Shown: positions 1-64,000 of the stretch, one piece after another
Position numbering within the stretch: position 1 is the first letter of the stretch
How the letters are laid out: each line of letters starts with the position of its first letter
Source: an uncultured Nitrososphaerota archaeon
Lineage (GTDB): Archaea; Thermoproteota; Nitrososphaeria; Nitrososphaerales; CADDZS01
Length of the DNA: 64,000 nt
Direction: 5' to 3'
NCBI GenBank assembly: GCA_963799845.1
Contig: CAWCYI010000004.1
Location: 352,001 to 416,000 of the forward strand
Program-made: the position numbers and the translations under genes
The notes under the pieces: model-generated
What the model saw: the letters and a program-made list of their open reading frames with translations, nothing else
What the model was told of the DNA's origin: nothing
Databases searched by the model: none

Positions 1-209
1 GTACAGATCGCCCTTATTATCTCATGGTTTTCATCGCTATCAGGGAGCATGAGTCTGAGCGCAATCAGATAGCCGCGCGCTTTCTCCCTGTCCACTTCAT
101 CGATTTCCTCCTTCATGATTCTGATCTGAGTCGCGTAATTGATGGGTTCCTTCCCGCCCTTTCGAAGGCCTTCAACGTATGCGTCGATTTTTTCAAGGAG
201 CAAACCCAA
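1..209 (-). CDS. hypothetical protein, 5' part only (runs off window start)
   Basis: Manual translation of the minus strand gives an open frame LGLLLEKIDAYVEGLRKGGKEPINYATQIRIMKEEIDEVDREKARGYL... from TTG 209, preceded by a GGAGGTG SD-like sequence; not in the ORF track because it is truncated. Confidence 0.6.
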   Translation of the reverse strand, partial: MGLLLEKIDAYVEGLRKGGKEPINYATQIRIMKEEIDEVDREKARGYLIALRLMLPDSDENHEIIRAIC

Positions 210-323
210 ATTGATATTCGCACCTCCCCTCTGAAGGGCCTTCTAGATAAGCGTGGCTCGAAAGGTACACTAAAATAAGCGAAAGTGGTACATGTTAGTT
301 CGCTTCAGAAGGGAATGAGGTAA

Positions 324-677
324 TTGGCGTGGGATGACCCTGTTGTCTGGGTTTTGTTGGTCGGTGCAGTCATACTGCTTTTTGGAAGCAATAAGATTCC
401 CGAGCTCGCGAGATCGCTCGGGGCTGCAAGAAGGGAATTTGATTCTGCCAAGAAAGGACTGGTCGGTGCTATAAATTCTGAGATAAATAATGTTCAGGGA
501 GAGAGCAAGTATTCCGCCAACGCGCCGCAGCCTATGATCCCAAGAACTCCGGCTCCCATTGATTCTACTCCCGATGATGATCCCCTACTCATAGCGGCAA
601 GAAATGAAGGGATAGACACGAGAGGAAAATCCAGATCTGAAATAGCTTCAGAACTGGCTTCAAAAGTAAAAGATTAG
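324..677 (+). CDS. tatA: twin-arginine translocase TatA/TatE family subunit
   Basis: N-terminal TM followed by LLFG..KIPELARSLG.A.REF amphipathic motif; GAGGT SD upstream. Confidence 0.9.
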   Translation: MAWDDPVVWVLLVGAVILLFGSNKIPELARSLGAARREFDSAKKGLVGAINSEINNVQGESKYSANAPQPMIPRTPAPIDSTPDDDPLLIAARNEGIDTRGKSRSEIASELASKVKD

Positions 678-680
678 GCT

Positions 681-1466
681 CTATCCGACCGACGAAGCTG
701 GTCCGTATTCGAGAACTATGGTGTGTCCAGTCCCGTAGGGATAAGTTGAAGCACCTCCGTTCCATTCAGGGGTTCCCGATGCTGTGGGATAACAAGGTGA
801 ATTAGTCTGGGTGTCTGATGCATTGCAATAAGCTAGCGTATTTAGGACTAGTTGACGATAATCCGACAATGTCGAGAGCTTGCCATCTACCAACAATGCT
901 ATTTCGTATGTGCTGTTGGTTGTATATCCAAGAATGTCTGAAGGAGTGAAAACTATCGGATGTTTAGTACCGTTGATAAGAGCATACGAGTAAGACTGAT
1001 TCCATACGTTGAAGAAATCACCCAAGGTATAGTTCGTGTCAGTGGGAGACTCGATGTGAATGATACCGGAAGCATCATGCGTGTGAACTGGCTCAAAACA
1101 CGAGGTGCTTCCCCCTCCATACACTTCTCCCCACGTCGATACTCCTTCTGGGACGGCATTTTCTATCCCGACTGCTCCTGGTATAGTGATATTTTGTCCG
1201 TTAACAACGATTCTTAACCATACGTGGATGTGCAAAAATAGTGACTCGCTAGGAAGACATGAGAATGGAAAATGCAACGTTCCTGGGGTTAGAATCGAAG
1301 TAGTAGTAACATCGTTTCTGGTCTCTACATAAGCAGCCGCGATGATAATTATAATGACGATTATGGCAGGAAGAATATACGCCCAAGGCAAACCCTTCTC
1401 CTGCTTCCGACGGCGCCTCGCGCTGATGTCTTTGGTGCTCTTGGAGCGCGACATGTCTGAATACAT
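681..1466 (-). CDS. membrane-anchored exported protein with HxH / HTHD..GxIHIE metal-binding-like motifs
   Basis: Basic N-terminus, one TM, LHIHVWL and VHTHDASGIIHIES motifs; start may be 1454. Confidence 0.75.
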   Translation of the reverse strand: MYSDMSRSKSTKDISARRRRKQEKGLPWAYILPAIIVIIIIIAAAYVETRNDVTTTSILTPGTLHFPFSCLPSESLFLHIHVWLRIVVNGQNITIPGAVGIENAVPEGVSTWGEVYGGGSTSCFEPVHTHDASGIIHIESPTDTNYTLGDFFNVWNQSYSYALINGTKHPIVFTPSDILGYTTNSTYEIALLVDGKLSTLSDYRQLVLNTLAYCNASDTQTNSPCYPTASGTPEWNGGASTYPYGTGHTIVLEYGPASSVG

Positions 1467-1761
1467 TGTCTGATTTTAGGTTATTTAATTGATCTGGGAA
1501 CCGAATTCTCATTCAAATTTGCTTATGCAATCATGCTTTATCATATCGATTTGAAATCCAACATTCAATCTTTCTCTTGTCGATTGTAATCAAAACCATA
1601 TTGGGAAAATTGCGCTTTGGCAAATTTGAATTTGAATAATCCGAAATAGCCTGTCCTAAAATCGTGAAAACATTTAGGCCAGCATCTTTTGGTTCGAAAA
1701 TCTTCAGGCCAATATTTTTTTGGCTAAAGGTTTATTGCCTAATACACTGAACGCAGACGGG

Positions 1762-2097
1762 ATGCAGAAGCCAGTACTTTCAGAGATACAATCAAAGATA
1801 CTGCTTGCGCTTTTGTTACGAAGAAAGGTGTCATCCTTGGACATCCTTCAGGCAGTTGGGATCAGTGGATCTACTTGGAATAAAGAAAAGATGCTCCTCC
1901 AAAACACTGGGCTTGTCGAATCTCAAATCACCCGAGAATTAACCGAAAACGGTGTTGTTCGGAAAATGGAATTCAAATTAACTCTGAAGGGTAGACAAGT
2001 AGCTCAGAATTTGCTTGCGATAACGTCACTGATCGGAGACGAGTCTTTCGCCTCTGAAAAAATAGAGAGCGTTCTTGAATTAATCGTAAAAGCTTGA
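1762..2097 (+). CDS. winged helix-turn-helix transcriptional regulator (HxlR/MarR-like)
   Basis: wHTH pattern ending FKLTLKGRQVA; TTTATT box ~25 nt upstream of ATG 1762 suggests a leaderless start. Confidence 0.7.
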   Translation: MQKPVLSEIQSKILLALLLRRKVSSLDILQAVGISGSTWNKEKMLLQNTGLVESQITRELTENGVVRKMEFKLTLKGRQVAQNLLAITSLIGDESFASEKIESVLELIVKA

Positions 2098-2220
2098 ACG
2101 CCCAAGCGCTAGCAGCACCTGAAACAACTCGCTATTTTAGGGCAATTACCACGTAGGTAATTAGGCAGAGCAGGGATAGGTTATTCACTTCAGCTTTGAA
2201 AATAACTGCAATTGGTCGAT

Positions 2221-2502
2221 TCAATAGGTTATCCTGGCTAAGACTAACAACCCTACGAATTCCAGCGCAGAAATTCCAGATAAAAATGGAAGAGCCGCAG
2301 GCTCAAAGAAAGGGGCCATCGCAACGTATGAATACACTGTGGCAAGATTCTGGGCGAGCAAAAACAAGGCAAATATCATCAACCCAACTGAGTACATCGC
2401 CTTTGCCTTCACTGCAATTCGTCCATAGAGAACTAGAAGGAAAATCAGGATAATGGAGTTTAAACCAGCAAATACCACGGCAATCTCCATCATCACTTCC
2501 AA
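2221..2502 (-). CDS. small 3-TM membrane protein divergent from an ArsR-like regulator
   Basis: Three hydrophobic helices; AGGTG SD upstream. Confidence 0.7.
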   Translation of the reverse strand: MEVMMEIAVVFAGLNSIILIFLLVLYGRIAVKAKAMYSVGLMIFALFLLAQNLATVYSYVAMAPFFEPAALPFLSGISALEFVGLLVLARITY

Positions 2503-2563
2503 TTATGTCACACCTTGAATGGTCCAGCTTATTCCTTTACTCGTTTAACCCTTTTTCAAAATC

Positions 2564-2582
2564 TCTTAAATGTGTATTAAGA
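2564..2582. promoter_or_regulatory. inverted repeat TCTTAA-N7-TTAAGA in a divergent promoter region (operator or back-to-back TATA boxes)
   Basis: Perfect 6-bp inverted repeat between the starts at 2502(-) and 2632(+). Confidence 0.4.
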
Positions 2583-2631
2583 CAGTTGATTCATCTGTCT
2601 AGTAGCGACTTCCGGGGAAATCTGAAGAGAA

Positions 2632-2967
2632 ATGCCTGATGATCCCGAGCTCAGGAGGCTTTTGTGGTATCTTCTTGGAGGGACTCGAGGAGGGGAAAAT
2701 CGCGCCCGGATTATTCACGAGATCAGGAACAGGCCTAGCAATCTCAATCAGCTGGCGACGAAATTATCGCTTGAATACCGCTCGATTCAGCACCATGTCG
2801 AGGTCTTGAAGAAAAATTCGCTGGTTTCCTCTCAAGGAGAACGTTATGGGCTAACCTATTTTCTCACTCCGTGGCTCGAATCAAACATAGGCATCTTCGA
2901 TGAGATCACGAAAAAACTCAATATTTCTCTAAGATCGTCCCCTGAACAATCTGGAACAGATTTGTAA
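2632..2967 (+). CDS. ArsR-family winged-helix regulator
   Basis: LLWYLLGGTRGGENRARII...NLNQLA..L.L.Y..IQHH...L motif typical of archaeal ArsR-like proteins. Confidence 0.85.
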   Translation: MPDDPELRRLLWYLLGGTRGGENRARIIHEIRNRPSNLNQLATKLSLEYRSIQHHVEVLKKNSLVSSQGERYGLTYFLTPWLESNIGIFDEITKKLNISLRSSPEQSGTDL

Positions 2968-3084
2968 CAAACTAAATAATTATGTCAAGGATTTACTTAG
3001 AAGATAACTCAGAATCTTTCGTTTGTTAGGGTAAATCGGATTGGGATTGCCTTTAAGCGAAGACCTAGGAATTTTAGATAAATC

Positions 3085-4776
3085 TTGACAGTCAAGAAAC
3101 AGAAAACCAGCATTTTGACCCCTCTGGAGAGAGGTGCTTTTGCCGGTATCATCTCGCTTGGTTTCCTTTTCATTCTCAGGATCGGCAACCTGGCCCCGTT
3201 CCCGCCGGAATCTGCCCTGGAAGCGTTTCTGAAAATCATTCCAGAATCAGTGCAAGAGCCGTCCGTTCAGGCGCTCGGAGATTTTGCCGGACAGCTCGGT
3301 TTGATAGTGGCGACCATTCTCGCCGTTGTGGTTTACGGCATCTTCGGTTTGATTTTTGAGAGGGTCTATGCTCCGAGAATGTTGACAAAGAGTATTTCTC
3401 GATTTGAGAAATTTCTCATTTTCTCTCTCATTCCATGGTTGGTCTTCGGATTCATAGTTTTCCCTCTCGCAGGTGTTTCAGTTTTCGGGATATCTTCTGG
3501 ATTCGGTTCAGCTTCCACGGATGACTGGTTATTTCCGCTGGCTTCGCTAATCGCGAATTTGATCTATGGAGTAGTGTTAGCTTGGGAGTATAATGGCACG
3601 AAAATCTTTGTGCCTGGAAAGGTTGGAACAGGGACTTCAATATCTCAGTCCAGTCCAGTAAAAATCAGAGAATCTCAAAATCTTTCGAGAAGATCGTTCA
3701 TCGAAAAGGGAGCGATCGCTCTTGGATCTCTGGCTCTTTTAGCTACCGGTCTAGACTCGCTTTTGACTACGAGCACGCCTGTCACACAGCCGAGCACTAA
3801 TTCGTCGGCCACTGGGGCAGGTTCTCCGATTAACATAGGACAGGCACCCGCAATATTTGATGATCCCCGGCTCGCAGACCTCGTAGATTCAGAAGTCACT
3901 TCCAACGACAATTTCTACAGAGTCGCCATCGATATCTTTGATCCGTCCGTTGATATCTCATCTTGGTCACTTCAAGTAGCGGGTGTAAACGGCTCCGGGA
4001 AGACTTACACGATCGCGAATCTTCAATCGCTGCCAAAGACCGTCGAGTACAACACGTTCGAGTGTGTCAGCAACACGATTGACGGCAATCTAGTCTCAAA
4101 TGCAAAATGGGGAGGAGTGAAGCTATCGGATCTTTTCGCAGATGCCGGCGGAGTGCCCCAAGGTGCGCAAAATGTCGTATTTTACTCGGTCGATGGATAC
4201 AGCGTTGCAATTCCGATCTCCAGAGCTATGTTAAGCAACTCCATGGTTGCCTACGAGATGAACGATGTGACCCTGCCGCAAAAACATGGTTATCCTCTAA
4301 GGGCAGTAATTCCAGGTCTGTATGGAATGATGAGCGCCAAATGGGTCAGGAAAATCCAGATCATCGACTCGAGTTACATGGGTTACTGGCAGACCAGAGG
4401 TTGGTCGAGCGTTGGAACTGTCCAAACTGTCGCTTTCATCACTATCCCCGGTGACGGAGCTTCGCAGAGTCTCTCCCAAAACAATGGAACGATCTTAATT
4501 GGTGGTATGGCGTACGCAGGGGATAGAGGTATCTCCAAAGTCGAAGTAAGTACCGACGGCGGGCAAACATGGCAGGCAGCGACGTTGAAACCGGCACTTG
4601 CCGACAACACCTGGGCTCTCTGGGCCTTCTCTTGGACACCTACAAAGACAGGGACCTTCTCCTTGTATGCAAGAGCAACCGACGGCACAGGGGCTGTTCA
4701 ACCGTCTACGGAGACCGATACTTTCCCCAATGGGGCAACCGGATACGCCATGAGTGTCGTTACAATCAATTCCTGA
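3085..4776 (+). CDS. membrane-bound molybdopterin-dependent oxidoreductase (sulfite oxidase/MsrP superfamily) with internal twin-arginine motif
   Basis: FECVSN Mo-ligand Cys, HGYPLR..PG.YG..S.KW, YW..RGW, C-terminal VEVSTDGG.TW...RATDGTG dimerisation domain; SRRSFI after four TM helices. Confidence 0.9.
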   Translation: MTVKKQKTSILTPLERGAFAGIISLGFLFILRIGNLAPFPPESALEAFLKIIPESVQEPSVQALGDFAGQLGLIVATILAVVVYGIFGLIFERVYAPRMLTKSISRFEKFLIFSLIPWLVFGFIVFPLAGVSVFGISSGFGSASTDDWLFPLASLIANLIYGVVLAWEYNGTKIFVPGKVGTGTSISQSSPVKIRESQNLSRRSFIEKGAIALGSLALLATGLDSLLTTSTPVTQPSTNSSATGAGSPINIGQAPAIFDDPRLADLVDSEVTSNDNFYRVAIDIFDPSVDISSWSLQVAGVNGSGKTYTIANLQSLPKTVEYNTFECVSNTIDGNLVSNAKWGGVKLSDLFADAGGVPQGAQNVVFYSVDGYSVAIPISRAMLSNSMVAYEMNDVTLPQKHGYPLRAVIPGLYGMMSAKWVRKIQIIDSSYMGYWQTRGWSSVGTVQTVAFITIPGDGASQSLSQNNGTILIGGMAYAGDRGISKVEVSTDGGQTWQAATLKPALADNTWALWAFSWTPTKTGTFSLYARATDGTGAVQPSTETDTFPNGATGYAMSVVTINS

Positions 4777-4932
4777 TTTCAAACAGGCCTCGCGACAAGG
4801 AATCTAGGATATTTGAATTCCGGATGTATCGAATACCGTTACATCGCTTAGGCAAATGACATAACAAAACGGTCGTTCGGATCTAAAGAACAATCGTTCA
4901 ATACCCTACGATTAAAGAGGACGACTGCATAT

Positions 4933-6126
4933 TTGGATCCGAAAAGGGATAACCTCACTATGCAATTAGTAACAAGCAGATCACTCACTATAAAGGCAGT
5001 AGCTCTCTCATCGATTGTCATTTTCGCGGGATTAGGAATATTCGGGACAAAGATAGCCTTTGGTTCGTCTTCCATCCCGGCCTATAACAACATCCAGATT
5101 TTTGTAAACCCTCAGAATTCGAGTTTGAACCAATTTTCAGTCGAAGCATACAACTCAACAGGCGGCCTGGTGGCGAGCTCACAAAGTCCCTACCCGGCGT
5201 TCTCGTTTGAGTTGCCGATAGGAAATTATTTGTTCGCAGTCTCAGCGAGCTCTTCCTATGCTTACCCGGTCGTCGGACCGCTAAATAACGGCGCAACTGC
5301 ATCTGAAAAATCAGCCATAGCTTATCCTGTTTACTACAATCCCGCAGAATACGGTTATCTCGTTACCGAACTGAACTCTTCGAGAACAGTCAACATTTCA
5401 ACTCATCAAATTGAGAATATGTCCACGACGAATGTTATGATAGTGGCAAAGTTCGCTAACGGAACGGCCGCGGCCGGTACCAATGTTTACGCCTCTATCG
5501 TCGGTGGATATTACGGGTATGACGAACCGAACAATCTTGTGATGAGCAATCAGACGGGAAACGACGGAATAGCGACCTTAGTCGTCCCGTCTGTTCCGCT
5601 TGAGATCACGGCCTGGAATTGGGTTCCAGTCAATCTTCCTCAGAGTGAAACTACTACACAGGTTACGATCGGCGGCGAGCCGATTAACGTTACGGTCTAC
5701 TGGCAGCCGACCTACGTTGGTTTGGCTGGTTCTGCCCTATTGATTCCTCCTTCTCAACAAGTAGTCATCACCCTGAAAGCCCAGCAGCAAAACTTCTGGG
5801 CATTTCCTCAGGGAGTCTCTTCATCTCAAACGGTAGCTTCTGTCCCCGGAACTCCAAGCACTGCTCCCAGGACCGTTGCTAACGGACCGGGTGCAGTACC
5901 CGCCAGCGTTGAACAAGACTCTCAGCAGCTAGAAGCCTCATCTCAAGCTTCCACCCAAACAACTCCGACTCAGATTCCATCATTGCCAGCCAGCACCGTG
6001 ACTGTGACGACTACAGCTTCGGTGACCGCTCAATCTTCGGCTAATAATCTAGCAGTTGAAAGCGGGATTGTCGCGGCGATCATAATCTCAATAGCTGCCG
6101 CAGTGTTGGCTTTGAGAAGAAAATAG
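4933..6126 (+). CDS. secreted/cell-surface protein with Ser/Thr-rich linker and C-terminal TM plus basic tail
   Basis: Signal-like N-terminus, beta-rich body with many NxS/T sequons, ends ...AAAVLALRRK; start may be ATG 4960. Confidence 0.75.
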   Translation: MDPKRDNLTMQLVTSRSLTIKAVALSSIVIFAGLGIFGTKIAFGSSSIPAYNNIQIFVNPQNSSLNQFSVEAYNSTGGLVASSQSPYPAFSFELPIGNYLFAVSASSSYAYPVVGPLNNGATASEKSAIAYPVYYNPAEYGYLVTELNSSRTVNISTHQIENMSTTNVMIVAKFANGTAAAGTNVYASIVGGYYGYDEPNNLVMSNQTGNDGIATLVVPSVPLEITAWNWVPVNLPQSETTTQVTIGGEPINVTVYWQPTYVGLAGSALLIPPSQQVVITLKAQQQNFWAFPQGVSSSQTVASVPGTPSTAPRTVANGPGAVPASVEQDSQQLEASSQASTQTTPTQIPSLPASTVTVTTTASVTAQSSANNLAVESGIVAAIIISIAAAVLALRRK

Positions 6127-7278
6127 ACTCTGGAGCTAACTTAGCAAGTCCTTTCGATTGTAATCCTGCATTGCCTCTAGCACAGGCTAACGTCGCCTGT
6201 CCGGGTAATTATCCTTGCAACACGGGCGTGTCTACCGACGGACCCGATTTTGTCTTCCAGTTTGGAGGAGACACGGGCTACATCAGCGAGACGGCTGGCT
6301 CCAGATTCACATTGATTCAGACAAATCAAGCGAGCCAGGATGCGTATGCACAGTTTTCATTCCTTTGTCCGGAGCAGTCGACAAGACGGATAGAATGGGA
6401 ATCTCCCAGCAGCCACATGCTGGTGCGTTTGCATTTATCCGAGTGATTACCCTGGTTCGTCTGTGATTCGACAAGACAAGATTTCTCTTGTCTTGCTCAA
6501 GCTTCTGTTTTCCATGTAGTTGAAGTGCCTTCATGTCCTTGCATCAAAACATGGTTCAGGACTCGGGACTGCCCATATGGGTTGTCGTCTGTCTTTGCAG
6601 ACCAAGCATGTAGCGAGAGTCTAACTAATACCGGCAATCCCACGTGAACCGTTACAACAAATCTGCGGTATACCTTAGAGCAGCCCCTCTGTTCGTATCT
6701 GGGCTCAGCAACGATGTAGAAAAGTCGATTCTACCGCGAGTTGCTCTGGAGAGATAACCTGAGATAGGTGCCTAATAGGGAATGGACAGGGGAATAATAT
6801 GCTCATGCAGAACTGATTATCGCCGATGGAAGTTCCGTTACAGCCACAAAACAAAATTCCAGGAATCGCCGATGCAAAGATTGAAGCTGTGTATGTTATC
6901 AGTGTTCGGTCCAACACATTTGTTGTACTATGACTGTTCGCTCTAGTGATAAGTAATCGAGGAAGCTATCCTGGACTGGATAGGGAAAGGGAAGAAATGA
7001 AAGCATATGTTAAGGAAATTGGTTTTGTTAGAAACAATTCATCAATCGTTGCTTTTGACGCAATATCAGCTTCCTTAAATCTCGGTTGTTTAGTCCCGAC
7101 GGGCGAGGGCAGTCTAGAAGACAACTAACAGGTTGGGCCCGGGGCAGCGTTCATTCTTTATTTTTCGAAGTAGATACGTTGATCCAAAAAGACCCCGGGG
7201 AAGACAACTTTCATCCAGAAAGGGAAATAGCCACAAAACATCTATTAAACTCTGTATGATGGGAAATTCCGAAAAAAT

Positions 7279-7524
7279 ATGCCAGTGTCTACCTCGTACC
7301 TTCTCATAAACGCTGACCTGGGAGCAGAAGATGATCTGATTCGGACGCTAAAGGAAGTCCCAAATGTCGTTGAAGTGCACATGGTTTACGGCGTGTACGA
7401 TATTATTGCCAAAGTCCAGGCCGGGGATATGGAGACTGTAAAGGCGACGATTACTTCGAAGATCAGAAAACTCGAAAAGGTTAGATCCACTTTGACGATG
7501 ATTGTAGTGAATCCGGGTAGCTGA
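7279..7524 (+). CDS. stand-alone Lrp/AsnC ligand-binding (RAM) domain protein
   Basis: YLLIN...VYGVYDIIAKV...IRKLEKVRSTLTMIV, no HTH. Confidence 0.9.
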   Translation: MPVSTSYLLINADLGAEDDLIRTLKEVPNVVEVHMVYGVYDIIAKVQAGDMETVKATITSKIRKLEKVRSTLTMIVVNPGS

Positions 7525-7530
7525 CGCGAC

Positions 7531-7779
7531 ATGTTTGATCCCCCTGAAGGATCCAAACTGAAAGAAGAATTAGACTCGTGGCCCTATTTTGAAGCCACTC
7601 TTGGACTTGAGGATCGCGTAATTCTCCGAAAGATGAACGAATCAATCCTTCAATGCGTGAAAGCTATTGAAGTAGTGCTGGAAGGATACGATACCGAGGC
7701 TTAGCTTTTGAGTCATCTGATTCATCAGCAAAAGGTCATAGACTTCCTCGAGCAGAAACTTTGCCCGGCGACTCACTGA
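7531..7779 (+). pseudogene. small conserved-looking hypothetical gene interrupted by an in-frame TAG
   Basis: Manual translation MFDPPEGSKLKEELDSWPYFEATLGLEDRVILRKM...YDTEA*LLSHLIHQQKVIDFLEQK; TAG at 7702-7704; resembles from memory a small Nitrososphaerota family (E..SW..F...L..EDR..F..M...TE.L...L..Q.K.I). Confidence 0.55.
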
Positions 7780-8016
7780 GAAATCGTGTCTTTTCTTTGA
7801 TTCTTCTGGAGCCACCCGGCAAACTCTCCGGCTTCTCCAGATATCAGTCGCTTGAGCAATTCTCCACAGGCCGAAAGTAGGCTTCCCCTCTTCATTGAAG
7901 ATTTTGTTGGATTACGACCAGAGTCGAACCCTTTCGAATTTCAAATTGAGGAAAAGTAAGACCAGTAATTAACAGTCATACAAAACGGTCAGATGTTGGA
8001 AAATCAGCCGATAGAA

Positions 8017-8682
8017 TCAGTTCTCGGAATCTTCTGAGTCGACTTTCCTGTAAACAAAGAGCATTGAGCCAACCGCTATGACAACTGCTCCTAATGTTAG
8101 TATAGCCAGCGTCGAAAACCCGCTATAGTCGAATGTTTGAGGTGACGAAGATGGCCCCGCGAGAACTGATGGACTTGAGGTAATCGAAGAATTTCCAGAA
8201 GAAACGATAACGGTTGTGACCGCTGACTCTACGACAGTAATCACAGGAGTTTGAGATTGATTTGTGGAACCGTTTTCACTATTATTCACGGATCCGGAAG
8301 AGAGATTGCCTAGAGACGAGCTCGAGAAAGTTGGTACAGGCCCGTAGGTAGATCCTAAAGAGCTGATTGATGCATTAGATCCATTGCCGCCAACTGAATT
8401 TGTAGGGGCAGGAACACTTGAAGTACTCGCCGCTGCTACAACCGTTGCGGAACTAGAAGTCGAAACAGCCGTCTGAACACTGCTAAGAACAGAAGTGGAC
8501 GAAGCGGACGAACTCGAAAGAGACTGGGCAGAACTCGCAGAATTAACATTGGCCGCCGGGACAAGATACTGAGGTGCCTGCTTCGAGCCAACGATTCCTG
8601 GCCATGAGAGAAAGCCCAACACTATCAACGCAAAGACCACGCCAAGAACAACGTTCAAGACGGGTCTGTCAGGCAATCTCAT
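8017..8682 (-). CDS. Ser/Thr-rich membrane protein (N- and C-terminal TM)
   Basis: Two TM segments flanking a low-complexity S/T-rich region. Confidence 0.7.
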   Translation of the reverse strand: MRLPDRPVLNVVLGVVFALIVLGFLSWPGIVGSKQAPQYLVPAANVNSASSAQSLSSSSASSTSVLSSVQTAVSTSSSATVVAAASTSSVPAPTNSVGGNGSNASISSLGSTYGPVPTFSSSSLGNLSSGSVNNSENGSTNQSQTPVITVVESAVTTVIVSSGNSSITSSPSVLAGPSSSPQTFDYSGFSTLAILTLGAVVIAVGSMLFVYRKVDSEDSEN

Positions 8683-8762
8683 TTTTCTATCGGCTCCGAT
8701 GTATACACCATAAAAGCTCGTTAAAGGGGTTCATAGTTCTAGTCATCAGAACACTAGCCATT

Positions 8763-9273
8763 TCAGAAGGGTCTCCTCTTCCACGTGCGATATGCTTCGT
8801 ACCATGCGAATACCGAAGCAAAAATGCCAAAAGCAATAGCAAAAAAATTCACATTCTGCTGAAAAAGCAAGACGTATCCCATGAGCAAAGTGGAAAAGAA
8901 AACCGCGTAAAAGATGAAACGTGGTACGAGCAATCGACCTACCTGGGTAAACGCCTGAAGAACGTTCACGTTCACATTCTTGACGATCGTATATTCTCCG
9001 TACTGATTTTTGTCAATCAGCCCTAAACGCATGAGCTTGTCGAGGTGATGATATGCGACACTCGGACTTGAAAGACCTAGAGAACGCTGCAGACTCCCTT
9101 ACCCCAACAGGTTTTGGATTCTTAAGAATGAATAGGTACGCACGGAGGGTTCGTCCTCTCAACTCCGAGTCCGGATCAGAATCGGACGGTACGCCAGATT
9201 GCTTGTCAGGAATTTTTTTCGGTTTTTTGGGAATGTCAGTGCCCGAACCGTCCGGGAGGTCAGAATCTTTCAA
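8763..9273 (-). CDS. membrane-tethered winged-helix regulator (one-base insertion at 9093)
   Basis: Removing the extra base joins ORFs 9013..9273 and 8763..9032 into ...GRTLRAYLFILK..VGVRELQRSLGLSSPSVAYHHLDKL..LGLI...GEY followed by 2 TM. Confidence 0.8.
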
Positions 9274-9422
9274 AATGTTTCATTTCTCAGTTTAGGTTTT
9301 TGGTGGGATTATTCTAAAACCGATGATATATTATGAATTTAGTAGTCTGAGAAGAAATATTTGCCCACCCGTGCAAAACATAAATAGCAAAACTCGGTTG
9401 CTTTAATCACGAATCTATCAAA

Positions 9423-9710
9423 ATGGCGAGAGACAGAGCAATTGGAGCCGCGTTGGTCGTAGGCGCAGTTGTCGGCGTATTCGTCTACGGTTTCTTACTT
9501 TTCTATCCTTTTGGCGCAAACAGCAAGATTGCCCTTTACACGCTTGAAGTCACAGCATTCGTTGCAGTTGTCGGAATCCTTGCAATCCTAGGGTGGATTG
9601 GATATGTTATGGCGACAACCCCGCCGCCGGTCCCATTGGAGCCTGAGCCCGCCCCTACTACCCAGAGTTCGGCGAGCTCCCAAACGACGACTGCTGAAAA
9701 AAAGGCTTAG
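9423..9710 (+). CDS. small 2-TM archaeal membrane protein
   Basis: Two TM helices and LGWIGY.MATTPPP motif seen in TACK archaea. Confidence 0.75.
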   Translation: MARDRAIGAALVVGAVVGVFVYGFLLFYPFGANSKIALYTLEVTAFVAVVGILAILGWIGYVMATTPPPVPLEPEPAPTTQSSASSQTTTAEKKA

Positions 9711-9795
9711 CTTTTCTTCGCCGAATTTGTCTTCTTTATGAGACTTTTTTATACTCGCTTCTAATCGTGATGCAACCGGCGTAGATTTTTCACTT

Positions 9796-10842
9796 TTGGT
9801 TCGGCTCTGGATCGATGCGCTAACTCCGAAACAGGCTCTATTCTCTAAAGCTATGGTCGAAGGCGCCCCTTCTAATTTTGAACTCGTAGTTACGACGAGG
9901 AGTTATTCGGAGCTCAACAGATTTCTACGGAGGATCACTCTAGAATCCGTTTCACTCGGAAGACACGGCGGTGGGGATCTACTTGAAAAACTAAAGGCGA
10001 GTGTGGCTAGGGAAAAGGAACTAATTTCATTTGCCGAGAAATCAAACTTTGATTATTCTTTTTCCTTCATTTCACCAGAGGCAGCCCGGGTCAGTTTTGG
10101 ATTAGGTCTATCGCACTTCATCTCCAGTGATTCGCCCCATGCCAGCGCTCCATCGAGACTCGCAGTTCCTCTCTCAAGACTATTGTTCACACCGTTTCCT
10201 ATTCTGAGAGAAAGATGGACCCAGTACGGACTGAGAAAAAGCCAAGTTTCAAGATACCATGCGCTGGATCCGTGGGCTTGGCTAAAGGATTCAAAGTTTA
10301 GAGCATCCCCGCAGGTCAAGGGGAAAATCTTGATCAGACTAGAAGAGTGGTTTGCTTCCTACTTCAGGCAGGGAAAAGGGATCTCATCGATGTTGCCGAA
10401 GCTACTCGACGGAATTCACAAACTTGGCGATTTCGAAATCACACTGGTTCCAAGGTATGAAGAACAACGAGATTGGGCGAGACGGATGTTTGGGAAGATG
10501 GCGACTGTTCCCTCAGATGCGATAGATGGAGTGGAAGAGGTCAGCAAAACGGATCTCCTTATCGGCGGGGGTGCAACGATGACACAGGAAGCTGCTCTCC
10601 TAGGTGTGCCCAATATTTCCTATTTTCCCTCGGCGGAACTTGACGTTTTTTCCGAGTACTACTTTCCAAAGAAATTATCTGTGGAAGCACGTAATCCGTC
10701 GATACTTCTCAGGAAGACTTTCGAAATCTTGAAAAATCTTGATTCAGAAAAGAAAGATTTCATAGAAAGAGCGCATAATGAGACTTCCACTTTTGAAGAT
10801 CCAATAAGATATGTTTTCGATCATCTGCCTGAACCTAACTAA
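9796..10842 (+). CDS. DUF354 family GT-B fold putative glycosyltransferase
   Basis: WID.LTPKQ..F, G.HGG.....KL, GGGATM..EAALLGVP.I motifs. Confidence 0.85.
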   Translation: MVRLWIDALTPKQALFSKAMVEGAPSNFELVVTTRSYSELNRFLRRITLESVSLGRHGGGDLLEKLKASVAREKELISFAEKSNFDYSFSFISPEAARVSFGLGLSHFISSDSPHASAPSRLAVPLSRLLFTPFPILRERWTQYGLRKSQVSRYHALDPWAWLKDSKFRASPQVKGKILIRLEEWFASYFRQGKGISSMLPKLLDGIHKLGDFEITLVPRYEEQRDWARRMFGKMATVPSDAIDGVEEVSKTDLLIGGGATMTQEAALLGVPNISYFPSAELDVFSEYYFPKKLSVEARNPSILLRKTFEILKNLDSEKKDFIERAHNETSTFEDPIRYVFDHLPEPN

Positions 10843-10869
10843 TGCGTCTACGATCTCTGGGAGACAACA

Positions 10870-12081
10870 ATGATTCCTATCGTCGGGACTGTAGCTTCGG
10901 TCATCTCCTTACTTTCTGTCTTGGGTTCGGTATCGATTCTCATCTATCTTTTGACAACGGAGCTGGAAGCTCCCAAATTCACCCACCAATCAAGTGCAAA
11001 AACGCAAAATGGAACACCGATGTCAAAAGTTTCTGTCATTGTCACGGCACGAAACGAAGAACAAATGATCGAGAATTGTCTGAATTCTCTAGCTAGTCAG
11101 ACTTCCAAGAATATGGAAATAATAGTTGTCGATGATTCTTCAACAGACCGGACGGCTGAAATCGTCACAATAGCAATGTCGAGGGACGATAAATTGCGTC
11201 TAATCCATGCAGGTCAGAAACCAGAAGGATGGGTTGGCAAGAGCTGGCCTTGCTGGAGGGGATTTGAAGAGTCGAGAGGAGATTTCCTCTTGTTTGTTGA
11301 TGCAGATTCTACGTTTGAAGCGACGGTTGTTGAGCGTAGCCTTTCCTATGCAACCAGAGAATCAATCGACGTGTTTTCTCTCTCCCCTAGAATCAAAGTG
11401 CATAGCGTGTGGGCAAAGACTGTCCTTCCGCTCGTCTCCGGCGCGATCAATTTTCTCTATCCGATGAAGAAAGTGAACGATAAGAAAAGCAAGAGAGCGT
11501 ACGTATTTGGCACCTTTATCCTTGTAAGAAAAAGTGTGTACGAGAAAACAGGAGGACATAAGCAGGTCCGGGATCAAATTGTCGAGGACGCCGCGATTGC
11601 GCAGCTTGTGAAATCTTTGGGATTTAACTTGAGAATCGAAAGGGGACCAGAATTCCTTTCGACGGAGTGGGAAAATGATCTTGGAAACATCTTCAACGGT
11701 TTGGAACGGGTGACTTCGACTTCCATCAAAACTTATGGATTGAAATCGATTCTGAACGCTGTCCTTCTATTTTTCCTCATAATCTATCCAATAATATTTC
11801 TTCTTGCGTTTCTCGCGAGTCGCAATTTCAATGAAATTCTTGTTCTAGGAGCAATTGCAAGTTTATTGAACGTCATAGTTTTCATGAGCCTAGGTGCTTT
11901 TGAGATGAAAACGGTTACAGGAAAAATCGGGCCATCAATTTTCATTTATTTCCTAGGTGGAATCATTTTCATTACGGCTATTATTACAACTTCTTTCAAA
12001 GTCGCGCTCGGGAAGGGAATCTACTGGAAGGGCCAAGGTTACAACCAGTCGCCTAACCGATCTATCAAAGAAAGGAGTTGA
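10870..12081 (+). CDS. family 2 glycosyltransferase, membrane-bound (CrtQ/HpnB/CruC-like subgroup)
   Basis: SVIVTARNEE, VDDSSTD, PEGWVGKSWPC, FVDAD, EDAAIA, C-terminal TMs and WKG. Confidence 0.9.
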   Translation: MIPIVGTVASVISLLSVLGSVSILIYLLTTELEAPKFTHQSSAKTQNGTPMSKVSVIVTARNEEQMIENCLNSLASQTSKNMEIIVVDDSSTDRTAEIVTIAMSRDDKLRLIHAGQKPEGWVGKSWPCWRGFEESRGDFLLFVDADSTFEATVVERSLSYATRESIDVFSLSPRIKVHSVWAKTVLPLVSGAINFLYPMKKVNDKKSKRAYVFGTFILVRKSVYEKTGGHKQVRDQIVEDAAIAQLVKSLGFNLRIERGPEFLSTEWENDLGNIFNGLERVTSTSIKTYGLKSILNAVLLFFLIIYPIIFLLAFLASRNFNEILVLGAIASLLNVIVFMSLGAFEMKTVTGKIGPSIFIYFLGGIIFITAIITTSFKVALGKGIYWKGQGYNQSPNRSIKERS

Positions 12082-12143
12082 ACAAGTTTCGAAGCGATTT
12101 AAGCGAATACCTCATTAACAGCCAATTATCTATTTTCAGAAAA

Positions 12144-12369
12144 ATGGATATCAAGAAAGCTCCTCTCTTAGACAAAGAGCTGACGAAAGAAGAGAGTCGA
12201 AACAGTACTCAGGGCACTCGGAATGTATCAAATTCATTTGTATGATGAAATGAAACTAAAACCAGAATCCGTTGCTACTCTTCAATTAGAATCGAAACGT
12301 ACTTCTCAAGCGATCAAGAAAATTCATGGTACAATAGAACAGAAAGGAAACAGCGAAATAAGCGGTTGA
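12144..12369 (+). CDS. small hypothetical protein (needs removal of one base near 12195)
   Basis: MDIKKAPLLDKELTKEE/VETVLRALGMYQIHLYDEMK...EISG* reads as a helical protein once one base is removed. Confidence 0.4.
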
Positions 12370-12370
12370 C

Positions 12371-14581
12371 CTATTGATTTTTTGAGGAAGATTCGACGGG
12401 TTCCAAATCTCCATGGCTCTTATTTGCTTTTGTCAAGTTTCTAAAGTAGAAGTTTTCAGCATATTCTGTGACCATTCTGCTCGAGCTGAATCTTGGAGTA
12501 AGACTCGACATTGAATGCTTTATCCTGTCTATCCACTTCAAGGGAACACCGTTAGTTCTCTCATAGTATTCCGGAATTACATGGTTTTGCAAGATATCGA
12601 ACAACGACTCGGCATCTTGTCTGTCTTGTAAAATTGGATTTGATGTGTCGGCGCCCGTTCCAATAGCCCACCCATTCGAAGGAGTATAAGCCTCATCCCA
12701 CCAACCATCGAGGATACTCAGGTTGAGCCCGCCGTTGCAGAGGACCTTCATCCCACTGGTTCCAGAAGCTTCCAGAGGTCGCCGCGGATTATTCAGCCAG
12801 AGATCAACTCCCTGAACCATATTTCTAGCGACCGTGATGTCGTAATCTTGCAGAAAAACAATTTTCCCAATCGCCAAATCCCTGTTTGCAAATGAAATAA
12901 TCTCCTGAATTAACTTCTTCCCATCGTGATCTCTGGGATGAGCTTTCCCGGAGAAAACAAACTGCACCGGTCTCTCCTTGTCCAAGAGTAACTGTTCCAG
13001 TCGGGAGTGGTCCGAAAATAACAAGGTCGCCCGTTTGTAAGTGGCAAACCTACGCGCGAATCCAATCGTCAGGGCTTGTTGATTCAAAGAAGGGCGAACG
13101 GTTGGAACTTTCCGGCTGACATATTCCATGAGACGAATCTTTGCTTCAATTCTTGCTTTCCATAGTTTCTCAGCAGGGATTTGTGATATCGGGCGCCACA
13201 CACTCTGCTTCCAAGTTTCGCTCACCCAACTCTTGCCAAGATATTCATCGAGAAGATTTGCCATAGAGTCGGAAATCCACGAAGGTACGTGAACGCCATT
13301 CGTGACCGAGCGCATTCGCGGGCCTGCCCTTGAAGTACCTTTCACCTTGTGGTCTTGATCCTCAAAATCGAAATCCTCCTCCGACAGAACCCTTTCCCAG
13401 AGTTTTCGGGCAACATGCCTGTGCAGGTTTGAAACTCCGTTAATCATCGAGGAGCTTCTGATCGCTAGAACCGCCATGTTGAATCCCGAAGATTCTGGCA
13501 TTTCCTGACCTAGAGAAAATAGGTCATCCATGCTTATCCCTAGTCTTTTTGGATATTGTGAAAGATAATGTTCAATTTGTCCTCGCGTGAAAATATCAAT
13601 TCCAGCTGGCACGGGCGTGTGAGTCGTGAACACACCCGAATTCCTGATAATGGAGCGTGCTTCCGCAAATGATCTCTTAACTTCCTTGTCTTCGAGAACC
13701 TCGGCCATCCTTTCCAGGGCTACAAAACTCGAATGACCTTCATTCATATGATAGACCGAGGGCCTTATGCCGTGCAAACGTAGAAATTTCGCCCCGCCGA
13801 AACCGAGAATTATTTCCTGTTTGATTCTTGTGTCAGTATCTCCTCCGTAAAGCTCTGCTGTGATTTCGCAGTCCTCAGACGAATTCTGACTAGGGATATT
13901 CGTGTCCAAAAGATACAGCGGAATTTTTCCAATTTGAGCTCTCCAAGCTCTTACTTTCACCTCACGATCAGCCAGGGAAACCGAAAAAATAAGAGGGTCT
14001 TCCGAGTCTGACTTCAGGACTGATTCGATTGGAAGCATTGATGGATCATTAGTCGGATAATGCTCCACCTGCCATCCGTCTGAATTGATTACTTGGGAGA
14101 AATACCCCTTCTTGTAGAAGAGTCCGACTCCGACAAGCGGAACACAAAGGTCTGAGGCAGACTTTAGATGATCGCCAGATAGCACGCCGAGCCCCCCGGA
14201 GTATATCTTGAGAAAAGATGCTACTCCAAATTCAGCTGAAAAATATGCGACGAGACCCCCATTCACAGGATCTTCGAACGTTTGCTTAAACCAGCAATTC
14301 GCATTCTCTGACAGATAGTTGTCTTGCAGCGCCGACAGTACTTCCAGCTTTGAAATAAACCCTGAATCGGACTTCAGTTCTTCAAGCCTGGCCGACGAAA
14401 CCGCATTTAGTAACGCCACTGAATTATGATTAGTTTCTTCCCAGAGGACCGGATCAATTGTCTCGAAAAGATTCCTGAGATGCCTATTCCACGTAGAGTA
14501 GAGGTTTGAGGCTAAAAATCCCAGAGCTTCGAGTTCCTTCGGTAATATTGGAATATTGTGAATTTTCTTCGAAGAAATCAA
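12371..14581 (-). CDS. glgP: alpha-glucan (glycogen/maltodextrin) phosphorylase
   Basis: YFSAEFG, YSGGLGVLSGD.LKSASD, HMNEGH, FTTHTPVPAG, ARRFATYKR, EASGTSGMK (PLP lysine). Confidence 0.97.
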   Translation of the reverse strand: MISSKKIHNIPILPKELEALGFLASNLYSTWNRHLRNLFETIDPVLWEETNHNSVALLNAVSSARLEELKSDSGFISKLEVLSALQDNYLSENANCWFKQTFEDPVNGGLVAYFSAEFGVASFLKIYSGGLGVLSGDHLKSASDLCVPLVGVGLFYKKGYFSQVINSDGWQVEHYPTNDPSMLPIESVLKSDSEDPLIFSVSLADREVKVRAWRAQIGKIPLYLLDTNIPSQNSSEDCEITAELYGGDTDTRIKQEIILGFGGAKFLRLHGIRPSVYHMNEGHSSFVALERMAEVLEDKEVKRSFAEARSIIRNSGVFTTHTPVPAGIDIFTRGQIEHYLSQYPKRLGISMDDLFSLGQEMPESSGFNMAVLAIRSSSMINGVSNLHRHVARKLWERVLSEEDFDFEDQDHKVKGTSRAGPRMRSVTNGVHVPSWISDSMANLLDEYLGKSWVSETWKQSVWRPISQIPAEKLWKARIEAKIRLMEYVSRKVPTVRPSLNQQALTIGFARRFATYKRATLLFSDHSRLEQLLLDKERPVQFVFSGKAHPRDHDGKKLIQEIISFANRDLAIGKIVFLQDYDITVARNMVQGVDLWLNNPRRPLEASGTSGMKVLCNGGLNLSILDGWWDEAYTPSNGWAIGTGADTSNPILQDRQDAESLFDILQNHVIPEYYERTNGVPLKWIDRIKHSMSSLTPRFSSSRMVTEYAENFYFRNLTKANKSHGDLEPVESSSKNQ

Positions 14582-14665
14582 AGATCGCGGCTAACGCTCT
14601 GAAAAGAATCCACCGAGAATCGATAATATAGTTTTAGAATCAAGGTTGTGTCCAGCTTGACAGAT

Positions 14666-14899
14666 CTACTCAGTGCAGAGATTTTCGTAGTATCGGCAAA
14701 TGTAGAATTCTTTTATGAATTCTGAAACCCATTTCTCCGGATCAACAATTGTTCCATATGTCACCCGAATGTCGAAGTACCGAATTTTTCTTTCGGACTC
14801 CCTTTCGTGTGAGAAGAACGTTGTGTTCTCAGGCGGAAGTGGATCCGAGAAACAAATGAAATAATAATCGCGCTGAATCAGTTTCCGAACAATTGGCAT
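14666..14899 (-). CDS. hypothetical protein or gene remnant
   Basis: 77-aa ORF in an otherwise empty intergenic stretch, no recognisable motif. Confidence 0.25.
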   Translation of the reverse strand: MPIVRKLIQRDYYFICFSDPLPPENTTFFSHERESERKIRYFDIRVTYGTIVDPEKWVSEFIKEFYICRYYENLCTE

Positions 14900-15007
14900 T
14901 CCTCAGAATTTTTGTTTCTCAAGCATTTCGTCATCAGAAAACGAAAATTAAGTTAGGTCGTTTGTCTGCCACTAAATTAACGTGAATAGCTTAGATTCCA
15001 TGTTATC

Positions 15008-15271
15008 CTAGAGAGCGTTTATATTGCAGTTTTCATTGATTCATTAAGAAAAAATTTTTCTGCGTTTCACACGCGGGCGTGCTTTTTCACTGAAGAGTGA
15101 CGTTCAAGCTCTGTAAGCTCAGAAGAGCTCGTTTCGAGCTGAATGGAGCTTAGAGAGCTCAGAACGAATTGAACGGAGGCATGAAGAAAGTTGTGACGGA
15201 GAGGGGCCCCTAGGGGAGTTCTGCAACCGTGCACGTGTACTCTGCAGATTGCTTTCTAACAGCTCGTTTCA
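15008..15271 (-). repeat. dispersed modular palindromic repeat, copy 1 (modules A-B-C)
   Basis: Reverse complement aligns to 41653-41728 (~90% by hand) and 41922-42003 (5 mismatches in 82 nt), then more loosely to 42094. Confidence 0.92.
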
Positions 15272-15447
15272 CTTAGTCTGAAGCTCGAACAACCGAGTTC
15301 ATACAACTTGAAATCACCAAGCATCGGAGTGACTTCTATATTTTCATGAAAAAGATCAAGCTCGGCAAAATCTTTGTCATATTTCAGACTTCAGAAATTT
15401 GGTCCAAATGCACGACTTTACTGATTTGCAACTTAGACTATTTTCCG

Positions 15448-16323
15448 TCAGATTATTGAGCTGATTATCATTCCGCCAAAAAGGATGAAGAGATATGGAA
15501 GCGATATCAGAAATGCCCTGAACCCATTATCAACCGTGGGATTTTTCAGCATGCGATAATCAACCACGACGAATGCGGCGCCCATCACTATCGCAACAGC
15601 ATAGTAGAATACATCGAAGGTTCCGAGGGCGTGGATCGCGAGCGGAAGTATCGAGAACACTAGGAGAGGAATAGTTGACCAGACTATCCAGTTGATCACC
15701 TCCTTCTGATTTTTCACGACCGGAAGCATCGGGTATCCGGATCTTACGTAATCATCCTTGAATTTCAAAGACAGCCCCCAGAAGTGTGGGGGCGTCCACA
15801 GGAAAACAAGCAAGCCTATGAATATTGAAGGCCATCCGATGCTGTTTCTTATAGCGGCCCAACCCGCGAGCGCCGGGAATACTCCGGCAATTCCACCGAT
15901 CACGATATTCCAGTACGTTCTCGGTTTTAGATAAAGCGTGTACAGGAAAAGGTAGGAAACACTTCCCAGAAAAATCATCAATGCCGTAACGAAGTTAAAC
16001 AGGAAAAACGCGACGGTGAGCCCTAGGCCTATTGATACTACTCCAAAAATCAGCGCGTTCATGGGGGCAATTCTATTGGTCGCAACTGGACGCTGGTCAG
16101 TCCGGCTCATCAATTTGTCTTTGTTTCTTTCAAGATAGTGATTGAGCGCGGCAGAGCCTCCAGACGACAGAATTCCTGCGACGGTGATTCCTGCTATCGC
16201 ACCGAGCTGGGTCGATCTGCCGCCCGCTACAATCATGGCGGTGATGGCTTCCAGAACTAGAAGCACCATTATGCCGGGCTTCGTCAGCTGAACGTATTTT
16301 GTGATGGTTTCCTGCAGTTGCAT
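15448..16323 (-). CDS. cyoE: protoheme IX farnesyltransferase (heme O synthase)
   Basis: LTKPG, N...E...D..M.RT..RP, YT.YLKPRT.WNIVIGG.AG, WTPPHFW.L, DY...G.PMLP. Confidence 0.95.
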   Translation of the reverse strand: MQLQETITKYVQLTKPGIMVLLVLEAITAMIVAGGRSTQLGAIAGITVAGILSSGGSAALNHYLERNKDKLMSRTDQRPVATNRIAPMNALIFGVVSIGLGLTVAFFLFNFVTALMIFLGSVSYLFLYTLYLKPRTYWNIVIGGIAGVFPALAGWAAIRNSIGWPSIFIGLLVFLWTPPHFWGLSLKFKDDYVRSGYPMLPVVKNQKEVINWIVWSTIPLLVFSILPLAIHALGTFDVFYYAVAIVMGAAFVVVDYRMLKNPTVDNGFRAFLISLPYLFILFGGMIISSII

Positions 16324-16335
16324 CTGTGAGCACTT

Positions 16336-17238
16336 CTAAACGGTACAACCGAGCAAAATGGTCCTGATACTTTTAGCCTGCCAAAATATCGACCCCAGAA
16401 GTAAGGGAATGGACAGCACAATGATTACCGGCTGATACTGTGAAATTACGAGCGAGAAGGCAGTCGCTCCGCTCCCTGCAATCATCGATAGGAAAAAGAC
16501 GGCCGCGCATGTCGGACAGCCAGCAAACAGCCCGAATGCAGCACCGAGAGCTCCTCCCATTAAAGAACTCTTACGAAATTGTGGTGAAACTTTCGACTCT
16601 TGTTTCAACGATCTCGTTTTTCTTACCGAGACAACAATAAGCGAAACATTCACTCCGACCAGTAACGATACAAGCACCATAATCAGAACTGAAATTGGTA
16701 TTAGCTGAATCCCAAAGTGCTGGGCCGGAAAGTAGACCAGACCAACCGGGATGTATCCTGGAGGACCACAACAAGTTTCGACGAAGGCCGAAGGGTTAGC
16801 AACGCCGTACGCGGAAGGGAAATCAACTGTAGGTTGATAAATCAAGATTGCGTCCACAAAGGCAAAGAATATTCCATAAACGATTCCGGAAATAGCAATG
16901 ATCAGCCCTTGTTGAAAAACCGCATCCGAGATAATTCTCCTTATGCTCCAGCTTACTCGCGAATTGCTGTCGACGGACATCGGTCTCCTTCTTTGAGCTT
17001 GAAGAAAAGACAATGCGCCGTACAATATGAGAATAGATCCAGCACACAACAGAACTAGCGACAAATCAGGGTAAAATGGTGAGGAATCAGAAGTGAGGAA
17101 CGCCGATTTGTTTTCAGCGTAAATAACATTCAAAGCGATAAAAAAAAACAATGCTACAACTAACGAAAGCTTTGCCCCAAGATAATTTTGCGTGGTACTT
17201 TTCTCTTGTTTCTGTTCATTCGATATATTCTCACTCAA
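16336..17238 (-). CDS. polytopic membrane protein with CC and CPTC motifs
   Basis: ~6 TM; ETCCGPPG and AGCPTCAA motifs; 12 nt upstream of cyoE. Confidence 0.75.
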   Translation of the reverse strand: MSENISNEQKQEKSTTQNYLGAKLSLVVALFFFIALNVIYAENKSAFLTSDSSPFYPDLSLVLLCAGSILILYGALSFLQAQRRRPMSVDSNSRVSWSIRRIISDAVFQQGLIIAISGIVYGIFFAFVDAILIYQPTVDFPSAYGVANPSAFVETCCGPPGYIPVGLVYFPAQHFGIQLIPISVLIMVLVSLLVGVNVSLIVVSVRKTRSLKQESKVSPQFRKSSLMGGALGAAFGLFAGCPTCAAVFFLSMIAGSGATAFSLVISQYQPVIIVLSIPLLLGSIFWQAKSIRTILLGCTV

Positions 17239-17264
17239 TTCGACGCACTCAGCTTGAAAAGAGC

Positions 17265-17759
17265 TTATGTCGGTTTGGTCACGTCAAATTTAGTATCAAC
17301 CTTGATCATTCCGGTGGCAAGATGAATTTCGGCTTCCCGGACACCGGGGATCGATTTTATCTTCTGCGAAGCTTCGTTCATCGAGTCCATGCTCGGATAG
17401 TGAGCTACCACGATCAAGTCGTGCTTTCCCGTGGCTTGCAAAATATGTTTGGTCTCCTCAAGAACAGCGAGTCTTTCAAAAACGTCCTTCAGCTGGTTTG
17501 GTTCTGTAGTTATCATCATTATCGCCGCAAAAGGAAGGCCGATCAATCTAGGATTCAACAGCGCGGTGAATTCCTTTATGACGCCACTTTTCCTCAGTCT
17601 CTCTATCCTGTAGCGTATGGTATTTTCGTTATAGCCTGTTCTTCTTGAAATCTCAGAAGCAGAGGCCCGCGCATCATCCTGCAAAATCGTTAGCAACTTT
17701 CTATCCAAATCGTCTAGGCTGGGCTGTTTGGATTTTTCCTCGATTACAGTTTCAGTCAA
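17265..17759 (-). CDS. Lrp/AsnC family transcriptional regulator
   Basis: LDDLDRKLL.ILQ.DAR...EI.......T.R.RI.RL...GVI HTH plus RAM domain. Confidence 0.93.
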   Translation of the reverse strand: MTETVIEEKSKQPSLDDLDRKLLTILQDDARASASEISRRTGYNENTIRYRIERLRKSGVIKEFTALLNPRLIGLPFAAIMMITTEPNQLKDVFERLAVLEETKHILQATGKHDLIVVAHYPSMDSMNEASQKIKSIPGVREAEIHLATGMIKVDTKFDVTKPT

Positions 17760-17782
17760 TGGTCGTTCAAACCACCCAAATC

Positions 17783-18451
17783 TTACGAAATAGTCCTCTT
17801 CCCCTGCCGGTTAGTAGAGTAGGGAGCACTCTTATCGTTGATAATGTTTCTTTCATCAATAAGCGACGTGAGAGTTTTCATTATTTCGTAATGAATTATC
17901 CCCACATCCTGCACAGCATCAATGGTAAACCAGTTCGGCCGCAAAGCCAAGGCGTCATAGACCTCGGAAACACGATTCAGAAAATTGAGATTGGCTTCAA
18001 ATCTATCTCTTGAAGTTTTTCGCATTACCGAGATATCTGGAGAAATTTTGAGATAAAAGATATAATCCGATTTCGGCATACGTCCCTCTAGTTGATCCAG
18101 CCAGAGAAGAGGCAGGCCGTCAGCGACTCCATACGCAATATTTGACTCGCAGTATCGGTTGAGTACGACGATCTTTTTTTCAGAAATCCACCGGTCGATG
18201 GATGGTTTTAGTTCATATCGATTGGCAGAGTAAAGCAGGTGTCTTGTCTCAGCGCCGTATTCATGCTTCCCCATCAGGTAATTCTTGATCTCTTGACCTA
18301 TCGGCGAAGAGTAAAACGGGAAACTCACGTATTCACAGGGAATGCCCTTTTCTCTCAAAACATCAAAGAGCATTCTCGACTGGGTATTTTTACCCGAGGC
18401 ATCTATACCCTCGAAACTTACCAGCACCCCGGTCTCGGTAAACTTGTTCAA
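17783..18451 (-). CDS. tmk: thymidylate kinase
   Basis: FEGIDASGKNTQ P-loop, LLYSANR, NRY..SN.AY. Confidence 0.93.
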   Translation of the reverse strand: MNKFTETGVLVSFEGIDASGKNTQSRMLFDVLREKGIPCEYVSFPFYSSPIGQEIKNYLMGKHEYGAETRHLLYSANRYELKPSIDRWISEKKIVVLNRYCESNIAYGVADGLPLLWLDQLEGRMPKSDYIFYLKISPDISVMRKTSRDRFEANLNFLNRVSEVYDALALRPNWFTIDAVQDVGIIHYEIMKTLTSLIDERNIINDKSAPYSTNRQGKRTIS

Positions 18452-18536
18452 CCGCTTGGGCTCTTGAGCTCTCGGCTCATAAAAGGATTGAATTCAGCTA
18501 TTTAACAGGCGGGATGCGAATTCGAGTGGCAGAGAT

Positions 18537-20884
18537 TTGGTAGGAAACCAGACCGCGTCAAGACAGGTCAGTTTTGTCGACCTCCCATTGATAAAATCCG
18601 GACTGTTGGAGAAAAGATCCTACCAGGAGGAGGTCGCCAAATCGTGTTCAGCCCAAAATACGCTCATCATGCTTCCTACCGGTCTGGGAAAAACTGCCAT
18701 TGCTCTGCTAATCGTGGCTGAATTTCTTTCCAAGAACGACGATTCGAGAGCTCTCGTGCTCGCGCCGACTCGAGTTCTCGTTCATCAGCATTACTCCTTT
18801 TTTTCAAACTATCTGGACATTCCAAGCGAGCAGATTGCCATTCTAACGGGCGAGGATCCGCCTGAGATAAGGGATTCTGCATGGAAGAAGAGACTTGTTT
18901 GTGCGACGCCTCAGGTCGCCGCAATTGAATTGGAGAAACAGAAAGTCGATTTGCGAGATTTTTCTTTGATAATTTTCGACGAGGTCCATCGGGCAGTCGG
19001 AAATCATGCCTACACCGTGATAGCTTCGTTATACAATGAATTCAGGCCGGACGGCCGCATAGTCGGCATGACAGCTTCGTTGCCTTCTGACAAGGCCAAA
19101 ATCGAAGAAATTGTGTCAAAACTGAAGATAACTAAAGTCGAAACCCGTGATGAAAAAAGTGAAGATGTTCGGCCTTTTGTTTACAAAACAGATGTTGATT
19201 GGATCGAGGTCGAACTTTCTTCCAGTCTAAAATCGATCCGGGATCTGATGCGAGATTCTTTGAACGCAAGGTTGAAGATGATGGAAGATGCTTCGCTTCT
19301 GCGACGAAATAACTACGGGTCAATTACTCTTAAGGATCTGTTGAAGTTACGAGCAAAGGTAGATCAGATCCAGAGCTCGCAACTCAAAAACGCGCTTTTT
19401 AGCTCGATTAGACTGTATCATGCTCTAAATCTGATTGAGACGCAGAGCCTTTCCGCCTTCAAGAAATTCATGGATAGATTGATGGAGAGGAAGAGAGGAT
19501 ACGGGATGTCAGAGCTGCTTAACGATTCCCGAGTCGTGGAGGCGTACGAAGAGGCAAGAGCCGCTCTCATAGCCGGAAATGAGCATCCGAAAATTACCAA
19601 GCTCCTTGAGCTTGCAAAGTCAGTCAAACCCGGCGAGAGGGCTATTGTCTTCGCGAGTTACAGGGATACGGTGGACCAGATTTACTCAGAGCTTGTCAAA
19701 AATGGTTTCAAAGCCGGCTATCTGATCGGAAAAAGTGGAGAAAGTGGGCAGAGTCAAAAGAGTCAGATTCGATCACTGCGGCAGCTCAGGGAGGGCGTGT
19801 CCGACATTTTGGTCGCAACTCAGGTCGGAGAAGAGGGCCTTGATGTTGCCGATTGTAACATGGTTGTGTTTTACGACAACGTCCCCAGTGCAGTTAGGTT
19901 CGTCCAGCGAAAAGGTAGAACTGGAAGAAAAAAGGAAGGACATCTGTATGTCCTGATCACGAAGGGGACCCGTGACGAAGCATACTACTGGTTGAGTAAG
20001 AGACGTCTCAGTGACACGAAAAAGTTTGCAACTGCTCTGGTGAAGTCAAAGACCGAAAAGAAGGGGCCTCTTGATCAGTTCGTTTCTGCCGGTAGTGAAA
20101 ATACGCCTCTTGTTTATGCGGACACGAGGGAGATTCCCGAGCTTATCGAAAAGATTAGGCAGAGGGGTTCGAGGGTCGAGGTCAAGCAGACTTGATTTTG
20201 GCGATTTTGTCCTTTCAAGCGACGTGGTCATCGAAAGAAAGACGCTTGATGATTTTGTGAAATCAATCTATGACGGAAGACTATTCAAGCAGCTTGCCAC
20301 TATGAGCGAAAAATATTCTCGCCCCATACTGGTAATTCAGGGTGATAAAAAACACCTTTCGGGAATCGGAGAGACTGCATTTTACGGCGCCCTCGCGAGC
20401 GTTCTAGCAGATTTCAAAGTGCCAGTCTTCTTCGCTGCAAACGAAAAGGAGGTTTCAGAAATCATTTTTCATATTGCAAGAAGAGAGCAGGTGGAAAAGA
20501 AAAGGGAGACCAGAATAAGAGAGGGGCGGAAACCAGTTACTCTTTCTGAGAATCAAAGGTACATTGTCTCAGGCATTCCGGGTGTGAGCGGGGTTCTCGC
20601 TGATCGATTGCTGAGTGAAATGGAGACTCTTGAAAAGCTGTTTTCCTCCAGTGAGCTGAGATCTTCTCAAGGTAAGTGGGATAGGTGATATCATGGCAAG
20701 CAGGATCAGAGGACTAGCTACCGCCAGGTACGTCACTGCTACTCCTGCGGAGATGGAAAAAATTGCAGAGAAAGACACGTTGGAGCAGTTTTCAGTCGTC
20801 GAAAATAGAAGTCTGATGGGACTCGAAGTCAAGAGTTCTAAAGAGGAGGAGAACCTGGACATACCTCCTCCTAGCGATGACTGA
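18537..20884 (+). CDS. hef: Hef helicase-nuclease (SF2 DEAH helicase + ERCC4/XPF nuclease + HhH), split by +1 insertions at 20190 and 20659
   Basis: PTGLGKT, DEVH, TAS, QRKGRTGR; then ADTRE...GDF...ERKT..DF..SI.DGRL..Q; restored HhH LLKVSGIG..MA; three ORF-track pieces join after removing two bases. Confidence 0.92.
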
Positions 20885-21213
20885 CAGATCTGTTATGCCA
20901 ACTGACAGACTATGGAAACTGCTGCTATCTTAACGCTCGATATTTTTTGTCAATTAAAGGACGCATGGTACTTTTCCCTGCACAATGATCTGCTATCGTA
21001 TCCGAAAATTATCGACGTGAGATATGAGTGAGCGGTTCGATATCTCGATTCTTCGAAAAAGAGAGGGACGAAGATAGGGATACAGCTGGAATTCAAATAC
21101 CCAATTATTATCAAAAGGAAATGAGGGATTTCTCGCGAGATTTGTGACACGAAAATCTAGTCACATTTTTAACCACAATTCCAATTTTCTTTTTCCAAAC
21201 AGCTGACAAGTAA

Positions 21214-22129
21214 GTGAAGAAAACCGACAACATATGGTTCGATGGGGAAATTGTACCATGGGATAAAGCTACAGTTCACGTAATGACGCACTCCCTTCAC
21301 TACGGCAGTGCGATTTTCGAGGGAATAAGATGCTACAATACTGAAAAGGGGACGATGATCTTTCGTCTCGATGCGCATCTCAAGCGTTTTTACAACAGCG
21401 CTAGAATCTATGGGATGCAGATACCATATGCTCCCGACGAGCTTGCATCTGCGATTAAGGAAACTATCCGGTCAAACAACATCAATGAATGTTACATCCG
21501 CCCTATTGCATTCTACGGATGGGACGAGGTCGGTGTAAATCCGCAGGGTAACAGGGTTCATCTTGCCATAGCAGTCTGGCCGTGGCTGCCCTATCTTGGA
21601 GAAGAGGGCCTGAAGAGAGGCGTCAGATGCAAGGTCTCCTCCTGGGCGAGGATAGATCCGAGGTCAATGCCGATGATGGCAAAGGCCGCTGCCAATTATG
21701 CAAACAGCATCCTTGCCCGACTCGAAGCCCAGAACGATGGTTATCATGAAGCGATCCTCCTCAACGGCAGCGGAATGGTTACGGAAGGAACTGGCGAGAA
21801 CATTTTCTTGGTCAGCAACGGTGAGATAGTGACGCCGCCGCTCAGCGCCGGTATCCTTCCGGGAATTACCAGAGAATCGATAATCGAATTGGGACGCAAG
21901 ATGGGTTTCAAAGTCCGGGAAATAAATGTGAGTCGAAGTGAGCTCCTCCTTGCGGATGAGCTGTTCTTTTCGGGAACAGCTGCCGAAGTAACGCCTATCA
22001 GGGAGGTAGACAATCAAAAAATTGGAAACGGCATACGAGGCCCAATCACAGAAAAAATCCAATCAAAATTCTTTGAAATAGTTCGTGGCAAAGATCCTCA
22101 GCTTCTCGCGCTGGCTTAACGCAATTTGA
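21214..22129 (+). CDS. ilvE: branched-chain amino acid aminotransferase
   Basis: HSLHYG.AIFEG.R, YIRP, AK...NY.NS, EG.GENIF, L.GITR, GTAAEVTP; as assembled it ends at 22119, but removing one base at ~22102 gives the typical tail DPQFSRWLNAI* ending 22129. Confidence 0.95.
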
Positions 22130-22381
22130 AGCCAAATAGGGCCAAGATTGCTGGTTTAAGTTTCAAGAAAGGCCGATTCTGCTATTGCCATAAATTCTGG
22201 TGGTCCCAAGATAAGAAGAGTAATAAGGCGGATTCATGTATAATATAGTTGATGTATTTTAGGGATCAATTTTTTCAAAGTTCCTGCTTTGACTTTTGTC
22301 GGATTATCGGCAACTCGTTTCAACTGGCTTTCACGGCTATTTTCCAAAGGAAATCCTTTGGAGTTTGAGTTGGTGAAATAA

Positions 22382-22948
22382 TTGTCAGAACACATTGGGA
22401 CTCGTCAACTCTACCCGATCAAAGGAGGATATTACGTTCCCGCAGAAACCTTTGTCCTATTGCAGGACTACGAGGAAAAGGACTGGCCCGAGATAGTCTC
22501 AATCGTAGCCGGTTATACAAACGGATACAGCAGCAAGGTCTGCCTTTCTCAAGAAGAGTCTGAAACTCTTCTCAACAAGTTTCAGAGAAAGGAAAGGACT
22601 GAACTGGAGCTCGATGAAAGGATGCAGAAAATACTCATAGCTCTGGTCGAAAGGTCGCCCAGGCGAATATGGGAGATTGCAGAGATAGTCGAGCCACCCC
22701 TTCAGCGAGGTCGAAAAATTATCCCGAGTCCATTCCTACGCTCTGCCATAAAACGGATGAACGGAACTCTTGTTATGAGCACGAAGAGTGAAGTCGAAAT
22801 TACCGATGCCGGATTGAAAGCGGTTTCCAAGGCTGTTGGTAGTACTCGGGTGGCAAAAGCTCGAAAGGATGGAGCCGTAGCAAAGGCCGCGAGGGAACAA
22901 GATTTACAGCTTAGGCGCGAGCAAAACCTTTCTCAAAGCTTGCTCTAA
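22382..22948 (+). CDS. hypothetical protein with a possible C-terminal winged-helix
   Basis: GGTGA SD upstream; LDERMQKILIAL...IWEIAE...EITDAGL pattern. Confidence 0.6.
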   Translation: MSEHIGTRQLYPIKGGYYVPAETFVLLQDYEEKDWPEIVSIVAGYTNGYSSKVCLSQEESETLLNKFQRKERTELELDERMQKILIALVERSPRRIWEIAEIVEPPLQRGRKIIPSPFLRSAIKRMNGTLVMSTKSEVEITDAGLKAVSKAVGSTRVAKARKDGAVAKAAREQDLQLRREQNLSQSLL

Positions 22949-23038
22949 TCTGGTTCAACAATTCTTAACTTCAACAAGGAAAAGCCTATCTGAGTCGATC
23001 GTGTCAGAAGGCTAGCCCAAAATTAAGGTGATATTCGA

Positions 23039-24256
23039 ATGGTGAATGGCGTGGTGAAGAATGATCACTTCACTTCCGGTAAAGAGAATTCTTATGTTAC
23101 AACCGGTGGTAAGAGAGTTATTCTCGTGACGTACCCGGACGAATTTGTGCAAAATGAAGCAATCGAACTGACGCAAGCTGCGGGCTATCAGATAATTCAT
23201 CTGTTAACCCAAAAGAGATTGATCCACCAACAGTACGGGGTCGGAAACGGGAAAGCCGAGGAGCTCCGGGATATTGCTGAAAATGAAAAGACTGATATGA
23301 TTATAGTTGACGAACGTCTTTCCTCGGGACAAGCTCACAATCTGGCAAAATTTTGTCATCAAGAAGTGATAGATCGCGAGAGGCTTATTCTGGACATATT
23401 CAATTCCAGAGCAACTACCACTGAAGCCAAGCTTCAGGTAAAACTTGCTGAGTTGAAATATGAAATTCCAAGGGCGAGGGAAGCCGTCAGGATTTCTCTG
23501 AAGGGGGAGCAGGCGGGGTTTATGGGGATGGGAGAATACGCCGTTGATATTAAGTTTAGAGCACTCAAGAGACAGATGGTTTCAATCCAGAAGAAGCTTG
23601 AAGATGCGAGAAGACAACGTCAGCTCTTTAAGACTTCCAGGGCGAAGCTTAACATTCCGTACGTTTCCCTTGCAGGTTACACCAGCAGCGGAAAAACTAC
23701 ACTCTTCAACAAGTTTGTCTCAGAGACAAAAGAAGAGTCTCCCAATCTATTCACAACTCTTACGACGACCACTCGAAGTTTTGAGCCACTGCCACAAAGA
23801 AAAGTACTCTTGTCTGACACTGTCGGGTTCATCAGCAGGCTCCCGACCTACATGGTTGAAGCATTCAAGTCGACCCTGGAGGAGTTGACATACGCGGATC
23901 TTATTTTGCTTATGATAGATTCGAGCGAGCAATTAAGCGATATTCAGATCAAATATCAAAGCTGCAGAGAGGTTCTAGATCAACTCCACATTAATCCGGT
24001 GAAAATTCTATGTGTCCTGAATAAGATCGATCTGGTCCCGAACGAGGAAATCGCTGAGAAGGTAGCAATATTTTGCGATCTCCCCACCATTTCTATTTCG
24101 GCGAAAACTGGAGAAGGCACAAAGAAACTGCGATTGAAAATCGTCCAGAGAGTTTTTGAAGAAGAGGATATTATGAGTGAAGCCCTGGACGAAAGAAAAA
24201 TCGTTTCTGGCAGTCCGCTTCAAGCGATGGATCATCTGGATTCGAACCCTGATTGA
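23039..24256 (+). CDS. hflX: ribosome-associated GTPase HflX
   Basis: G.GKAEE, IDRERLILDIF..RA...EAKLQV.LA.L.Y, GYTSSGKTT, DTVGF, NKID, ISAK. Confidence 0.95.
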   Translation: MVNGVVKNDHFTSGKENSYVTTGGKRVILVTYPDEFVQNEAIELTQAAGYQIIHLLTQKRLIHQQYGVGNGKAEELRDIAENEKTDMIIVDERLSSGQAHNLAKFCHQEVIDRERLILDIFNSRATTTEAKLQVKLAELKYEIPRAREAVRISLKGEQAGFMGMGEYAVDIKFRALKRQMVSIQKKLEDARRQRQLFKTSRAKLNIPYVSLAGYTSSGKTTLFNKFVSETKEESPNLFTTLTTTTRSFEPLPQRKVLLSDTVGFISRLPTYMVEAFKSTLEELTYADLILLMIDSSEQLSDIQIKYQSCREVLDQLHINPVKILCVLNKIDLVPNEEIAEKVAIFCDLPTISISAKTGEGTKKLRLKIVQRVFEEEDIMSEALDERKIVSGSPLQAMDHLDSNPD

Positions 24257-24323
24257 ACCGGCTTTCGGAGCTGGGGAGATTCCTAATTAGCCCGTCGCGA
24301 TAGGTAAGAAGAGTTTCCTGCAA

Positions 24324-24566
24324 TTGATCAGGACCATTCTCGAAATTATCGGGGCGCTTATTCTGATTGTCTTTGGCCTGCTTTTTCTCCTGTTTCTTCC
24401 CACCACTATTTCAGAAATATCAACTGATGCAATTTTTATCGGGGCTGGAGTACTGATCTTCCGAAAGGCGGTCCTGGATCAAAGGAAGGAAAAAATACAA
24501 AATAGGACAGATCAGAATAATCAAAAGAATCCAAAGTCAAAGACGGAGAAAAAGAAGATGCGATGA
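24324..24566 (+). CDS. small 2-TM membrane protein
   Basis: Two hydrophobic helices and a basic tail. Confidence 0.55.
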   Translation: MIRTILEIIGALILIVFGLLFLLFLPTTISEISTDAIFIGAGVLIFRKAVLDQRKEKIQNRTDQNNQKNPKSKTEKKKMR

Positions 24567-24649
24567 TGATTTGAATAAAGAGTTATTTCGGCGCGAATTC
24601 AGAAAGAGCTTAGAATAAGCATGGTTCTTGCTAAGGAATCGATTTTTTA

Positions 24650-24892
24650 TTGAGACCTCTTGAATTGGGGGAAAAGAAGACCCTTTACAGATTCTCCAAA
24701 TCTATTCTTATTCTCTCGGGCGCTTCTTTAATATTTTATGGCGCATGGTACGTCGTTAATGGATTGCTCGAGAGTCCTCACAGTTCTCAATTCTGGTTTG
24801 GCGTATTTCCGGTCTACGTAGGTTCCATGATGATTCTAATTTCGCTTGCGATGCGGATTGAATGGTTTACTGATGCAAGAAGATTCTGGTGA
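24650..24892 (+). CDS. small 2-TM membrane protein
   Basis: Two TMs; stop overlaps the start of the downstream LLM gene (GTGA). Confidence 0.6.
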   Translation: MRPLELGEKKTLYRFSKSILILSGASLIFYGAWYVVNGLLESPHSSQFWFGVFPVYVGSMMILISLAMRIEWFTDARRFW

Positions 24893-25923
24893 CCTCGTTG
24901 ACAAAACGAAAATTCGGTATTTCGATTGAACCGACGTGGCCGATAAAATACTCCGTAGAACTCGCGATCCTGGCAGAAAGAAACGAATTTTCGAATATCT
25001 GGGTTCCAGACGGAGGACCATCTCCTCCCTACAGCGATTCGATAGTTACTCTTGCGGCGGTCGCATCTAGTACTTCAAAAATAAAATTTGGCAGCGCCAT
25101 CCTAAATTTCTACACGCGAAATCCGGCATGGATAGCATCAAGCTTTCTAGCATTGTCTGATCTGGGTTCGAGAGGAAACAGGTCGCCGTCCCAAAGATCG
25201 GTCCTTGGACTTGGAGTTGGGGCGGATTATAACGTGGCTAAGTTTGGAATAAGGAATAGGAAGGGAGTCATTATCGAGCTTCGCGAAGCTATCGAGTCCA
25301 TCTCCGATCTCTTTGAAGGAAAAGAGGTTACCGTCAGAACCGATGCTTACGCTATCGAAGTCGTATCTCTTTCTAAACCCCGGAGGAAAATCCCGATTTA
25401 TGTTGGATCAAGTTCGGCGAAAGGCCTCGAATTGGCGGGAGAAATTTCCGATGGAGTTATCCTCACAGACAGAATTCCCTCAGATATCGAGGAGAGCGTA
25501 AATCACATTATTCTGGGGTTGGCCTACTCTTCGAGAAGCAGGAAAGATATCGAGATTGTAAATTCAGTTGTGGTTTCTATTGATGATGATCGTGAACGAG
25601 CAAGACGTGTAGCCAAACCCACTTGTGCCTATTTAGTAGCGTGGATGAGTGATGAGAAAGCCGAAGCTCATCAAATTGATCTGAGGAATAAAAGTCAAAT
25701 TACAAAATTCATTGAAAGCGGCGATGAAGGATCGGCCGCGAAATTAGTCGACCACAAGATGGTCGACTTGTTGACAGCTTCGGGAAACGTTCATGATTGT
25801 CTCGAAAAATGTAGAGAGTACTTCGAACATGATGTTGATCAGCTAGCCTTTTGTGAACCATTTGGGCCGAGGCCAAAGGACAGCATTACGAAGATAGCAA
25901 TGAAAATAATTCCGAAATTGTAG
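24889..25923 (+). CDS. LLM-class (Mer-like, possibly F420-dependent) flavin oxidoreductase
   Basis: A.LAE...F..IWV.D, LAA.A..T..IK.G.AI.N.Y.RNP, IPIYVG......LELAGEI.DGVI. Confidence 0.85.
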   Translation: MTSLTKRKFGISIEPTWPIKYSVELAILAERNEFSNIWVPDGGPSPPYSDSIVTLAAVASSTSKIKFGSAILNFYTRNPAWIASSFLALSDLGSRGNRSPSQRSVLGLGVGADYNVAKFGIRNRKGVIIELREAIESISDLFEGKEVTVRTDAYAIEVVSLSKPRRKIPIYVGSSSAKGLELAGEISDGVILTDRIPSDIEESVNHIILGLAYSSRSRKDIEIVNSVVVSIDDDRERARRVAKPTCAYLVAWMSDEKAEAHQIDLRNKSQITKFIESGDEGSAAKLVDHKMVDLLTASGNVHDCLEKCREYFEHDVDQLAFCEPFGPRPKDSITKIAMKIIPKL

Positions 25924-26006
25924 GCTTACGCCAGCAAGTTAAAATACGCTAATCAGGAAAGATATATCCGCGCATTAAGGATAACCATAGCAAGAGTGAT
26001 CCAGTG

Positions 26007-26045
26007 ATGTTCTTCCAATATCTTCTGCCCTTGTCGGGCCTATAG
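26007..26045 (+). CDS. putative leader peptide MFFQYLLPLSGL upstream of the aro operon
   Basis: 12-codon ORF with an SD-like GAGTGATCC whose GTGA core ends 7 nt before the ATG; GAAAGATATAT BRE/TATA-like box at 25957-25967; Phe-Phe-x-Tyr codons. Confidence 0.45.
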   Translation: MFFQYLLPLSGL

Positions 26046-26163
26046 AACAGTGTAGCGCAAGTATTCCATCTACCGGTCTTTCAAGTACTCAGATTTTACG
26101 TGTTTCTTCAGACAGGCGAACTGCATCCATGAGCCTCATTTTGTTTGAGGGGTCGGTTTCGAT

Positions 26164-27234
26164 TTGAGCATTGTAATGAAACCTTCCGCAACGAAAGACG
26201 AAATTGACGTTGTTATACGTAAGATCAAGTCAGCTGGACTCAGGGCGGATGTCTCTTCCGGAGAGTATCAAACGGTTATTGGTATCGTGGGGGACGAAAA
26301 GAAGGTCGATTTTGACCAGATTAAATCGATGGATGGAGTTTTTGACGCAATTAGAATTCAAGTCCCATATAGGTTAATCAGTCGAAGCTACATACCTTCA
26401 GATATCACGGTTAAGGTCGGGGACATTGCGATAGGAGGCGACAATCCTCCAGTTTACATGGCAGGTCCCTGCTCTATTGAAAGTTACGAGCAACTTTACA
26501 GAATTGCAAGAGAAGTTAAAGACGCGGGTGCACACATCCTCAGAGGTGGCGCGTTTAAGCCCAGAACTTCAGTTCACTCATTCCAAGGACTGGGAGTGGA
26601 AGGGTTGGAACATTTGCAGAATGTAGGAAAAGACCTCGGTATGCCGACCGTGACCGAGATAAGGAGCGAGGTCGATGTTGACACCGTAGCTAGACATACC
26701 GATGTACTCCAAATAGGAGCGAGGAACATGTTCAACCAGGACCTGATTGAGGCTGCGGCCAAAACTGGAAAGCCTATTTTGTTTAAGCGTGGTTTTTCTT
26801 CTCAGATCGATGAATATCTAAGCTTCGCCGAAAGAATCGTTGCAAATGGGAATCGCAACATTTTGCTTTGTGAAAGAGGTATAATGCCGCTCGGGGGCTC
26901 GTTCAAGTTGCAAACGAGATTCACTCTTGACCTCAATGCGGTCCCGGTTCTAAGAAAGGAAACCCCTTTCCCGGTCATTGCTGATCCGAGCCATGGAACT
27001 GGTCGTCGAGATCTTGTTTTACCGATGAGCAGGGCAGCGATCGCATCAGGTGCGCACGGATTAATGATCGAGGTTCACGACCGTCCGCAAGAAGCGTTGA
27101 GTGATGGCGCGCAGGCCGTATTACCGGAAGATCTAAAGAAAATAATCAAGATTTCGGACCTTGTTTACAGAGCAATTCGAGACAGCGGATCTCCTTTTTC
27201 AAGCGACATAAGAAATGGCACCGAGCACGCTTGA
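26164..27234 (+). CDS. aroF: DAHP synthase type I-beta with N-terminal ferredoxin-like regulatory domain
   Basis: AGPCSIES, LRGGAFKPRTS, QIGARNM, LCERG, DPSHGTG, EVH.RP..ALSDG.Q. Confidence 0.95.
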   Translation: MSIVMKPSATKDEIDVVIRKIKSAGLRADVSSGEYQTVIGIVGDEKKVDFDQIKSMDGVFDAIRIQVPYRLISRSYIPSDITVKVGDIAIGGDNPPVYMAGPCSIESYEQLYRIAREVKDAGAHILRGGAFKPRTSVHSFQGLGVEGLEHLQNVGKDLGMPTVTEIRSEVDVDTVARHTDVLQIGARNMFNQDLIEAAAKTGKPILFKRGFSSQIDEYLSFAERIVANGNRNILLCERGIMPLGGSFKLQTRFTLDLNAVPVLRKETPFPVIADPSHGTGRRDLVLPMSRAAIASGAHGLMIEVHDRPQEALSDGAQAVLPEDLKKIIKISDLVYRAIRDSGSPFSSDIRNGTEHA

Positions 27235-28315
27235 AATCAACTTCTCCAGAAGCCGAGATAAGTGCTCCATCGTTTTGGGAGACGACCTTTTAGATGAGCT
27301 GGATCTAGAGCTCTTTTCCGGTGCTAGCTCGGTTGCAGTAATCAGCGACGATATCGTGGCTAAACTCTATTCTGTAAAGCTGCTGGATCGCATGTCTGGG
27401 GCAGTAAAAACTCATCTCATAACTTTCCAACATGGAGAGAGAAACAAAAACTTGGCGACCGTCGAAAAGATCACAAAGACAATGAGCGCACTAGGCCTAG
27501 ATCGCAAGAGCATAGTTTTGGCTTTAGGAGGAGGAGTCGTTGGCGACCTCACCGGTTTCGTTGCTTCGATATACAAGAGGGGGATCAAATATTTTCAAGT
27601 GCCTACCACTCTTCTCGCTCAAGTGGATAGTAGCATCGGAGGAAAGTGTGGAGTCGATACGGGGTGGGGGAAAAACCAGTTGGGATCGTTTTATCAGCCC
27701 ACGGCGGTTCTAATCGACAAATCAACACTGGACTCCCTTCCGGAGCGCGAGATGATTAATGGACTGGGAGAGATGATAAAGTCCGGAATTATAGCAAACA
27801 GCGCCCTGTTCAAATCAATCGAGTCCGCTAAAGAATACTCCATCCAGAAATTAAAACCGCTGATTGGAGACACCTGTAAGATCAAGGCAAAGATTGTTGA
27901 AGCTGACGAACGGGAGTCCAATCTTAGAAATGTGTTAAATTATGGTCACACAATTGGACACGGGCTAGAATCCTCATCGGGATACAGGCTCTCTCATGGG
28001 AAATCTATAATTCTAGGAATGAGTTGCGAGGGCTGGATCGCGCGCGAGTTAGGAATATTTGATCCAAAAGATTACGATCGACAGAACAACTTACTCAAAG
28101 GAATAAGAAATCGATTCAAAGTTGGAACTCGATTCGACCCAAAAGCTGTCCTCTCGTTTGCACTACTAGATAAGAAGAATGTCGGAGGGGTGGTGAATAT
28201 GAGCCTGCCCCAAAAGATCGGCCGCATGCATTCAACTGGTGGTAAATATGCGACGCCGGTTTCGAAGAGCCTTCTTTTGAAATCTTTGGAAAATTTGCGG
28301 AATGGTGTGGATTGA
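27215..28315 (+). CDS. aroB: 3-dehydroquinate synthase (canonical AroB)
   Basis: GE..K, LGGGVVGDL.GF.A..Y.RG, PTTLLAQVDSS.GGK, LNYGHT.GH.LE, HG. Confidence 0.95.
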   Translation: MAPSTLEINFSRSRDKCSIVLGDDLLDELDLELFSGASSVAVISDDIVAKLYSVKLLDRMSGAVKTHLITFQHGERNKNLATVEKITKTMSALGLDRKSIVLALGGGVVGDLTGFVASIYKRGIKYFQVPTTLLAQVDSSIGGKCGVDTGWGKNQLGSFYQPTAVLIDKSTLDSLPEREMINGLGEMIKSGIIANSALFKSIESAKEYSIQKLKPLIGDTCKIKAKIVEADERESNLRNVLNYGHTIGHGLESSSGYRLSHGKSIILGMSCEGWIARELGIFDPKDYDRQNNLLKGIRNRFKVGTRFDPKAVLSFALLDKKNVGGVVNMSLPQKIGRMHSTGGKYATPVSKSLLLKSLENLRNGVD

Positions 28316-29241
28316 TGCCCCTTCAGAAATCAATCTGTTTAACGCATTCAGCAATCTCAGTTGTTAGCGCGTTTGCTTCCGGTAAGGGAGCTGCGATAGG
28401 AATTGGAATTCCTTGCAGGGTCAGTGCTGAACTCAAGGATCGCGATATAGGAAATAGATCATTGGCTATCAGAATTGTCGGAAAAATTTCCGATCCTCAC
28501 GACCTGGTTCGTAAATCTGTGAGCTCTACTATGGATTATCTCAAGGTTGCGATCCCAAGCTCGCAACAACTAGTCATAGACATAGATTCCAAAATCCCTG
28601 TCGCAGTGGGACTAAAGAGTTCCAGCGCGGTATCCGTTGCGGTCGTGAAGGCGGTGTTCGAACTATTTTCCGAAGGCCAAACGCGAGACAAAACATTGGA
28701 GATTTTGCGTCTGAGTAGCAAAGCTTCAAAACGATCAGGAGCATCTTTGACTGGGGCTTTTGATGATGCAGCTGCAAGCCTTCTCGGGGGGCTTGCTTTC
28801 TCCGATAACACAAAGTTCAGACTACTAGGACATGAACCAATAGGCGAGGACTATGGATCAATTGTTAAGATCCTCGTTCCGGTGAGAAGGAAGAAGCTCA
28901 CGAGTAGCATGAACCTTTCGATGTACCAGAATTACAGAGAGATGAGTTCAGAGGCGTTCAAGTTCGCTCTCGACGGCGTTTTGGTACAGGCGATGCTTCT
29001 GAATTCAATAATCCACTCTCTTGTGCACCACTACTCGATGAGGCCCGTGGTTTCCTCTATCTCCGAGGGGGCTACCGCATCCGGAATATCGGGCAAAGGG
29101 CCGGCAGTAGCTGCGATCTTCAGAAGCTCAAAAATTGCCAACCGGGTTGCTCGCCGTTGGCTCGAAGAGAACCAAGATTGTAAGGTAATCACTTCATCAA
29201 TCATTCAGCCCTCAAACCAATTTGGAAAACGAGTAAAATGA
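28312..29241 (+). CDS. aroK: archaeal shikimate kinase (GHMP family)
   Basis: AISVV.AFA.GKG.A.GI, IP.AVGLKSSSA, S.TGAFDDA.AS..GG, SGKGPAV.A. Confidence 0.9.
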   Translation: MMPLQKSICLTHSAISVVSAFASGKGAAIGIGIPCRVSAELKDRDIGNRSLAIRIVGKISDPHDLVRKSVSSTMDYLKVAIPSSQQLVIDIDSKIPVAVGLKSSSAVSVAVVKAVFELFSEGQTRDKTLEILRLSSKASKRSGASLTGAFDDAAASLLGGLAFSDNTKFRLLGHEPIGEDYGSIVKILVPVRRKKLTSSMNLSMYQNYREMSSEAFKFALDGVLVQAMLLNSIIHSLVHHYSMRPVVSSISEGATASGISGKGPAVAAIFRSSKIANRVARRWLEENQDCKVITSSIIQPSNQFGKRVK

Positions 29242-30632
29242 CCGAAAAGGTGTTAAGAATCTCCGGGCGTCCCAAAAAGTTTTCCGGGTCTGTGAGCTTG
29301 CCCCCAAGCAAGAGCTATCTTCATCGCGCATTGTTTGTGTCGGCGATTGTCTCGAGTGAATCAAGGATAATCAATTGCGGGGCGATCTATAACGAGGATA
29401 CTCAAGCCTCGATGAGTGCCCTAAAGTTATTAGGGACGAGAATTATTCAGTCTAGTCTCTCCGGGGGAGGATTTACGGTCATACCTGGATTGACGCGAAG
29501 GCCAAACATTCAACTTGACGCGAGGGGATCGGGCACTACCGCAAGATTTCTCATTCCCTTTGTGGCGCTTTCCCGAGTAGGAACAAGCGTGACAATAGTT
29601 GGCAATGAATCGCTATCACAGAGACCTATGGATTCGATTTTTGAGCCGCTTTCGAGGTTGGGAGTAAACTGTCGGTCCATAAACGACGACGGGAAGCTCC
29701 CTGTAGTCGTTGAAGGAGGTGGAATCAAGGGAGGTACTTGCGAAATAGATGGCTCTATTTCGTCTCAGTTTGTCTCGTCACTGCTGATATCTTGTGTTAG
29801 AGCAGAGAAAGATACCGTTCTGTCCATTAAAGATCCTAGTAATCAGGTCTCGAAACCGTATATTGAAGCAACACTAAGGGTGTTGGCTTCGTTCGGATTT
29901 AGGATTAAGGTAAGAAGATCGAGAGCTGATGGATTTTGCGCGTTCAAAATCCCGAGTGATCAGATTGTTGAAGGGAAAGAATTCAGGGTACCAGGAGACT
30001 TGAGCAGCGCTGCTGCGTTGATAGGCGCGACAATTGCAGCAAAGGGGACAATTAGGATTTCAAACGCGGGTTTCAAGGGTTTTCCCCAGTCCGATTCCGA
30101 GATTGTTCCAATCGCGAGAAAATTTGGTGCAAAGATTCGGTCTAAACGCAATATTCTGTCAATCAAGTGGTCGAACAAGCGCTTATCCAAGCCTGTGACG
30201 TTAGACCTCAAGGATGCGCCGGACCTTGTTCCAATTATCGCTGGACTGGCGGCTGCGACCGGGAGACGACTCCATATCTCTAATATCGGCCACCTTCGCT
30301 TCAAGGAAAGCGACCGCATTGGGGTACTGTCACGTGAGCTCTTGAAAATAGGCGTTCCAACGAGAGAAACAAAATCAACCCTGAGTATAATGAATTCGAA
30401 TCACGCTGACTCAAGTAAAGTCGTTAAGATTGATCCTGCAAATGACCACAGGATGCTTATGGCTTTGACAATAGCAGGCCTTTCTGGAAGTTTCGGGGTG
30501 CTTCTAATTCAAGATCCTGATTGCGTACGAAAGTCCTATCCGTCTTTCGTCAGCGATATCCAAAAATTATGTCATGAAATGTCCACAGTCAGAATCATAA
30601 GTCTGCCCGAAGAAAGTAAAGTGAAAAATTGA
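29238..30632 (+). CDS. aroA: EPSP synthase
   Basis: PPSKS..HRA, SGTT.RF, ISSQF.S.LL, PGD.SSA, HLR.KESDR, DHRM.M, KSYP.F. Confidence 0.95.
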   Translation: MTEKVLRISGRPKKFSGSVSLPPSKSYLHRALFVSAIVSSESRIINCGAIYNEDTQASMSALKLLGTRIIQSSLSGGGFTVIPGLTRRPNIQLDARGSGTTARFLIPFVALSRVGTSVTIVGNESLSQRPMDSIFEPLSRLGVNCRSINDDGKLPVVVEGGGIKGGTCEIDGSISSQFVSSLLISCVRAEKDTVLSIKDPSNQVSKPYIEATLRVLASFGFRIKVRRSRADGFCAFKIPSDQIVEGKEFRVPGDLSSAAALIGATIAAKGTIRISNAGFKGFPQSDSEIVPIARKFGAKIRSKRNILSIKWSNKRLSKPVTLDLKDAPDLVPIIAGLAAATGRRLHISNIGHLRFKESDRIGVLSRELLKIGVPTRETKSTLSIMNSNHADSSKVVKIDPANDHRMLMALTIAGLSGSFGVLLIQDPDCVRKSYPSFVSDIQKLCHEMSTVRIISLPEESKVKN

Positions 30633-31738
30633 GCCTCCCCAATACCATCGGAAGTAGTTTTGCCTTCGCCTGCTTTGGCGAGAGTCATGGAAAATGCATT
30701 GGAGTAGTGATCGACGGGTGTCCAGCGGGTTTGGAGTTGTCGGAATCCGACATTCAAAAACTCGTAGACCTAAGAAAACCTGGGCAATCGATAGTGACTA
30801 CACAGCGGAAAGAACAGGACAAGGTAGAAATTCTCTCAGGCGTTTTCATGAACAAAACGACTGGTGCTCCGATTTGTCTTCTAATCTGGAATTCCGACCA
30901 ACGAAGCTCCGATTATGACAAGTTCATAAATATCCCGCGACCTGGGCACGCAGACTATCCAGCGTTCGTAAAATATTCGAAGCTGAATGATTATCGGGGA
31001 GGGGGTAGATTCTCAGGGAGGATTACTGCGGGATTCGTCATGGCAGGATCCATTGCCCTAAAATTGTTGGAAAATTCTTTAGGTGTGAGGATTATCGCAT
31101 TTACCGAAGAACTAGGAGGTATAAAGGCCGATGTTTCGAACCTCTCGTTCGAAGAAATAGCGAAGAACCGCTACACCAATGAAGTAAGATGTCCGGATCA
31201 ACTCATAGCCGAAAAAATGAAGGAGTTGATCGTTCGAGAAAGGGGATCTGGAGATTCTTTGGGAGGAATAGTCGAATGCAACATTGTCAATGTTCCTGTG
31301 GGTCTGGGCGAGCCAATTTTTTCGTCGATCGAATCCGAAATGGCTCGATCGATTTTTTCCATTCCAGCAGTCAAAGGCATCGAATTCGGCTCCGGCTTTT
31401 CCGGTTCCAAAAAGAAAGGCACTGTAAACAACGATGTTTATTCGAAATCCAGCGATGGCAAGATAATAACGAAGACAAACAACTCAGGAGGAGTTCTTGG
31501 CGGCCTTTCGACGGGCATGCCAATCGTTTTTCGAGTCGCCTTCAAACCGGCTTCGTCCATTGCATCTCCCCAGCAAACTCTTGATTTTTCTACCATGGAG
31601 GAAAAGGAGTTAGCGGTTCCGGGCAGGCACGATCCAACCGTGGTTCCTAGGGCTGTTCCCGTGGTTGAGTGCATGGCCGCCTGCGTAATCGCTGATCTAG
31701 CAATCAAAGGTGGCTACATTCCTAGAGTTCTGAACTAG
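30629..31738 (+). CDS. aroC: chorismate synthase
   Basis: FGESHG, R.E.D.VEILSG, PRPGHAD, GGGRFSGR.T, GG.LGG.S.G, GRHDP. Confidence 0.97.
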   Translation: MSLPNTIGSSFAFACFGESHGKCIGVVIDGCPAGLELSESDIQKLVDLRKPGQSIVTTQRKEQDKVEILSGVFMNKTTGAPICLLIWNSDQRSSDYDKFINIPRPGHADYPAFVKYSKLNDYRGGGRFSGRITAGFVMAGSIALKLLENSLGVRIIAFTEELGGIKADVSNLSFEEIAKNRYTNEVRCPDQLIAEKMKELIVRERGSGDSLGGIVECNIVNVPVGLGEPIFSSIESEMARSIFSIPAVKGIEFGSGFSGSKKKGTVNNDVYSKSSDGKIITKTNNSGGVLGGLSTGMPIVFRVAFKPASSIASPQQTLDFSTMEEKELAVPGRHDPTVVPRAVPVVECMAACVIADLAIKGGYIPRVLN

Positions 31739-31771
31739 CCTCTTTTCATTCGGTAAAAAGTAGTCTTTAGC

Positions 31772-32923
31772 TTGAAGCGAAAGAAAGTTCTGACAATGAA
31801 AGAACAAACTCTGGAAAGTCAAAGGGAAGAAATTCAGAGCATTACAAAGTCGATTCTGGATCTCGCGTTAGTGAGACAAGCTGTCTCTATAGAAATCGCA
31901 AACACTAAGAAATCCTTGGGCCAGAAAATTGAGAATCCTGAAGTCGAAAAAAAACTAATCGCCCTTTCGACCGAGTATGCGAAATCGATTGGTCTGAATG
32001 ATGATCTTGCTCGCGCAATCGTTCTCGAGTTGATCAGATTCTCCAAGATTGCGCAGTCCGAGAATTTTTACAAGGATAAGATCAGAGAGTTTCTAAAATC
32101 CAAGAAGATCAGAACAGTTTCGGTCGTCGGAGCCGGTAGAATGGGCACATGGTTCGCCAGGTATTTTCAAGATCTTGGAGTTGAAGTATTTCTATACGAC
32201 GAGATGACCGAGAAAGCAAAAGCGAGTGCGGAAAAGATTCATGTCCGTCACGTGGACAATCTAGAGAAAGCGACAGATTCAGACTTGATTGTCATTTCAA
32301 TCCCAATTACAAAGACTCCAAGTTTGATCCGTGAAATTGTCAGACATATCCAAAAGAAAGGTTCTAAGAACAAAAGAGTAATTGAGATCTCTTCAGTCAA
32401 AAACGAAATAGGATCTTCCGGTCTTTTTGACGAGGGTTTTGCGGGAAAGAGCAAATTAGCTCTATACTCAATACATCCTCTATTTGGTGCTCATGCTCTG
32501 CCTTTTGAAAGAAATTCAATAATCCAAGTTTTTCCAAAAAACGCATCTTTTTTGAATGGAATTTTCCCACAGTTTAGGATAGTATTCCTTAACTGGAAAG
32601 ATCATGACCGGCTAATGGGATCATTTCTCACATTGCCCCATGCTCTTGCACTAGTTTTTGCAAATCTAACGACAATCCCGGCTCGATTCGGAGAGGAGCT
32701 GAAAGACGTAAGCGGACCGAGTTTCTCGCACATGTTGGAGCTATCAAAACGGACGCTCAGCGAGGATCCTAATATCTATTTTGAAATTCAATCATCGAAC
32801 CCAAATTCAAATGCCATTGTCTCAGACATCATTTCCTCGACACGCAAATTTCAGAAGACTCTCAGGAGTCGCTCGGATTTTGAAGGATTTTTCGAAGAAA
32901 CAAAAAGCAACATCGAATCGTAG
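31772..32923 (+). CDS. tyrA: chorismate mutase-prephenate dehydrogenase fusion
   Basis: N-terminal AroQ-like helical domain (R.EI..I...IL.L...R......IA..K) then GAGRMG.WF Rossmann fold, SVK, HPLFG, HDR.M; start may be 31796. Confidence 0.85.
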   Translation: MKRKKVLTMKEQTLESQREEIQSITKSILDLALVRQAVSIEIANTKKSLGQKIENPEVEKKLIALSTEYAKSIGLNDDLARAIVLELIRFSKIAQSENFYKDKIREFLKSKKIRTVSVVGAGRMGTWFARYFQDLGVEVFLYDEMTEKAKASAEKIHVRHVDNLEKATDSDLIVISIPITKTPSLIREIVRHIQKKGSKNKRVIEISSVKNEIGSSGLFDEGFAGKSKLALYSIHPLFGAHALPFERNSIIQVFPKNASFLNGIFPQFRIVFLNWKDHDRLMGSFLTLPHALALVFANLTTIPARFGEELKDVSGPSFSHMLELSKRTLSEDPNIYFEIQSSNPNSNAIVSDIISSTRKFQKTLRSRSDFEGFFEETKSNIES

Positions 32924-32973
32924 TCTCCCCACTCTCATTGTGGAACCATCACGAGACTGCACATTGTTTCAAA

Positions 32974-33858
32974 TTATCGATGCACCCGTTTCCTCGCTGT
33001 TAACATCATCGTTTTCCTGGGCGCACTGATTCCTGTCCAAATCTCGAAAGATTTTGCCGCCTGTTCCACGAGCATGAGTAGTCCGTCTATCGTAACCAAA
33101 CCTTCTTTCTTTGCATCCTTAAGGATAGGTGAGTCAGTTCGATAATTAAGGTCAAAAAACTTCATACCTTTTGCGGCTGAGCTGAAATTCACGCGAAAAG
33201 GAATCGAGGCCGTCAGCGGTATCGTGTTGATCAAGAGATCGACTTTATCCGACAAAGAACCCTCAACAGAATCTTTGGATAGCTCAGAAGATTCTGCCTT
33301 TTTGCCAGGGAATTGAAGCTGGAAGGCATGGGCGACTTCCTCAGCTCTGTCCTTTGTTCTGTTCAGGATTTTCACTTCTTCAAAGCCGTTGCTGAAGAGG
33401 GCGTAAATGCATGCGCGGGAAGCTCCTCCTGCCCCAAGGACAACGGCGCGCTGCCCTTTTTGGCCGATCAAGCCCAATTTTGACAGCGAGGCAACCACGC
33501 CATCAATATCGGTATTATGACCGATCATCTTTCTTTCTTGAGTGAAAGTGACAACGTTTACCGCCCCGACAGCATTCGCATCGGGCTCCAGGCGAGCCAT
33601 CAATGATAGAATCCTTTCTTTGAATGGGATAGTGACATTAAGCCCAACCACATCTCTATCCATAGCGAATTCATCAAGTCTAGAACGGAATCCAGAATCG
33701 GGAACGTCGCTCAGGCCGTATTCCATGTCGAGCCCCAACTCTCGGATAGCTTTGTTGTGAATTGCTGGTGATATCGACTTCGCGATTCCAGAACCAAGGA
33801 GGAATACTTTCTTTAATTTTCCATGAGTCTTCTTGCAAGCTTTTGGAGTTATCACCAA
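32974..33858 (-). CDS. aroE: shikimate dehydrogenase
   Basis: S.SP.IHN, NVTIPFKE, GAVN, NTD..G, GAGGA.RA, NRT..RA, GL.MLVEQA. Confidence 0.95.
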   Translation of the reverse strand: MVITPKACKKTHGKLKKVFLLGSGIAKSISPAIHNKAIRELGLDMEYGLSDVPDSGFRSRLDEFAMDRDVVGLNVTIPFKERILSLMARLEPDANAVGAVNVVTFTQERKMIGHNTDIDGVVASLSKLGLIGQKGQRAVVLGAGGASRACIYALFSNGFEEVKILNRTKDRAEEVAHAFQLQFPGKKAESSELSKDSVEGSLSDKVDLLINTIPLTASIPFRVNFSSAAKGMKFFDLNYRTDSPILKDAKKEGLVTIDGLLMLVEQAAKSFEIWTGISAPRKTMMLTARKRVHR

Positions 33859-33868
33859 GATTCTCCGC

Positions 33869-34603
33869 TCACCTCCAGGCGGCCAAAATCGCTTTCATTG
33901 ATCCAGCGTCTAGCTGTCCTGGAGCTGTCGCTTCGTCAGGAAGAGAGGCGTAAGTAAACGGACTTCCAAACTCAACGCAGGAGATTCTAGAAAAAATGCC
34001 GAGAGAACCCGAGCAGAAAGCTATCAGTTTTGAGGGATGGATCTTGTCTATTATTTTGTAGAGCGAAAGTACTCTCAAGTTGTCATCGAATTCATTTGCT
34101 TTTCGAACGACCTTAACATAGCTCGGAGAGTAACGAACGGCAGCTCCCTTAACCAATTTCCGCAGATCGGATGTCTGTTCCGTTTCAACAAAGTTGTGTG
34201 AGGAGGCGATCAGCCTAGAATTTGAATTCCTCAAAGAATGAGCTATGATCGGAAGGGATTCCAATGTTGAGATCTCAATGTCGAGAAAAGTCGGCCTGCA
34301 AATAGAAATGATGTCCAACAGGATGTTTTTGCGAGTATTTTCATCAATCCTTGCTAACCCTCCCTCCGTGTGCTTTCTGAAAGTCATTATTTCGTTTCCG
34401 CGAAGATGCCGCCGAATCTCTTCCAAGTCTGAAGTTCTGATCGACCCAAGATAATCCAATCTTAGTTCAATGAATTCAGGGTTAAATGATCGCGCAAGCT
34501 CAAGCCTTCCAATCAAGCCAAGCAAACTTCGACCATAAACTGAAACACAAACTCCCTCAGTCTCTTGACTCATTCGAGGATGTCTCGAAGTGCGTAAGGA
34601 CAT
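33869..34603 (-). CDS. aroD: type I 3-dehydroquinate dehydratase
   Basis: IELRLDY, T.R...EGG, S.HNF..T, SR.....G..FTYA.....TAPGQ. Confidence 0.92.
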   Translation of the reverse strand: MSLRTSRHPRMSQETEGVCVSVYGRSLLGLIGRLELARSFNPEFIELRLDYLGSIRTSDLEEIRRHLRGNEIMTFRKHTEGGLARIDENTRKNILLDIISICRPTFLDIEISTLESLPIIAHSLRNSNSRLIASSHNFVETEQTSDLRKLVKGAAVRYSPSYVKVVRKANEFDDNLRVLSLYKIIDKIHPSKLIAFCSGSLGIFSRISCVEFGSPFTYASLPDEATAPGQLDAGSMKAILAAWR

Positions 34604-34694
34604 CAGCTACCACTCGGGCGAAATATTCAACTATGCTCCTACTACAGTAGTAATAAACTTAACAACGGAACGGCCAAGTCGACTATTCACAAGA

Positions 34695-34726
34695 AGAAGG
34701 GCTAAGAGGCCCTGGTTGGCCCTTCT
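34695..34726 (-). terminator. stem-loop 10 nt downstream of the second tatA stop
   Basis: AGAAGGGCTAA-N10-TTGGCCCTTCT, 11-bp stem with one imperfect pair, followed on the minus strand by a pyrimidine-rich tract. Confidence 0.4.
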
Positions 34727-34736
34727 GAGAATGATA

Positions 34737-35027
34737 CTACTTACGATTTAACTTCCAAGACAGCTCGGAAGCAATCTGCTCCTTGGTCTTGCCTTTCGTG
34801 TCAATGCCCTCTTTTTGCGCGGCGACAACTAGAGGATCATCGGGAGACGGAGATGAAGCAGCTACTTGAGCAATGGGAGCATCGCTCGTTTCACCCTTCG
34901 AACCCTTTTCGAATTCCCTTCGAGCCTGACCTAGAGACCTCGCAAACTGAGGAATCCTGCTCGCTCCAAACAGAAGAACTACTACCGCGAGAATCAGTAT
35001 GATTACAACGGGATCGTCGAACCCCAA
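34737..35027 (-). CDS. tatA: twin-arginine translocase TatA/TatE family subunit (second paralogue)
   Basis: LLFGASRIPQFARSLGQARREF; C-terminal DDPL..AA..EGIDT.GK domain shared with 324..677. Confidence 0.9.
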   Translation of the reverse strand: MGFDDPVVIILILAVVVLLFGASRIPQFARSLGQARREFEKGSKGETSDAPIAQVAASSPSPDDPLVVAAQKEGIDTKGKTKEQIASELSWKLNRK

Positions 35028-35100
35028 CTAACTTGACCTTCCTAACCCTACAGTAGCTAGTTCCTGATATTTAAGTGCTAACCGGAATTACATCATCATT

Positions 35101-36532
35101 TTATCGGCGAAAAGAGGGGCGTTTTGGTCTTCTTTCAAACCGCTTGGACTCCCCGGATGAGTCGCGGTTGAATCTCGGCCTGTCTCGATTCCCGGAGTAT
35201 CCTCCTCCACCGGCGATATTTTCAGTGAAGCTGAAAGATCCTCCGGAAGGACGAGGAGGCCTGCTATCTTGACCGTCCGGCCGATCTCTCCGGAAGGAAG
35301 ATCTTGGACGATTCCCATAGGATCTGCGGTTTCGCTGCTGGCCGTAGTGCTGTGACTGATCGACTGGAGGCGGTTTGTATCCAGGTGGGAGAATATCCGC
35401 AACCCTCTTGATCTCAGCTTCTGTCATTCCGGCAATCCGATTGAAGTCGGGATATTCAGAATTTGATACAAGTGAAATCGCCTTCCCTGCCCTACCTGCT
35501 CTTGCAGTCCTGCCAATCCTGTGGAAGTAAGTAAGAGGATCCTGTGGGACATCGTAATTTATCACGTGACCAACTTCTGGGACGTCGATTCCTCGAGCTG
35601 CAACGTCGGTCGCGACCAGGATCTCGATGTGACCGCTGCGAAAGTTCTGCATCGCGTGTTCCCGTCTGTTCTGGGAGAGATCTCCGTGGATGGGTGCCGC
35701 TCTAAACCCTTGCGCCTGCAGTCGTTCAGCTAACCTCTGAGTCTTGATCTTGGTGGCACAGAAAATTATTCCGGATGAGATCTTGTTTTTCCTCACGTAT
35801 TCAACCAGCGCCTGAAACTTGCTCCTTTCATCAACTATGGCGTAGGACTGGTCGATTTCATCAAGTGATAGTTCGTCGCTGTCTATCAATACGTTTACTG
35901 GATGATTCATGTATCTGTCTGCGAGCCTAACTATTTCGTTAGGCATCGTCGCGGAGAATAGCGCTGTCTGACTTCCATTGGGTAATTTCCTCATGATGTA
36001 GTCGACATCGTCAATGAATCCCATATCCAGCATCCTGTCTGCCTCATCAAGGACCACAAACTGGACGTCTTGAAGATCGATTGTCCCGCGCTCAATGTGA
36101 TCAATCAATCGACCGGGAGTAGCTACAACAATCTGGGGTGTTTTTTTGCGGAGTCTCTCGATTTGCGGGGTGATGGCCTGACCGCCGTATATCGAATAAG
36201 CCCTTACGTTAGTATGCGAGCCGATCTTGTTGAATTCATCTGTAACCTGGAGAGCTCAGCTCCCTGGTAGGGACGACCACAAGCGCCTGCACGTATGGCT
36301 TCTTGCCATCAACTTTCTCGATGATCGGAATTGCATATGCCGCGGTTTTTCCTGAACCCGTGTGAGCTTGCCCTATGACGTCCTTTGCTTCCATTAGAGG
36401 TGGTATCGCCTGAGCCTGTATAGGAAACATCGTCTTGTAGCCGATTTCGTGTAGGCTCTTGAGTACTTCTGGTCTCAACCTGAGGCTATCAAAAACTGGA
36501 GCAGCGCTTTCTTCAATACTGTTTGTTTGCAT
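35101..36532 (-). CDS. DEAD-box RNA helicase (DeaD/CshA-like), +1 insertion at 36256
   Basis: Q motif, AHTGSGKT, PTRELA (restored), TPGR, DEAD, SAT, ARGID, HRIGRTARAG; RG/RS-rich C-tail. Confidence 0.93.
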
Positions 36533-36770
36533 TTTCTTTCTTTCACTTTTCTTGGTTTTTTCCTAAATCTAATTGAACCTAGGAGCAGAAAATAGTTCGG
36601 AGGTCTTGCAACCCCTCTGTCTTCCGCTGTTGCCGATAAACGGCCCATTTCAATTGCGGAGCCTCTCATTGAGGCAAACCAAAGGTTACGATTAGTGAGC
36701 TGAATTTGAAAGCGTCCAAAATCGTCTTATCGGTCTGTCATACGTCAAAAAGGGGCTCTTAATCTAGTCT
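36533..36770 (-). promoter_or_regulatory. long structured 5' leader of the DEAD-box helicase gene
   Basis: TTTAAATA box at 36802-36795 (-); consecutive hairpins at 36677-87, 36661-75, 36623-60, 36600-15 (GCAA tetraloop) and 36561-84. Confidence 0.55.
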
Positions 36771-37085
36771 TCAAACAGTCATAGTATCTTTGCATATTTA
36801 AAGTTTGAAATATCGTGAATAGGGTTGCTTCGAGCCTTTTAGACTCGATCCGTTGCTGAGGGCCGAAATAATTCCCCGGCTTAAGGCGGATTTTAGGCGG
36901 TGGGTCGGGATTGATAATGGTACCCGATATATGGTATTTAGGCATAACCCGAACTGGGCCTGTCCCAGAATTTAGGCATTAGATCTAATTGTTTTATGCG
37001 AAACCGCGATCGGTCGTCTTCGATTTTTCTAGCGCGAAGGATAAACCATATATTTGATAGGTGCCCTCATAGTGCTTGCCCTAAA

Positions 37086-37313
37086 ATGGTAACAATATGC
37101 CCAAAATGCGGCAAGAAAGCTTGGAAGCCGTACAAATTTGTAATAAAAGGAAAGAGCGGAAAGAATTACACATATCTTGTCTACCGTCACAATGAGAAGA
37201 AAAGGCACACTCCACGAAAATGCTATGTTGCCCAGAAAAAGGCAAAGCCGAAACTGGCCGTGAAGAAGAGCGCAAAAAGTTCTCCAACTCACTCTAAGTC
37301 TCGAAAGCGGTAG
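37086..37313 (+). CDS. small basic Zn-ribbon-like putative nucleic-acid-binding protein
   Basis: MVTICPKCGK...Y.YLVYRH......RKCYV (C2-H-C ligands) with Lys-rich tail. Confidence 0.65.
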   Translation: MVTICPKCGKKAWKPYKFVIKGKSGKNYTYLVYRHNEKKRHTPRKCYVAQKKAKPKLAVKKSAKSSPTHSKSRKR

Positions 37314-37371
37314 ATAGTCTGCGGTAAACTTGTCGTGATGTGGCCTCGGATTTGTCCGGGGCTAAATTTTT

Positions 37372-37866
37372 CTAACTTTCTTTTCGGGTCATCGCGTAGA
37401 GGTTCGTATTTTTTCTGATGGCGCTCGTATATTCTATCAGATTCTGAAGTTCCTGCTTGTTCAACACCTTCATCAGCTTCGCGATCTCTCGCCGGTGGGA
37501 GGTGTATATTCTCTTGAACAACCTGGAGCCAGTCCCGGTAAGTTCAACCTTGACCAATCTGCGATCGCTTGAATCTCTGAGACGCCTGACGTATCGCAGC
37601 TTTTCCAGATTATCCACGATCGTCGTTATATTTGCGAATGTGACTATCATTTCTTTCCCGATCTCGCTCATGGTAAGCTGGCCTTCGCGCGAGTTTCCGA
37701 TAACTCGAAGCACCGTATATTGGGGCGGGGTCAAACCATACTGTCTCAGATCAGACATTATGTGGGAGTATACTATCTTGTAAGTGTTGGAGAGGCTGCT
37801 CCACGCCGTGTTCTCAATTGGTTCTAGATCGACATTCTTCACAGAGGAGTTCTCGATTCTTTGCAT
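37372..37866 (-). CDS. MarR family transcriptional regulator
   Basis: GLT.PQY.VL...IT.IVD.LEK..YV.R.RD.SDRR.V.V.LT..G. Confidence 0.92.
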   Translation of the reverse strand: MQRIENSSVKNVDLEPIENTAWSSLSNTYKIVYSHIMSDLRQYGLTPPQYTVLRVIGNSREGQLTMSEIGKEMIVTFANITTIVDNLEKLRYVRRLRDSSDRRLVKVELTGTGSRLFKRIYTSHRREIAKLMKVLNKQELQNLIEYTSAIRKNTNLYAMTRKES

Positions 37867-37976
37867 TTCTTAATGGTCCAACTCTCTACCCTTGACTCTA
37901 AATTGCAGTGGAAATCGAAGAGCAGTGCAACCGATTGTTCAGAGATCATAATGAACTTTGTTGCGTTCAGCAATTC

Positions 37977-39278
37977 CTAATTGAAATCTGTTATCCTTCT
38001 CTGTTCAAGTCCTTGCTTCAAAAGCTCCGAGTTTTCGATCCAGTGCTTCCTAGAGATCATGAAATTTGTGCAGGCAAAATCAAGCGCCTGGCCTATGGTG
38101 TCGAATCTCCGATAATTACCGGCAAGAAGGGTCCTGATGCTCTCTCTGACATTCCATACCCCGACAGGCAAGATGTAGCCGGGATGAATTTCGCGCAGCA
38201 TTATCGCCCCAGATTGCCTCCTGACCTGTGAAAGATATTCGGAGACCGCAAATCGCGTCGAATAGTAACAACCGCCCGGCTTTGCATAAGTTTTCCTTCC
38301 GGAGTAACCTTCGAAGTCGCCGATCATTTCCGGCTTTGAACCGAACTGATTCCATGCCGTACCCGAATGCCAGGCCTCTATCCATTCGAATTTCCATCTT
38401 TCGGGAGTGAGAATTGCGACGTAGACGTTGTCCAGGTTCGTCAGTGTGAACACTCGGAATTCATCGACTGTTTGGTAGTCCTTGATTTCTTCCATCAGCC
38501 GGAGCGACAGAGTGCTGTCAACGGCGGTTATGCTCCACCTCGTTGGGACTAGCTTCCTCCTTTTTCTCTGGCCGAAAACTCCTACCGAGAACGCCTTTTC
38601 AAGTTTGGAAAAGATGACCCCATCACGGTAAAGGGAAAAGACTGCATCCGCGGCTTTCAAATCTCCATCGTAGTACGCCTTTTCCATTCTTTGGTCGACC
38701 GAGATGTTGCCGCTAGCCTTGAACGCTTTCATGGGAGCGCTCGGTCCGAAGGGCTGACTGTTTTCGCTGAAGGAGACTCGATTGACGGGCTTTTTTGAAA
38801 GGAGCAGCTCAGAGTCAGCCGATTTGGTGGACATCGCAATCTCCTGAAGCGTATCCAATAGTCTGGATCCCGTCTGCGCATCTGTAACGTTTGCTCTGAG
38901 GCATCCACGAACAAGAGTGTATCTGTAACCAACAATCTCCTCAATCGTCTTGCCCTTCCACAACTCTGGAGTGTCGAGGAACCCTGTATCGCCGTGGAGC
39001 GCAGGAACCATTGGTCCGATGAACACTTTTGGATAACCGAATCTTCCTACGAAGACTCCGGGAGGAGTTGATCCCTGAATTATGTCAGAACTCAGGAATG
39101 CTTGGGCGTTTTTCGCAAACCCCTCGGCCTTCGTCAAGATTGGACACTTTGGCTTCCCACAAAGGAGCTTCGCGCCGCGACAGGCAAGGCACATTTCAGC
39201 GGTAGGCCTTTCAATGACCAGTTTCGTCCTCCACTCCGGATGAGCGAATTTCGGAGCAAACCATGGAATCGAAGACAA
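37977..39278 (-). CDS. nreA: Nre family DNA repair protein (PCNA-interacting)
   Basis: CLACRG.K.LCG...CP, GS.PP.VFVG.FGYPKV, LVPTRWSITAVD, GGCYY, PVGVW.VRE, C-terminal PIP box QRRITDF. Confidence 0.93.
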   Translation of the reverse strand: MSSIPWFAPKFAHPEWRTKLVIERPTAEMCLACRGAKLLCGKPKCPILTKAEGFAKNAQAFLSSDIIQGSTPPGVFVGRFGYPKVFIGPMVPALHGDTGFLDTPELWKGKTIEEIVGYRYTLVRGCLRANVTDAQTGSRLLDTLQEIAMSTKSADSELLLSKKPVNRVSFSENSQPFGPSAPMKAFKASGNISVDQRMEKAYYDGDLKAADAVFSLYRDGVIFSKLEKAFSVGVFGQRKRRKLVPTRWSITAVDSTLSLRLMEEIKDYQTVDEFRVFTLTNLDNVYVAILTPERWKFEWIEAWHSGTAWNQFGSKPEMIGDFEGYSGRKTYAKPGGCYYSTRFAVSEYLSQVRRQSGAIMLREIHPGYILPVGVWNVRESIRTLLAGNYRRFDTIGQALDFACTNFMISRKHWIENSELLKQGLEQRRITDFN

Positions 39279-39342
39279 TTGTGTCTGACCAGTTACCCTT
39301 TCCTAATAGTTACGCTGTTACTTCGTAATTTTCATGAGAACA

Positions 39343-39510
39343 TCATTTTTGATCATTGAAACCGTCGTTGGCATCCTCTTGGTTTTTTTCTTGACGATCA
39401 AGCTCTTCGAAGAATTGTTTTTTCATCTGAGATTTTTGAACTGTTATGAGAATCTCGGCCAACGCCAACGTTGCAATGCCAACGACTGCCAAGATAGCAA
39501 AGACGTTCAT
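39343..39510 (-). CDS. small single-TM protein (55 aa, below the ORF-track cutoff)
   Basis: MNVFAILAVVGIATLALAEILITVQKSQMKKQFFEELDRQEK...; ATG abuts the stop of the upstream gene at 39511. Confidence 0.6.
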   Translation of the reverse strand: MNVFAILAVVGIATLALAEILITVQKSQMKKQFFEELDRQEKNQEDANDGFNDQK

Positions 39511-39927
39511 CTAATCCACACTGGGAGGAATGTATGTGTCAAAGCCTGTGGAGAGCCCGGAAACTATGAACTGTCTTCTGTACTGATCAATGTAATCCAG
39601 AGCAAACTTATCAGCGTTCTTCTCGGTACCTCGATGGTTGCCCGATGTGGATCTAATCGCGTGGTACATTTCGTGCAAAACGACGAATGGATTGAAGAAA
39701 TGATCCTGGTCTGCAAACGCTATCGAATTCGATGAGACTGAGTAAACTGCCAACGCCAATTTCTTCCCCTTTGTGTGCCCTATCTGGAGGCTCGGAGTCC
39801 GCACTTTGAATTTTCGGCTCACGAGATTTACGGCTTTTTCAGTATCTTTGTTCAATATCAGGCCGACAATTGCGGCCTTGAATCTGGACTCGTCCAGAGC
39901 CAGGATTTCTTCAGTATCATCTGACAA
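39511..39927 (-). CDS. small zincin-like (HExxH) protein
   Basis: FVVLHEMYH followed by E..AD.FA (typical third-ligand region). Confidence 0.7.
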   Translation of the reverse strand: MSDDTEEILALDESRFKAAIVGLILNKDTEKAVNLVSRKFKVRTPSLQIGHTKGKKLALAVYSVSSNSIAFADQDHFFNPFVVLHEMYHAIRSTSGNHRGTEKNADKFALDYIDQYRRQFIVSGLSTGFDTYIPPSVD

Positions 39928-40035
39928 TTTATTTTCAACCTCTTTTCAAACTATGACCATGTGATAAAATTCGATTGATATACTCAAATCCGAAACGTGG
40001 ATTCCAGCACAGATAACTTCGAACGCATTCTGAAC

Positions 40036-40476
40036 TCATTTCCAAGAGACTATGAAGGGAGTAGACTTGTCTAGGAGTCTCGCTATAAAGTGCTTGAGAT
40101 AGCGATCAATGTTCAGAGTGAGTGCCTCTTTCGGCTCAACCCAGATGACTCCTTGAATCTCATTTGAGTCTACTCTTGGAGTCTCGTTTCCCACCACACT
40201 GCAAAGGTAGTCAAAGAAAATGAAATGAGCGCGCTTCCAAAATTCCTTCGGATAGATCACCTGCTGTATCGATACGAGCTCCAGTACCTTGATGTCCAGT
40301 CCCACCTCTTCTTTTATCTCCCTAACCAAGGCATCTTCGCATGTTTCTCCCAATTCGACATGACCGCCGGGAACAGTGTAAAGGCCTGGCCACTTGTGCG
40401 AATCGCAGAGCAAGATCTTTCCGTCTTCTCGCTGGATCAGACCACCGACAGTAGGCTCTGGAAATACTTGAATCAT
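40036..40476 (-). CDS. NUDIX hydrolase
   Basis: PEPTVG.LI, Nudix box GGHVELGETCEDALVREIKEEVG; the ORF-track extension to 40698 is probably non-coding. Confidence 0.92.
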   Translation of the reverse strand: MIQVFPEPTVGGLIQREDGKILLCDSHKWPGLYTVPGGHVELGETCEDALVREIKEEVGLDIKVLELVSIQQVIYPKEFWKRAHFIFFDYLCSVVGNETPRVDSNEIQGVIWVEPKEALTLNIDRYLKHFIARLLDKSTPFIVSWK

Positions 40477-40776
40477 CAATTGAGATTCAACACCCTTGTA
40501 TGTATGTGTGACCTTTTGTAAGTTGTAAATTCCCAGGAAAAGGAGATCCCACGAAAAAACGTTTGTCAAATCATCCTTCGTTCCGAATGAATGACGTGCT
40601 TCTGTTCTTCCAGAGATGATCAGACGTCCGTCTTTCCTGCGGAAGGTATAAATTACTGTAACCTTGCAGTAAGGATTCCAAAAATGACAATCAGTCAAGT
40701 GGAAGCGGAAGTTCCGGCAAAAGAAGATGATCGCACTTTTTTTGATACGACTTCAAAAAGTACAATCCCAAGCGCG

Positions 40777-41577
40777 ATGCAACTTAGGAGAAATCCGCCG
40801 GCTAGAAACACTTCGCGCTTTTGGTTCGAGAGATTTCTTACGGTGATCCAAAGACAAAATCCTGCAATAATCGATTCTTCATTCCTCAGCCAGATCGCGC
40901 CCAGCAATGAGGGAAAGCTGCTGTCCCAGCTCAAGTTCCTTGGGGTAGTCGATGATCAGGGAAAGCCAACGAGAGTTCTGCCAATCCTGAATATGGTCGG
41001 AGACGAACAAAGAAAGGCCTTCCTGGAGATCGCGAAGGAATCGTACAAAGATCTTCTTTTGGAGGTCAAAGTAGACAAAGCAGTCCCGGATGATCTCGTC
41101 AATTTTTTTATCAGAAAGTACGCCTTCACCAGAGACAAGGGAATCAACGCCTCAAAATTTTTCCTTTACTTGACAGAGAAGGGTGGAATATCGGTCTCTA
41201 GCGAGCTTGATTCATTTCTATCCGAAAAGGCACCCGTACCGTCGCAACCTGGCAACGGATCGGTTTCTGTCACTAGAATCTCCGAGAAGCAGTCGTCAAG
41301 AATTCATACCAAGGAGTCGAGGCCCTCGACTACATCGAATCGTCAGGCATTGCAACGAAAGATAAAGCCGTCTGAACAGGAGCAGTCTTCGATACAGACC
41401 GTCATCAGCATAAAGCTCGACAAAGATACTCCGAAAGAATACTGGGACAGGGTTCTGGCCTTGATCGGAGAAAGACCGGTTGATGTATCCGTTGAAGCAG
41501 GTCGTAACGATGGACAAGTGGAATCATTTAGCGAGAACCTGGAGCAGGACGCTTCTACGGATTCCGGGTTCACCTGA
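40777..41577 (+). CDS. DUF5343-like protein
   Basis: I...P..ID..FL......N...LL..LKFLG..D..GKPT core recalled as DUF5343, low-complexity linker, short C-terminal domain; start could be 40684. Confidence 0.65.
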   Translation: MQLRRNPPARNTSRFWFERFLTVIQRQNPAIIDSSFLSQIAPSNEGKLLSQLKFLGVVDDQGKPTRVLPILNMVGDEQRKAFLEIAKESYKDLLLEVKVDKAVPDDLVNFFIRKYAFTRDKGINASKFFLYLTEKGGISVSSELDSFLSEKAPVPSQPGNGSVSVTRISEKQSSRIHTKESRPSTTSNRQALQRKIKPSEQEQSSIQTVISIKLDKDTPKEYWDRVLALIGERPVDVSVEAGRNDGQVESFSENLEQDASTDSGFT

Positions 41578-41648
41578 TCTGAGCTCGGCCTTCTCGACTT
41601 TAGCTCCAATTGTTCAATCTTAGCGTACATCCATTTGCCTAGCGGAAG

Positions 41649-42094
41649 AGCTTGAAACGAGCTGATAGAAAGCAATCTGCGGAGTACACACGCACGGTTG
41701 CAGAACTCCCCTTAGGGGGGCCCCTCTCTGTATAATAGCTTGAAACGAGTTTTTCAGTCAAAACGTACGCGCGTGCGTAGAACATAGAGAAAATTCAGTT
41801 CTGCAGTGTAAAGCTCTCGAGCAAAGATCTAGTAAATCGGTTAAAATTTCCGGAACATCCTCGAAAACTCGAAAATCCAATACGAAATGATCAACTCGAG
41901 GATTGTCGGAGAACACTTTTGTGCCTCCGTTCAATTCGTTCTGAGCTCTCTAAGCTCCGTTCAGCTTGAAGCGAGTTCTTCTGAGCTTACAGAGGTTGAA
42001 CGTAGCTCTTCGGCCAAAAAGTGCTCACGTGTGTAGAAACGCAGAAAAAAATTCTATATAAGAATCAATGAAAACTGCGATTTAAGGTCTCGAA
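41649..42094 (+). repeat. dispersed modular palindromic repeat, copy 2 (modules A-C'-spacer-B-C)
   Basis: Inverted homologue of 15008..15271 with a ~190-nt internal insert containing a diverged extra C module; lies between convergent stop codons. Confidence 0.92.
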
Positions 42095-42110
42095 GGGAAC
42101 TCTTAGCGTT

Positions 42111-43775
42111 CTAAGATTCCGCCTTGACGGTGACTGTCACCGGATCTGCCACGGGTTCGACTGTATTATCTTTCTTTGAGATTAACTCGTTTCCGTCCAC
42201 CCACATCATCTTTCGCTGCAATGTGGAGGTGTAAAGCATCTTCCAATCGAGGCCGACCCTGTTCGCCCAGGTCTTGAATACTCTCGGATCAATGTAGTTT
42301 CGAAGAGAAGTATTCAGATTGTAGTCTCTCGTAATCTTCGTTAGCTCGACCTGTTTTTTCATCTTTGCGACCCGCTCGACCAGCTTTGCTTTCTGTTTAT
42401 CGGTCTTACCGTGCATTTGCTCTAATTCCTTCAGTCGTTCCTCCTTCTTTAAGAGAGACTGCTCGAACGTCTTGGGAGGAGTCCTCTTGTGGTTACACTT
42501 TATCGCAGCTTCCAGATTTGCAAGTTTTGCTTGATACAACTTGTCGAAATCCGGAGTATCTTTTTCGAAAGCGTTGTGGTTTTTCAGATAGGATTTGACG
42601 GCGCTCGTGGCGTGATAAGTTCTGAAGACCTTCGCCGTCAGTCCCGGCGAGGCCCTGCTCAGAAACTCGTTGACGTGACGAGACATGATGCCGTCGAAAA
42701 TCAGGTCATCGGGCTTTTTATCCTTACAGAATTGCCTCAAATTTTCAACTGCCGCCCGGTCCTTTGGCTCAATTTCAAGGGTCTTCTGCCACCTGACGTA
42801 GTCTTTGCCGAAAAAGTCGAAATCTACCGCATTTTCCCTGAACTTCAGGTGCTCGACCCTCAGAGTCGAAGCTCCGACAGTGTCAGCCTCGTCTTCGTCT
42901 TTTTCATCTCCGACCCTCATTGCAAGTTTGTCGATGAGGTAGCACGCGGTTGAAATTCTTCTAATCTTTGGATCCTTCGAGCTCATCGACTTCGAGATAA
43001 AGTTCCTAACTCTGTCTATGCCTTTTTCAAGATCCCGGGCTTTGTCGTACTTTCTTTTGTCACGGGCCTGCCTAATGCTGGAGGAATCGTGGAGCCAGAC
43101 GTACTTGACTTTCTCCGACAGCTTGTCTGTCCAACATGCAATCCACATACAATCCGGGGCATTAATGATCTTCCACTTACCGGGAGGGATAACAGCTGTC
43201 TTGTCCAAGTTGAGGGTAATGTCTTCCTCCTGAATTCCAAGTTTCCAGCGCCCTCTCATAGGATGCTGCCCCCGCCCCATGAATAGACCGGGCGGCTCGA
43301 CCACCCAGTTTGCGATTTCTGTCTTCACACCGTCAACCGTCGCATAACCAAATTTCTCCTTTAGTTCGAGTCTCCTCTTCTTACGTTCCGCCGCAAGAGC
43401 CTTCTTTTGTTCTTTCGTAAGCTCGACTTTTTCGGGGAGCGTCGGAAAGATGATGTCAGAAATCTTCGCCTCTTTGAATTTCTCGGGGAAGAGTTTCACG
43501 AAATCTGAGAGAAAATTGGTCTGAAAAATTGGATCTTCGACGTATGGTGTCCCGATCTTCTTGGACCATGCCACCGCCATCTCTTCCTGGGCCGGGGTCA
43601 TGGTCAGAGGCTCTCCCTTGATCGTAATCCGATTAGTGCGTGGGTCAGATCGATAACGTTCTGGAAAGCTCACTCCAGAATGAGACAAGCTGGACCAATG
43701 TTTTTTCTTTAGCTTTGGCTTTTCGTTTTCTTCCTCGTCGGGAGATTCTTCCTCGACTTGCTCAGTTTGGGACAT
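42111..43775 (-). CDS. top1: DNA topoisomerase IB (eukaryote-like)
   Basis: W..L.H.GV.F, EPPGLF.GRG.HP.RG.WK, MRVGDEKD, FDFFGKD, TAKVFRTY.A, CNH, catalytic TSL.NYIDPR. Confidence 0.96.
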   Translation of the reverse strand: MSQTEQVEEESPDEEENEKPKLKKKHWSSLSHSGVSFPERYRSDPRTNRITIKGEPLTMTPAQEEMAVAWSKKIGTPYVEDPIFQTNFLSDFVKLFPEKFKEAKISDIIFPTLPEKVELTKEQKKALAAERKKRRLELKEKFGYATVDGVKTEIANWVVEPPGLFMGRGQHPMRGRWKLGIQEEDITLNLDKTAVIPPGKWKIINAPDCMWIACWTDKLSEKVKYVWLHDSSSIRQARDKRKYDKARDLEKGIDRVRNFISKSMSSKDPKIRRISTACYLIDKLAMRVGDEKDEDEADTVGASTLRVEHLKFRENAVDFDFFGKDYVRWQKTLEIEPKDRAAVENLRQFCKDKKPDDLIFDGIMSRHVNEFLSRASPGLTAKVFRTYHATSAVKSYLKNHNAFEKDTPDFDKLYQAKLANLEAAIKCNHKRTPPKTFEQSLLKKEERLKELEQMHGKTDKQKAKLVERVAKMKKQVELTKITRDYNLNTSLRNYIDPRVFKTWANRVGLDWKMLYTSTLQRKMMWVDGNELISKKDNTVEPVADPVTVTVKAES

Positions 43776-44035
43776 AATTGTATTAGCTCCATTATCAAAG
43801 TGATTGTAATAGCTGCTGAAAATTTGCCAGAATGATATCTTGTGCGCTCCTCATTCATAAAAATTGTGCATGCTGTGTCAAAGTCCGCAGAAACCTCCTC
43901 AGGCCAAGTTTGATCCTACCATCATTTGGTGGATTTTGAGAAATGAGACGGGTCGATGAACTCCGGCCCCTTTCTCATCAATTCCCCTTAAATCTCCGCT
44001 TTTCAAGACGGTCATCGTTAAGTGATCTTTGGCCA

Positions 44036-45286
44036 TTGAGCAAAATTAAGGATAAATCGCTTGCTGCGGCTGGGCGCTTGAAAATAGAGTGGGCAGAATC
44101 GCGGATGCCCGTTCTGATGAAATTGAGATCCTTGAACTCCAAGAAGAAATCGCTTGAGGGAATCAAAATCGCCGGATGTCTTCATGTAACCAAGGAGACT
44201 GCCGTCCTCGTAGAGACATTCAAGGAGGCGGGTGCTGAAGTCTCATGGTCGGGTTGCAACCCATTATCGACCCAGGACGATGTGGCGGCTGCTCTTGACG
44301 CGAACGGAGTCGATATTTTCGCCTGGCGCGGATTATCGTCGGACGATTATTACCGGTGCATCGAACAGACCCTCAGGCTGAAACCTGAATTCACACTGGA
44401 CGACGGCGCGGATCTTATCTTTACGGTGCACACCAAGCATCCGGAGTACCTGCCTGGATTAAAGGGTGGAACCGAAGAAACGACCACGGGCATCCACCGG
44501 ATTAGGGCAATGGCAAAAGAAGGCAAGCTCAGGTATCCCATCATAGCGGTGAACGATGCCGAAACGAAATCAGATTTCGACAACGTGTACGGCACTGGGC
44601 AGAGCGCCATCGACGGCGTGATCAGAGCGACAAATGTGCTTTTCGCAGGGAAAAATGTTGTGATTGCTGGCTATGGTCACTGTGGTAGAGGATTAACGTC
44701 GAGAGCGAGAGGCTTCGGGGCAAATGTTATCGTGACGGAAGTCGATCCGATCAAGGCCCTCCGTGCGAGGATGGACGGGTTTGAGGTAATGCCGATGAGC
44801 GTCGCATCTAAATTAGGTGATGTATTCATCACGGCTACCGGGAACAAGAATGTAATTTCAAGGGCTCATTTTTCGAAGATGAAAGACGGAGCGATTCTTG
44901 CCAACGCTGGTCACTTCAACGTCGAAGTCGCCGCATCAGATCTTGAAACGTTTGCGAAGAAACGGAGAGAAATGCGACCAGACAACGTCGAGTATACGCT
45001 GCCTAACGGAAATAGAATCTATCTTCTTGCAGAGGGTCGACTCGTCAATCTCGCTGCCGCGGAAGGGCATCCCAGCGAGGTGATGGATATGAGTTTTGCA
45101 AATCAGTTCCTTTCTATCCTGCGGCTCGTCAAGGAAGGCAAGGGAATGAAGCCTGATGTCCACGAGATTTCGAGGTCTCAGGACGAACATGTCGCGAGGT
45201 TAAAACTGGAAAGTATGGGGATCGAGATTGACAAGCTGACCGAAGATCAGACAAAATACTTGGCTGGTTGGGAAGAAGGTACTTGA
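44036..45286 (+). CDS. ahcY: adenosylhomocysteinase
   Basis: CLHVT.ET, CNPLSTQD, DDGADL, EETTTG, FDN.YGTGQS, GYGHCG.G, EGRLVNL..A.GHP.EVMD.SF; TTG start with GTGAT SD. Confidence 0.97.
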   Translation: MSKIKDKSLAAAGRLKIEWAESRMPVLMKLRSLNSKKKSLEGIKIAGCLHVTKETAVLVETFKEAGAEVSWSGCNPLSTQDDVAAALDANGVDIFAWRGLSSDDYYRCIEQTLRLKPEFTLDDGADLIFTVHTKHPEYLPGLKGGTEETTTGIHRIRAMAKEGKLRYPIIAVNDAETKSDFDNVYGTGQSAIDGVIRATNVLFAGKNVVIAGYGHCGRGLTSRARGFGANVIVTEVDPIKALRARMDGFEVMPMSVASKLGDVFITATGNKNVISRAHFSKMKDGAILANAGHFNVEVAASDLETFAKKRREMRPDNVEYTLPNGNRIYLLAEGRLVNLAAAEGHPSEVMDMSFANQFLSILRLVKEGKGMKPDVHEISRSQDEHVARLKLESMGIEIDKLTEDQTKYLAGWEEGT

Positions 45287-45339
45287 TTTCGCCAAGGTGA
45301 AATCTTTAGTTAATCCCTCTGCAATAAAGTTCTTGATTG

Positions 45340-45813
45340 TTAACCCGCGATCTTTTCCGTTTCTCTGGAAATCGTCGAGTAATCGGGTTCTACTCCAGGA
45401 TTCTCTGAAACCCATTTGAAACGGACGATGAGATCCTTGTCTAGGATATACACCGCCCTTTTCGAAGCCGTGTACCCCTTGATTCCAGAAAAGTTTTCGT
45501 GGTAATTTCCAAACGCTTTCACTGCGTGGCGATTAAAGTCGCTCAGCAAGGTAAAATTGAGGTTATTGGCACTCTTGAACGCCTTATTTGCGAAAGGCCC
45601 ATCTACGCTGATGCCGACGACATTTGCATTCAATTTGTTGTATTCAGCCAAAGAATCTCTCATCGTGCACATTTCTTTCGTGCAAACACCCGTAAACGCA
45701 CCAGGGTAGAATAGTAGAACTGTCGGCTTGCCTCTGAAGCTTGAAATTTTTACTGGGGCCTTTTCTGTATCAACGAGCTCTACTTCCGGAGCTTTGTCTC
45801 CAACTTCAACCAT
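45340..45813 (-). CDS. peroxiredoxin (Bcp/AhpE-like)
   Basis: FYPGAFTGVCTKEMC, GISVD, LLSDFN. Confidence 0.92.
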   Translation of the reverse strand: MVEVGDKAPEVELVDTEKAPVKISSFRGKPTVLLFYPGAFTGVCTKEMCTMRDSLAEYNKLNANVVGISVDGPFANKAFKSANNLNFTLLSDFNRHAVKAFGNYHENFSGIKGYTASKRAVYILDKDLIVRFKWVSENPGVEPDYSTISRETEKIAG

Positions 45814-45924
45814 ATCTATTCACACTATAGAATTCCATTCGACTAGAATTGCTATTAATTGTTGTCATCTTATCCCGCAGGATTTCGGGAGAGTCCAGAA
45901 GTTCGGAATGGGAATATGGTGTTA

Positions 45925-46125
45925 CTAGTTCAGAGCCGCATCTAGAAAAGCAGAGTGCTTTATCCACGCACCTTCAAGCGAATCGAGCATCTTTTCTCTG
46001 CACTTGTCGCAAATGAACTCATCACCCATCTTGTTTTCCACAGTCGGGTTGGACAGTACTGTCCCACAACCAAGACACTCAGCCGCATTCTGACTTTTCA
46101 GGTCCTTCGTTTCGTTTGGCATCAT
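45925..46125 (-). CDS. small CxxC-CxxC zinc-finger protein
   Basis: CLGC...CDKC. Confidence 0.55.
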   Translation of the reverse strand: MMPNETKDLKSQNAAECLGCGTVLSNPTVENKMGDEFICDKCREKMLDSLEGAWIKHSAFLDAALN

Positions 46126-46154
46126 TTTTCCAGCTTAGGTTTTTGAATCCAATT

Positions 46155-46568
46155 TCAACCTGCGGATTTCTTTAATTTATCAAGTGTCTCGATGTACTTC
46201 GAGATCAAATCTAGGAGCTTTGCCTGTTCAGCAAGATCTGAAGCGGAATCTAGCTGCTTCGAAACAGTGTTCAGCTTTTCTTCAAGCAGTCTACGAAGGG
46301 AATCCGAACTCTGAGAAATTTGGGGAGAAGTTGTCGATGGTTTTTCTTCATTTTTCGTTCCGGGCCTGTTTTGCGTCTGCGGCGTTTCAGCGCCATCGGT
46401 AGAGTTCAGAATCGAACTGAGGTCGTCTTCACTAGTGCAATATATCCTACCTTTGTATCTAATTTGAACGGCCCCGCATCGTGGACATGGCTCCTGAAGA
46501 ATTGCCGCGCCCCTCATAATGAGTTGTGCGGTTGTAACCATTTTAGACTTGTTTTGAACTTGGGACAA
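46155..46568 (-). CDS. UPF0148/autoantigen p27 (ZNRD2)-like Zn-ribbon protein
   Basis: A.L..RGA..L.E.CP.CG..Q....G..YC plus C-terminal helices. Confidence 0.8.
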   Translation of the reverse strand: MSQVQNKSKMVTTAQLIMRGAAILQEPCPRCGAVQIRYKGRIYCTSEDDLSSILNSTDGAETPQTQNRPGTKNEEKPSTTSPQISQSSDSLRRLLEEKLNTVSKQLDSASDLAEQAKLLDLISKYIETLDKLKKSAG

Positions 46569-46775
46569 ACTTCTTTCATTTGGGTAAACTCCACTATTTT
46601 TCCGTTAGCTTCGGAACTGGGGTCCGGCGGTTAATTGTGCCAGTTATTCAGCAGTCTACGTTTGCAATCTGAATAAATCTAGACGCAATCAGAATAAAGT
46701 TGAAAGTGAGTATCAGATTGGGAAAGAGCTAACCAGAATCCTTCATATATCGAACAGAATCTGTTCCTCAAAAGA

Positions 46776-47210
46776 ATGCGTCGACCAGTTACAGACATTG
46801 CCTTGCTCTCGTACATCGCGAAGAAAAATGCGAAAGTTGTGAGCTACACAGAGGCAACCAAGGCATGCAAGAGCAGCAGCTCCGCCAGCAGGGCGCTTCA
46901 TCAACTGATCGGTGAAGGGATTCTCGAGCCCAAACCAAAGTTGCTTGGCCTGCGATATGTCACGCAGTACGTCGTGACGCAAAAGGGCGAGCAAGTCGCG
47001 GATCTCGCCCTTCAATTAACTCAGCTCAGGGAAGCTGCCTTTAAGATGAGCGCTGCTCAGGTCAAGTTGGAAGATAGTGACGCACATCCGACAAAGGCGG
47101 TATCTCAGCTCGAAAAATCGAGGGGTGAAGAGAAAAAGGCCGCAAGAGAAGAACGCGTCGATTGGATTGACAGATCCCGCGACCGGGGAATGAAATTATT
47201 TCTTATTTAG
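46776..47210 (+). CDS. winged-helix DNA-binding protein
   Basis: HTH then Y.VT.KG.QVA wing motif similar to 1762..2097. Confidence 0.6.
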   Translation: MRRPVTDIALLSYIAKKNAKVVSYTEATKACKSSSSASRALHQLIGEGILEPKPKLLGLRYVTQYVVTQKGEQVADLALQLTQLREAAFKMSAAQVKLEDSDAHPTKAVSQLEKSRGEEKKAAREERVDWIDRSRDRGMKLFLI

Positions 47211-49917
47211 ACCGTGTTTTGACCGTTCTCTGAAGAACATAGTCGAGGATGCCGCCGCTCTCATCGTACTCTCTTTCCACCAATGAATCCAGTCTGACTC
47301 TGAGATTCGCTTCGACCTTTTCTCCGCTTTTTCTCGAAACAATCAGTCTTGCTTTTGAGCCCTTGTCTGATATTTGCTCCAGTCCTCTAACGGAGTAAGT
47401 CTCGCTGCCATCGAGCGCCAAAGTCTTTGCATTTTCTGCCAGTTCAAATTGCAGCGGTAAGACTCCCATGCCGATCAAGTTGCTCCTGTGTATCCTCTCG
47501 AAACTCTCGGCGACGACTGCCTTTACCCCCAGAAGTTTTTGTCCTTTGGCAGCCCAATCTCTGGAACTTCCCGTTCCGAATCCTTTGCCGGCAATTACTA
47601 GGAGTGGTGTATTTTCCCTCTTGTACTTCATCGCGGCGTCGTACACCGACATCGTTTCTCCATCGGGATAGTGTTTTGTAATCGATCCTTCAACCCCACC
47701 CACCATGAGATTTTTGATCCTCGGATTTGCAAACGTTCCTCTAATCATGACTTCGTGATTTCCCCTCCTTGATCCGTAGGTATTGAAGTCGTCCTCAGAG
47801 ACCCCCTTTGATAAGAGAAACTTTCCCGCTGCCGATTTCGGGCTAATAGCGCCCGCTGGCGAAATATGGTCCGTGGTAACATAATCGCCCAAGATCAAAA
47901 GAGGCCTTGCTTCTAAAATGTCCGCATTAATTCGTTCTCCCATAGTGAGCCTTTGCGGATAGTCTTCGAAATACGGAGGCTGCTGGATGTAGGTACTCTT
48001 CTTGTCCCAGCTGTACCGGAGACCTGTCGGTGCGTTCAATTTGTTCCATTCGGAGTTTTGATCGTAGACCTGAGCATACTTTGAATGGAACATCCCGGTA
48101 CTGATTATGGTCTCGTATTCCATCACCTGACGATGTGATGGCCAAAGATCCTTAAGGTAAACCGGATGGCCGTCTTTATCATTGCCGACGGGTTCTTTTG
48201 TCAGGTCGATTCTCATGTTACCCGCAAGTGCGTAAGCTATCACGAGAGGTGGAGACATCAGGAAATTCGCCCTAACATCCTGGTGAATTCTTGCTTCAAA
48301 GTTCCTGTTACCAGATAGGACGGCGGCAGTCGTCAGGTTATTTTCCCTAATTGCCCTGGTCACAGGCTCCGGAAGAGGGCCGCTGTTTCCGATACAAGTG
48401 GTGCACCCGTAGCCAACGATTCCAAAACCAAGCTCCTCCAAGTACGGCAATAATCCCATCGCCTTCAGATATTCTGTGACGACCATAGAACCAGGGGCCA
48501 TACTCGTCTTCGCCACATCTCGAACGTTCAGCCCTAATTCGACTGCTCGCTTTGCCAAAAGCCCTGCGGCAATCATCACGTCGGGGTTGCTAGTATTCGT
48601 GCAACTGGTTATTGCGGCAATGACTACATCGCCGTCGGAAAGCGGGAAGCGTTTTCCCTCAAGAGTGACATTGATCGGGGTCCTCTTTTCACTTTCTTTC
48701 AGTGAAGGAAACGCCTCAATGAGGTGTTTTCCAACATTCGCTAATGAAATTCGATCGTGAGGCAGAGTCGGCCCCGCGACGCTTGACTCTATCTGCGATA
48801 GATCAATGTTTACAACCGTCGAATAATCGATCTGTCCATCGGCCGGCACCCCGAACATCTGCTGTGCCTCATAATACTTCCTCACAATTTCAACGTGCGA
48901 CTCCGTCCGTCCAGTCAGTGTTAGATAATGTAGTGTTTCCTCGTCCACAGGAAAAAGGGAGGCCGTTGCCCCAAATTCCGGAGTCATGTTCGAAATTGTA
49001 GCTCTGCCCGCAACGGTCAGCGCTTTCACCCCTTCTCCAAAAAATTCCACGAATGCATCAACTACACCCAGGTTTCGGAGGGTCTGAGTGATTGTCAGGA
49101 CAACATCAGTTGCGGTTACGCCCTCTCGCAGTTCACCTGAAAGGTGGACACCCACTACCCGCGGCGTGACAAATGTAACTGGCTGACCTAAGAGAGCAGC
49201 TTCTGCTTCGATGCCTCCGACTCCCCAGCCCAGAACTCCGAGCCCGTTGATCATTGGAGTATGCGAATCTGTACCCACCAGAGTGTCAGGAAACGCGAGT
49301 GACTTGTTTTCGCCGAGATCCTTCACCATGGCGACGGTTGCGAGAAATTCCAAATTTACTTGGTGACATATCCCGGTGTCCGGCGGCACCAGCTTCAATT
49401 TGTTGAATGCCTGCTGCGCCCACTTTAGGAATTCGTATCTCTCTTTGTTTCGTTCGATCTCCTTCTCAGCGTTTATCTGGAATGCATACTGATTCCGAAA
49501 GGCGTCAACCTGGATAGAGTGATCGATGATCAGGTCTATGGGCACCTCGGGCTCTATGATCTTGGAGTCGAGTTTCATCGTTACAACAGCGTCCCTCATT
49601 GCTGCGAGATCGACGAGGGCCGGCACGCCCGTCAAGTCCTGCATCAATACTCTACCTACTTTGAAGGGAATTTCTCGATCTGCAGGTTTGGACGCGTTCC
49701 AAGAAGCAAGGGCGAGAATGTCAGAATCAGTTATAGCTTTTCCATCTTTGTTTCGAACGAGAGACTCTAACAGAATCCTGATTGAAATTGGCAAGCGAGC
49801 AATGTTTACTTGCGAGCCCAAAGTTTTTTGCAGTGCAGGAAGGGAATAGTATTGAATCGTTTTTCCGGATGAAGTTGCAAATTCGTCGACTGCACTTACA
49901 AGTCTAGAGTTAGACAA
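47203..49917 (-). CDS. acnA: aconitate hydratase A
   Basis: RV.MQD.TGVP, IDHS.QVD, GTDSHT, ITSCTNTSNP, GCTTCIGNSG, GNRNFE, TTDHISPAG, GSSRDWAAKG. Confidence 0.98.
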   Translation of the reverse strand: MSNSRLVSAVDEFATSSGKTIQYYSLPALQKTLGSQVNIARLPISIRILLESLVRNKDGKAITDSDILALASWNASKPADREIPFKVGRVLMQDLTGVPALVDLAAMRDAVVTMKLDSKIIEPEVPIDLIIDHSIQVDAFRNQYAFQINAEKEIERNKERYEFLKWAQQAFNKLKLVPPDTGICHQVNLEFLATVAMVKDLGENKSLAFPDTLVGTDSHTPMINGLGVLGWGVGGIEAEAALLGQPVTFVTPRVVGVHLSGELREGVTATDVVLTITQTLRNLGVVDAFVEFFGEGVKALTVAGRATISNMTPEFGATASLFPVDEETLHYLTLTGRTESHVEIVRKYYEAQQMFGVPADGQIDYSTVVNIDLSQIESSVAGPTLPHDRISLANVGKHLIEAFPSLKESEKRTPINVTLEGKRFPLSDGDVVIAAITSCTNTSNPDVMIAAGLLAKRAVELGLNVRDVAKTSMAPGSMVVTEYLKAMGLLPYLEELGFGIVGYGCTTCIGNSGPLPEPVTRAIRENNLTTAAVLSGNRNFEARIHQDVRANFLMSPPLVIAYALAGNMRIDLTKEPVGNDKDGHPVYLKDLWPSHRQVMEYETIISTGMFHSKYAQVYDQNSEWNKLNAPTGLRYSWDKKSTYIQQPPYFEDYPQRLTMGERINADILEARPLLILGDYVTTDHISPAGAISPKSAAGKFLLSKGVSEDDFNTYGSRRGNHEVMIRGTFANPRIKNLMVGGVEGSITKHYPDGETMSVYDAAMKYKRENTPLLVIAGKGFGTGSSRDWAAKGQKLLGVKAVVAESFERIHRSNLIGMGVLPLQFELAENAKTLALDGSETYSVRGLEQISDKGSKARLIVSRKSGEKVEANLRVRLDSLVEREYDESGGILDYVLQRTVKTRSK

Positions 49918-50026
49918 TGTTTAGGCACGACCAAATGAACTATGGTCGATTCTCGATATTTCAGTGTTGCCGGCTCAGTTTGGCCGCTTGAAACGAGTGA
50001 ACTAGGGAGTTCTTTTCCCTCGAAAT

Positions 50027-50440
50027 CTACGCTTTGATTAGTTCGACATTATTTTGAAATAATTCCGTTAACGCAGCAAAAATTTCGCGCAGGTTTGCTG
50101 TAGCTTCGAAAGTGGCTGCAATCATCAATTCTTTTTCAGCATCAACGGGGAAAATAATCGCATTAAATTTCTCTCTTCCTATCACTATGTACTTGGTTTT
50201 CGTCCTGACGTCGTCTTATCGCGTCATAGCCTTGAATGCAAGCATGCCCCAGTGTCCCACCATCTCCCCGGTGCGTTGACCCAGAGCGCCTAACTTGTTC
50301 TCCATTTCCTTTTTCTCAGCTTCAGCCAGAATCGCTCCACTCGGATTATTCCAAAGAATGCAAGAATAGATTCTTGAATCTAGGTTGACAATACTATTTG
50401 CGATTAAATCGTATCTTCGATTGTCAGATTCAAGAGGCAG
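50027..50440 (-). pseudogene. roadblock-like (DUF6659-like) gene interrupted by an in-frame TAA
   Basis: Manual translation ...YDLIANSIVNLDSRIYSCIL...SGAILAE...AMTR*DDVRTKTKYIVIGREKFNAIIFPV...; single stop at 50216-50218; family assignment from memory. Confidence 0.5.
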
Positions 50441-50583
50441 TTAGTTAGGCTACATACTGGTCATTTCGACTTTAATATCAGAATGGAGTCATGGTCTATC
50501 CCAGACATTACGAAACGTGCTCACATATCCTTGAAATGGTAAATCACGGGTGAGCCGGATAGACTTTCTGTGGCTTTCCTCAA

Positions 50584-52293
50584 TTATGAGAACTTTGGAG
50601 CGCACACAGCACCTTCAGATGCAGATCCGACCAGGCTTGCATATTTTGCAAGAGCACCCCATTCATAGTTCGGTGCCGGAGTCTTCCACTCTTTCTTCCT
50701 CCTTGAGAGTTCCTTCTGCGAAACAAGGAGGTTTACCGTCTGCTTGTCTGCATCGATTTCAATCTCGTCCCCTTCTTCCACCAGTCCGATGGGCCCTCCG
50801 ACCATAGCTTCCGGACAAACGTGCCCGACCATGAAGCCTCTCGTCGCACCAGAGAATCTGCCATCTGTGACGAGGGCTACATCCTGTCCCAAACCCTGCC
50901 CTACGATTGCAGCCGTTACCTGGAGCATTTCTCTCATCCCCGGGCCTCCCTTAGGTCCTTCGTACCTGATCACTACAATGTCTCCTGCGGATATCTTTCG
51001 TTTTGACACCGCATCAAATGCAAGTTCCTCCCTGTCGAAGACCCTCGCCTTTCCCTTGAATTTTAAAAGTGAAAGTCCTGCCACTTTTACGACGGCCCCA
51101 TCAGGGGCCAGAGACCCTCTCAGAATGACGTCGGTCCCGGTCTTCCTTATCGGATTATCGACGGTTCGGACAACATCCTGGTCTTTCAGAAATCTCGCAG
51201 CCTTAACGTTCTCTTTGACAGACTTGCCCGTTATCGTAATGCAATTTTCGTTGATCATTTTTTTCTCCATCAGCTTGCTCAAGATCAACGGAACGCCTCC
51301 AACCTTGTCGAGATCGGCCATCACATACTTTCCTCCTGGACGAAGATCGGCTATGTGGGGGACTTTCTTCCGGATTCTCTCAAAATCGTCCAGCGTCAAT
51401 TTTACTCCTGATTCTCGACCCAAGGCAATCAGGTGCATGATCGCGTTTGTAGAGCCGCCAATCGCCTGCAATACGCTGATCGCATTTTCAAATGTCTCGA
51501 AGTTTAGAATGTCCCGTGGCTTCAGATCGTCTTCTAACGCTTTCAGAACTACCTTGCCGGTTTCGAAGACCATCTGAGCTCTTCTGCCATCGACCGCAGG
51601 CGGAGTCGCGCTTCCAGGCAGTGCCAGGCCGAGAGCCTCGCTGAGGCAGGCCATCGTGTTCGCGGTGTAGAGCCCGCCGCAGGAACCAGCACCGGGACAG
51701 GAGAGGTCCTCGACTCTCTTCAAGTCGTGAGCGGAGATTCTCCCACTCTCGAAAGCGCCAACTGCTTCAAACACATCTTGAATTGTGACGTCCTTTCCGT
51801 CGACCACGCCAGGCATTATCGTCCCGCCATAAACAAAAGCCGAGGGTCGATTCAACCTAGACATCGCGAGCATGATCCCGGGCAGGCTCTTGTCGCACCC
51901 TGCTATTCCTACGAACCCGTCGTATTCATGTGCCCGGATCATCAGTTCAACCGAATCAGCGATAATCTCTCTGCTCACGAGAGACGATTTCATGCCCTCC
52001 GTTCCCATCGCAATTCCGTCGCTGACGGCAATCGTGACAAACTGTCTTGGCGTTCCGCCCGCCGAAACGATGCCTTCCGAAGCTTTGTTAGCAAGCAAAT
52101 TCAAGTGAACGTTGCAGGGAGTTGCCTCGTTCCAAGTATTGGCAACGCCGATTAGAGGTTTTGTTAGATCGGAATCTCCGAGCCCCATCGCTTTGTAGTA
52201 GGACCGGTGGGGTGCATTTCTGGTTCCCTGAAGGACTCCTGTGCTACGTAGTTTTTTTGTTTCGCATTGAACTGTCTCTTGCTTACCTGGCAC
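50584..52293 (-). CDS. ilvD: dihydroxy-acid dehydratase
   Basis: [58 protein letters not shown]. Confidence 0.98.
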
Positions 52294-52375
52294 TTTGCTT
52301 TCGGAAAGGCTCTAGGAATGCAGTTTAAAGCAATTTACTCGATGTAGATATGCCCGAGCGGAATAGGCCGATCAA

Positions 52376-52636
52376 TTGCACAAGATTACAGTATTCTCCA
52401 AAGAGGGATGCCATCTTTGCGAAAGGGTCGTAGCCAAAATGAAAGAGCTTTCAACGGAAGGAGACTTCGAGCTGGAAATTGTGGAAATAACTGGAGACAT
52501 ATCTATTTTTGAAAAATACTTCCTAAAGATCCCTGTGGTGCACCTTGACGGTAAGGAAGTCTTCGAAGTTGAGGATATCGCACTGCCGCAGGATTGCGAG
52601 GTAAAGCTTGAGGCTCTAGTTTCGAAACTGGACTGA
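52376..52636 (+). CDS. glutaredoxin-like protein (DUF836)
   Basis: FSKEGCHLC...Y...IPV. Confidence 0.85.
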   Translation: MHKITVFSKEGCHLCERVVAKMKELSTEGDFELEIVEITGDISIFEKYFLKIPVVHLDGKEVFEVEDIALPQDCEVKLEALVSKLD

Positions 52637-52751
52637 CTATTACAGGCCCTTAACGCTTCAAGTTGATGGAATTCCGAAAAATGAATTTGTAGTACCTAAC
52701 ACTCTTTTATCTACGATTTTACGACTTACATATACGACGGGTCGATATGAT

Positions 52752-54023
52752 TTGGCAGACACTCTTTCTGTAAAAGATAATCGAACGGGAAAAGAATACG
52801 AGATTCCGATCAGTGAGGGAGCAGTTCGTTCTACCGATTTTAGGGACATCAAAACTTCTCCCGAGGACTTTGGGCTACTAGCTTACGACCCGGCTTTCGT
52901 AAACACGGCTTCGTGCAAGAGTAAAATTACTTTCATCGATGGAGAAAAGGGCATTCTTCGTTACCGGGGGTATCCTATCGAAGAGCTTGCCGAGAAAAAA
53001 CTTTACCTCGAGGTTGCGTACCTTCTAACTTACGGGGAGTTACCATCAAAATCCGAATATGAGGAATGGGTTCACAACATTACGTACCACACAATGGTTC
53101 ACGAGAACGTCAAAAAATTCATGGATGGATTTCACCATGACGCACATCCGATGGGGATGCTCGTCACGACAGTCGCCTCGCTTTCGACGTTCTATCCCAA
53201 TGCAAAAAATATCTTTGACGAAAAGGCTCGCGAATTGCAAATTTACCGTTTGATAGGAAAGATTCCGACGTTGGCCGCTTTTGCATACAGACATTCACAG
53301 GGCATGGCTTACATCTATCCGAGCAATGATTTGACCTATGCAGAGAATTTTCTGTCAATGATGTACCGACCGTCGTCTACGTCTAGTTACGAACCAAACT
53401 CGGTTCTTGCAAAGGCCCTTGATGTCCTCTTCATTCTACACGCTGATCACGAACAAAATTGCAGCTCGACCGCGATGAGAGTAGTGGGCAGTTCACATGC
53501 CGATCCGTACAGCGCGGCGGCGGCCGCGTGTGCGGCTCTTTATGGTCCACTCCATGGAGGAGCAAATGAAGAGGTCGTAAGGATGCTTGAGGAAATCGGG
53601 TCCAAGGAGAAAGTTCCTGAAATAATTAGGCAGGTCAAAGACGGCAAACGGCTGCTCATGGGATTCGGCCACCGTGTTTACAAGAACTATGATCCCAGAG
53701 CGAAGATAATCAAGAAAATTGCAGAAGATGTTTTCGAAGTCACAGGGCGAAATGAACTGCTCGATATTGCGCTCGAGCTTGAAAAAGTAGCATTGTCTGA
53801 TGATTATTTCATAAAGAGAAAACTGTATCCGAACGTGGATTTCTACTCTGGCCTAATCTATCAGGCAATGGGTTTCCCGATGGACATCTTCACAGTCCTC
53901 TTTGCGATCCCCAGGATGTCTGGATGGCTCGCCCAGTGGAAGGAAATGCTGGGCGATCCTGAACAAAAAATTGCGAGACCTCGTCAGATTTACGAAGGTC
54001 ATCCTGAAAGGCACCTGCCGTAG
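52752..54023 (+). CDS. gltA: citrate synthase
   Basis: DG.KG.L.YRGY, HADHEQN.S, GPLHGGANE, MGFGHRVYK.YDPR, YPNVDFYSG. Confidence 0.97.
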   Translation: MADTLSVKDNRTGKEYEIPISEGAVRSTDFRDIKTSPEDFGLLAYDPAFVNTASCKSKITFIDGEKGILRYRGYPIEELAEKKLYLEVAYLLTYGELPSKSEYEEWVHNITYHTMVHENVKKFMDGFHHDAHPMGMLVTTVASLSTFYPNAKNIFDEKARELQIYRLIGKIPTLAAFAYRHSQGMAYIYPSNDLTYAENFLSMMYRPSSTSSYEPNSVLAKALDVLFILHADHEQNCSSTAMRVVGSSHADPYSAAAAACAALYGPLHGGANEEVVRMLEEIGSKEKVPEIIRQVKDGKRLLMGFGHRVYKNYDPRAKIIKKIAEDVFEVTGRNELLDIALELEKVALSDDYFIKRKLYPNVDFYSGLIYQAMGFPMDIFTVLFAIPRMSGWLAQWKEMLGDPEQKIARPRQIYEGHPERHLP

Positions 54024-54079
54024 TAGGATTGCGTCGGAATAGCAAACGAAATATCCCAGCTCGGTTCACCTTATCTGGT

Positions 54080-54418
54080 ATGATAAAGAAAATCGGCTCA
54101 ATAGCGGTAGTTGTAAAAGACGAAAAGAAAGCGGCAAACTGGTACAAGAGTAAACTTGGATTTGAGATCAAGAGTCAGATGGAACACTGGGTGACAGTCA
54201 TTCCAAAGGGAGCTCGTGGCCCCGAGTTGCATCTCTGCAAAACGAAACCTCTTGAAAAAGGAAACACTGGAATATCATTCACAACTGACAACCTTGGCAA
54301 AACGTACAAGGAGCTTTCGAAGAAAGGAGTAAAGTTTACAGCGAAGCCTAAGGATGAAGGTTGGGGACCGTACGCGATGTTTGCGGATCTCGACGGAAAC
54401 GTGTTCTGGTTATTCTAG
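54080..54418 (+). CDS. VOC/glyoxalase family protein
   Basis: AVVV.D...A..WY...LGF, P.DE.WG..A.F.D.DGN. Confidence 0.88.
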   Translation: MIKKIGSIAVVVKDEKKAANWYKSKLGFEIKSQMEHWVTVIPKGARGPELHLCKTKPLEKGNTGISFTTDNLGKTYKELSKKGVKFTAKPKDEGWGPYAMFADLDGNVFWLF

Positions 54419-54943
54419 TCAAGGTGTAGAGCTCTGCTCGGGCCTTCTTAGGCCCATTCTCTCTACCAGCCTTTTCAGTTGGTCTTCCGTTATCCATTCG
54501 ATTTTCAGATATTCAATTATCTGATCATCGGCGAACCCGATCCTTCTTGCCTCATCCACTGTGCCGAGGTAGGCTTCTATCTCAATTGGGCTATCGACGT
54601 ATTCAAAGTCATTAAGAAAGAGCTCCTTTCCATCCATGAACTGCTTCACGTGGTGTAGCTCGTGTATAACATCCAGGTAGATTATTGCAGAATCAGCAGT
54701 CCTCAGATGGTAGGCACTAATCAGCAAGTGTCCGTCCTCATCGCTCGTCGCCATGTAGCCGAATCGGGCTGAATAGAACTCGACTTTCAGATTGTGGAGA
54801 ATTTGATCGGTCTTTGCACCGAAGAGCCTTCTGATGGTAGGGATTTTTTCAAAACCTTGAAAGTAATCGGTGAACGGATAGAGATTGAGCTTGGCCTCAC
54901 GCTGGATTTGTACATCCGGCAATCGAGGTTCTTGCGATTCCAA
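54419..54943 (-). CDS. hypothetical zincin-like (HExxH) protein
   Basis: LDVIHELHH..Q...G followed by Y...P.E.EAY. Confidence 0.7.
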   Translation of the reverse strand: MESQEPRLPDVQIQREAKLNLYPFTDYFQGFEKIPTIRRLFGAKTDQILHNLKVEFYSARFGYMATSDEDGHLLISAYHLRTADSAIIYLDVIHELHHVKQFMDGKELFLNDFEYVDSPIEIEAYLGTVDEARRIGFADDQIIEYLKIEWITEDQLKRLVERMGLRRPEQSSTP

Positions 54944-54978
54944 TATTCGTCCAATCCCAGATGAGTCAGCGATGTTTG

Positions 54979-55731
54979 CTAGTTCAGGGAAAGTGCGAAC
55001 TCGTTCAGATGCCGATTAAAATCAGAGGGTCTTTCGAGCATCGGCAGGTGAGATGCGTCCCTCAAAACAACGAGCTTCGACTTTGGAATGTTCTCTTTCA
55101 TGTATGATGACCAAGCGACCGGAGACATTTTGTCCTCCTCGCCAGCGATAATCAGGACAGGAATGGAGATCGTCTGCAATTTTTGCCTGACATCGAAACT
55201 GTTGCACGCCTCATAGTCTCCAGCTGCGACTCCGTTGTTGCACTTTAGAATTTCATTCGTTACGAAGCGAATTGTTTCTAAATTCGTCTTTGAGGAAAAT
55301 TGCCTCGGTCCCACTACGGCCTTTACTGTCTCCTCGAATCTAGACCTCAAGCCCTCCCTGATCGAGGGCAGAACGCCTAATTTCGCTCCCGTGCAAACTA
55401 GGACAACCCCCCTGAGGGAATTTGGATGCTCGATAGCGTTCAACAACGCGATCGCTCCGCCCATTGAGTGCCCCACAAGTATCGGTTTGTCCGGGCAGGT
55501 CTTTGAAACAAATTCAGAAACAATATCGGAATAAGATCTGATTTCAATCTCGCAGTGCAGGGGCGATGATTTTCCATGACCGGGAAGATCGATTGTGATT
55601 ATTTTGAATCGATCCGAAAGTATTCTCTGATGGTTCCAAAACGACGAGTTCTCGCATGCGCCGTGAACAAAGACAATTGGTTTCCCAGTTCCCACTTCAT
55701 CATAAGAAACGTTGGAGCCTTTCAACAGCAA
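54979..55731 (-). CDS. alpha/beta-fold hydrolase
   Basis: FVHG, DLPGHG.S, GHSMGG nucleophile, G..D, ASH....E.P. Confidence 0.92.
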   Translation of the reverse strand: MLLKGSNVSYDEVGTGKPIVFVHGACENSSFWNHQRILSDRFKIITIDLPGHGKSSPLHCEIEIRSYSDIVSEFVSKTCPDKPILVGHSMGGAIALLNAIEHPNSLRGVVLVCTGAKLGVLPSIREGLRSRFEETVKAVVGPRQFSSKTNLETIRFVTNEILKCNNGVAAGDYEACNSFDVRQKLQTISIPVLIIAGEEDKMSPVAWSSYMKENIPKSKLVVLRDASHLPMLERPSDFNRHLNEFALSLN

Positions 55732-55952
55732 TTGCGTGACATTTGACGTTTTTTTCTTGCACCATGTTAACAGTTTTGTAAAGAAACAAGTTGAGATATT
55801 TCAGAAACGACCTAGGCTTCCTTACAGCGTGCTACTATGAGTAATTCGCGGGTATAAATAATTCTACTGAGGTGCCAGCTGCGAAATTAATCGAGGATTG
55901 GATGACACCTACGGTAATTGTCGATTTCACAATCATTTTTCGGTAAAGACAC

Positions 55953-57566
55953 TTATGCGACATTACTAGGATGATACTCGCCGTATGCTGATCTTAGGAT
56001 GTCGCTAATTTCACCCGTTGTCGCGCCCATTTTTGTTGCCTCAATTATGAGTGGCATCAGATTTTTCCTACTTTCTCGATCTTTCGAGGCTTCTTTTTCC
56101 AGAGCGGAAATGGCCTTTTCAAAGCGTGATTTGTTTCTACTCATTCTGTATTTCTTGATCTGTTTAAGCTGACGTTTCACTGATTTTTTGGAGACCTGCA
56201 GTACTTTGATGGGTTCTCTTTCGGAGCTTTCAAATCGGTTAACTCCCACGATTACTTTTTCTCCTTCATCAACTGCCCTCTGAAACTTATAGGCGCTCCT
56301 TTGAATTTCTTTTTGGATATAGCCAGATTTGATCGCTTCGAGGGCTCCCCCAAGTTTCTGCACCCTGTCCAGCTCTTCAGTTGCCCTCGCTTCGATTTCA
56401 TTCGTCATGGATTCCAAGTAGTAGGAACCTCCGATTGGATCGGCTGTCCCGATGACTCCAGATTCCTCTGCTATGATCTGTTGAGTTCGGAGAGCAATCG
56501 TCACAGATTCTTCAGATGGTAAGCCGAGGGCCTCGTCGAAAGAATTGGTGTGAAGCGATTGTGCACCTCCGAGGACTGCTGCTAGTGCCTGAATAGAGAC
56601 CCTGACCACATTGTTATACGGTTGTTGAGCTGTCAGCGTTTCTCCGCTGGTCTGGGCGTGAAACTTTAGTTTCATCGAGTTTTCGTCCCTTGAATTGAAT
56701 TGGTCCTTTACGATCTTTGCCCAGATTCTCCTAGCCGCTCTAAACTTCGCAATCTCTTCGAAAAAGTCGTTCCTGCAAGCAAAGAAAAAAGAGAGCTGAT
56801 CGCAGAACGAATCGATGGGGTACCCCTTCTTGATCACTCCGTTCACGTATTCGATCGCATCAGCAAACGTGAAGGCGAGCTCTTGGATCGCGTTCGCTCC
56901 CGCTTCTCTTATGTGGTAACCCGAGATACTGATCGGATGCCACTTCGGCATTTTCTCGGCGCAGAAAGTTATGAGATCGATGCTGAGATCGAACGAAAAA
57001 TCGGGGGGATAGATGTAGGTGTTTCTCGCAGCATACTCTTTCAAAATGTCGTTTTGGGTCGTACCCCTCAACTCAGACCTTGGGATGCCCCTCGATTCGG
57101 CCGCGACGACATACATCGACAACATCGTCGAAGCGGTTGCATTGATCGTCATGCTGGTGCTTACCTGATCTACTGGAATATCCTGAATAAGAGTCCCCAT
57201 GTTTTCAAGGGTGCTGATGGCAACACCAACCTTTCCAACTTCTCCCTCGGCCCGCTTGTTATCGGAGTCGAAACCGAGCTGAGTGGGGAGATCAAAAGCC
57301 ACGCTCAAGCCAGTTTGGCCGCGTTTCAAAAGATACTTGAATCGCTTGTTTGTATCAGCTGCGGTACCGAATCCGGAGTACTGCCGCATAGTCCACAATT
57401 TCTCGCGATACATCTGGGGGTAAATTCCACGAACAAACGGAAAACTTCCCGGCTCACCAGTCTCGTCAACTATAGGCCGTGATGAGTAGACTGGATTAAT
57501 TGGAATTCCAGAATCGGTCTCGAACTTTTTCTCTCTTTTCTTGTCGTCTTGATTATTGTTCGTCAA
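55953..57566 (-). CDS. methylmalonyl-CoA mutase, large (substrate-binding) subunit
   Basis: WTMRQYSGF (Tyr determinant), AFDLPTQ.G.D, QNDILKEY.AR, SGYHIREAG, QSLHTN.FDEA; no B12-binding domain. Confidence 0.93.
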   Translation of the reverse strand: MTNNNQDDKKREKKFETDSGIPINPVYSSRPIVDETGEPGSFPFVRGIYPQMYREKLWTMRQYSGFGTAADTNKRFKYLLKRGQTGLSVAFDLPTQLGFDSDNKRAEGEVGKVGVAISTLENMGTLIQDIPVDQVSTSMTINATASTMLSMYVVAAESRGIPRSELRGTTQNDILKEYAARNTYIYPPDFSFDLSIDLITFCAEKMPKWHPISISGYHIREAGANAIQELAFTFADAIEYVNGVIKKGYPIDSFCDQLSFFFACRNDFFEEIAKFRAARRIWAKIVKDQFNSRDENSMKLKFHAQTSGETLTAQQPYNNVVRVSIQALAAVLGGAQSLHTNSFDEALGLPSEESVTIALRTQQIIAEESGVIGTADPIGGSYYLESMTNEIEARATEELDRVQKLGGALEAIKSGYIQKEIQRSAYKFQRAVDEGEKVIVGVNRFESSEREPIKVLQVSKKSVKRQLKQIKKYRMSRNKSRFEKAISALEKEASKDRESRKNLMPLIIEATKMGATTGEISDILRSAYGEYHPSNVA

Positions 57567-58548
57567 GAAATTGTCCCTTGCTCACTCTGCTACTTTTTTC
57601 CGAAATGTCTCTACTCTGCAAATATTTCCTCGCTAATCGATTTGCCGCGCTATCGGGATCGATCCCCTTGTTCAATAGTTTTTCAATCAATACTTTGAAC
57701 TCTGGATCGTTTTGAATTTCCCTTTTTATTTCTGAAGTTATTATGTCATTTACTCTTTCTAACAGTTCATCTTGCAATTTCTTCGAAGCCACGTTGGATG
57801 AAACGCTCTGATTTGAAAGAAAAATTCTACGTTCATCAAGCGCCTTCGTCAAATTTTCCAACCCCTCCAAAGTTTTCGCGCTAACCTTGACAGCGAGCTG
57901 AAGCCAGCCCGATTCTTTGGTGGAAAGCACCGATCCCAGATTGTAGAGAACCTTATCCGCACCCGGTAGATCGCTCTTATTAATTGCAAATATGTCGCCG
58001 ATCTCCATTAGCCCGGCCTTCGCCGCCTGTATTTCGTCTCCCAGTTCAGGCATGAGTACGACTACTACCGTATCGGCAACGCCGACGATCTCAACCTCTG
58101 TTTGTCCAATCCCCACCGTTTCAACGAAGATAGGATCGAACCCGGCGGCATCGAGTATTCGGACGACATCCCGTGCAGCCTTTGAAAGTCCCCCTTCGTC
58201 ACCACGTGAGGCCATGCTCCTAATGTAGACATCCTGATCCAAAGAATGCTCTAACATTCTCACGCGATCTCCCAAGATGGCGCCTCCAGTTATTGGACTC
58301 GAAGGGTCAACTGCCAGAACTGCCACTTTCTTTCCCCTCGTTCTGTAGGATCTGACGAGCAAGTCCACTAGCGAGCTCTTCCCGGTGCCTGGTGGTCCCG
58401 TTATCCCTATCACATGGGCCCTCCCCGTGTGACTGTACAACGCGCCCAAAAGATCAGAATAGTTTGATTGCCTATTCTCCGCCAATGTGATAGCTTTTGA
58501 AACTGCGTTGCGATCACCGCTCAGAACTCTCTCTGTTAGAGTAGGCAA
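57553..58548 (-). CDS. meaB: methylmalonyl-CoA mutase chaperone GTPase
   Basis: GITGPPG.GKS, AVDPSSP.TGGA.LGDR.RM, ETVG.GQ.E, GD.IQ..KAG.MEI, NK.D. Confidence 0.95.
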   Translation of the reverse strand: MPTLTERVLSGDRNAVSKAITLAENRQSNYSDLLGALYSHTGRAHVIGITGPPGTGKSSLVDLLVRSYRTRGKKVAVLAVDPSSPITGGAILGDRVRMLEHSLDQDVYIRSMASRGDEGGLSKAARDVVRILDAAGFDPIFVETVGIGQTEVEIVGVADTVVVVLMPELGDEIQAAKAGLMEIGDIFAINKSDLPGADKVLYNLGSVLSTKESGWLQLAVKVSAKTLEGLENLTKALDERRIFLSNQSVSSNVASKKLQDELLERVNDIITSEIKREIQNDPEFKVLIEKLLNKGIDPDSAANRLARKYLQSRDISEKSSRVSKGQFLDEQ

Positions 58549-58667
58549 TTAGATTCGAATCTGGAAACGGAAGTTTATCAATCTTGAAATAAATCTTGAT
58601 TGCATATTAGGAAACTGGAACGATATCGGAAGAGTAAACTACACCAGTCTCAATCTGAAATACTGCT

Positions 58668-59027
58668 ATGTCTCAAACTCTTGCCCCGATAAAGCCATTG
58701 ATCACGATGCAGGAACTGGATAAGATCGATGTCCGGGTGGGAACGATTGTCCTGGTCGAAGACGCTGCCAAGTCGGACAAGCTCGTGCGGTTGACGGTCG
58801 ATTTCGGCACTTATCGAAGGAAGATTCTTTCGGGCATGAAAAATGAAAGAAAGGACGTCAAAGAGATTCTGGGCAAGCAGGCGCTGTTCGTTGTAAATCT
58901 AGAGCCCAGGAAAATGATGGGCGAAATTTCAGAGGGAATAATTTTTGATGTCGGGTTCGCGGATGGGATAACAACTGTACTTGCAATCCCAGAAAAAGAA
59001 GTACCTAACGGAGTAAGGGCCGGATGA
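58668..59027 (+). CDS. stand-alone tRNA-binding OB-fold protein (CsaA/Trbp111-like)
   Basis: D.RVG.I..V......KL..L.VDFG...R.I..G, VNL.PR.M.G..SEG. Confidence 0.88.
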   Translation: MSQTLAPIKPLITMQELDKIDVRVGTIVLVEDAAKSDKLVRLTVDFGTYRRKILSGMKNERKDVKEILGKQALFVVNLEPRKMMGEISEGIIFDVGFADGITTVLAIPEKEVPNGVRAG

Positions 59028-59281
59028 GTCTCATGGGATTTTGAAGGGATAAAACTGGGCTAGCTCAGTGAAGAGAACAAACATTCTAGCTTTCGCATTG
59101 ACCTTTCTCGTTCCCGGTTACGATTGAAATTCAACAGGCCGTATCTCGAACATCGATGCATCTGCTGCCTAGATGCAAGGTTGTAGACTCGTTATGAAAG
59201 TTGAACGGATTTTGTATCAATCTGGGAAAGGGTGTAAATAGATCATGTTTTGTTGAGATAGATTGAATCCAAGTGATTTCG

Positions 59282-59476
59282 ATGACCCAAGAACAGGTCC
59301 AAATCCATAGACACCTCAGTAGCAACGCGGAGTATTATGCGCCATGCTTTACATGCGAGAAACATCCACATTATTCGCAGGCACCGATAACTCTCCATAA
59401 GGGAGATCACTGCCTAATCTGCAACAACGTTCCTTCGGTGAAGAACGAGCCCAGAATCGATTTACCTAAATTTTAG
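59282..59476 (+). CDS. small CxxC-CxxC / His-rich putative zinc-binding protein
   Basis: CFTC...HCLIC; TGTAAATA box and GTGAT SD upstream. Confidence 0.5.
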   Translation: MTQEQVQIHRHLSSNAEYYAPCFTCEKHPHYSQAPITLHKGDHCLICNNVPSVKNEPRIDLPKF

Positions 59477-59998
59477 TCTGATCATCGGTTTTCCTCTTTC
59501 GATCATTTCTCCCTCCTTCACGTAGACTTCTTCGACTGTGCAATCTCGGGGGGCTTTGATCTGAGCCTCCATCTTCATGGCTTCAAGCACGATCAAGGTT
59601 TCTCCATGGTTCAGGTTGTCGCCAGGCTTTATGTTTAGTTTAACGATCTTTGCTGGAAAATTAGAAACTATCAATTCTTTGTTTGATGCAAGCCGAGAAG
59701 CCTCTTCTTCTACGGCTCTATCAGATTCTCTTCTACCCGCAATGCTCTTCCCGTTTGCCACGAATGTTACAGAAGACCGCGTTTTGGCTAGTTGAAGAAC
59801 AGAGTACACTTTGTCATTAACGCTGATAATGATCCGGGCTTTTTCTCTGCTTAGCACGGCGACTCTAATTTTTTCTTTGCCTCCATCTGCGACGCTCGCA
59901 AGATATTCATCGCCAGATTTTGACGCCGAGGGATCTAACTCGATCTCTCTAGTCTCTTCATCGATGATAATTCTAAATCGCATCGATAAATCGACCAT
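59462..59998 (-). CDS. accB: biotin carboxyl carrier protein of acyl-CoA carboxylase
   Basis: LEAMKME biotinylation motif at the C-terminus. Confidence 0.92.
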   Translation of the reverse strand: MVDLSMRFRIIIDEETREIELDPSASKSGDEYLASVADGGKEKIRVAVLSREKARIIISVNDKVYSVLQLAKTRSSVTFVANGKSIAGRRESDRAVEEEASRLASNKELIVSNFPAKIVKLNIKPGDNLNHGETLIVLEAMKMEAQIKAPRDCTVEEVYVKEGEMIERGKPMIRLKFR

Positions 59999-61508
59999 TT
60001 CCGCTGGTGGTTAGCCACGCGGGTCTTCTTACTCGTTTCTCGGAAGAATTTTCATTCATTGTCGAAAACTGATTCTTAGAGAGCAACAATGCTGCTATGA
60101 TGAAATAATCACGATCAACATTTGGGCGAATCCTATCCGACAGCCCTAAAGACTCTACGAAGCCTGTGTCAAATTCTCCCCTTGAGAACCTAGCATCTTT
60201 TAGTACTGCTCTGTGAAAAGGAATCGTTGTCTCAATTCCCGCGATTGAGAGCTCTTCAAGAGCTTGCAGGACTCTTTTCCTCGCTTCCTCGAAGTTCCTG
60301 CCGGCGGCAATTAATTTCGCAACCAAGGAATCATAATAAGGGGATATTTCGATTCCCTGCCGCAGAGCAGTGTCAACCCTGATTCCCGGCCCACCGGGAA
60401 TGTTGAGAAACTCGATCCTTCCTGTGGTCGGTACGAAGTCAAGGAAAGGATCTTCCGCGTTAATTCGGCATTCAATGGCACATCCACGAAATTTCACGTC
60501 CCTCTGACGAAAGGGGAGTTTATTTTCCGCAGCAATTCGAATTTGCGTCGCGACGATATCTATGCCAGTAACGTGTTCCGTGACTGGGTGTTCGACCTGC
60601 AAACGAGAGTTGATCTCCATGAAATAGAAGTTGCCGGTTTTCGAATCTCTAAGAAACTCAACAGTCCCTGCGTTTGAATATCCAGTAGCTTTGGCGGTGG
60701 TAATTGCTAGGGTAGAGATCAGTTTTCTTACGTCTTCATCAACGACAGGAGATGGAGACACCTCAATCAGTTTCTGATAACGTCTTTGGATTGAACAGTC
60801 TCTCTCTCCGAGATGAACAAACTCATGAGAGTCGTCACTCGCAATTATTTGAATCTCGATATGCCTTGGATTGATAAGCTTCTTCTCCATAAAAATTGAA
60901 AATCTGCCGAAGGAGCTTTGAGCTTCTCGCTGAGCAGATTCGAACCCTTGCTTGAGTTCGTCTTCGTTTCGAGCTTCGCGGATTCCGCGTCCACCCCCTC
61001 CGAATGCGCTTTTGAGTAAGACTGGGAAGCCAATTTCCCTTGAGAATCTCACAGCTTCCTCGATAGTCCTTACCGATTCGTGCGAGTAGGGAACCACCGG
61101 CACTCCTTTTGACTCTGCGAGTTTCTTGCAAGCGAGTTTGTTACCGCTAATTGCCAGAGTTTCCGGGGACGGACCGATAAACTTCAACCCGTTTTCTCGA
61201 CAAGCTCGTGAAAAGTCGCTCGATTCCGACAGGAATCCGTATCCGGGATGGATTGCATCGCAATCTGCGCTCTTGGCGATCTCGATGATTTTTCTTGCAT
61301 TGAGATAGGTATCGCCGGGACTGTATCCTGGAAGCCTGATCGCCATGTCTGCCATGCTGACATGCATCCATGCAACGTCAGCATCAGAGAAGATCGCAGC
61401 TGATTCAATGTTCAGTGTTCTTAATGCCCTGATGATTCTAACCGCGATTTCTCCACGGTTTGCGACAAGAACCCTTCTAAAATCTGGCGTTGCGTTCACC
61501 TCCAACAA
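59973..61508 (-). CDS. accC: biotin carboxylase subunit
   Basis: ANRGEIA.R, HPGYGFLSE, GGGGRG.R, ERDCSIQRR, E.NSRLQVEH, RINAED, YYDSL.AK. Confidence 0.96.
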   Translation of the reverse strand: MLEVNATPDFRRVLVANRGEIAVRIIRALRTLNIESAAIFSDADVAWMHVSMADMAIRLPGYSPGDTYLNARKIIEIAKSADCDAIHPGYGFLSESSDFSRACRENGLKFIGPSPETLAISGNKLACKKLAESKGVPVVPYSHESVRTIEEAVRFSREIGFPVLLKSAFGGGGRGIREARNEDELKQGFESAQREAQSSFGRFSIFMEKKLINPRHIEIQIIASDDSHEFVHLGERDCSIQRRYQKLIEVSPSPVVDEDVRKLISTLAITTAKATGYSNAGTVEFLRDSKTGNFYFMEINSRLQVEHPVTEHVTGIDIVATQIRIAAENKLPFRQRDVKFRGCAIECRINAEDPFLDFVPTTGRIEFLNIPGGPGIRVDTALRQGIEISPYYDSLVAKLIAAGRNFEEARKRVLQALEELSIAGIETTIPFHRAVLKDARFSRGEFDTGFVESLGLSDRIRPNVDRDYFIIAALLLSKNQFSTMNENSSEKRVRRPAWLTTSGNGRFIDAI

Positions 61509-61529
61509 AGTATCCGAGCAGGACGAATC

Positions 61530-63095
61530 CTAGAGTTGAATATTCCCGTGTTTTTTTGCCGGGCGCTGTTCATTCTTTTCGGAGAGAACTTTCAACGCTC
61601 TCGTGATCTGAGTTCTTGTTTCCCTCGGCATAATCACCCCGTCGATAATTCCCCTTTCGGCCGCGATGAACGGGTTGACGAACTTATCAGCGTAATCCGC
61701 TACGAGTTTGGACTTGAATGACTCGCCCGGATTTGATTCTAGATCGCTCCTGAAGATTATCGCCACTGCTCCCTCGGGACCCATGACTGCAAGTTGGGCA
61801 GAGGGCCAAGCGAAGTTCAAATCCGATCTGGAGTACTTGCTTCCCATCGCGCAATATGCACCGCCGTAAGCTTTCCTCACGACTATCGTTATTTTTGGGA
61901 TCGTAGCCTCGCAGTAGGCATAGAGCAATTTCGAGCCGTGCCTGATGATTCCTCCCGACTCTTGTTCGGGACCTGGCATGTACCCGGGTACGTCCACAAA
62001 TGTAATGACGGGAATGTTGAAAGAATCGCAAAATCGGATAAATCTGGCCGCCTTGTTCGATGAATCAATGTCAAGAGCTCCAGCAAGCTGCATGGGTTGA
62101 TTTGCCACGACTCCAACGGTTCTCCCGTTCATTCTGGCAAGCCCGACTATGATATTTGGTGCCCAGTGCGAATGAACCTCGAGGAAATCATGCTCATCCA
62201 CGATCTCAGAAATCACATTCTTCATGTCGTACGGCTTGTTTGAGTCCAGAGGTATCAAGGCGTCCAGAATATCATTTGAACGTTCTGGGCTATCGGACAC
62301 TTCGATTTTCGGGGGAAATTCTGAATTGTTAGACGGAAGGAAAGAAAGTAGTTTTTTTATTCCTTCGAAACACTCGTCTTCGTTATTGGAGACGAAATGT
62401 GCCACCCCGCTTTTGGTCGCGTGGACTTCTGCTCCTCCGAGCTCCTCAAAAGTCACTTCCTGTCCCAAGGCGGCCTTTACCACATCCGGACCAGTTATGA
62501 ACATGTGACTCGTCCCTTCGACCATGAATACAAAATCAGTCATAGCCGGTGAGTAAACCGCCCCTCCCGCGCACGGTCCCAAAATAGCCGAGATCTGAGG
62601 GATCACTCCTGATGCGAGCGTGTTGCGAAAGAAAATTTCGCTATAGGCAGCCAAGCTCTGCACGCCCTCTTGAATTCTGGCTCCCCCCGAATCGTTCAAT
62701 CCGATGAAAGGGGCTCCGGCCTTAATCGACAGATCCATCACGTTGTTGATCTTCTTGCCAAACATCTCTCCGAGCGAACCCCCGAAAACGGTGAAATCGT
62801 GAGAGAAAAGAAATACAGTCCTGCCTTCAATAGTTCCGTATCCTGTGACCACCCCATCCCCGTAGAATTTTTCGGTCGATTTGCCATTCTGTTCCGATCT
62901 GCTAACCACGAACTTGTCAATCTCCACAAAAGAACCCTCGTCGAGCAAGGCCTCGATCCTTTCGCGGGCGGTTTTCTTTCCCTTCCGATGCTGAGCGTCA
63001 ATTCGAGCCTGACCTCCACCCAGGTCGGCGGATTTGTTCATCAGGTCGAGCTGATTTGTGACACGCTCGTTCGGTTTCAGAATCTTGTCTTCCAA
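61530..63095 (-). CDS. pccB: acetyl/propionyl-CoA carboxylase carboxyltransferase subunit
   Basis: GK.TARER, DSGGARIQEG, GPCAGGAVYSP, DVPG..PG, KAYGGAY, KKHGNI.L. Confidence 0.95.
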   Translation of the reverse strand: MEDKILKPNERVTNQLDLMNKSADLGGGQARIDAQHRKGKKTARERIEALLDEGSFVEIDKFVVSRSEQNGKSTEKFYGDGVVTGYGTIEGRTVFLFSHDFTVFGGSLGEMFGKKINNVMDLSIKAGAPFIGLNDSGGARIQEGVQSLAAYSEIFFRNTLASGVIPQISAILGPCAGGAVYSPAMTDFVFMVEGTSHMFITGPDVVKAALGQEVTFEELGGAEVHATKSGVAHFVSNNEDECFEGIKKLLSFLPSNNSEFPPKIEVSDSPERSNDILDALIPLDSNKPYDMKNVISEIVDEHDFLEVHSHWAPNIIVGLARMNGRTVGVVANQPMQLAGALDIDSSNKAARFIRFCDSFNIPVITFVDVPGYMPGPEQESGGIIRHGSKLLYAYCEATIPKITIVVRKAYGGAYCAMGSKYSRSDLNFAWPSAQLAVMGPEGAVAIIFRSDLESNPGESFKSKLVADYADKFVNPFIAAERGIIDGVIMPRETRTQITRALKVLSEKNEQRPAKKHGNIQL

Positions 63096-63282
63096 TTTGT
63101 ATTTTGCGGTTTCTGCACTCGCGCTTTAAGTTGTTCTTCAAGCACAGTAATCGTTGACTTTTTGACGAACCAGGCGGACATCCTCTGGCAAGAGAATCCG
63201 ATCTTAGTATGTGGAATTATCCAATGGATGCACCAAATCAGGCTTAAGTACCTCAGCACGAATCACTGCAAGCGCACAAACG

Positions 63283-63519
63283 ATGTCTGAAGAGGCAGTA
63301 ACTGTGACAAAGAAAGGACAAGTTACAATTCCTGCAAGATTCAGAAAACAATTCAAGATCAAAGAGGGTACCAAATTGCTGATTACTCAGGGGGAAAATG
63401 TGATGATTGTTCGACCACTTCCCGACATTGATGATTTGCTGGGAATTTTTTCCGGAAAAATCGCCCTCGCTGAAATTCGAAATGAATTGGATCAGATGCG
63501 AAAACAAGACAGGTACTAG
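63283..63519 (+). CDS. AbrB/MazE-family antitoxin
   Basis: VTKKGQVTIPA.FRK...IKEG. Confidence 0.9.
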   Translation: MSEEAVTVTKKGQVTIPARFRKQFKIKEGTKLLITQGENVMIVRPLPDIDDLLGIFSGKIALAEIRNELDQMRKQDRY

Positions 63520-63525
63520 ATCCCG

Positions 63526-63924
63526 ATGGTTCGGATTGTTGATACTAGATTTCTTCTCCTGCACCTCCTCGCTGACACCGATGATCTGAAAGCTAGAGCT
63601 CGCTCCAAAATGGTTGAGCTGCGACAGGAAGGGGCCATAGTACCAACGATTGTCCTCCACGAAATGTACAAGCTCGTATTCCAAAAGTTTGGAAGGGACA
63701 CTGCGGACACCCAGCTAAAGTCGATTGAAACATCCGGGCTTAAAGTAGAGGATCTTACAGTGGACATTGCGAGAATTGCAGCTGTATTGCGTAGCAAGTA
63801 TCTCGACTTGCCAGTTGCAAACTCGATAATCGCAGCAACTTCAATTGTCAAAGGCTCCAAGATCGTGTTTTCTGACGACGAACAGTTCGCAAAAGTGAAA
63901 GAAATTAGGACGGAATGGATCTGA
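63526..63924 (+). CDS. vapC: PIN-domain (VapC-like) toxin
   Basis: IVDT, T.VL.E, IAAT.......FSDD..F; directly downstream of the AbrB gene. Confidence 0.88.
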   Translation: MVRIVDTRFLLLHLLADTDDLKARARSKMVELRQEGAIVPTIVLHEMYKLVFQKFGRDTADTQLKSIETSGLKVEDLTVDIARIAAVLRSKYLDLPVANSIIAATSIVKGSKIVFSDDEQFAKVKEIRTEWI

Positions 63925-64000
63925 GCGAGGATATAGTCCTGCTCTCCATGAGCTGCTGGAAAGATGGATTTTCTGTTTAACTACCGGAAATATCGCTGCT

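Follow-up and report, generated by a model that had tools for sequence, protein, structure and literature searches.

The window analysed in this study is a stretch of 64,000 nucleotides from an uncultured Nitrososphaerota archaeon, and it carries two copies of one repeated element on opposite strands (Table 1). Three inverted-repeat blocks of 50, 113 and 65 nt, which are 82-91% complementary, join positions 15019-15271 with positions 41653-42085. Each copy contains a core, called modA, and a second module, called modB. Pairwise alignment identified approximately 190 nt between blocks 2 and 3 of copy 2 which are missing from copy 1. The "middle" segment of copy 2 terminates in a second core-like piece (...TTCTC-hairpin-TTTTGAC..GAG/AAAACTCGTTTCAAGCT). 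A blastn search with the modB stretch gave 22 matches in the source assembly (G000), which comprises 4.6 Mb on 9 contigs, is 86.7% complete and has a G+C content of 44-48%.

The core of copy 2 begins 22 nt after the stop codon of a topoisomerase IB gene on the same strand. This topoisomerase, with N-terminal, core and C-terminal domains, is of the eukaryote type, which is typical of Thaumarchaeota. A lone near-copy of the short hairpin unit described below (AGCTTGAAAAGAGCT, one mismatch) lies between two minus-strand ORFs, away from the full elements. Two other readings of the locus were considered and rejected. A coding reading is suggested by the reverse strand of copy 2, where a 57-codon ATG frame crosses the palindrome, but the corresponding frame of copy 1 stops after 7 codons (by eye), and it is further disfavoured by the long-form copies, which differ by indels at that place. 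The 26.7 kb between the two copies was also considered as a mobile or invertible segment. This is without support; the ortholog of copy 2 in the congener G003 is collinear on both sides.

Table 1. Positions of the features described in the text. Numbers without a prefix are window positions; C1, C3, C4 and C6 are contigs of the source assembly.
Feature	Position	Strand	Remarks
Palindrome, copy 1 (66 nt)	15101..15166	+	six AGCT boxes; outer stem, 5x5 internal loop, central unit AGCTCG-TTT-CGAGCT
Palindrome, copy 2	41937..42002	-	two degenerate AGCT boxes, damaged central unit, weak fold
Inverted-repeat block 1	15019-15068 vs 42036-42085
Inverted-repeat block 2	15069-15181 vs 41922-42034		middle of the three; contains the palindrome
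Inverted-repeat block 3	15207-15271 vs 41653-41717
modA, copy 1 (repeat core, short form)	15015..15190	+	nhmmer profile match C4:367015-367190, 179.8 bits
TATA-like TTTATATT in modA, copy 1	15018-15025	+
CATTGATTC in modA, copy 1	15034-15042	+
A6T5 tract in modA, copy 1	15049-15059	+
GC-rich short hairpin, then T run, in modA, copy 1	about 15060-15089	+
End of modA, copy 1		+	...GAACGAATTGAACGGAGGCA, 3' of the palindrome
modB, copy 1	15196..15275	+	GAGAGGGGCCCCTAGGGGAGTTCTGCAACCGTGCACGTGTACTC...; directly behind modA in the short form
modA, copy 2 (long form)	41915..42089	-	nhmmer match C4:394089-393915, 185.2 bits
"Middle" segment, copy 2	41732..41914	-	long-form copies only (about 10 loci; 15-copy alignment)
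modB, copy 2	41653..41731	-	15-mer hairpin unit on both sides
Topoisomerase IB gene	42111-43775	-
Lone hairpin-unit near-copy	17251-17265
Partial 16S rRNA gene	C1:1-826		at contig end
Long-form copy near 16S rRNA gene	C1:1994-2432
tRNA match (locus L006)	L006 1361-1456		on C6
IS200/IS605 pair	C6:728085-729700, C4:749685-751300		tnpA and tnpB
TnpB element	C6:1548156-1548374
Repeat copy L017, transposase ORF upstream	C6:337517-340648
Repeat copy L023, transposase ORF upstream	C6:236535-239648
Source-assembly regions for flanks of G003 copies L061 and L062	C4:1151195-1154212, C6:1054437-1055473, C4:568124-569164
Second repeat family, two of its copies	C3:55640-55760, C6:1516516-1516636

The palindrome of copy 1 contains six AGCT boxes, which start at 15107, 15116, 15126, 15137, 15147 and 15156 and are thus spaced 9-10-11-10-9. 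The initial annotation of this DNA, made from the letters alone, had described these boxes, and a search with the pattern AGCT-N5-AGCT-N6-AGCT-N7-AGCT-N6-AGCT-N5-AGCT recovered them at 15107-15159 with no mismatches. The pattern was matched in none of 100 dinucleotide-preserving shuffles of the window. The second array that had been reported, with identical spacing and two boxes degenerate as AGTT and AGGT, was also recovered, at 41944-41996 with two mismatches; copy 2 is the reverse complement of copy 1. Folded as single-stranded DNA, the 66-mer of copy 1 reaches -20.8 kcal/mol (z -6.3), and none of 200 shuffles folds as well. The fold, with its outer stem, symmetric 5x5 internal loops, inner stem of 6 bp and loop of 3 nt, agrees with the hairpin described in the initial annotation. 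The hairpin of copy 2 has decayed (-12.2 and -12.5 kcal/mol, z about -2), with 7 and 5 of 200 shuffles folding as well. Copy 1 has a rare T at 15144 (GAATG), where 26 of the 28 aligned copies have C. The mirror symmetry of the box spacing adds no extra fact, because any palindrome with a self-complementary 4-mer shows such spacing.

The initial annotation did not recognise that this palindrome forms the core of a repeat scattered over the genome. With a query of 253 nt, 58 matches were obtained in the source assembly. A profile built from 15 full-length copies had 132 matches, many of them second-strand matches on the palindrome, and these reduce to 54 separate loci scoring at least 50 bits. 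Only five of these loci overlap a crude ORF of at least 90 aa; the other 49 overlap none. The loci occupy five of the nine contigs in random orientation. At the 53 scorable loci, the upstream and downstream genes were oriented relative to the element as same/same (16), opposite/opposite (16), convergent (13) or divergent (8), which indicates no fixed relation of the repeat to genes. Among 56 flanking ORFs at 28 loci no recurrent protein family was identified. The domains were unrelated housekeeping domains, the exceptions being Phosphoesterase and PALP, which occurred twice each. A DUF5343-like ORF, whose product the initial annotation had named for a binding assay, was found beside copy 2 only, and its match was weak (23.7 bits, below the cut-off). 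With copies on five contigs in random orientation and no recurrent neighbour family, the proposal of a chromosome-organisation, partition-type or nucleoid site is left without specific support.

Positions 14300-15700 are contained in three DNA runs from one soil metagenome study and in no listed RNA run, and the contigs of these DNA runs show only repeat collapse and other copies. For example, the summed contig depth in run X1 was 6.08 in the flank and increased to 272 over 15099-15145, with contigs breaking at the repeat. One contig joint in these runs is the variant of another copy, and position 15144 is C on all other contigs from them. Two further copies lie near RNA genes. A long-form copy lies approximately 1.2-1.6 kb from a partial 16S rRNA gene at a contig end, upstream of it on the same strand. 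This 16S rRNA gene has its best score with the archaeal model (776 bits) and, together with the topoisomerase, the soil metagenomes and the Nitrososphaerales MAG mentioned below, suggests a host within the Nitrososphaerales that lives in soil. Also, a 96-nt tRNA match, which is long enough for an intron, ends 45 nt before a repeat copy.

The recurring brick of the family is a hairpin unit, (AG)AGCT-N7-AGCT(CT), and its commonest form is AGCTCGTTTCAAGCT. Counted together with its complement, this is the most frequent 15-mer of the source assembly, with 54 exact copies. In all aligned copies the units have AGCT or AGAGCT at their start, and hairpins with AGCT stems are retained in each variant of the family. 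The conserved 5' core consists of an A/T-rich TATA-like box, AGTTCCCATTGATTC (which contains the CATTGATTC element), an A/T tract, CTGCGTTTC with one of three different short GC hairpins, a T run and, as its final part, GAAGAGCT-ACGTTCA-AGCTCTGT. The folds of 13 variants agree solely on the AGAGCT-N7-AGCTCT hairpin, and no conserved multi-stem structure in the 5' core was common to them. The core is followed by a variable tail, which is composed of further AGCT units in either orientation, and the modules "middle" and modB are optional additions. In the "P" tail, two AGCT units of 13-14 nt are inverted around the central unit, and this arrangement produces the six AGCT boxes approximately 10 nt apart and the long hairpin. 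"Q" tails (TCAATTG/CGGAC ... AGCTCGTTTCAAGCT-CTTCTGAGCTTACAGAGCT) hold the reverse complement of the P left arm. Thus, the conserved core supplies the left half of the palindrome, whereas its right half comes from a variable tail.

The mosaic extends to other parts of the element. The central 7-nt loop reads CGTTTCA or TGAAACG within the same context, between otherwise identical stems. Long forms with both "middle" and modB occur at about 10 loci. The modB module ends in the 15-mer at 13 of 17 loci and has the 15-mer at both sides at nine of the 17. The left edge carries several different upstream extensions. Three other repeated sequences of the source assembly, none of which occurs in the window, were observed in the course of this analysis. 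A second repeat family of about 21 copies (the two in Table 1 and approximately 19 other places), which is also present in G003, is laid out like the core of the present repeat and likewise has the hairpin unit at its end (CATTGATTTATTATGC ... TTCTACAC ... CCGAAGAGCTCGTTTCAAGCTCTGTT; read as CATTGATTTATTATGC..TTCTACACGGGGGCGCAATTCTGCGTACCGAAGAGCTCGTTTCAAGCTCTGTT). The 17-mer TAACCTGGCCGACATAA occurs at 35 places as one edge of a longer repeat and, being followed by more than 150 conserved nucleotides on one side only, is probably the end of an insertion sequence. The 12-nt palindrome TTTACTAGTAAA occurs at 40 places and is among the commonest 12-mers, with flanks that are weakly alike.

The distribution of the family was determined in 41 genomes, which were the source assembly, six of the same genus, six of the same family and 28 of the same order. 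Matches were found in four of these: the source assembly, G003 (23 matches), G005 (one weak match) and G029 (one 23-nt match). A longer query gave 34 matches on 29 contigs of G003. A portion of the second family's core, including the hairpin unit, is present nine times in the congener G004, which has no P-type repeat, and once in G012. The hairpin unit thus predates the P palindrome. Among species-representative genomes, the central pattern was limited to 8 contigs of one MAG titled Nitrososphaerales archaeon. The core pattern was identified in 34 metagenome stretches, all from close relatives with flanks 80-87% identical to the source assembly. The palindrome certainly belongs to a modular repeat family that is intergenic and restricted to this lineage, and it represents one copy of the family's core. 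For annotation, repeat masking is appropriate for this palindrome, which should not be counted as a unique regulatory site. Contigs end at this repeat, and the hairpin-unit family would offer a handle on why assemblies of soil Nitrososphaerales break.

Many of the G003 copies are at sites orthologous to copies in the source assembly. In a comparison of 14 such site pairs, based on the first 100 columns, a ranking was obtained for 13. Among these 13 pairs, the ortholog was the most similar source-assembly copy in only two and ranked 10th or worse in eight. Copy positions and module make-up do differ between the species. For example, the G003 ortholog of window copy 2 is a short Q-type copy with a 5' core that is 85% identical, and the remainder of the intergenic region is unalignable. 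At C4:52752 a rare G in AGCTGCGTTCAAGCT, in the unit adjoining the palindrome, is common to both species, but their 5' hairpin variants differ and the source assembly has modB inserted just behind the central unit. The G003 copy L063 has no counterpart at C6:1549913-1549994 of the source assembly, in a diverged intergenic region with blurred edges. Copies at orthologous sites were better conserved than the adjoining intergenic DNA in four of five pairs (0.68-0.88 vs 0.43-0.80), and in two of the five pairs the repeat was more conserved than the coding flanks. One pair, L056 and C6:93541, has only about 7 differences over the first 125 nt or so (by eye). The better conservation of some copies could reflect function rather than selfishness, or homogenisation by gene conversion. 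In addition, two G003 copies, L061 and L062, join flanks that are inverted or on different contigs in the source assembly, where each lies beside a copy of the repeat. These joins could represent recombination between repeats, that is, rearrangement, or chimeric mis-assembly. With two copies joining displaced or inverted flanks, the family would also be a handle on rearrangements between species.

Pairing in the palindrome was analysed with 28 aligned 66-mers. These were taken from 35 distinct 66-mers, seven of which (L016, L005, L010, L052, L092, L101 and L111) were dropped for at least 8 mismatches, an indel or a non-P tail. The hairpin comprises 25 pairs, and 85.1% of their cells are paired, compared to 85.8 +/- 0.3% when partners are shuffled, and 496 of 500 shuffles reach a value as high. 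The covariation score is 0.035, compared to 0.051 in the shuffles, all 500 of which score as high. A compensatory double change was identified in a single cell. The copies owe their pairing to the founder, and it is not protected. On the element strand, G-T mismatches (41) and C-A mismatches (49 of 900 cells) are similar in number, so no one strand is favoured. Rfam gave no match in the window at the gathering score and, at E values up to 1, nothing but the tRNA of L006 in 10 repeat loci. A structured RNA would be recognised by a described family or by compensatory changes, and apart from that single cell neither was found. The cruciform or RNA stem that had been offered as an alternative to a protein site agrees with the sequence: copy 1 folds strongly and AGCT-stem hairpins persist in every variant. 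Taken as a whole, the interpretation given in the initial annotation is partly supported.

Conservation by column was assessed in a set of 36 copies. The AGCT boxes are 97.6% conserved, compared to 86.1% for the other columns. Conservation is equally high in the two internal loops CAGAAG and GAACGG, which are unpaired, and the boxes thus do not stand out by their identity. Most of the variation falls within the central loop, the right-hand spacer and the right flank. The initial annotation had taken loss of spacing and pairing at the neutral rate in other copies as its refutation, and on this point the outcome is mixed, as the boxes are well conserved while pairing is not protected and many copies have a different 3' tail and spacing. 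The sequence AGCT itself is not avoided in the source assembly (20,817 copies, observed/expected 1.10), and avoidance of, or a decoy for, an AGCT restriction enzyme was rejected for this reason.

A search for a mover of the repeat gave no candidate. The source assembly has two Y1_Tnp genes, both adjoining tnpB in IS200/IS605 copies. IS200/IS605 or RAYT was rejected as the mover, since the ends of the IS copies carry other hairpins, unlike the repeat; the comparison with a parent IS covered IS200/IS605 alone. No gene with family members on both sides was found. Y1_Tnp was found in none of five congeners, including G003 (61% complete), although at completeness values of 58-87% this does not prove absence. 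No target-site duplication was identified at the edges of 18 P-type copies, at the left edges of 40 copies or in a filled/empty pair. By eye there is a weak subterminal match, in which TCCCATTGATTCATT agrees with the complement of AACGAATTGAACGGA at about 10 of 15 positions, and both ends of the element are fuzzy and differ between subfamilies. Without clean terminal inverted repeats or target duplications, and with fuzzy ends, transposition is not demonstrated. A viral or proviral origin was also rejected, as two scans of viral contigs gave three unrelated terminator hairpins and no matches to the repeat.

Several other mobile sequences were recorded. The two IS200/IS605 copies, each with tnpA and tnpB, are 93-96% identical, and the source assembly has 15 TnpB-type matches in all. 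An unrelated segment of about 515 nt beside the IS200/IS605 copies has about 10 further copies. One TnpB element lies in a stretch of the source assembly for which the orthologous G003 flank has no counterpart. ORFs for IS110-type and IS66-type transposases lie directly upstream of two repeat copies, L017 and L023, and the 5' end of the L017 copy is truncated, as would result from insertion of the IS into the repeat. Two viral contigs from related phages (L089 and L091) share one terminator-like hairpin with its loop flipped (TGTTTCA vs TGAAACA), which is an independent example of a loop flip.

The element is probably a selfish or neutral mosaic repeat of soil Nitrososphaerales, similar to REP, BIME and BOX elements and reshuffled at the DNA level at AGCT hairpin units. 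The evidence for this reading consists of the many copies, their intergenic placement and random orientation, their occurrence in few species of one genus, the mosaicism and loop flips, the exchange of modules at orthologous sites and the lack of compensatory evolution. Reshuffling would proceed through ectopic recombination or gene conversion as well as through template switching mediated by hairpins or cruciforms, and its junctions would fall at the AGCT units. Spread of the repeat may need an enzyme, for which the search described above gave no candidate, and the repeat would behave as selfish or neutral DNA. The 10-nt rhythm of the boxes and their mirror symmetry are most likely by-products of the joining of units. 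The T runs on both strands may, together with the hairpins, incidentally act as transcription stops. A point against this reading is that the unit may be transcribed, given the TATA-like box at the start of the core and the canonical TTTATATA of the related module in G004.

The transcription stops could instead be the reason the repeat persists, as a co-opted two-way terminator or insulator between genes. Oligo-T stops archaeal RNA polymerase, and the element has oligo-T on both strands (A6-7/T4-7; a hairpin, then T5) with stable hairpins that would protect 3' ends. At least one gene 3' end faces the element at 45 of the 53 scored loci, the other eight lying between divergent starts. Where the upstream gene is co-oriented, the element often begins approximately 20-130 nt past the stop codon, as in copy 2 (22 nt), and the conservation of several orthologous copies exceeds that of the intergenic DNA beside them. 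However, tandem, convergent and divergent contexts in the ratio 32/13/8 are close to the expectation for any intergenic insertion, and the element can be missing from orthologous intergenic regions. A T run alone would suffice for a stop, so the mosaic tails, modB and the flipping loops are unexplained, and co-option as a terminator is considered unlikely. A transcribed function of another kind, a family of small RNA genes, appears more doubtful still. The core would have a putative archaeal promoter (a TATA-like box after ATTGATT), and the transcript would contain the AGAGCU-N7-AGCUCU hairpin and the long hairpin. In agreement with this, A/T-rich TATA-like octamers are present at a fixed place in three related core types, and the 5' core is better kept than the tail. 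In G004, copy L129 (G004:C1, 1500-1600, minus strand) has the canonical TTTATATA approximately 50 nt upstream of its hairpin unit (AGAAGAGCTCGTTTCAAGCTCTGTT), a placement which hints that the module may be transcribed. However, a small RNA does not agree with the Rfam results or the lack of covariation. The central loop occurs both ways round, so the same strand has U-G in some copies and C-A in others. Also, the upstream structure is inconsistent among variants, and T5-7 runs lie just downstream of any plausible start of the putative promoter.

The phased array of the initial annotation can be restated for a mobile carrier, in which case a dimeric DNA-binding or chromatin protein would read AGCT-N5-7-AGCT on one face of the helix. 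The box spacing of 9-11 nt is helical. The consensus has a seventh box upstream, in GAAGAGCT, which gives spacings of 11, 9, 10, 11, 10 and 9 (mean 10.0), and Q-type tails retain spacings near 10 or 20 nt. The boxes are also more conserved than the other columns, and the right-hand unit spacer varies freely without compensation in the left arm. Against this, the equal conservation of the loops CAGAAG and GAACGG indicates that variation follows the segment and not the distinction of box and spacer. AGCT is common and not avoided, and no candidate protein recurs among the 56 ORFs at 28 loci. The 54 randomly oriented loci on five contigs are unlike a partition site and are not confined to a regulon. 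Judged from the sequence, such an array is improbable to about the same degree as the small RNA.

A bolder version of the preferred reading, the selfish or neutral mosaic repeat, is that this is the first REPIN/BIME-type replicator described in Archaea, with AGCT-stem units recognised by a putative archaeal enzyme that is not of the Y1/RAYT type. The units would be extruded as single-stranded DNA or cruciforms, and the enzyme would copy, flip and insert modules at hairpins. This version is speculative and is not considered likely. If it is true, each new copy could seed a promoter or terminator between genes, given its TATA-like box and two-way T runs. In either version, a mosaic of hairpin units without terminal inverted repeats, target-site duplications or a RAYT would provide a handle on how archaeal chromosomal repeats arise and are reshuffled. 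Interspersed palindromic repeats are well studied in bacteria. The archaeal record consists mainly of MITEs with terminal inverted repeats, as far as the consulted portion of one source describes it (PMC10969869). A limited search of the literature on Thaumarchaeota and Nitrososphaerales gave no such repeat among the matches listed.

The repeat shares several features with REP and BIME of enterobacteria and with the REPIN-RAYT system of Pseudomonas, as these are described in parts of two sources (PMC2817692, PMC3337134). These systems are also short, imperfect palindromes with high copy number in intergenic DNA, and their units alternate with variable linkers, two inverted units forming a longer hairpin in REPINs. 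In addition, many of their copies persist at orthologous sites. The repeat studied here has 54 exact 15-mer units and 54 loci, 49 of which have no ORF overlap, and its P-type copies contain the inverted units, as seen in the fold of copy 1. However, the GTAG or CGTC tag given in an excerpted source (PMC3733652) is missing from its units, which have AGCT or AGAGCT at their start. The repeat also differs from these systems in its archaeal host, in its long conserved non-palindromic 5' core and in that no single-copy Y1 (RAYT) gene flanked by units was found in the source assembly.

BOX elements of Streptococcus pneumoniae are modular boxA-boxB-boxC repeats. The repeat resembles them in having conserved end modules with internal modules that vary in number or choice, and the P and Q tails, three 5' hairpin variants, optional "middle" and optional modB are a mosaic of the BIME and BOX kind. 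BOX elements are also intergenic, fold strongly and have an unclear mover, according to the part of the source that treats them (PMC3049150). However, there is no sequence relation to BOX elements, which belong to another domain of life, and in the archaeal repeat modules invert and loops flip.

MITEs are defined by terminal inverted repeats, target-site duplications and a parent IS. Archaeal MITEs (Sulfolobus SM1-SM4, Halobacterium and Haloquadratum) resemble the repeat in being non-coding, in measuring 100-450 nt and in having tens of copies per genome, for example 25-44 copies in the Sulfolobus SM families, as reported in the part of the source concerned with them (PMC10969869). The repeat differs from MITEs in that no target duplication, clear terminal inverted repeats or parent IS was found, IS200/IS605 being the only IS compared. 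Hairpin-loop inversions, which are small inversions flanked by inverted repeats, are found in terminator hairpins and in the spacers of chloroplast DNA. In the same manner, stems of the repeat that are otherwise identical carry the 7-nt loop as CGTTTCA or TGAAACG, but hairpin-loop inversion is a mutational process whereas this is an element family. Lacking the tag and RAYT of REPIN-RAYT systems and the target-site duplication of MITEs, the repeat is thus filed as a variant of the interspersed palindromic mosaic repeats in an archaeal lineage. In general terms this is a familiar kind of repeat DNA, and the palindrome is not a unique site for organising the chromosome.

Follow-up and report, generated by a model that had tools for sequence, protein, structure and literature searches.

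The locus considered here raises the question of what fills the gap between two convergent genes of a Nitrososphaerales soil archaeon, and whether this DNA is to be placed among mobile elements, among RNA genes or among sequences maintained for the benefit of the host. The window, i.e. the whole 64-kb stretch of DNA that was analysed, corresponds to C4:352001-416000 of a 4.6-Mb, 9-contig Nitrososphaerales genome (coded G000), the completeness of which is 86.7%. Two intergenic stretches of this window had been described, in a sequence-only reading, as inverted homologues built from non-coding modules. One of them, copy 2, almost wholly fills a 533-nt intergenic gap between a convergent gene pair, and is flanked by the stop codons of the upstream gene (TGA, 41575-41577) and of a topoisomerase gene (42111-42113). 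The two copies and their neighbouring genes are the following, in window coordinates.

41637-42098, + strand: copy 2 of the repeat family, a full-length member
40591-41577, + strand: gene upstream of copy 2, a 328-aa ORF with a weak DUF5343 match
42111-43775, - strand: gene 3' of copy 2, a eukaryote-type topoisomerase IB (TopoIB)
15009-15300, - strand: copy 1 of the repeat family, a short member
15448-16323, - strand: gene beside copy 1, a UbiA prenyltransferase
12371-14581, - strand: other gene beside copy 1, glycogen-phosphorylase-like

Homology between the two copies was confirmed by a repeat search of the 64-kb window, in which three adjoining inverted pairs were found: 15069-15181/41922-42034 (113 nt, 87%), 15207-15271/41653-41717 (65 nt, 91%) and 15019-15068/42036-42085 (50 nt, 82%). 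These arms represent three of the five inverted pairs of at least 30 nt present in the window. Module by module, blastn comparison of the copies gave 88.6% over 79 nt for module A, 93.9% over 82 nt for module B, in agreement with the five differences counted previously, and 77.5% over 80 nt for module C, which had already been considered more diverged. The module orders proposed, A-C'-spacer-B-C in copy 2 and A-B-C in copy 1, were also seen in the alignments, C' being a diverged relative of C. As for the extents of the copies, the homology assigned to them holds, but their left ends had been placed too short, since both reach further left into an additional hairpin module, L. In copy 2 this module falls below the threshold used for L (at most 4 mismatches to the consensus GAACTCGGCGTTTCGAGCTC). 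The modules of the two copies were delimited as follows.

41581-41600, + strand: decayed L hairpin module of copy 2, directly after the upstream TGA; a tentative assignment made by eye against GAACTCGGCGTTTCGAGCTC
41645-41664, + strand: hallmark hairpin motif 1 of copy 2 (GAAGAGCT-TGAAACG-AGCTG), bordering module A on the left
41665-41736, + strand: module A of copy 2, holding the palindromes TGCACGGTTGCA and CCCCTTAGGGGGGCCCC
41737-41830, + strand: module C' of copy 2, with hairpin motif 2 at 41737-41751 followed by diverged C sequence (11-copy alignment)
41831-41923, + strand: spacer module S of copy 2, a CTCGAAAACTCGAAAATCC direct repeat and then a small hairpin, CTCGAGGATTGTCGGAG
41924-42003, + strand: module B of copy 2, a long imperfect hairpin with hallmark motif 3 (AGCT-TGAAGCG-AGTT) at 41963-41977
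42004-42087, + strand: module C of copy 2, delimited in the right-end alignment of 46 copies
15009-15188, - strand: modules B-C of copy 1 (nhmmer match C4:367188-367009, profile positions 281-459, 165.6 bits)
15197-15274, - strand: module A of copy 1 with its leading hairpin motif, GTGAAACGAGCTG (nhmmer match C4:367274-367197, profile positions 18-96)
15281-15300, - strand: L hairpin module of copy 1, GAACTCGGTTGTTCGAGCTT (pattern match at C4:367281, - strand)

In module C of copy 2, AGCTCTTCGG forms the right arm and is accompanied by a CACGTG box, by GAAACGCAG, by an A/T run that includes TCTATATAAG (42052-42062), by GAATCAATGAAAACT (42062-42076), which is near-invariant, and by GATTTAAGG at the end of the module; 24 nt separate the end of the homology of copy 2 from the stop codon of TopoIB. 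Spacer S has counterparts with 82-95% identity in a further 12 long copies (blastn and alignment), the C' piece has 11 blastn matches in the genome, itself included, and module B matches itself on both strands in the profile search. A hairpin-like word at position 17250 of the window, carrying 2 mismatches and lying inside an ORF, was attributed to chance and not retained as a family site.

The possibility that the family consisted of these two copies only was refuted at the genome level. An nhmmer profile of 467 positions, derived from 11 long copies and applied at a cut-off of E 1e-3 or better, produced 106 matches in G000, which were merged into 71 loci after removal of the opposite-strand self-matches of the palindromic module B. 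These loci range from 29 to 471 nt; ten are full-length (403-468 nt), and the commonest form is B-C alone, of about 165 nt. The right end is reached by 46 loci and the module A part of the profile by 24. Among the 71 loci, 61 do not overlap any ORF of at least 90 aa in a crude greedy ORF set, and the ten others overlap ORFs of 92-368 aa with consistency of neither strand nor frame. Sequences outside the family ends are unique, save for three pairs sharing short extensions or a common IS. Three components were missed by the profile: the L module GAACTCGGCGTTTCGAGCTC, with 17 genome sites at up to 4 mismatches; a palindrome module F, CTGTTTCAATTGAACAG, with 19 sites at up to 2 mismatches, 16 of which lie in family loci; and a subfamily X of at least 14 loci, whose alignment, obtained from a loose 3-mismatch seed, was too noisy for defining ends. 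In all, the family is spread over about 70 intergenic sites, in both orientations, and variation among its members concerns entire modules (L, F, A, C', S, B, C), with repeated copies of the hairpin motif at the joints.

Analysis of the orientation of 49 strong loci relative to their flanking genes gave 16 tandem-same, 14 tandem-antisense, 11 convergent and 8 divergent settings, the background in G000 for gaps of at least 150 nt being 919 tandem, 325 convergent and 504 divergent. No orientation bias was found among these 49 loci, which argues against a terminator or a promoter selected for the flanking genes. The start of the L and B hairpins was often located 2-45 nt past a stop codon.

The hallmark common to all subfamilies is a perfect-stem hairpin, AGAGCT-TGAAACG-AGCTCT, whose fullest form, in subfamily X, has a perfect 10-bp stem (CCGAAGAGCT/AGCTCTTCGG). 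Each full-length copy contains it three times: A and C' both open with it, and B has it at its centre. When up to 1 mismatch is tolerated, the motif GAGCTTGAAACGAGCT can be placed at 72 genomic sites, 58 of them within or close to family loci. Over 21 genomes, the hairpin 19-mer (at most 1 mismatch) was found at 30 sites in G000, 14 in a congener (G003) and 13 in G004, at a single site in each of G005, G006 and G012, and at none in the 15 other relatives; a reversed-pattern control gave 0 sites in all 21 genomes. Two versions of the 7-nt loop, TGAAACG and CGTTTCA, are found among the copies, both with the same flanks. A flipped loop was counted in 25 of the 57 G000/G003 copies aligned (module B, pair 333/339), and the two orientations stand at 13 versus 9 in a 22-sequence alignment (A2) and, in G004, at 7 versus 5 when the C-like flank is taken as reference. 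Larger pieces of B appeared by eye to be inverted in some copies, and TTGAA(A)CG-type words recur in both orientations in the right-end alignment. This pattern is read here as repeated inversion of the loop in place, with the stem arms as its limits; on this reading, what counts is the stem, whichever way the loop points.

The right end of the element is the second constant feature. Module C terminates as ...GAAACGCAG-(A)n(T)m-CTTAATGAATCAATGGGAACT-nn-TAWWTRAAG, the copy 2 equivalent being TCTATATAAGAATCAATGAAAACTGCGATTTAAGG. In the 22 copies of alignment A2, GAATCAATG and AACT show little or no variation. Subfamily X and G004 also have a ATGAATCAAT-type motif, and right ends of the TATATGAATCAAT type are common to all three subfamilies (G000, X and G004). 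On either side of the near-invariant GAATCAATGRRAACT lies an AT-rich, TATA-like box, the two boxes being about 25 nt apart, and the terminal one is, on the opposite strand, close to TTTAWATA. A T-run (T6-7) follows the hairpins in most copies, and an A-run takes its place in TCTATATAAG variants, copy 2 included. In a k-mer position profile, TTAAATA-type words peak 25-45 nt upstream of G000 ORF starts; passages of a report on ammonia-oxidising archaea place TATA/BRE signals 23-24 nt upstream of the ATG (PMC3379541). The right end, with its A/T run, TATA-like boxes and GAATCAATG, may represent a portable archaeal promoter or a protein-binding site. Estimation of a promoter matrix by EM from 1,834 upstream regions yielded only a weak T/A motif, and the 9 tRNAs detected in G000 by ARAGORN were too few to serve as a promoter reference. 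No start codon was found at a fixed distance beyond the C end in 46 copies, and a small ORF driven by this end was rejected on that account; a shared downstream transcript was also rejected, given the uniqueness of the flanks outside the three pairs mentioned above. Of 45 genes located beyond a C end, at distances of 43-680 nt, 21 have the orientation of the element and 24 the opposite one.

The distribution of the element among genomes was narrow. When copy 2 was compared with 41 related genomes, real matches were restricted to G000 and its congener G003 (18 matches), two further 'matches' being fragments of 33 and 22 nt. Within the genus, the B-C composite occurs in two of seven genomes and the hairpin in three. 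A search of 185,579 species genomes (one each) for the exact composite pattern returned 9 loci, all in one Nitrososphaerales MAG, and among 35 metagenome loci encoding relatives of the upstream gene, the element was found solely in a G003-type one (82% identity). No similarity to the element was found in the phage, plasmid and viral-contig collections searched. G004 possesses its own composite round the same hairpin, and shares with G000 this hairpin, a GCACGGTTGCG-type box, the A/T run and the TATATGAATCAAT motif. The best explanation for these observations is a genus-restricted superfamily built round the perfect-stem hairpin. An unpublished genome lacking matches (G001) was used only for this negative result and for the synteny check. 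It is worth noting that several G003 contigs stop inside a family copy.

Comparison of orthologous sites provided information on the age of the insertions. Synteny of the DUF5343-like gene with TopoIB is preserved in G003, G004, G002 and G007. At this locus, G003 carries a short element devoid of A, C' and S, in which the first 45 nt of C are almost identical, and G004, G002 and G007 display unrelated, unalignable intergenic DNA. In all, eight G003 copies occupy sites orthologous to G000 copies, with coding flanks 82-86% identical, which indicates that the majority of insertions took place before the two species diverged. Whole modules differ at such sites: three of them carry A in G000 but not in G003, an extra F module occurs in G003 at one, C variants are swapped at one and the right end is lost at another. 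In six orthologous pairs, identity over the final 108 nt of the element amounts to 0.70-0.94, versus 0.59-0.68 for the next 100 nt downstream and 0.58-0.59 for shuffled controls. Identity between orthologous copies (0.68-0.94) only slightly exceeds that of non-orthologous cross-species copies (median 0.83, 56 pairs), so that these data do not separate descent, selection and gene conversion. Since the element is conserved at orthologous sites and the adjacent DNA is near random, its retention would reflect either constraint or homogenisation among copies, and a host function fits this pattern as well as a selfish element does.

Module A has a history of its own. Its 76-nt core had no match in G003, G004, G001, G002 and G006 (58-87% complete), and none of the 16 G003 loci compared reaches profile positions below 113; in G000, it is present at 24 loci, always embedded within family context. 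Module A would thus be younger than the rest of the element, and it offers the best evidence for spread within the G000 lineage. It could have arisen by nested insertion aimed at the hairpin motif or by copying between members; alternatively, it could have spread by gene conversion, or have been lost from G003 (61% complete). The GCTTGAAACGAGCT motif copies found on either side of module A showed, by eye, no co-variation within a copy, so that no signature of target duplication accompanies A. Neither set of comparisons with G003 gave an empty site: at G003 locus L021 and G000 C6:830324, similarity is lost exactly where the element lies, shortly before the end of the contig, and three further searches with G000 flanks led to one more shared site and two contig ends.

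Several explanations for these repeats were weighed against this evidence. That they are ordinary MITEs, IS200/IS605 derivatives (PATEs) with a missed partner, or the products of a decayed local duplication is highly improbable. G000 is IS-rich, with 148 repeated segments of at least 400 nt and families of 18, 11, 9 and 8 copies. It has 17 TnpB-domain matches and two Y1 transposase matches (PF01797), both inside 2.8-kb IS200/605-type elements with TnpB, and the repeats themselves are small, non-coding, multicopy and mostly intergenic, as MITEs are. However, no terminal inverted repeats were found in the window, and complementarity between the 46 right ends and the left ends did not exceed about 6 nt by eye; no direct repeat flanked the 46 right ends and the 24 A-bearing left ends, and no conserved tetra- or pentanucleotide was seen at left or right junctions (both by eye). 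Comparison of 14 IS family representatives with 11 long copies gave only chance words of 12-14 nt (E 0.04-0.65). The 300-nt ends of the IS200/605-type element C4:749685-752504 matched other IS copies and none of the 71 family loci, and the end hairpins of such elements are, by eye, unlike modules L, A, B and C. A classical MITE (neither terminal inverted repeats, target duplications nor an IS with the same ends) and an IS200/605-derived PATE (unrelated ends of the resident element) were rejected on these grounds, and a two-copy duplication is excluded by the 71 loci. A REP system driven by a RAYT was rejected as well: four candidate pairs of hairpin sites, in a genome 86.7% complete, bracketed no RAYT-like gene, and the only Y1 genes belong to the IS200/605-type elements. 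A whole-genome k-mer spacing scan revealed no CRISPR array among its three candidates, of which the one inspected is a coding tandem repeat and the two others have 3 repeats each. The sequence-only reading was therefore right in seeing no ORF, terminal inverted repeats, target duplication or CRISPR likeness, and its MITE-like option fits in size, copy number and non-coding character only, and not in terminal repeats, target-site duplications or a partner IS. Given that no terminal inverted repeat, target duplication or clean empty site was found, transposition itself is a putative process here, and after failure of the MITE, RAYT-REP and IS200/605-derivative tests the family was assigned to no named one. 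Multicopy small ncRNA genes, or 3'-UTR or terminator structures in which the hairpins act as RNA, are also improbable, if less so than a MITE. The + strand of copy 2 folds better than shuffled sequences (z = -3.1, versus -1.7 for the - strand), the L and B hairpins often follow stop codons closely, the T-run after the hairpins is found in most copies, and at predicted stem positions G.T exceeds A.C on the + strand (503 versus 254). However, better-than-shuffle folding is expected of any palindrome-rich DNA, and the G.T excess is biased, since the structure was itself derived by folding the + strand as RNA and few positions dominate. Rfam gave 0 matches over the whole window at gathering thresholds, and over 41500-42200, with E up to 10, only snoZ112 (13.9 bits, E = 6.5, for a gathering score of 40). 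Applied to 22 B-C copies, RNAalifold found 14 pairs, one of them compensatory (covariation term -0.19 kcal/mol), and a separate pair tally over 57 aligned copies showed few double changes; the stems vary little, which leaves this test with low power. The nearly equal numbers of sense and antisense tandem settings, the A-run of the TCTATATAAG variants, the variable orientation of the loop and the several palindromes devoid of a loop also argue against RNA, and the structured ncRNA option received no support.

A role at the level of double-stranded DNA is a more serious alternative, although it is still considered somewhat unlikely. The repeats would in this case be host cis-elements under selection, forming a binding-site array for a lineage-specific DNA-binding protein and possibly a portable BRE/TATA promoter, with an orientation-independent action such as local transcription control, antisense transcription or chromosome organisation. 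Such a role is consistent with retention at the eight orthologous G000/G003 sites amid intergenic DNA at shuffle level, with the loop-less palindromes CTGTTTCAATTGAACAG, CACGTG, CCCCTAGGGG, GGGGCCCC and GAGCTC, which suit dimeric proteins, and with the TTGAA(A)CG-type words in both orientations. A loop that flips freely while its stem is kept, the two TATA-like boxes around GAATCAATGRRAACT, and the TTAAATA peak upstream of ORF starts, together with the TATA/BRE position in ammonia-oxidising archaea, point in the same direction. On the other hand, the occurrence of the composite in two, and of the hairpin in three, of the seven genus genomes means that the element is dispensable for close relatives; downstream genes are co-oriented or opposed in similar numbers with no fixed distance to an ORF start; C variants have been swapped at one orthologous site and the end lost at another; and neither a candidate binding protein nor, by EM, a promoter weight matrix was obtained. 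An explanation combining selection and mobility, which we regard as unlikely, is a domesticated and constrained system: a portable, flip-prone hairpin with a BRE/TATA-like end would have been kept at orthologous sites since the species split, and spread or rewritten by a hairpin-directed mechanism requiring neither terminal repeats nor RAYT (e.g. template switching or an unrecognised recombinase), module A being a second-order parasite or an upgrade targeting the hairpin. Were this true, it would mean that REP/BIME-like regulatory repeats with a propagation of their own, of which no report was found for Nitrososphaerota, exist in this lineage.

From the whole of the analysis, the family is probably a REP/BIME- or BOX-like, non-autonomous mosaic intergenic repeat that has an AT-rich, promoter-like end and acts at the DNA level. 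Among the three interpretations first offered, the REP/BIME-like one was the best fit, on the basis of a perfect-stem hairpin unit, mosaic modules, extragenic location and dozens of copies in one lineage. Modules would be gained, lost and swapped through recombination or template switching at short shared palindromes; another route for module exchange could be insertion targeted to the hairpin. No partner transposase was found. A full-text literature search (main texts) returned no description of a comparable family in Nitrososphaerota, and passages of a 2024 review on prokaryotic MITEs mention few archaeal hosts and none from Nitrososphaerota (PMC10969869). The repeat can be regarded as a marker of a young clade, its composite being present in two species and its hairpin in three, as a natural archive in which hairpin-loop inversions and exchanges of modules are preserved, and as a case of a repeat conserved at orthologous sites amid decaying surroundings. 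On the practical side, such repeats break short-read assemblies and occupy intergenic gaps left blank by annotation.

In bacteria, dispersed palindromic mosaic repeats influence the stability of mRNA, termination, the supply of promoters and the rearrangement of genomes. Comparison with the known systems of this kind, and with small mobile elements, helps to situate the present family. In Correia elements, the terminal inverted repeats measure 26 bp and the target duplication is TA; the archaeal family lacks both features. The two kinds of element are small, multicopy and intergenic, may lie upstream of genes or between them, and have a promoter-like end, the promoter activity of which is putative in the archaeal family; for the Correia/NEMIS elements of Neisseria, described as promoter-carrying MITEs, internal inversion is reported in the relevant passages of the same review (PMC10969869). 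The archaeal MITEs SM1-SM4 of Sulfolobus solfataricus are listed there with 25-44 copies (PMC10969869). They resemble the present family in being archaeal, non-autonomous and present in tens of copies. SM elements arose by deletion and have the same terminal repeats as resident IS elements, whereas none of the 14 IS families compared here has the ends of this family. The ends of IS200/IS605 elements and of PATEs have sub-terminal hairpins, and neither terminal inverted repeats nor target duplication. Hairpins in place of terminal inverted repeats and absence of target duplication are thus shared traits, but the resident IS200/605-type ends differ by eye and match no family locus.

The two remaining systems are closer. 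BOX elements are organised in modules, boxA-boxB(n)-boxC, and a short terminal similarity between boxA and boxC is reported for them. Those of Streptococcus pneumoniae are cited in the review mentioned above (PMC10969869, in part). They are bacterial and unrelated in sequence, and no terminal similarity of the boxA/boxC type was seen in the archaeal family; variable number and order of modules, non-coding and intergenic character, richness in hairpins and no known dedicated transposase are common to both. REP/BIME sequences of Escherichia coli and other Proteobacteria are extragenic palindromes that form mosaics with linkers, often after stop codons. REP systems have a cognate RAYT (Y1 transposase) gene, typically flanked by REPs. 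A description of REP sequences is available (PMC3184786); similarity to them at the sequence level is not expected. The archaeal family differs from them by having no repeat-flanked RAYT, by its perfect stem and flipping loop, and by longer composites (165-560 nt) ending in an AT-rich, TATA-like module. It shares with them a short palindromic unit of extragenic location, repeated dozens of times, which is combined into mosaics, occurs in both orientations, often follows a stop codon closely and is specific to one lineage.

The 4.6-Mb Nitrososphaerales genome (G000) is very IS-rich, with 148 repeated segments of at least 400 nt over the whole genome, and several IS families of 1.0-1.5 kb with clear terminal inverted repeats are present in about 18, 11, 9 and 8 copies. 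Examples of repeated IS segments, all on contig C4, are:

C4:335617-336762
C4:767418-768466
C4:738194-739294
C4:83535-84576

Two IS200/605-type elements were also found; they measure 2.8 kb each, are 93% identical and encode a Y1 TnpA and a TnpB:

C4:749685-752504
C6:728085-730901

One end of these elements (about 260-300 nt) is carried by at least eight further loci, and TnpB-domain matches total 17 in the genome, some of them with internal stops.

A 1.48-kb IS is present in four copies, and two of these are located 34 nt and 139 nt past the right end of a copy of the hairpin-centred intergenic repeat:

C6:780700-782172
C6:236390-237877

The IS and the repeat may occupy these gaps between genes together by chance.

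A second repeat subfamily, X, has the hallmark hairpin (AGAGCT-TGAAACG-AGCTCT) as a perfect version with a 10-bp stem. Further modules, among them the hairpin TTCAGGTCTGCGGGTAC..ACCTGAA, are apparently common to its copies, which include, besides others:

C4:302829, C4:419964, C4:1495838, C4:1714875, C4:1772997, C4:1778522, C4:1890321
C6:617546, C6:1051150, C6:1516600

In the congener G003, one contig (locus L029, G003:C124:1-3300) links, by way of a single repeat copy, the flanks of two sites orthologous to different G000 loci, C4:569013 and C4:1519448; either repeats recombined and so rearranged the genome here, or the assembly is chimeric at this join. A repeat copy also interrupts the assembly at the end of several G003 contigs, which stop inside it. 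Within G000, near-identical segments of 4.5-7.8 kb are common to different contigs, a contig end being reached in two of the three pairs; either overlapping assembly or duplication on a large scale may account for them:

C2:29064-36319 and C3:1-7262
C7:8802-16625 and C8:1-7821
C4:1964976-1969443 and C7:38122-42589

In the 4.6-Mb genome ARAGORN detected only nine tRNA genes, including two whose anticodon loops are odd. Introns that escape the program are probably present in many tRNAs of this genome.

Repeat copy 2 adjoins the following gene, whose product is a typical enzyme of Nitrososphaerota and is thus in keeping with the Nitrososphaerales lineage:

window 42111-43775, (-) strand, eukaryote-type topoisomerase IB (Pfam Topoisom_I_N, Topoisom_I, Topo_C_assoc)

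In a second congener, G002 (locus L011, G002:C163), a gap of 642 nt separates the orthologues of this gene and of its convergent DUF5343-like neighbor, and apparently contains an extra small ORF that is absent from G000 and G003.
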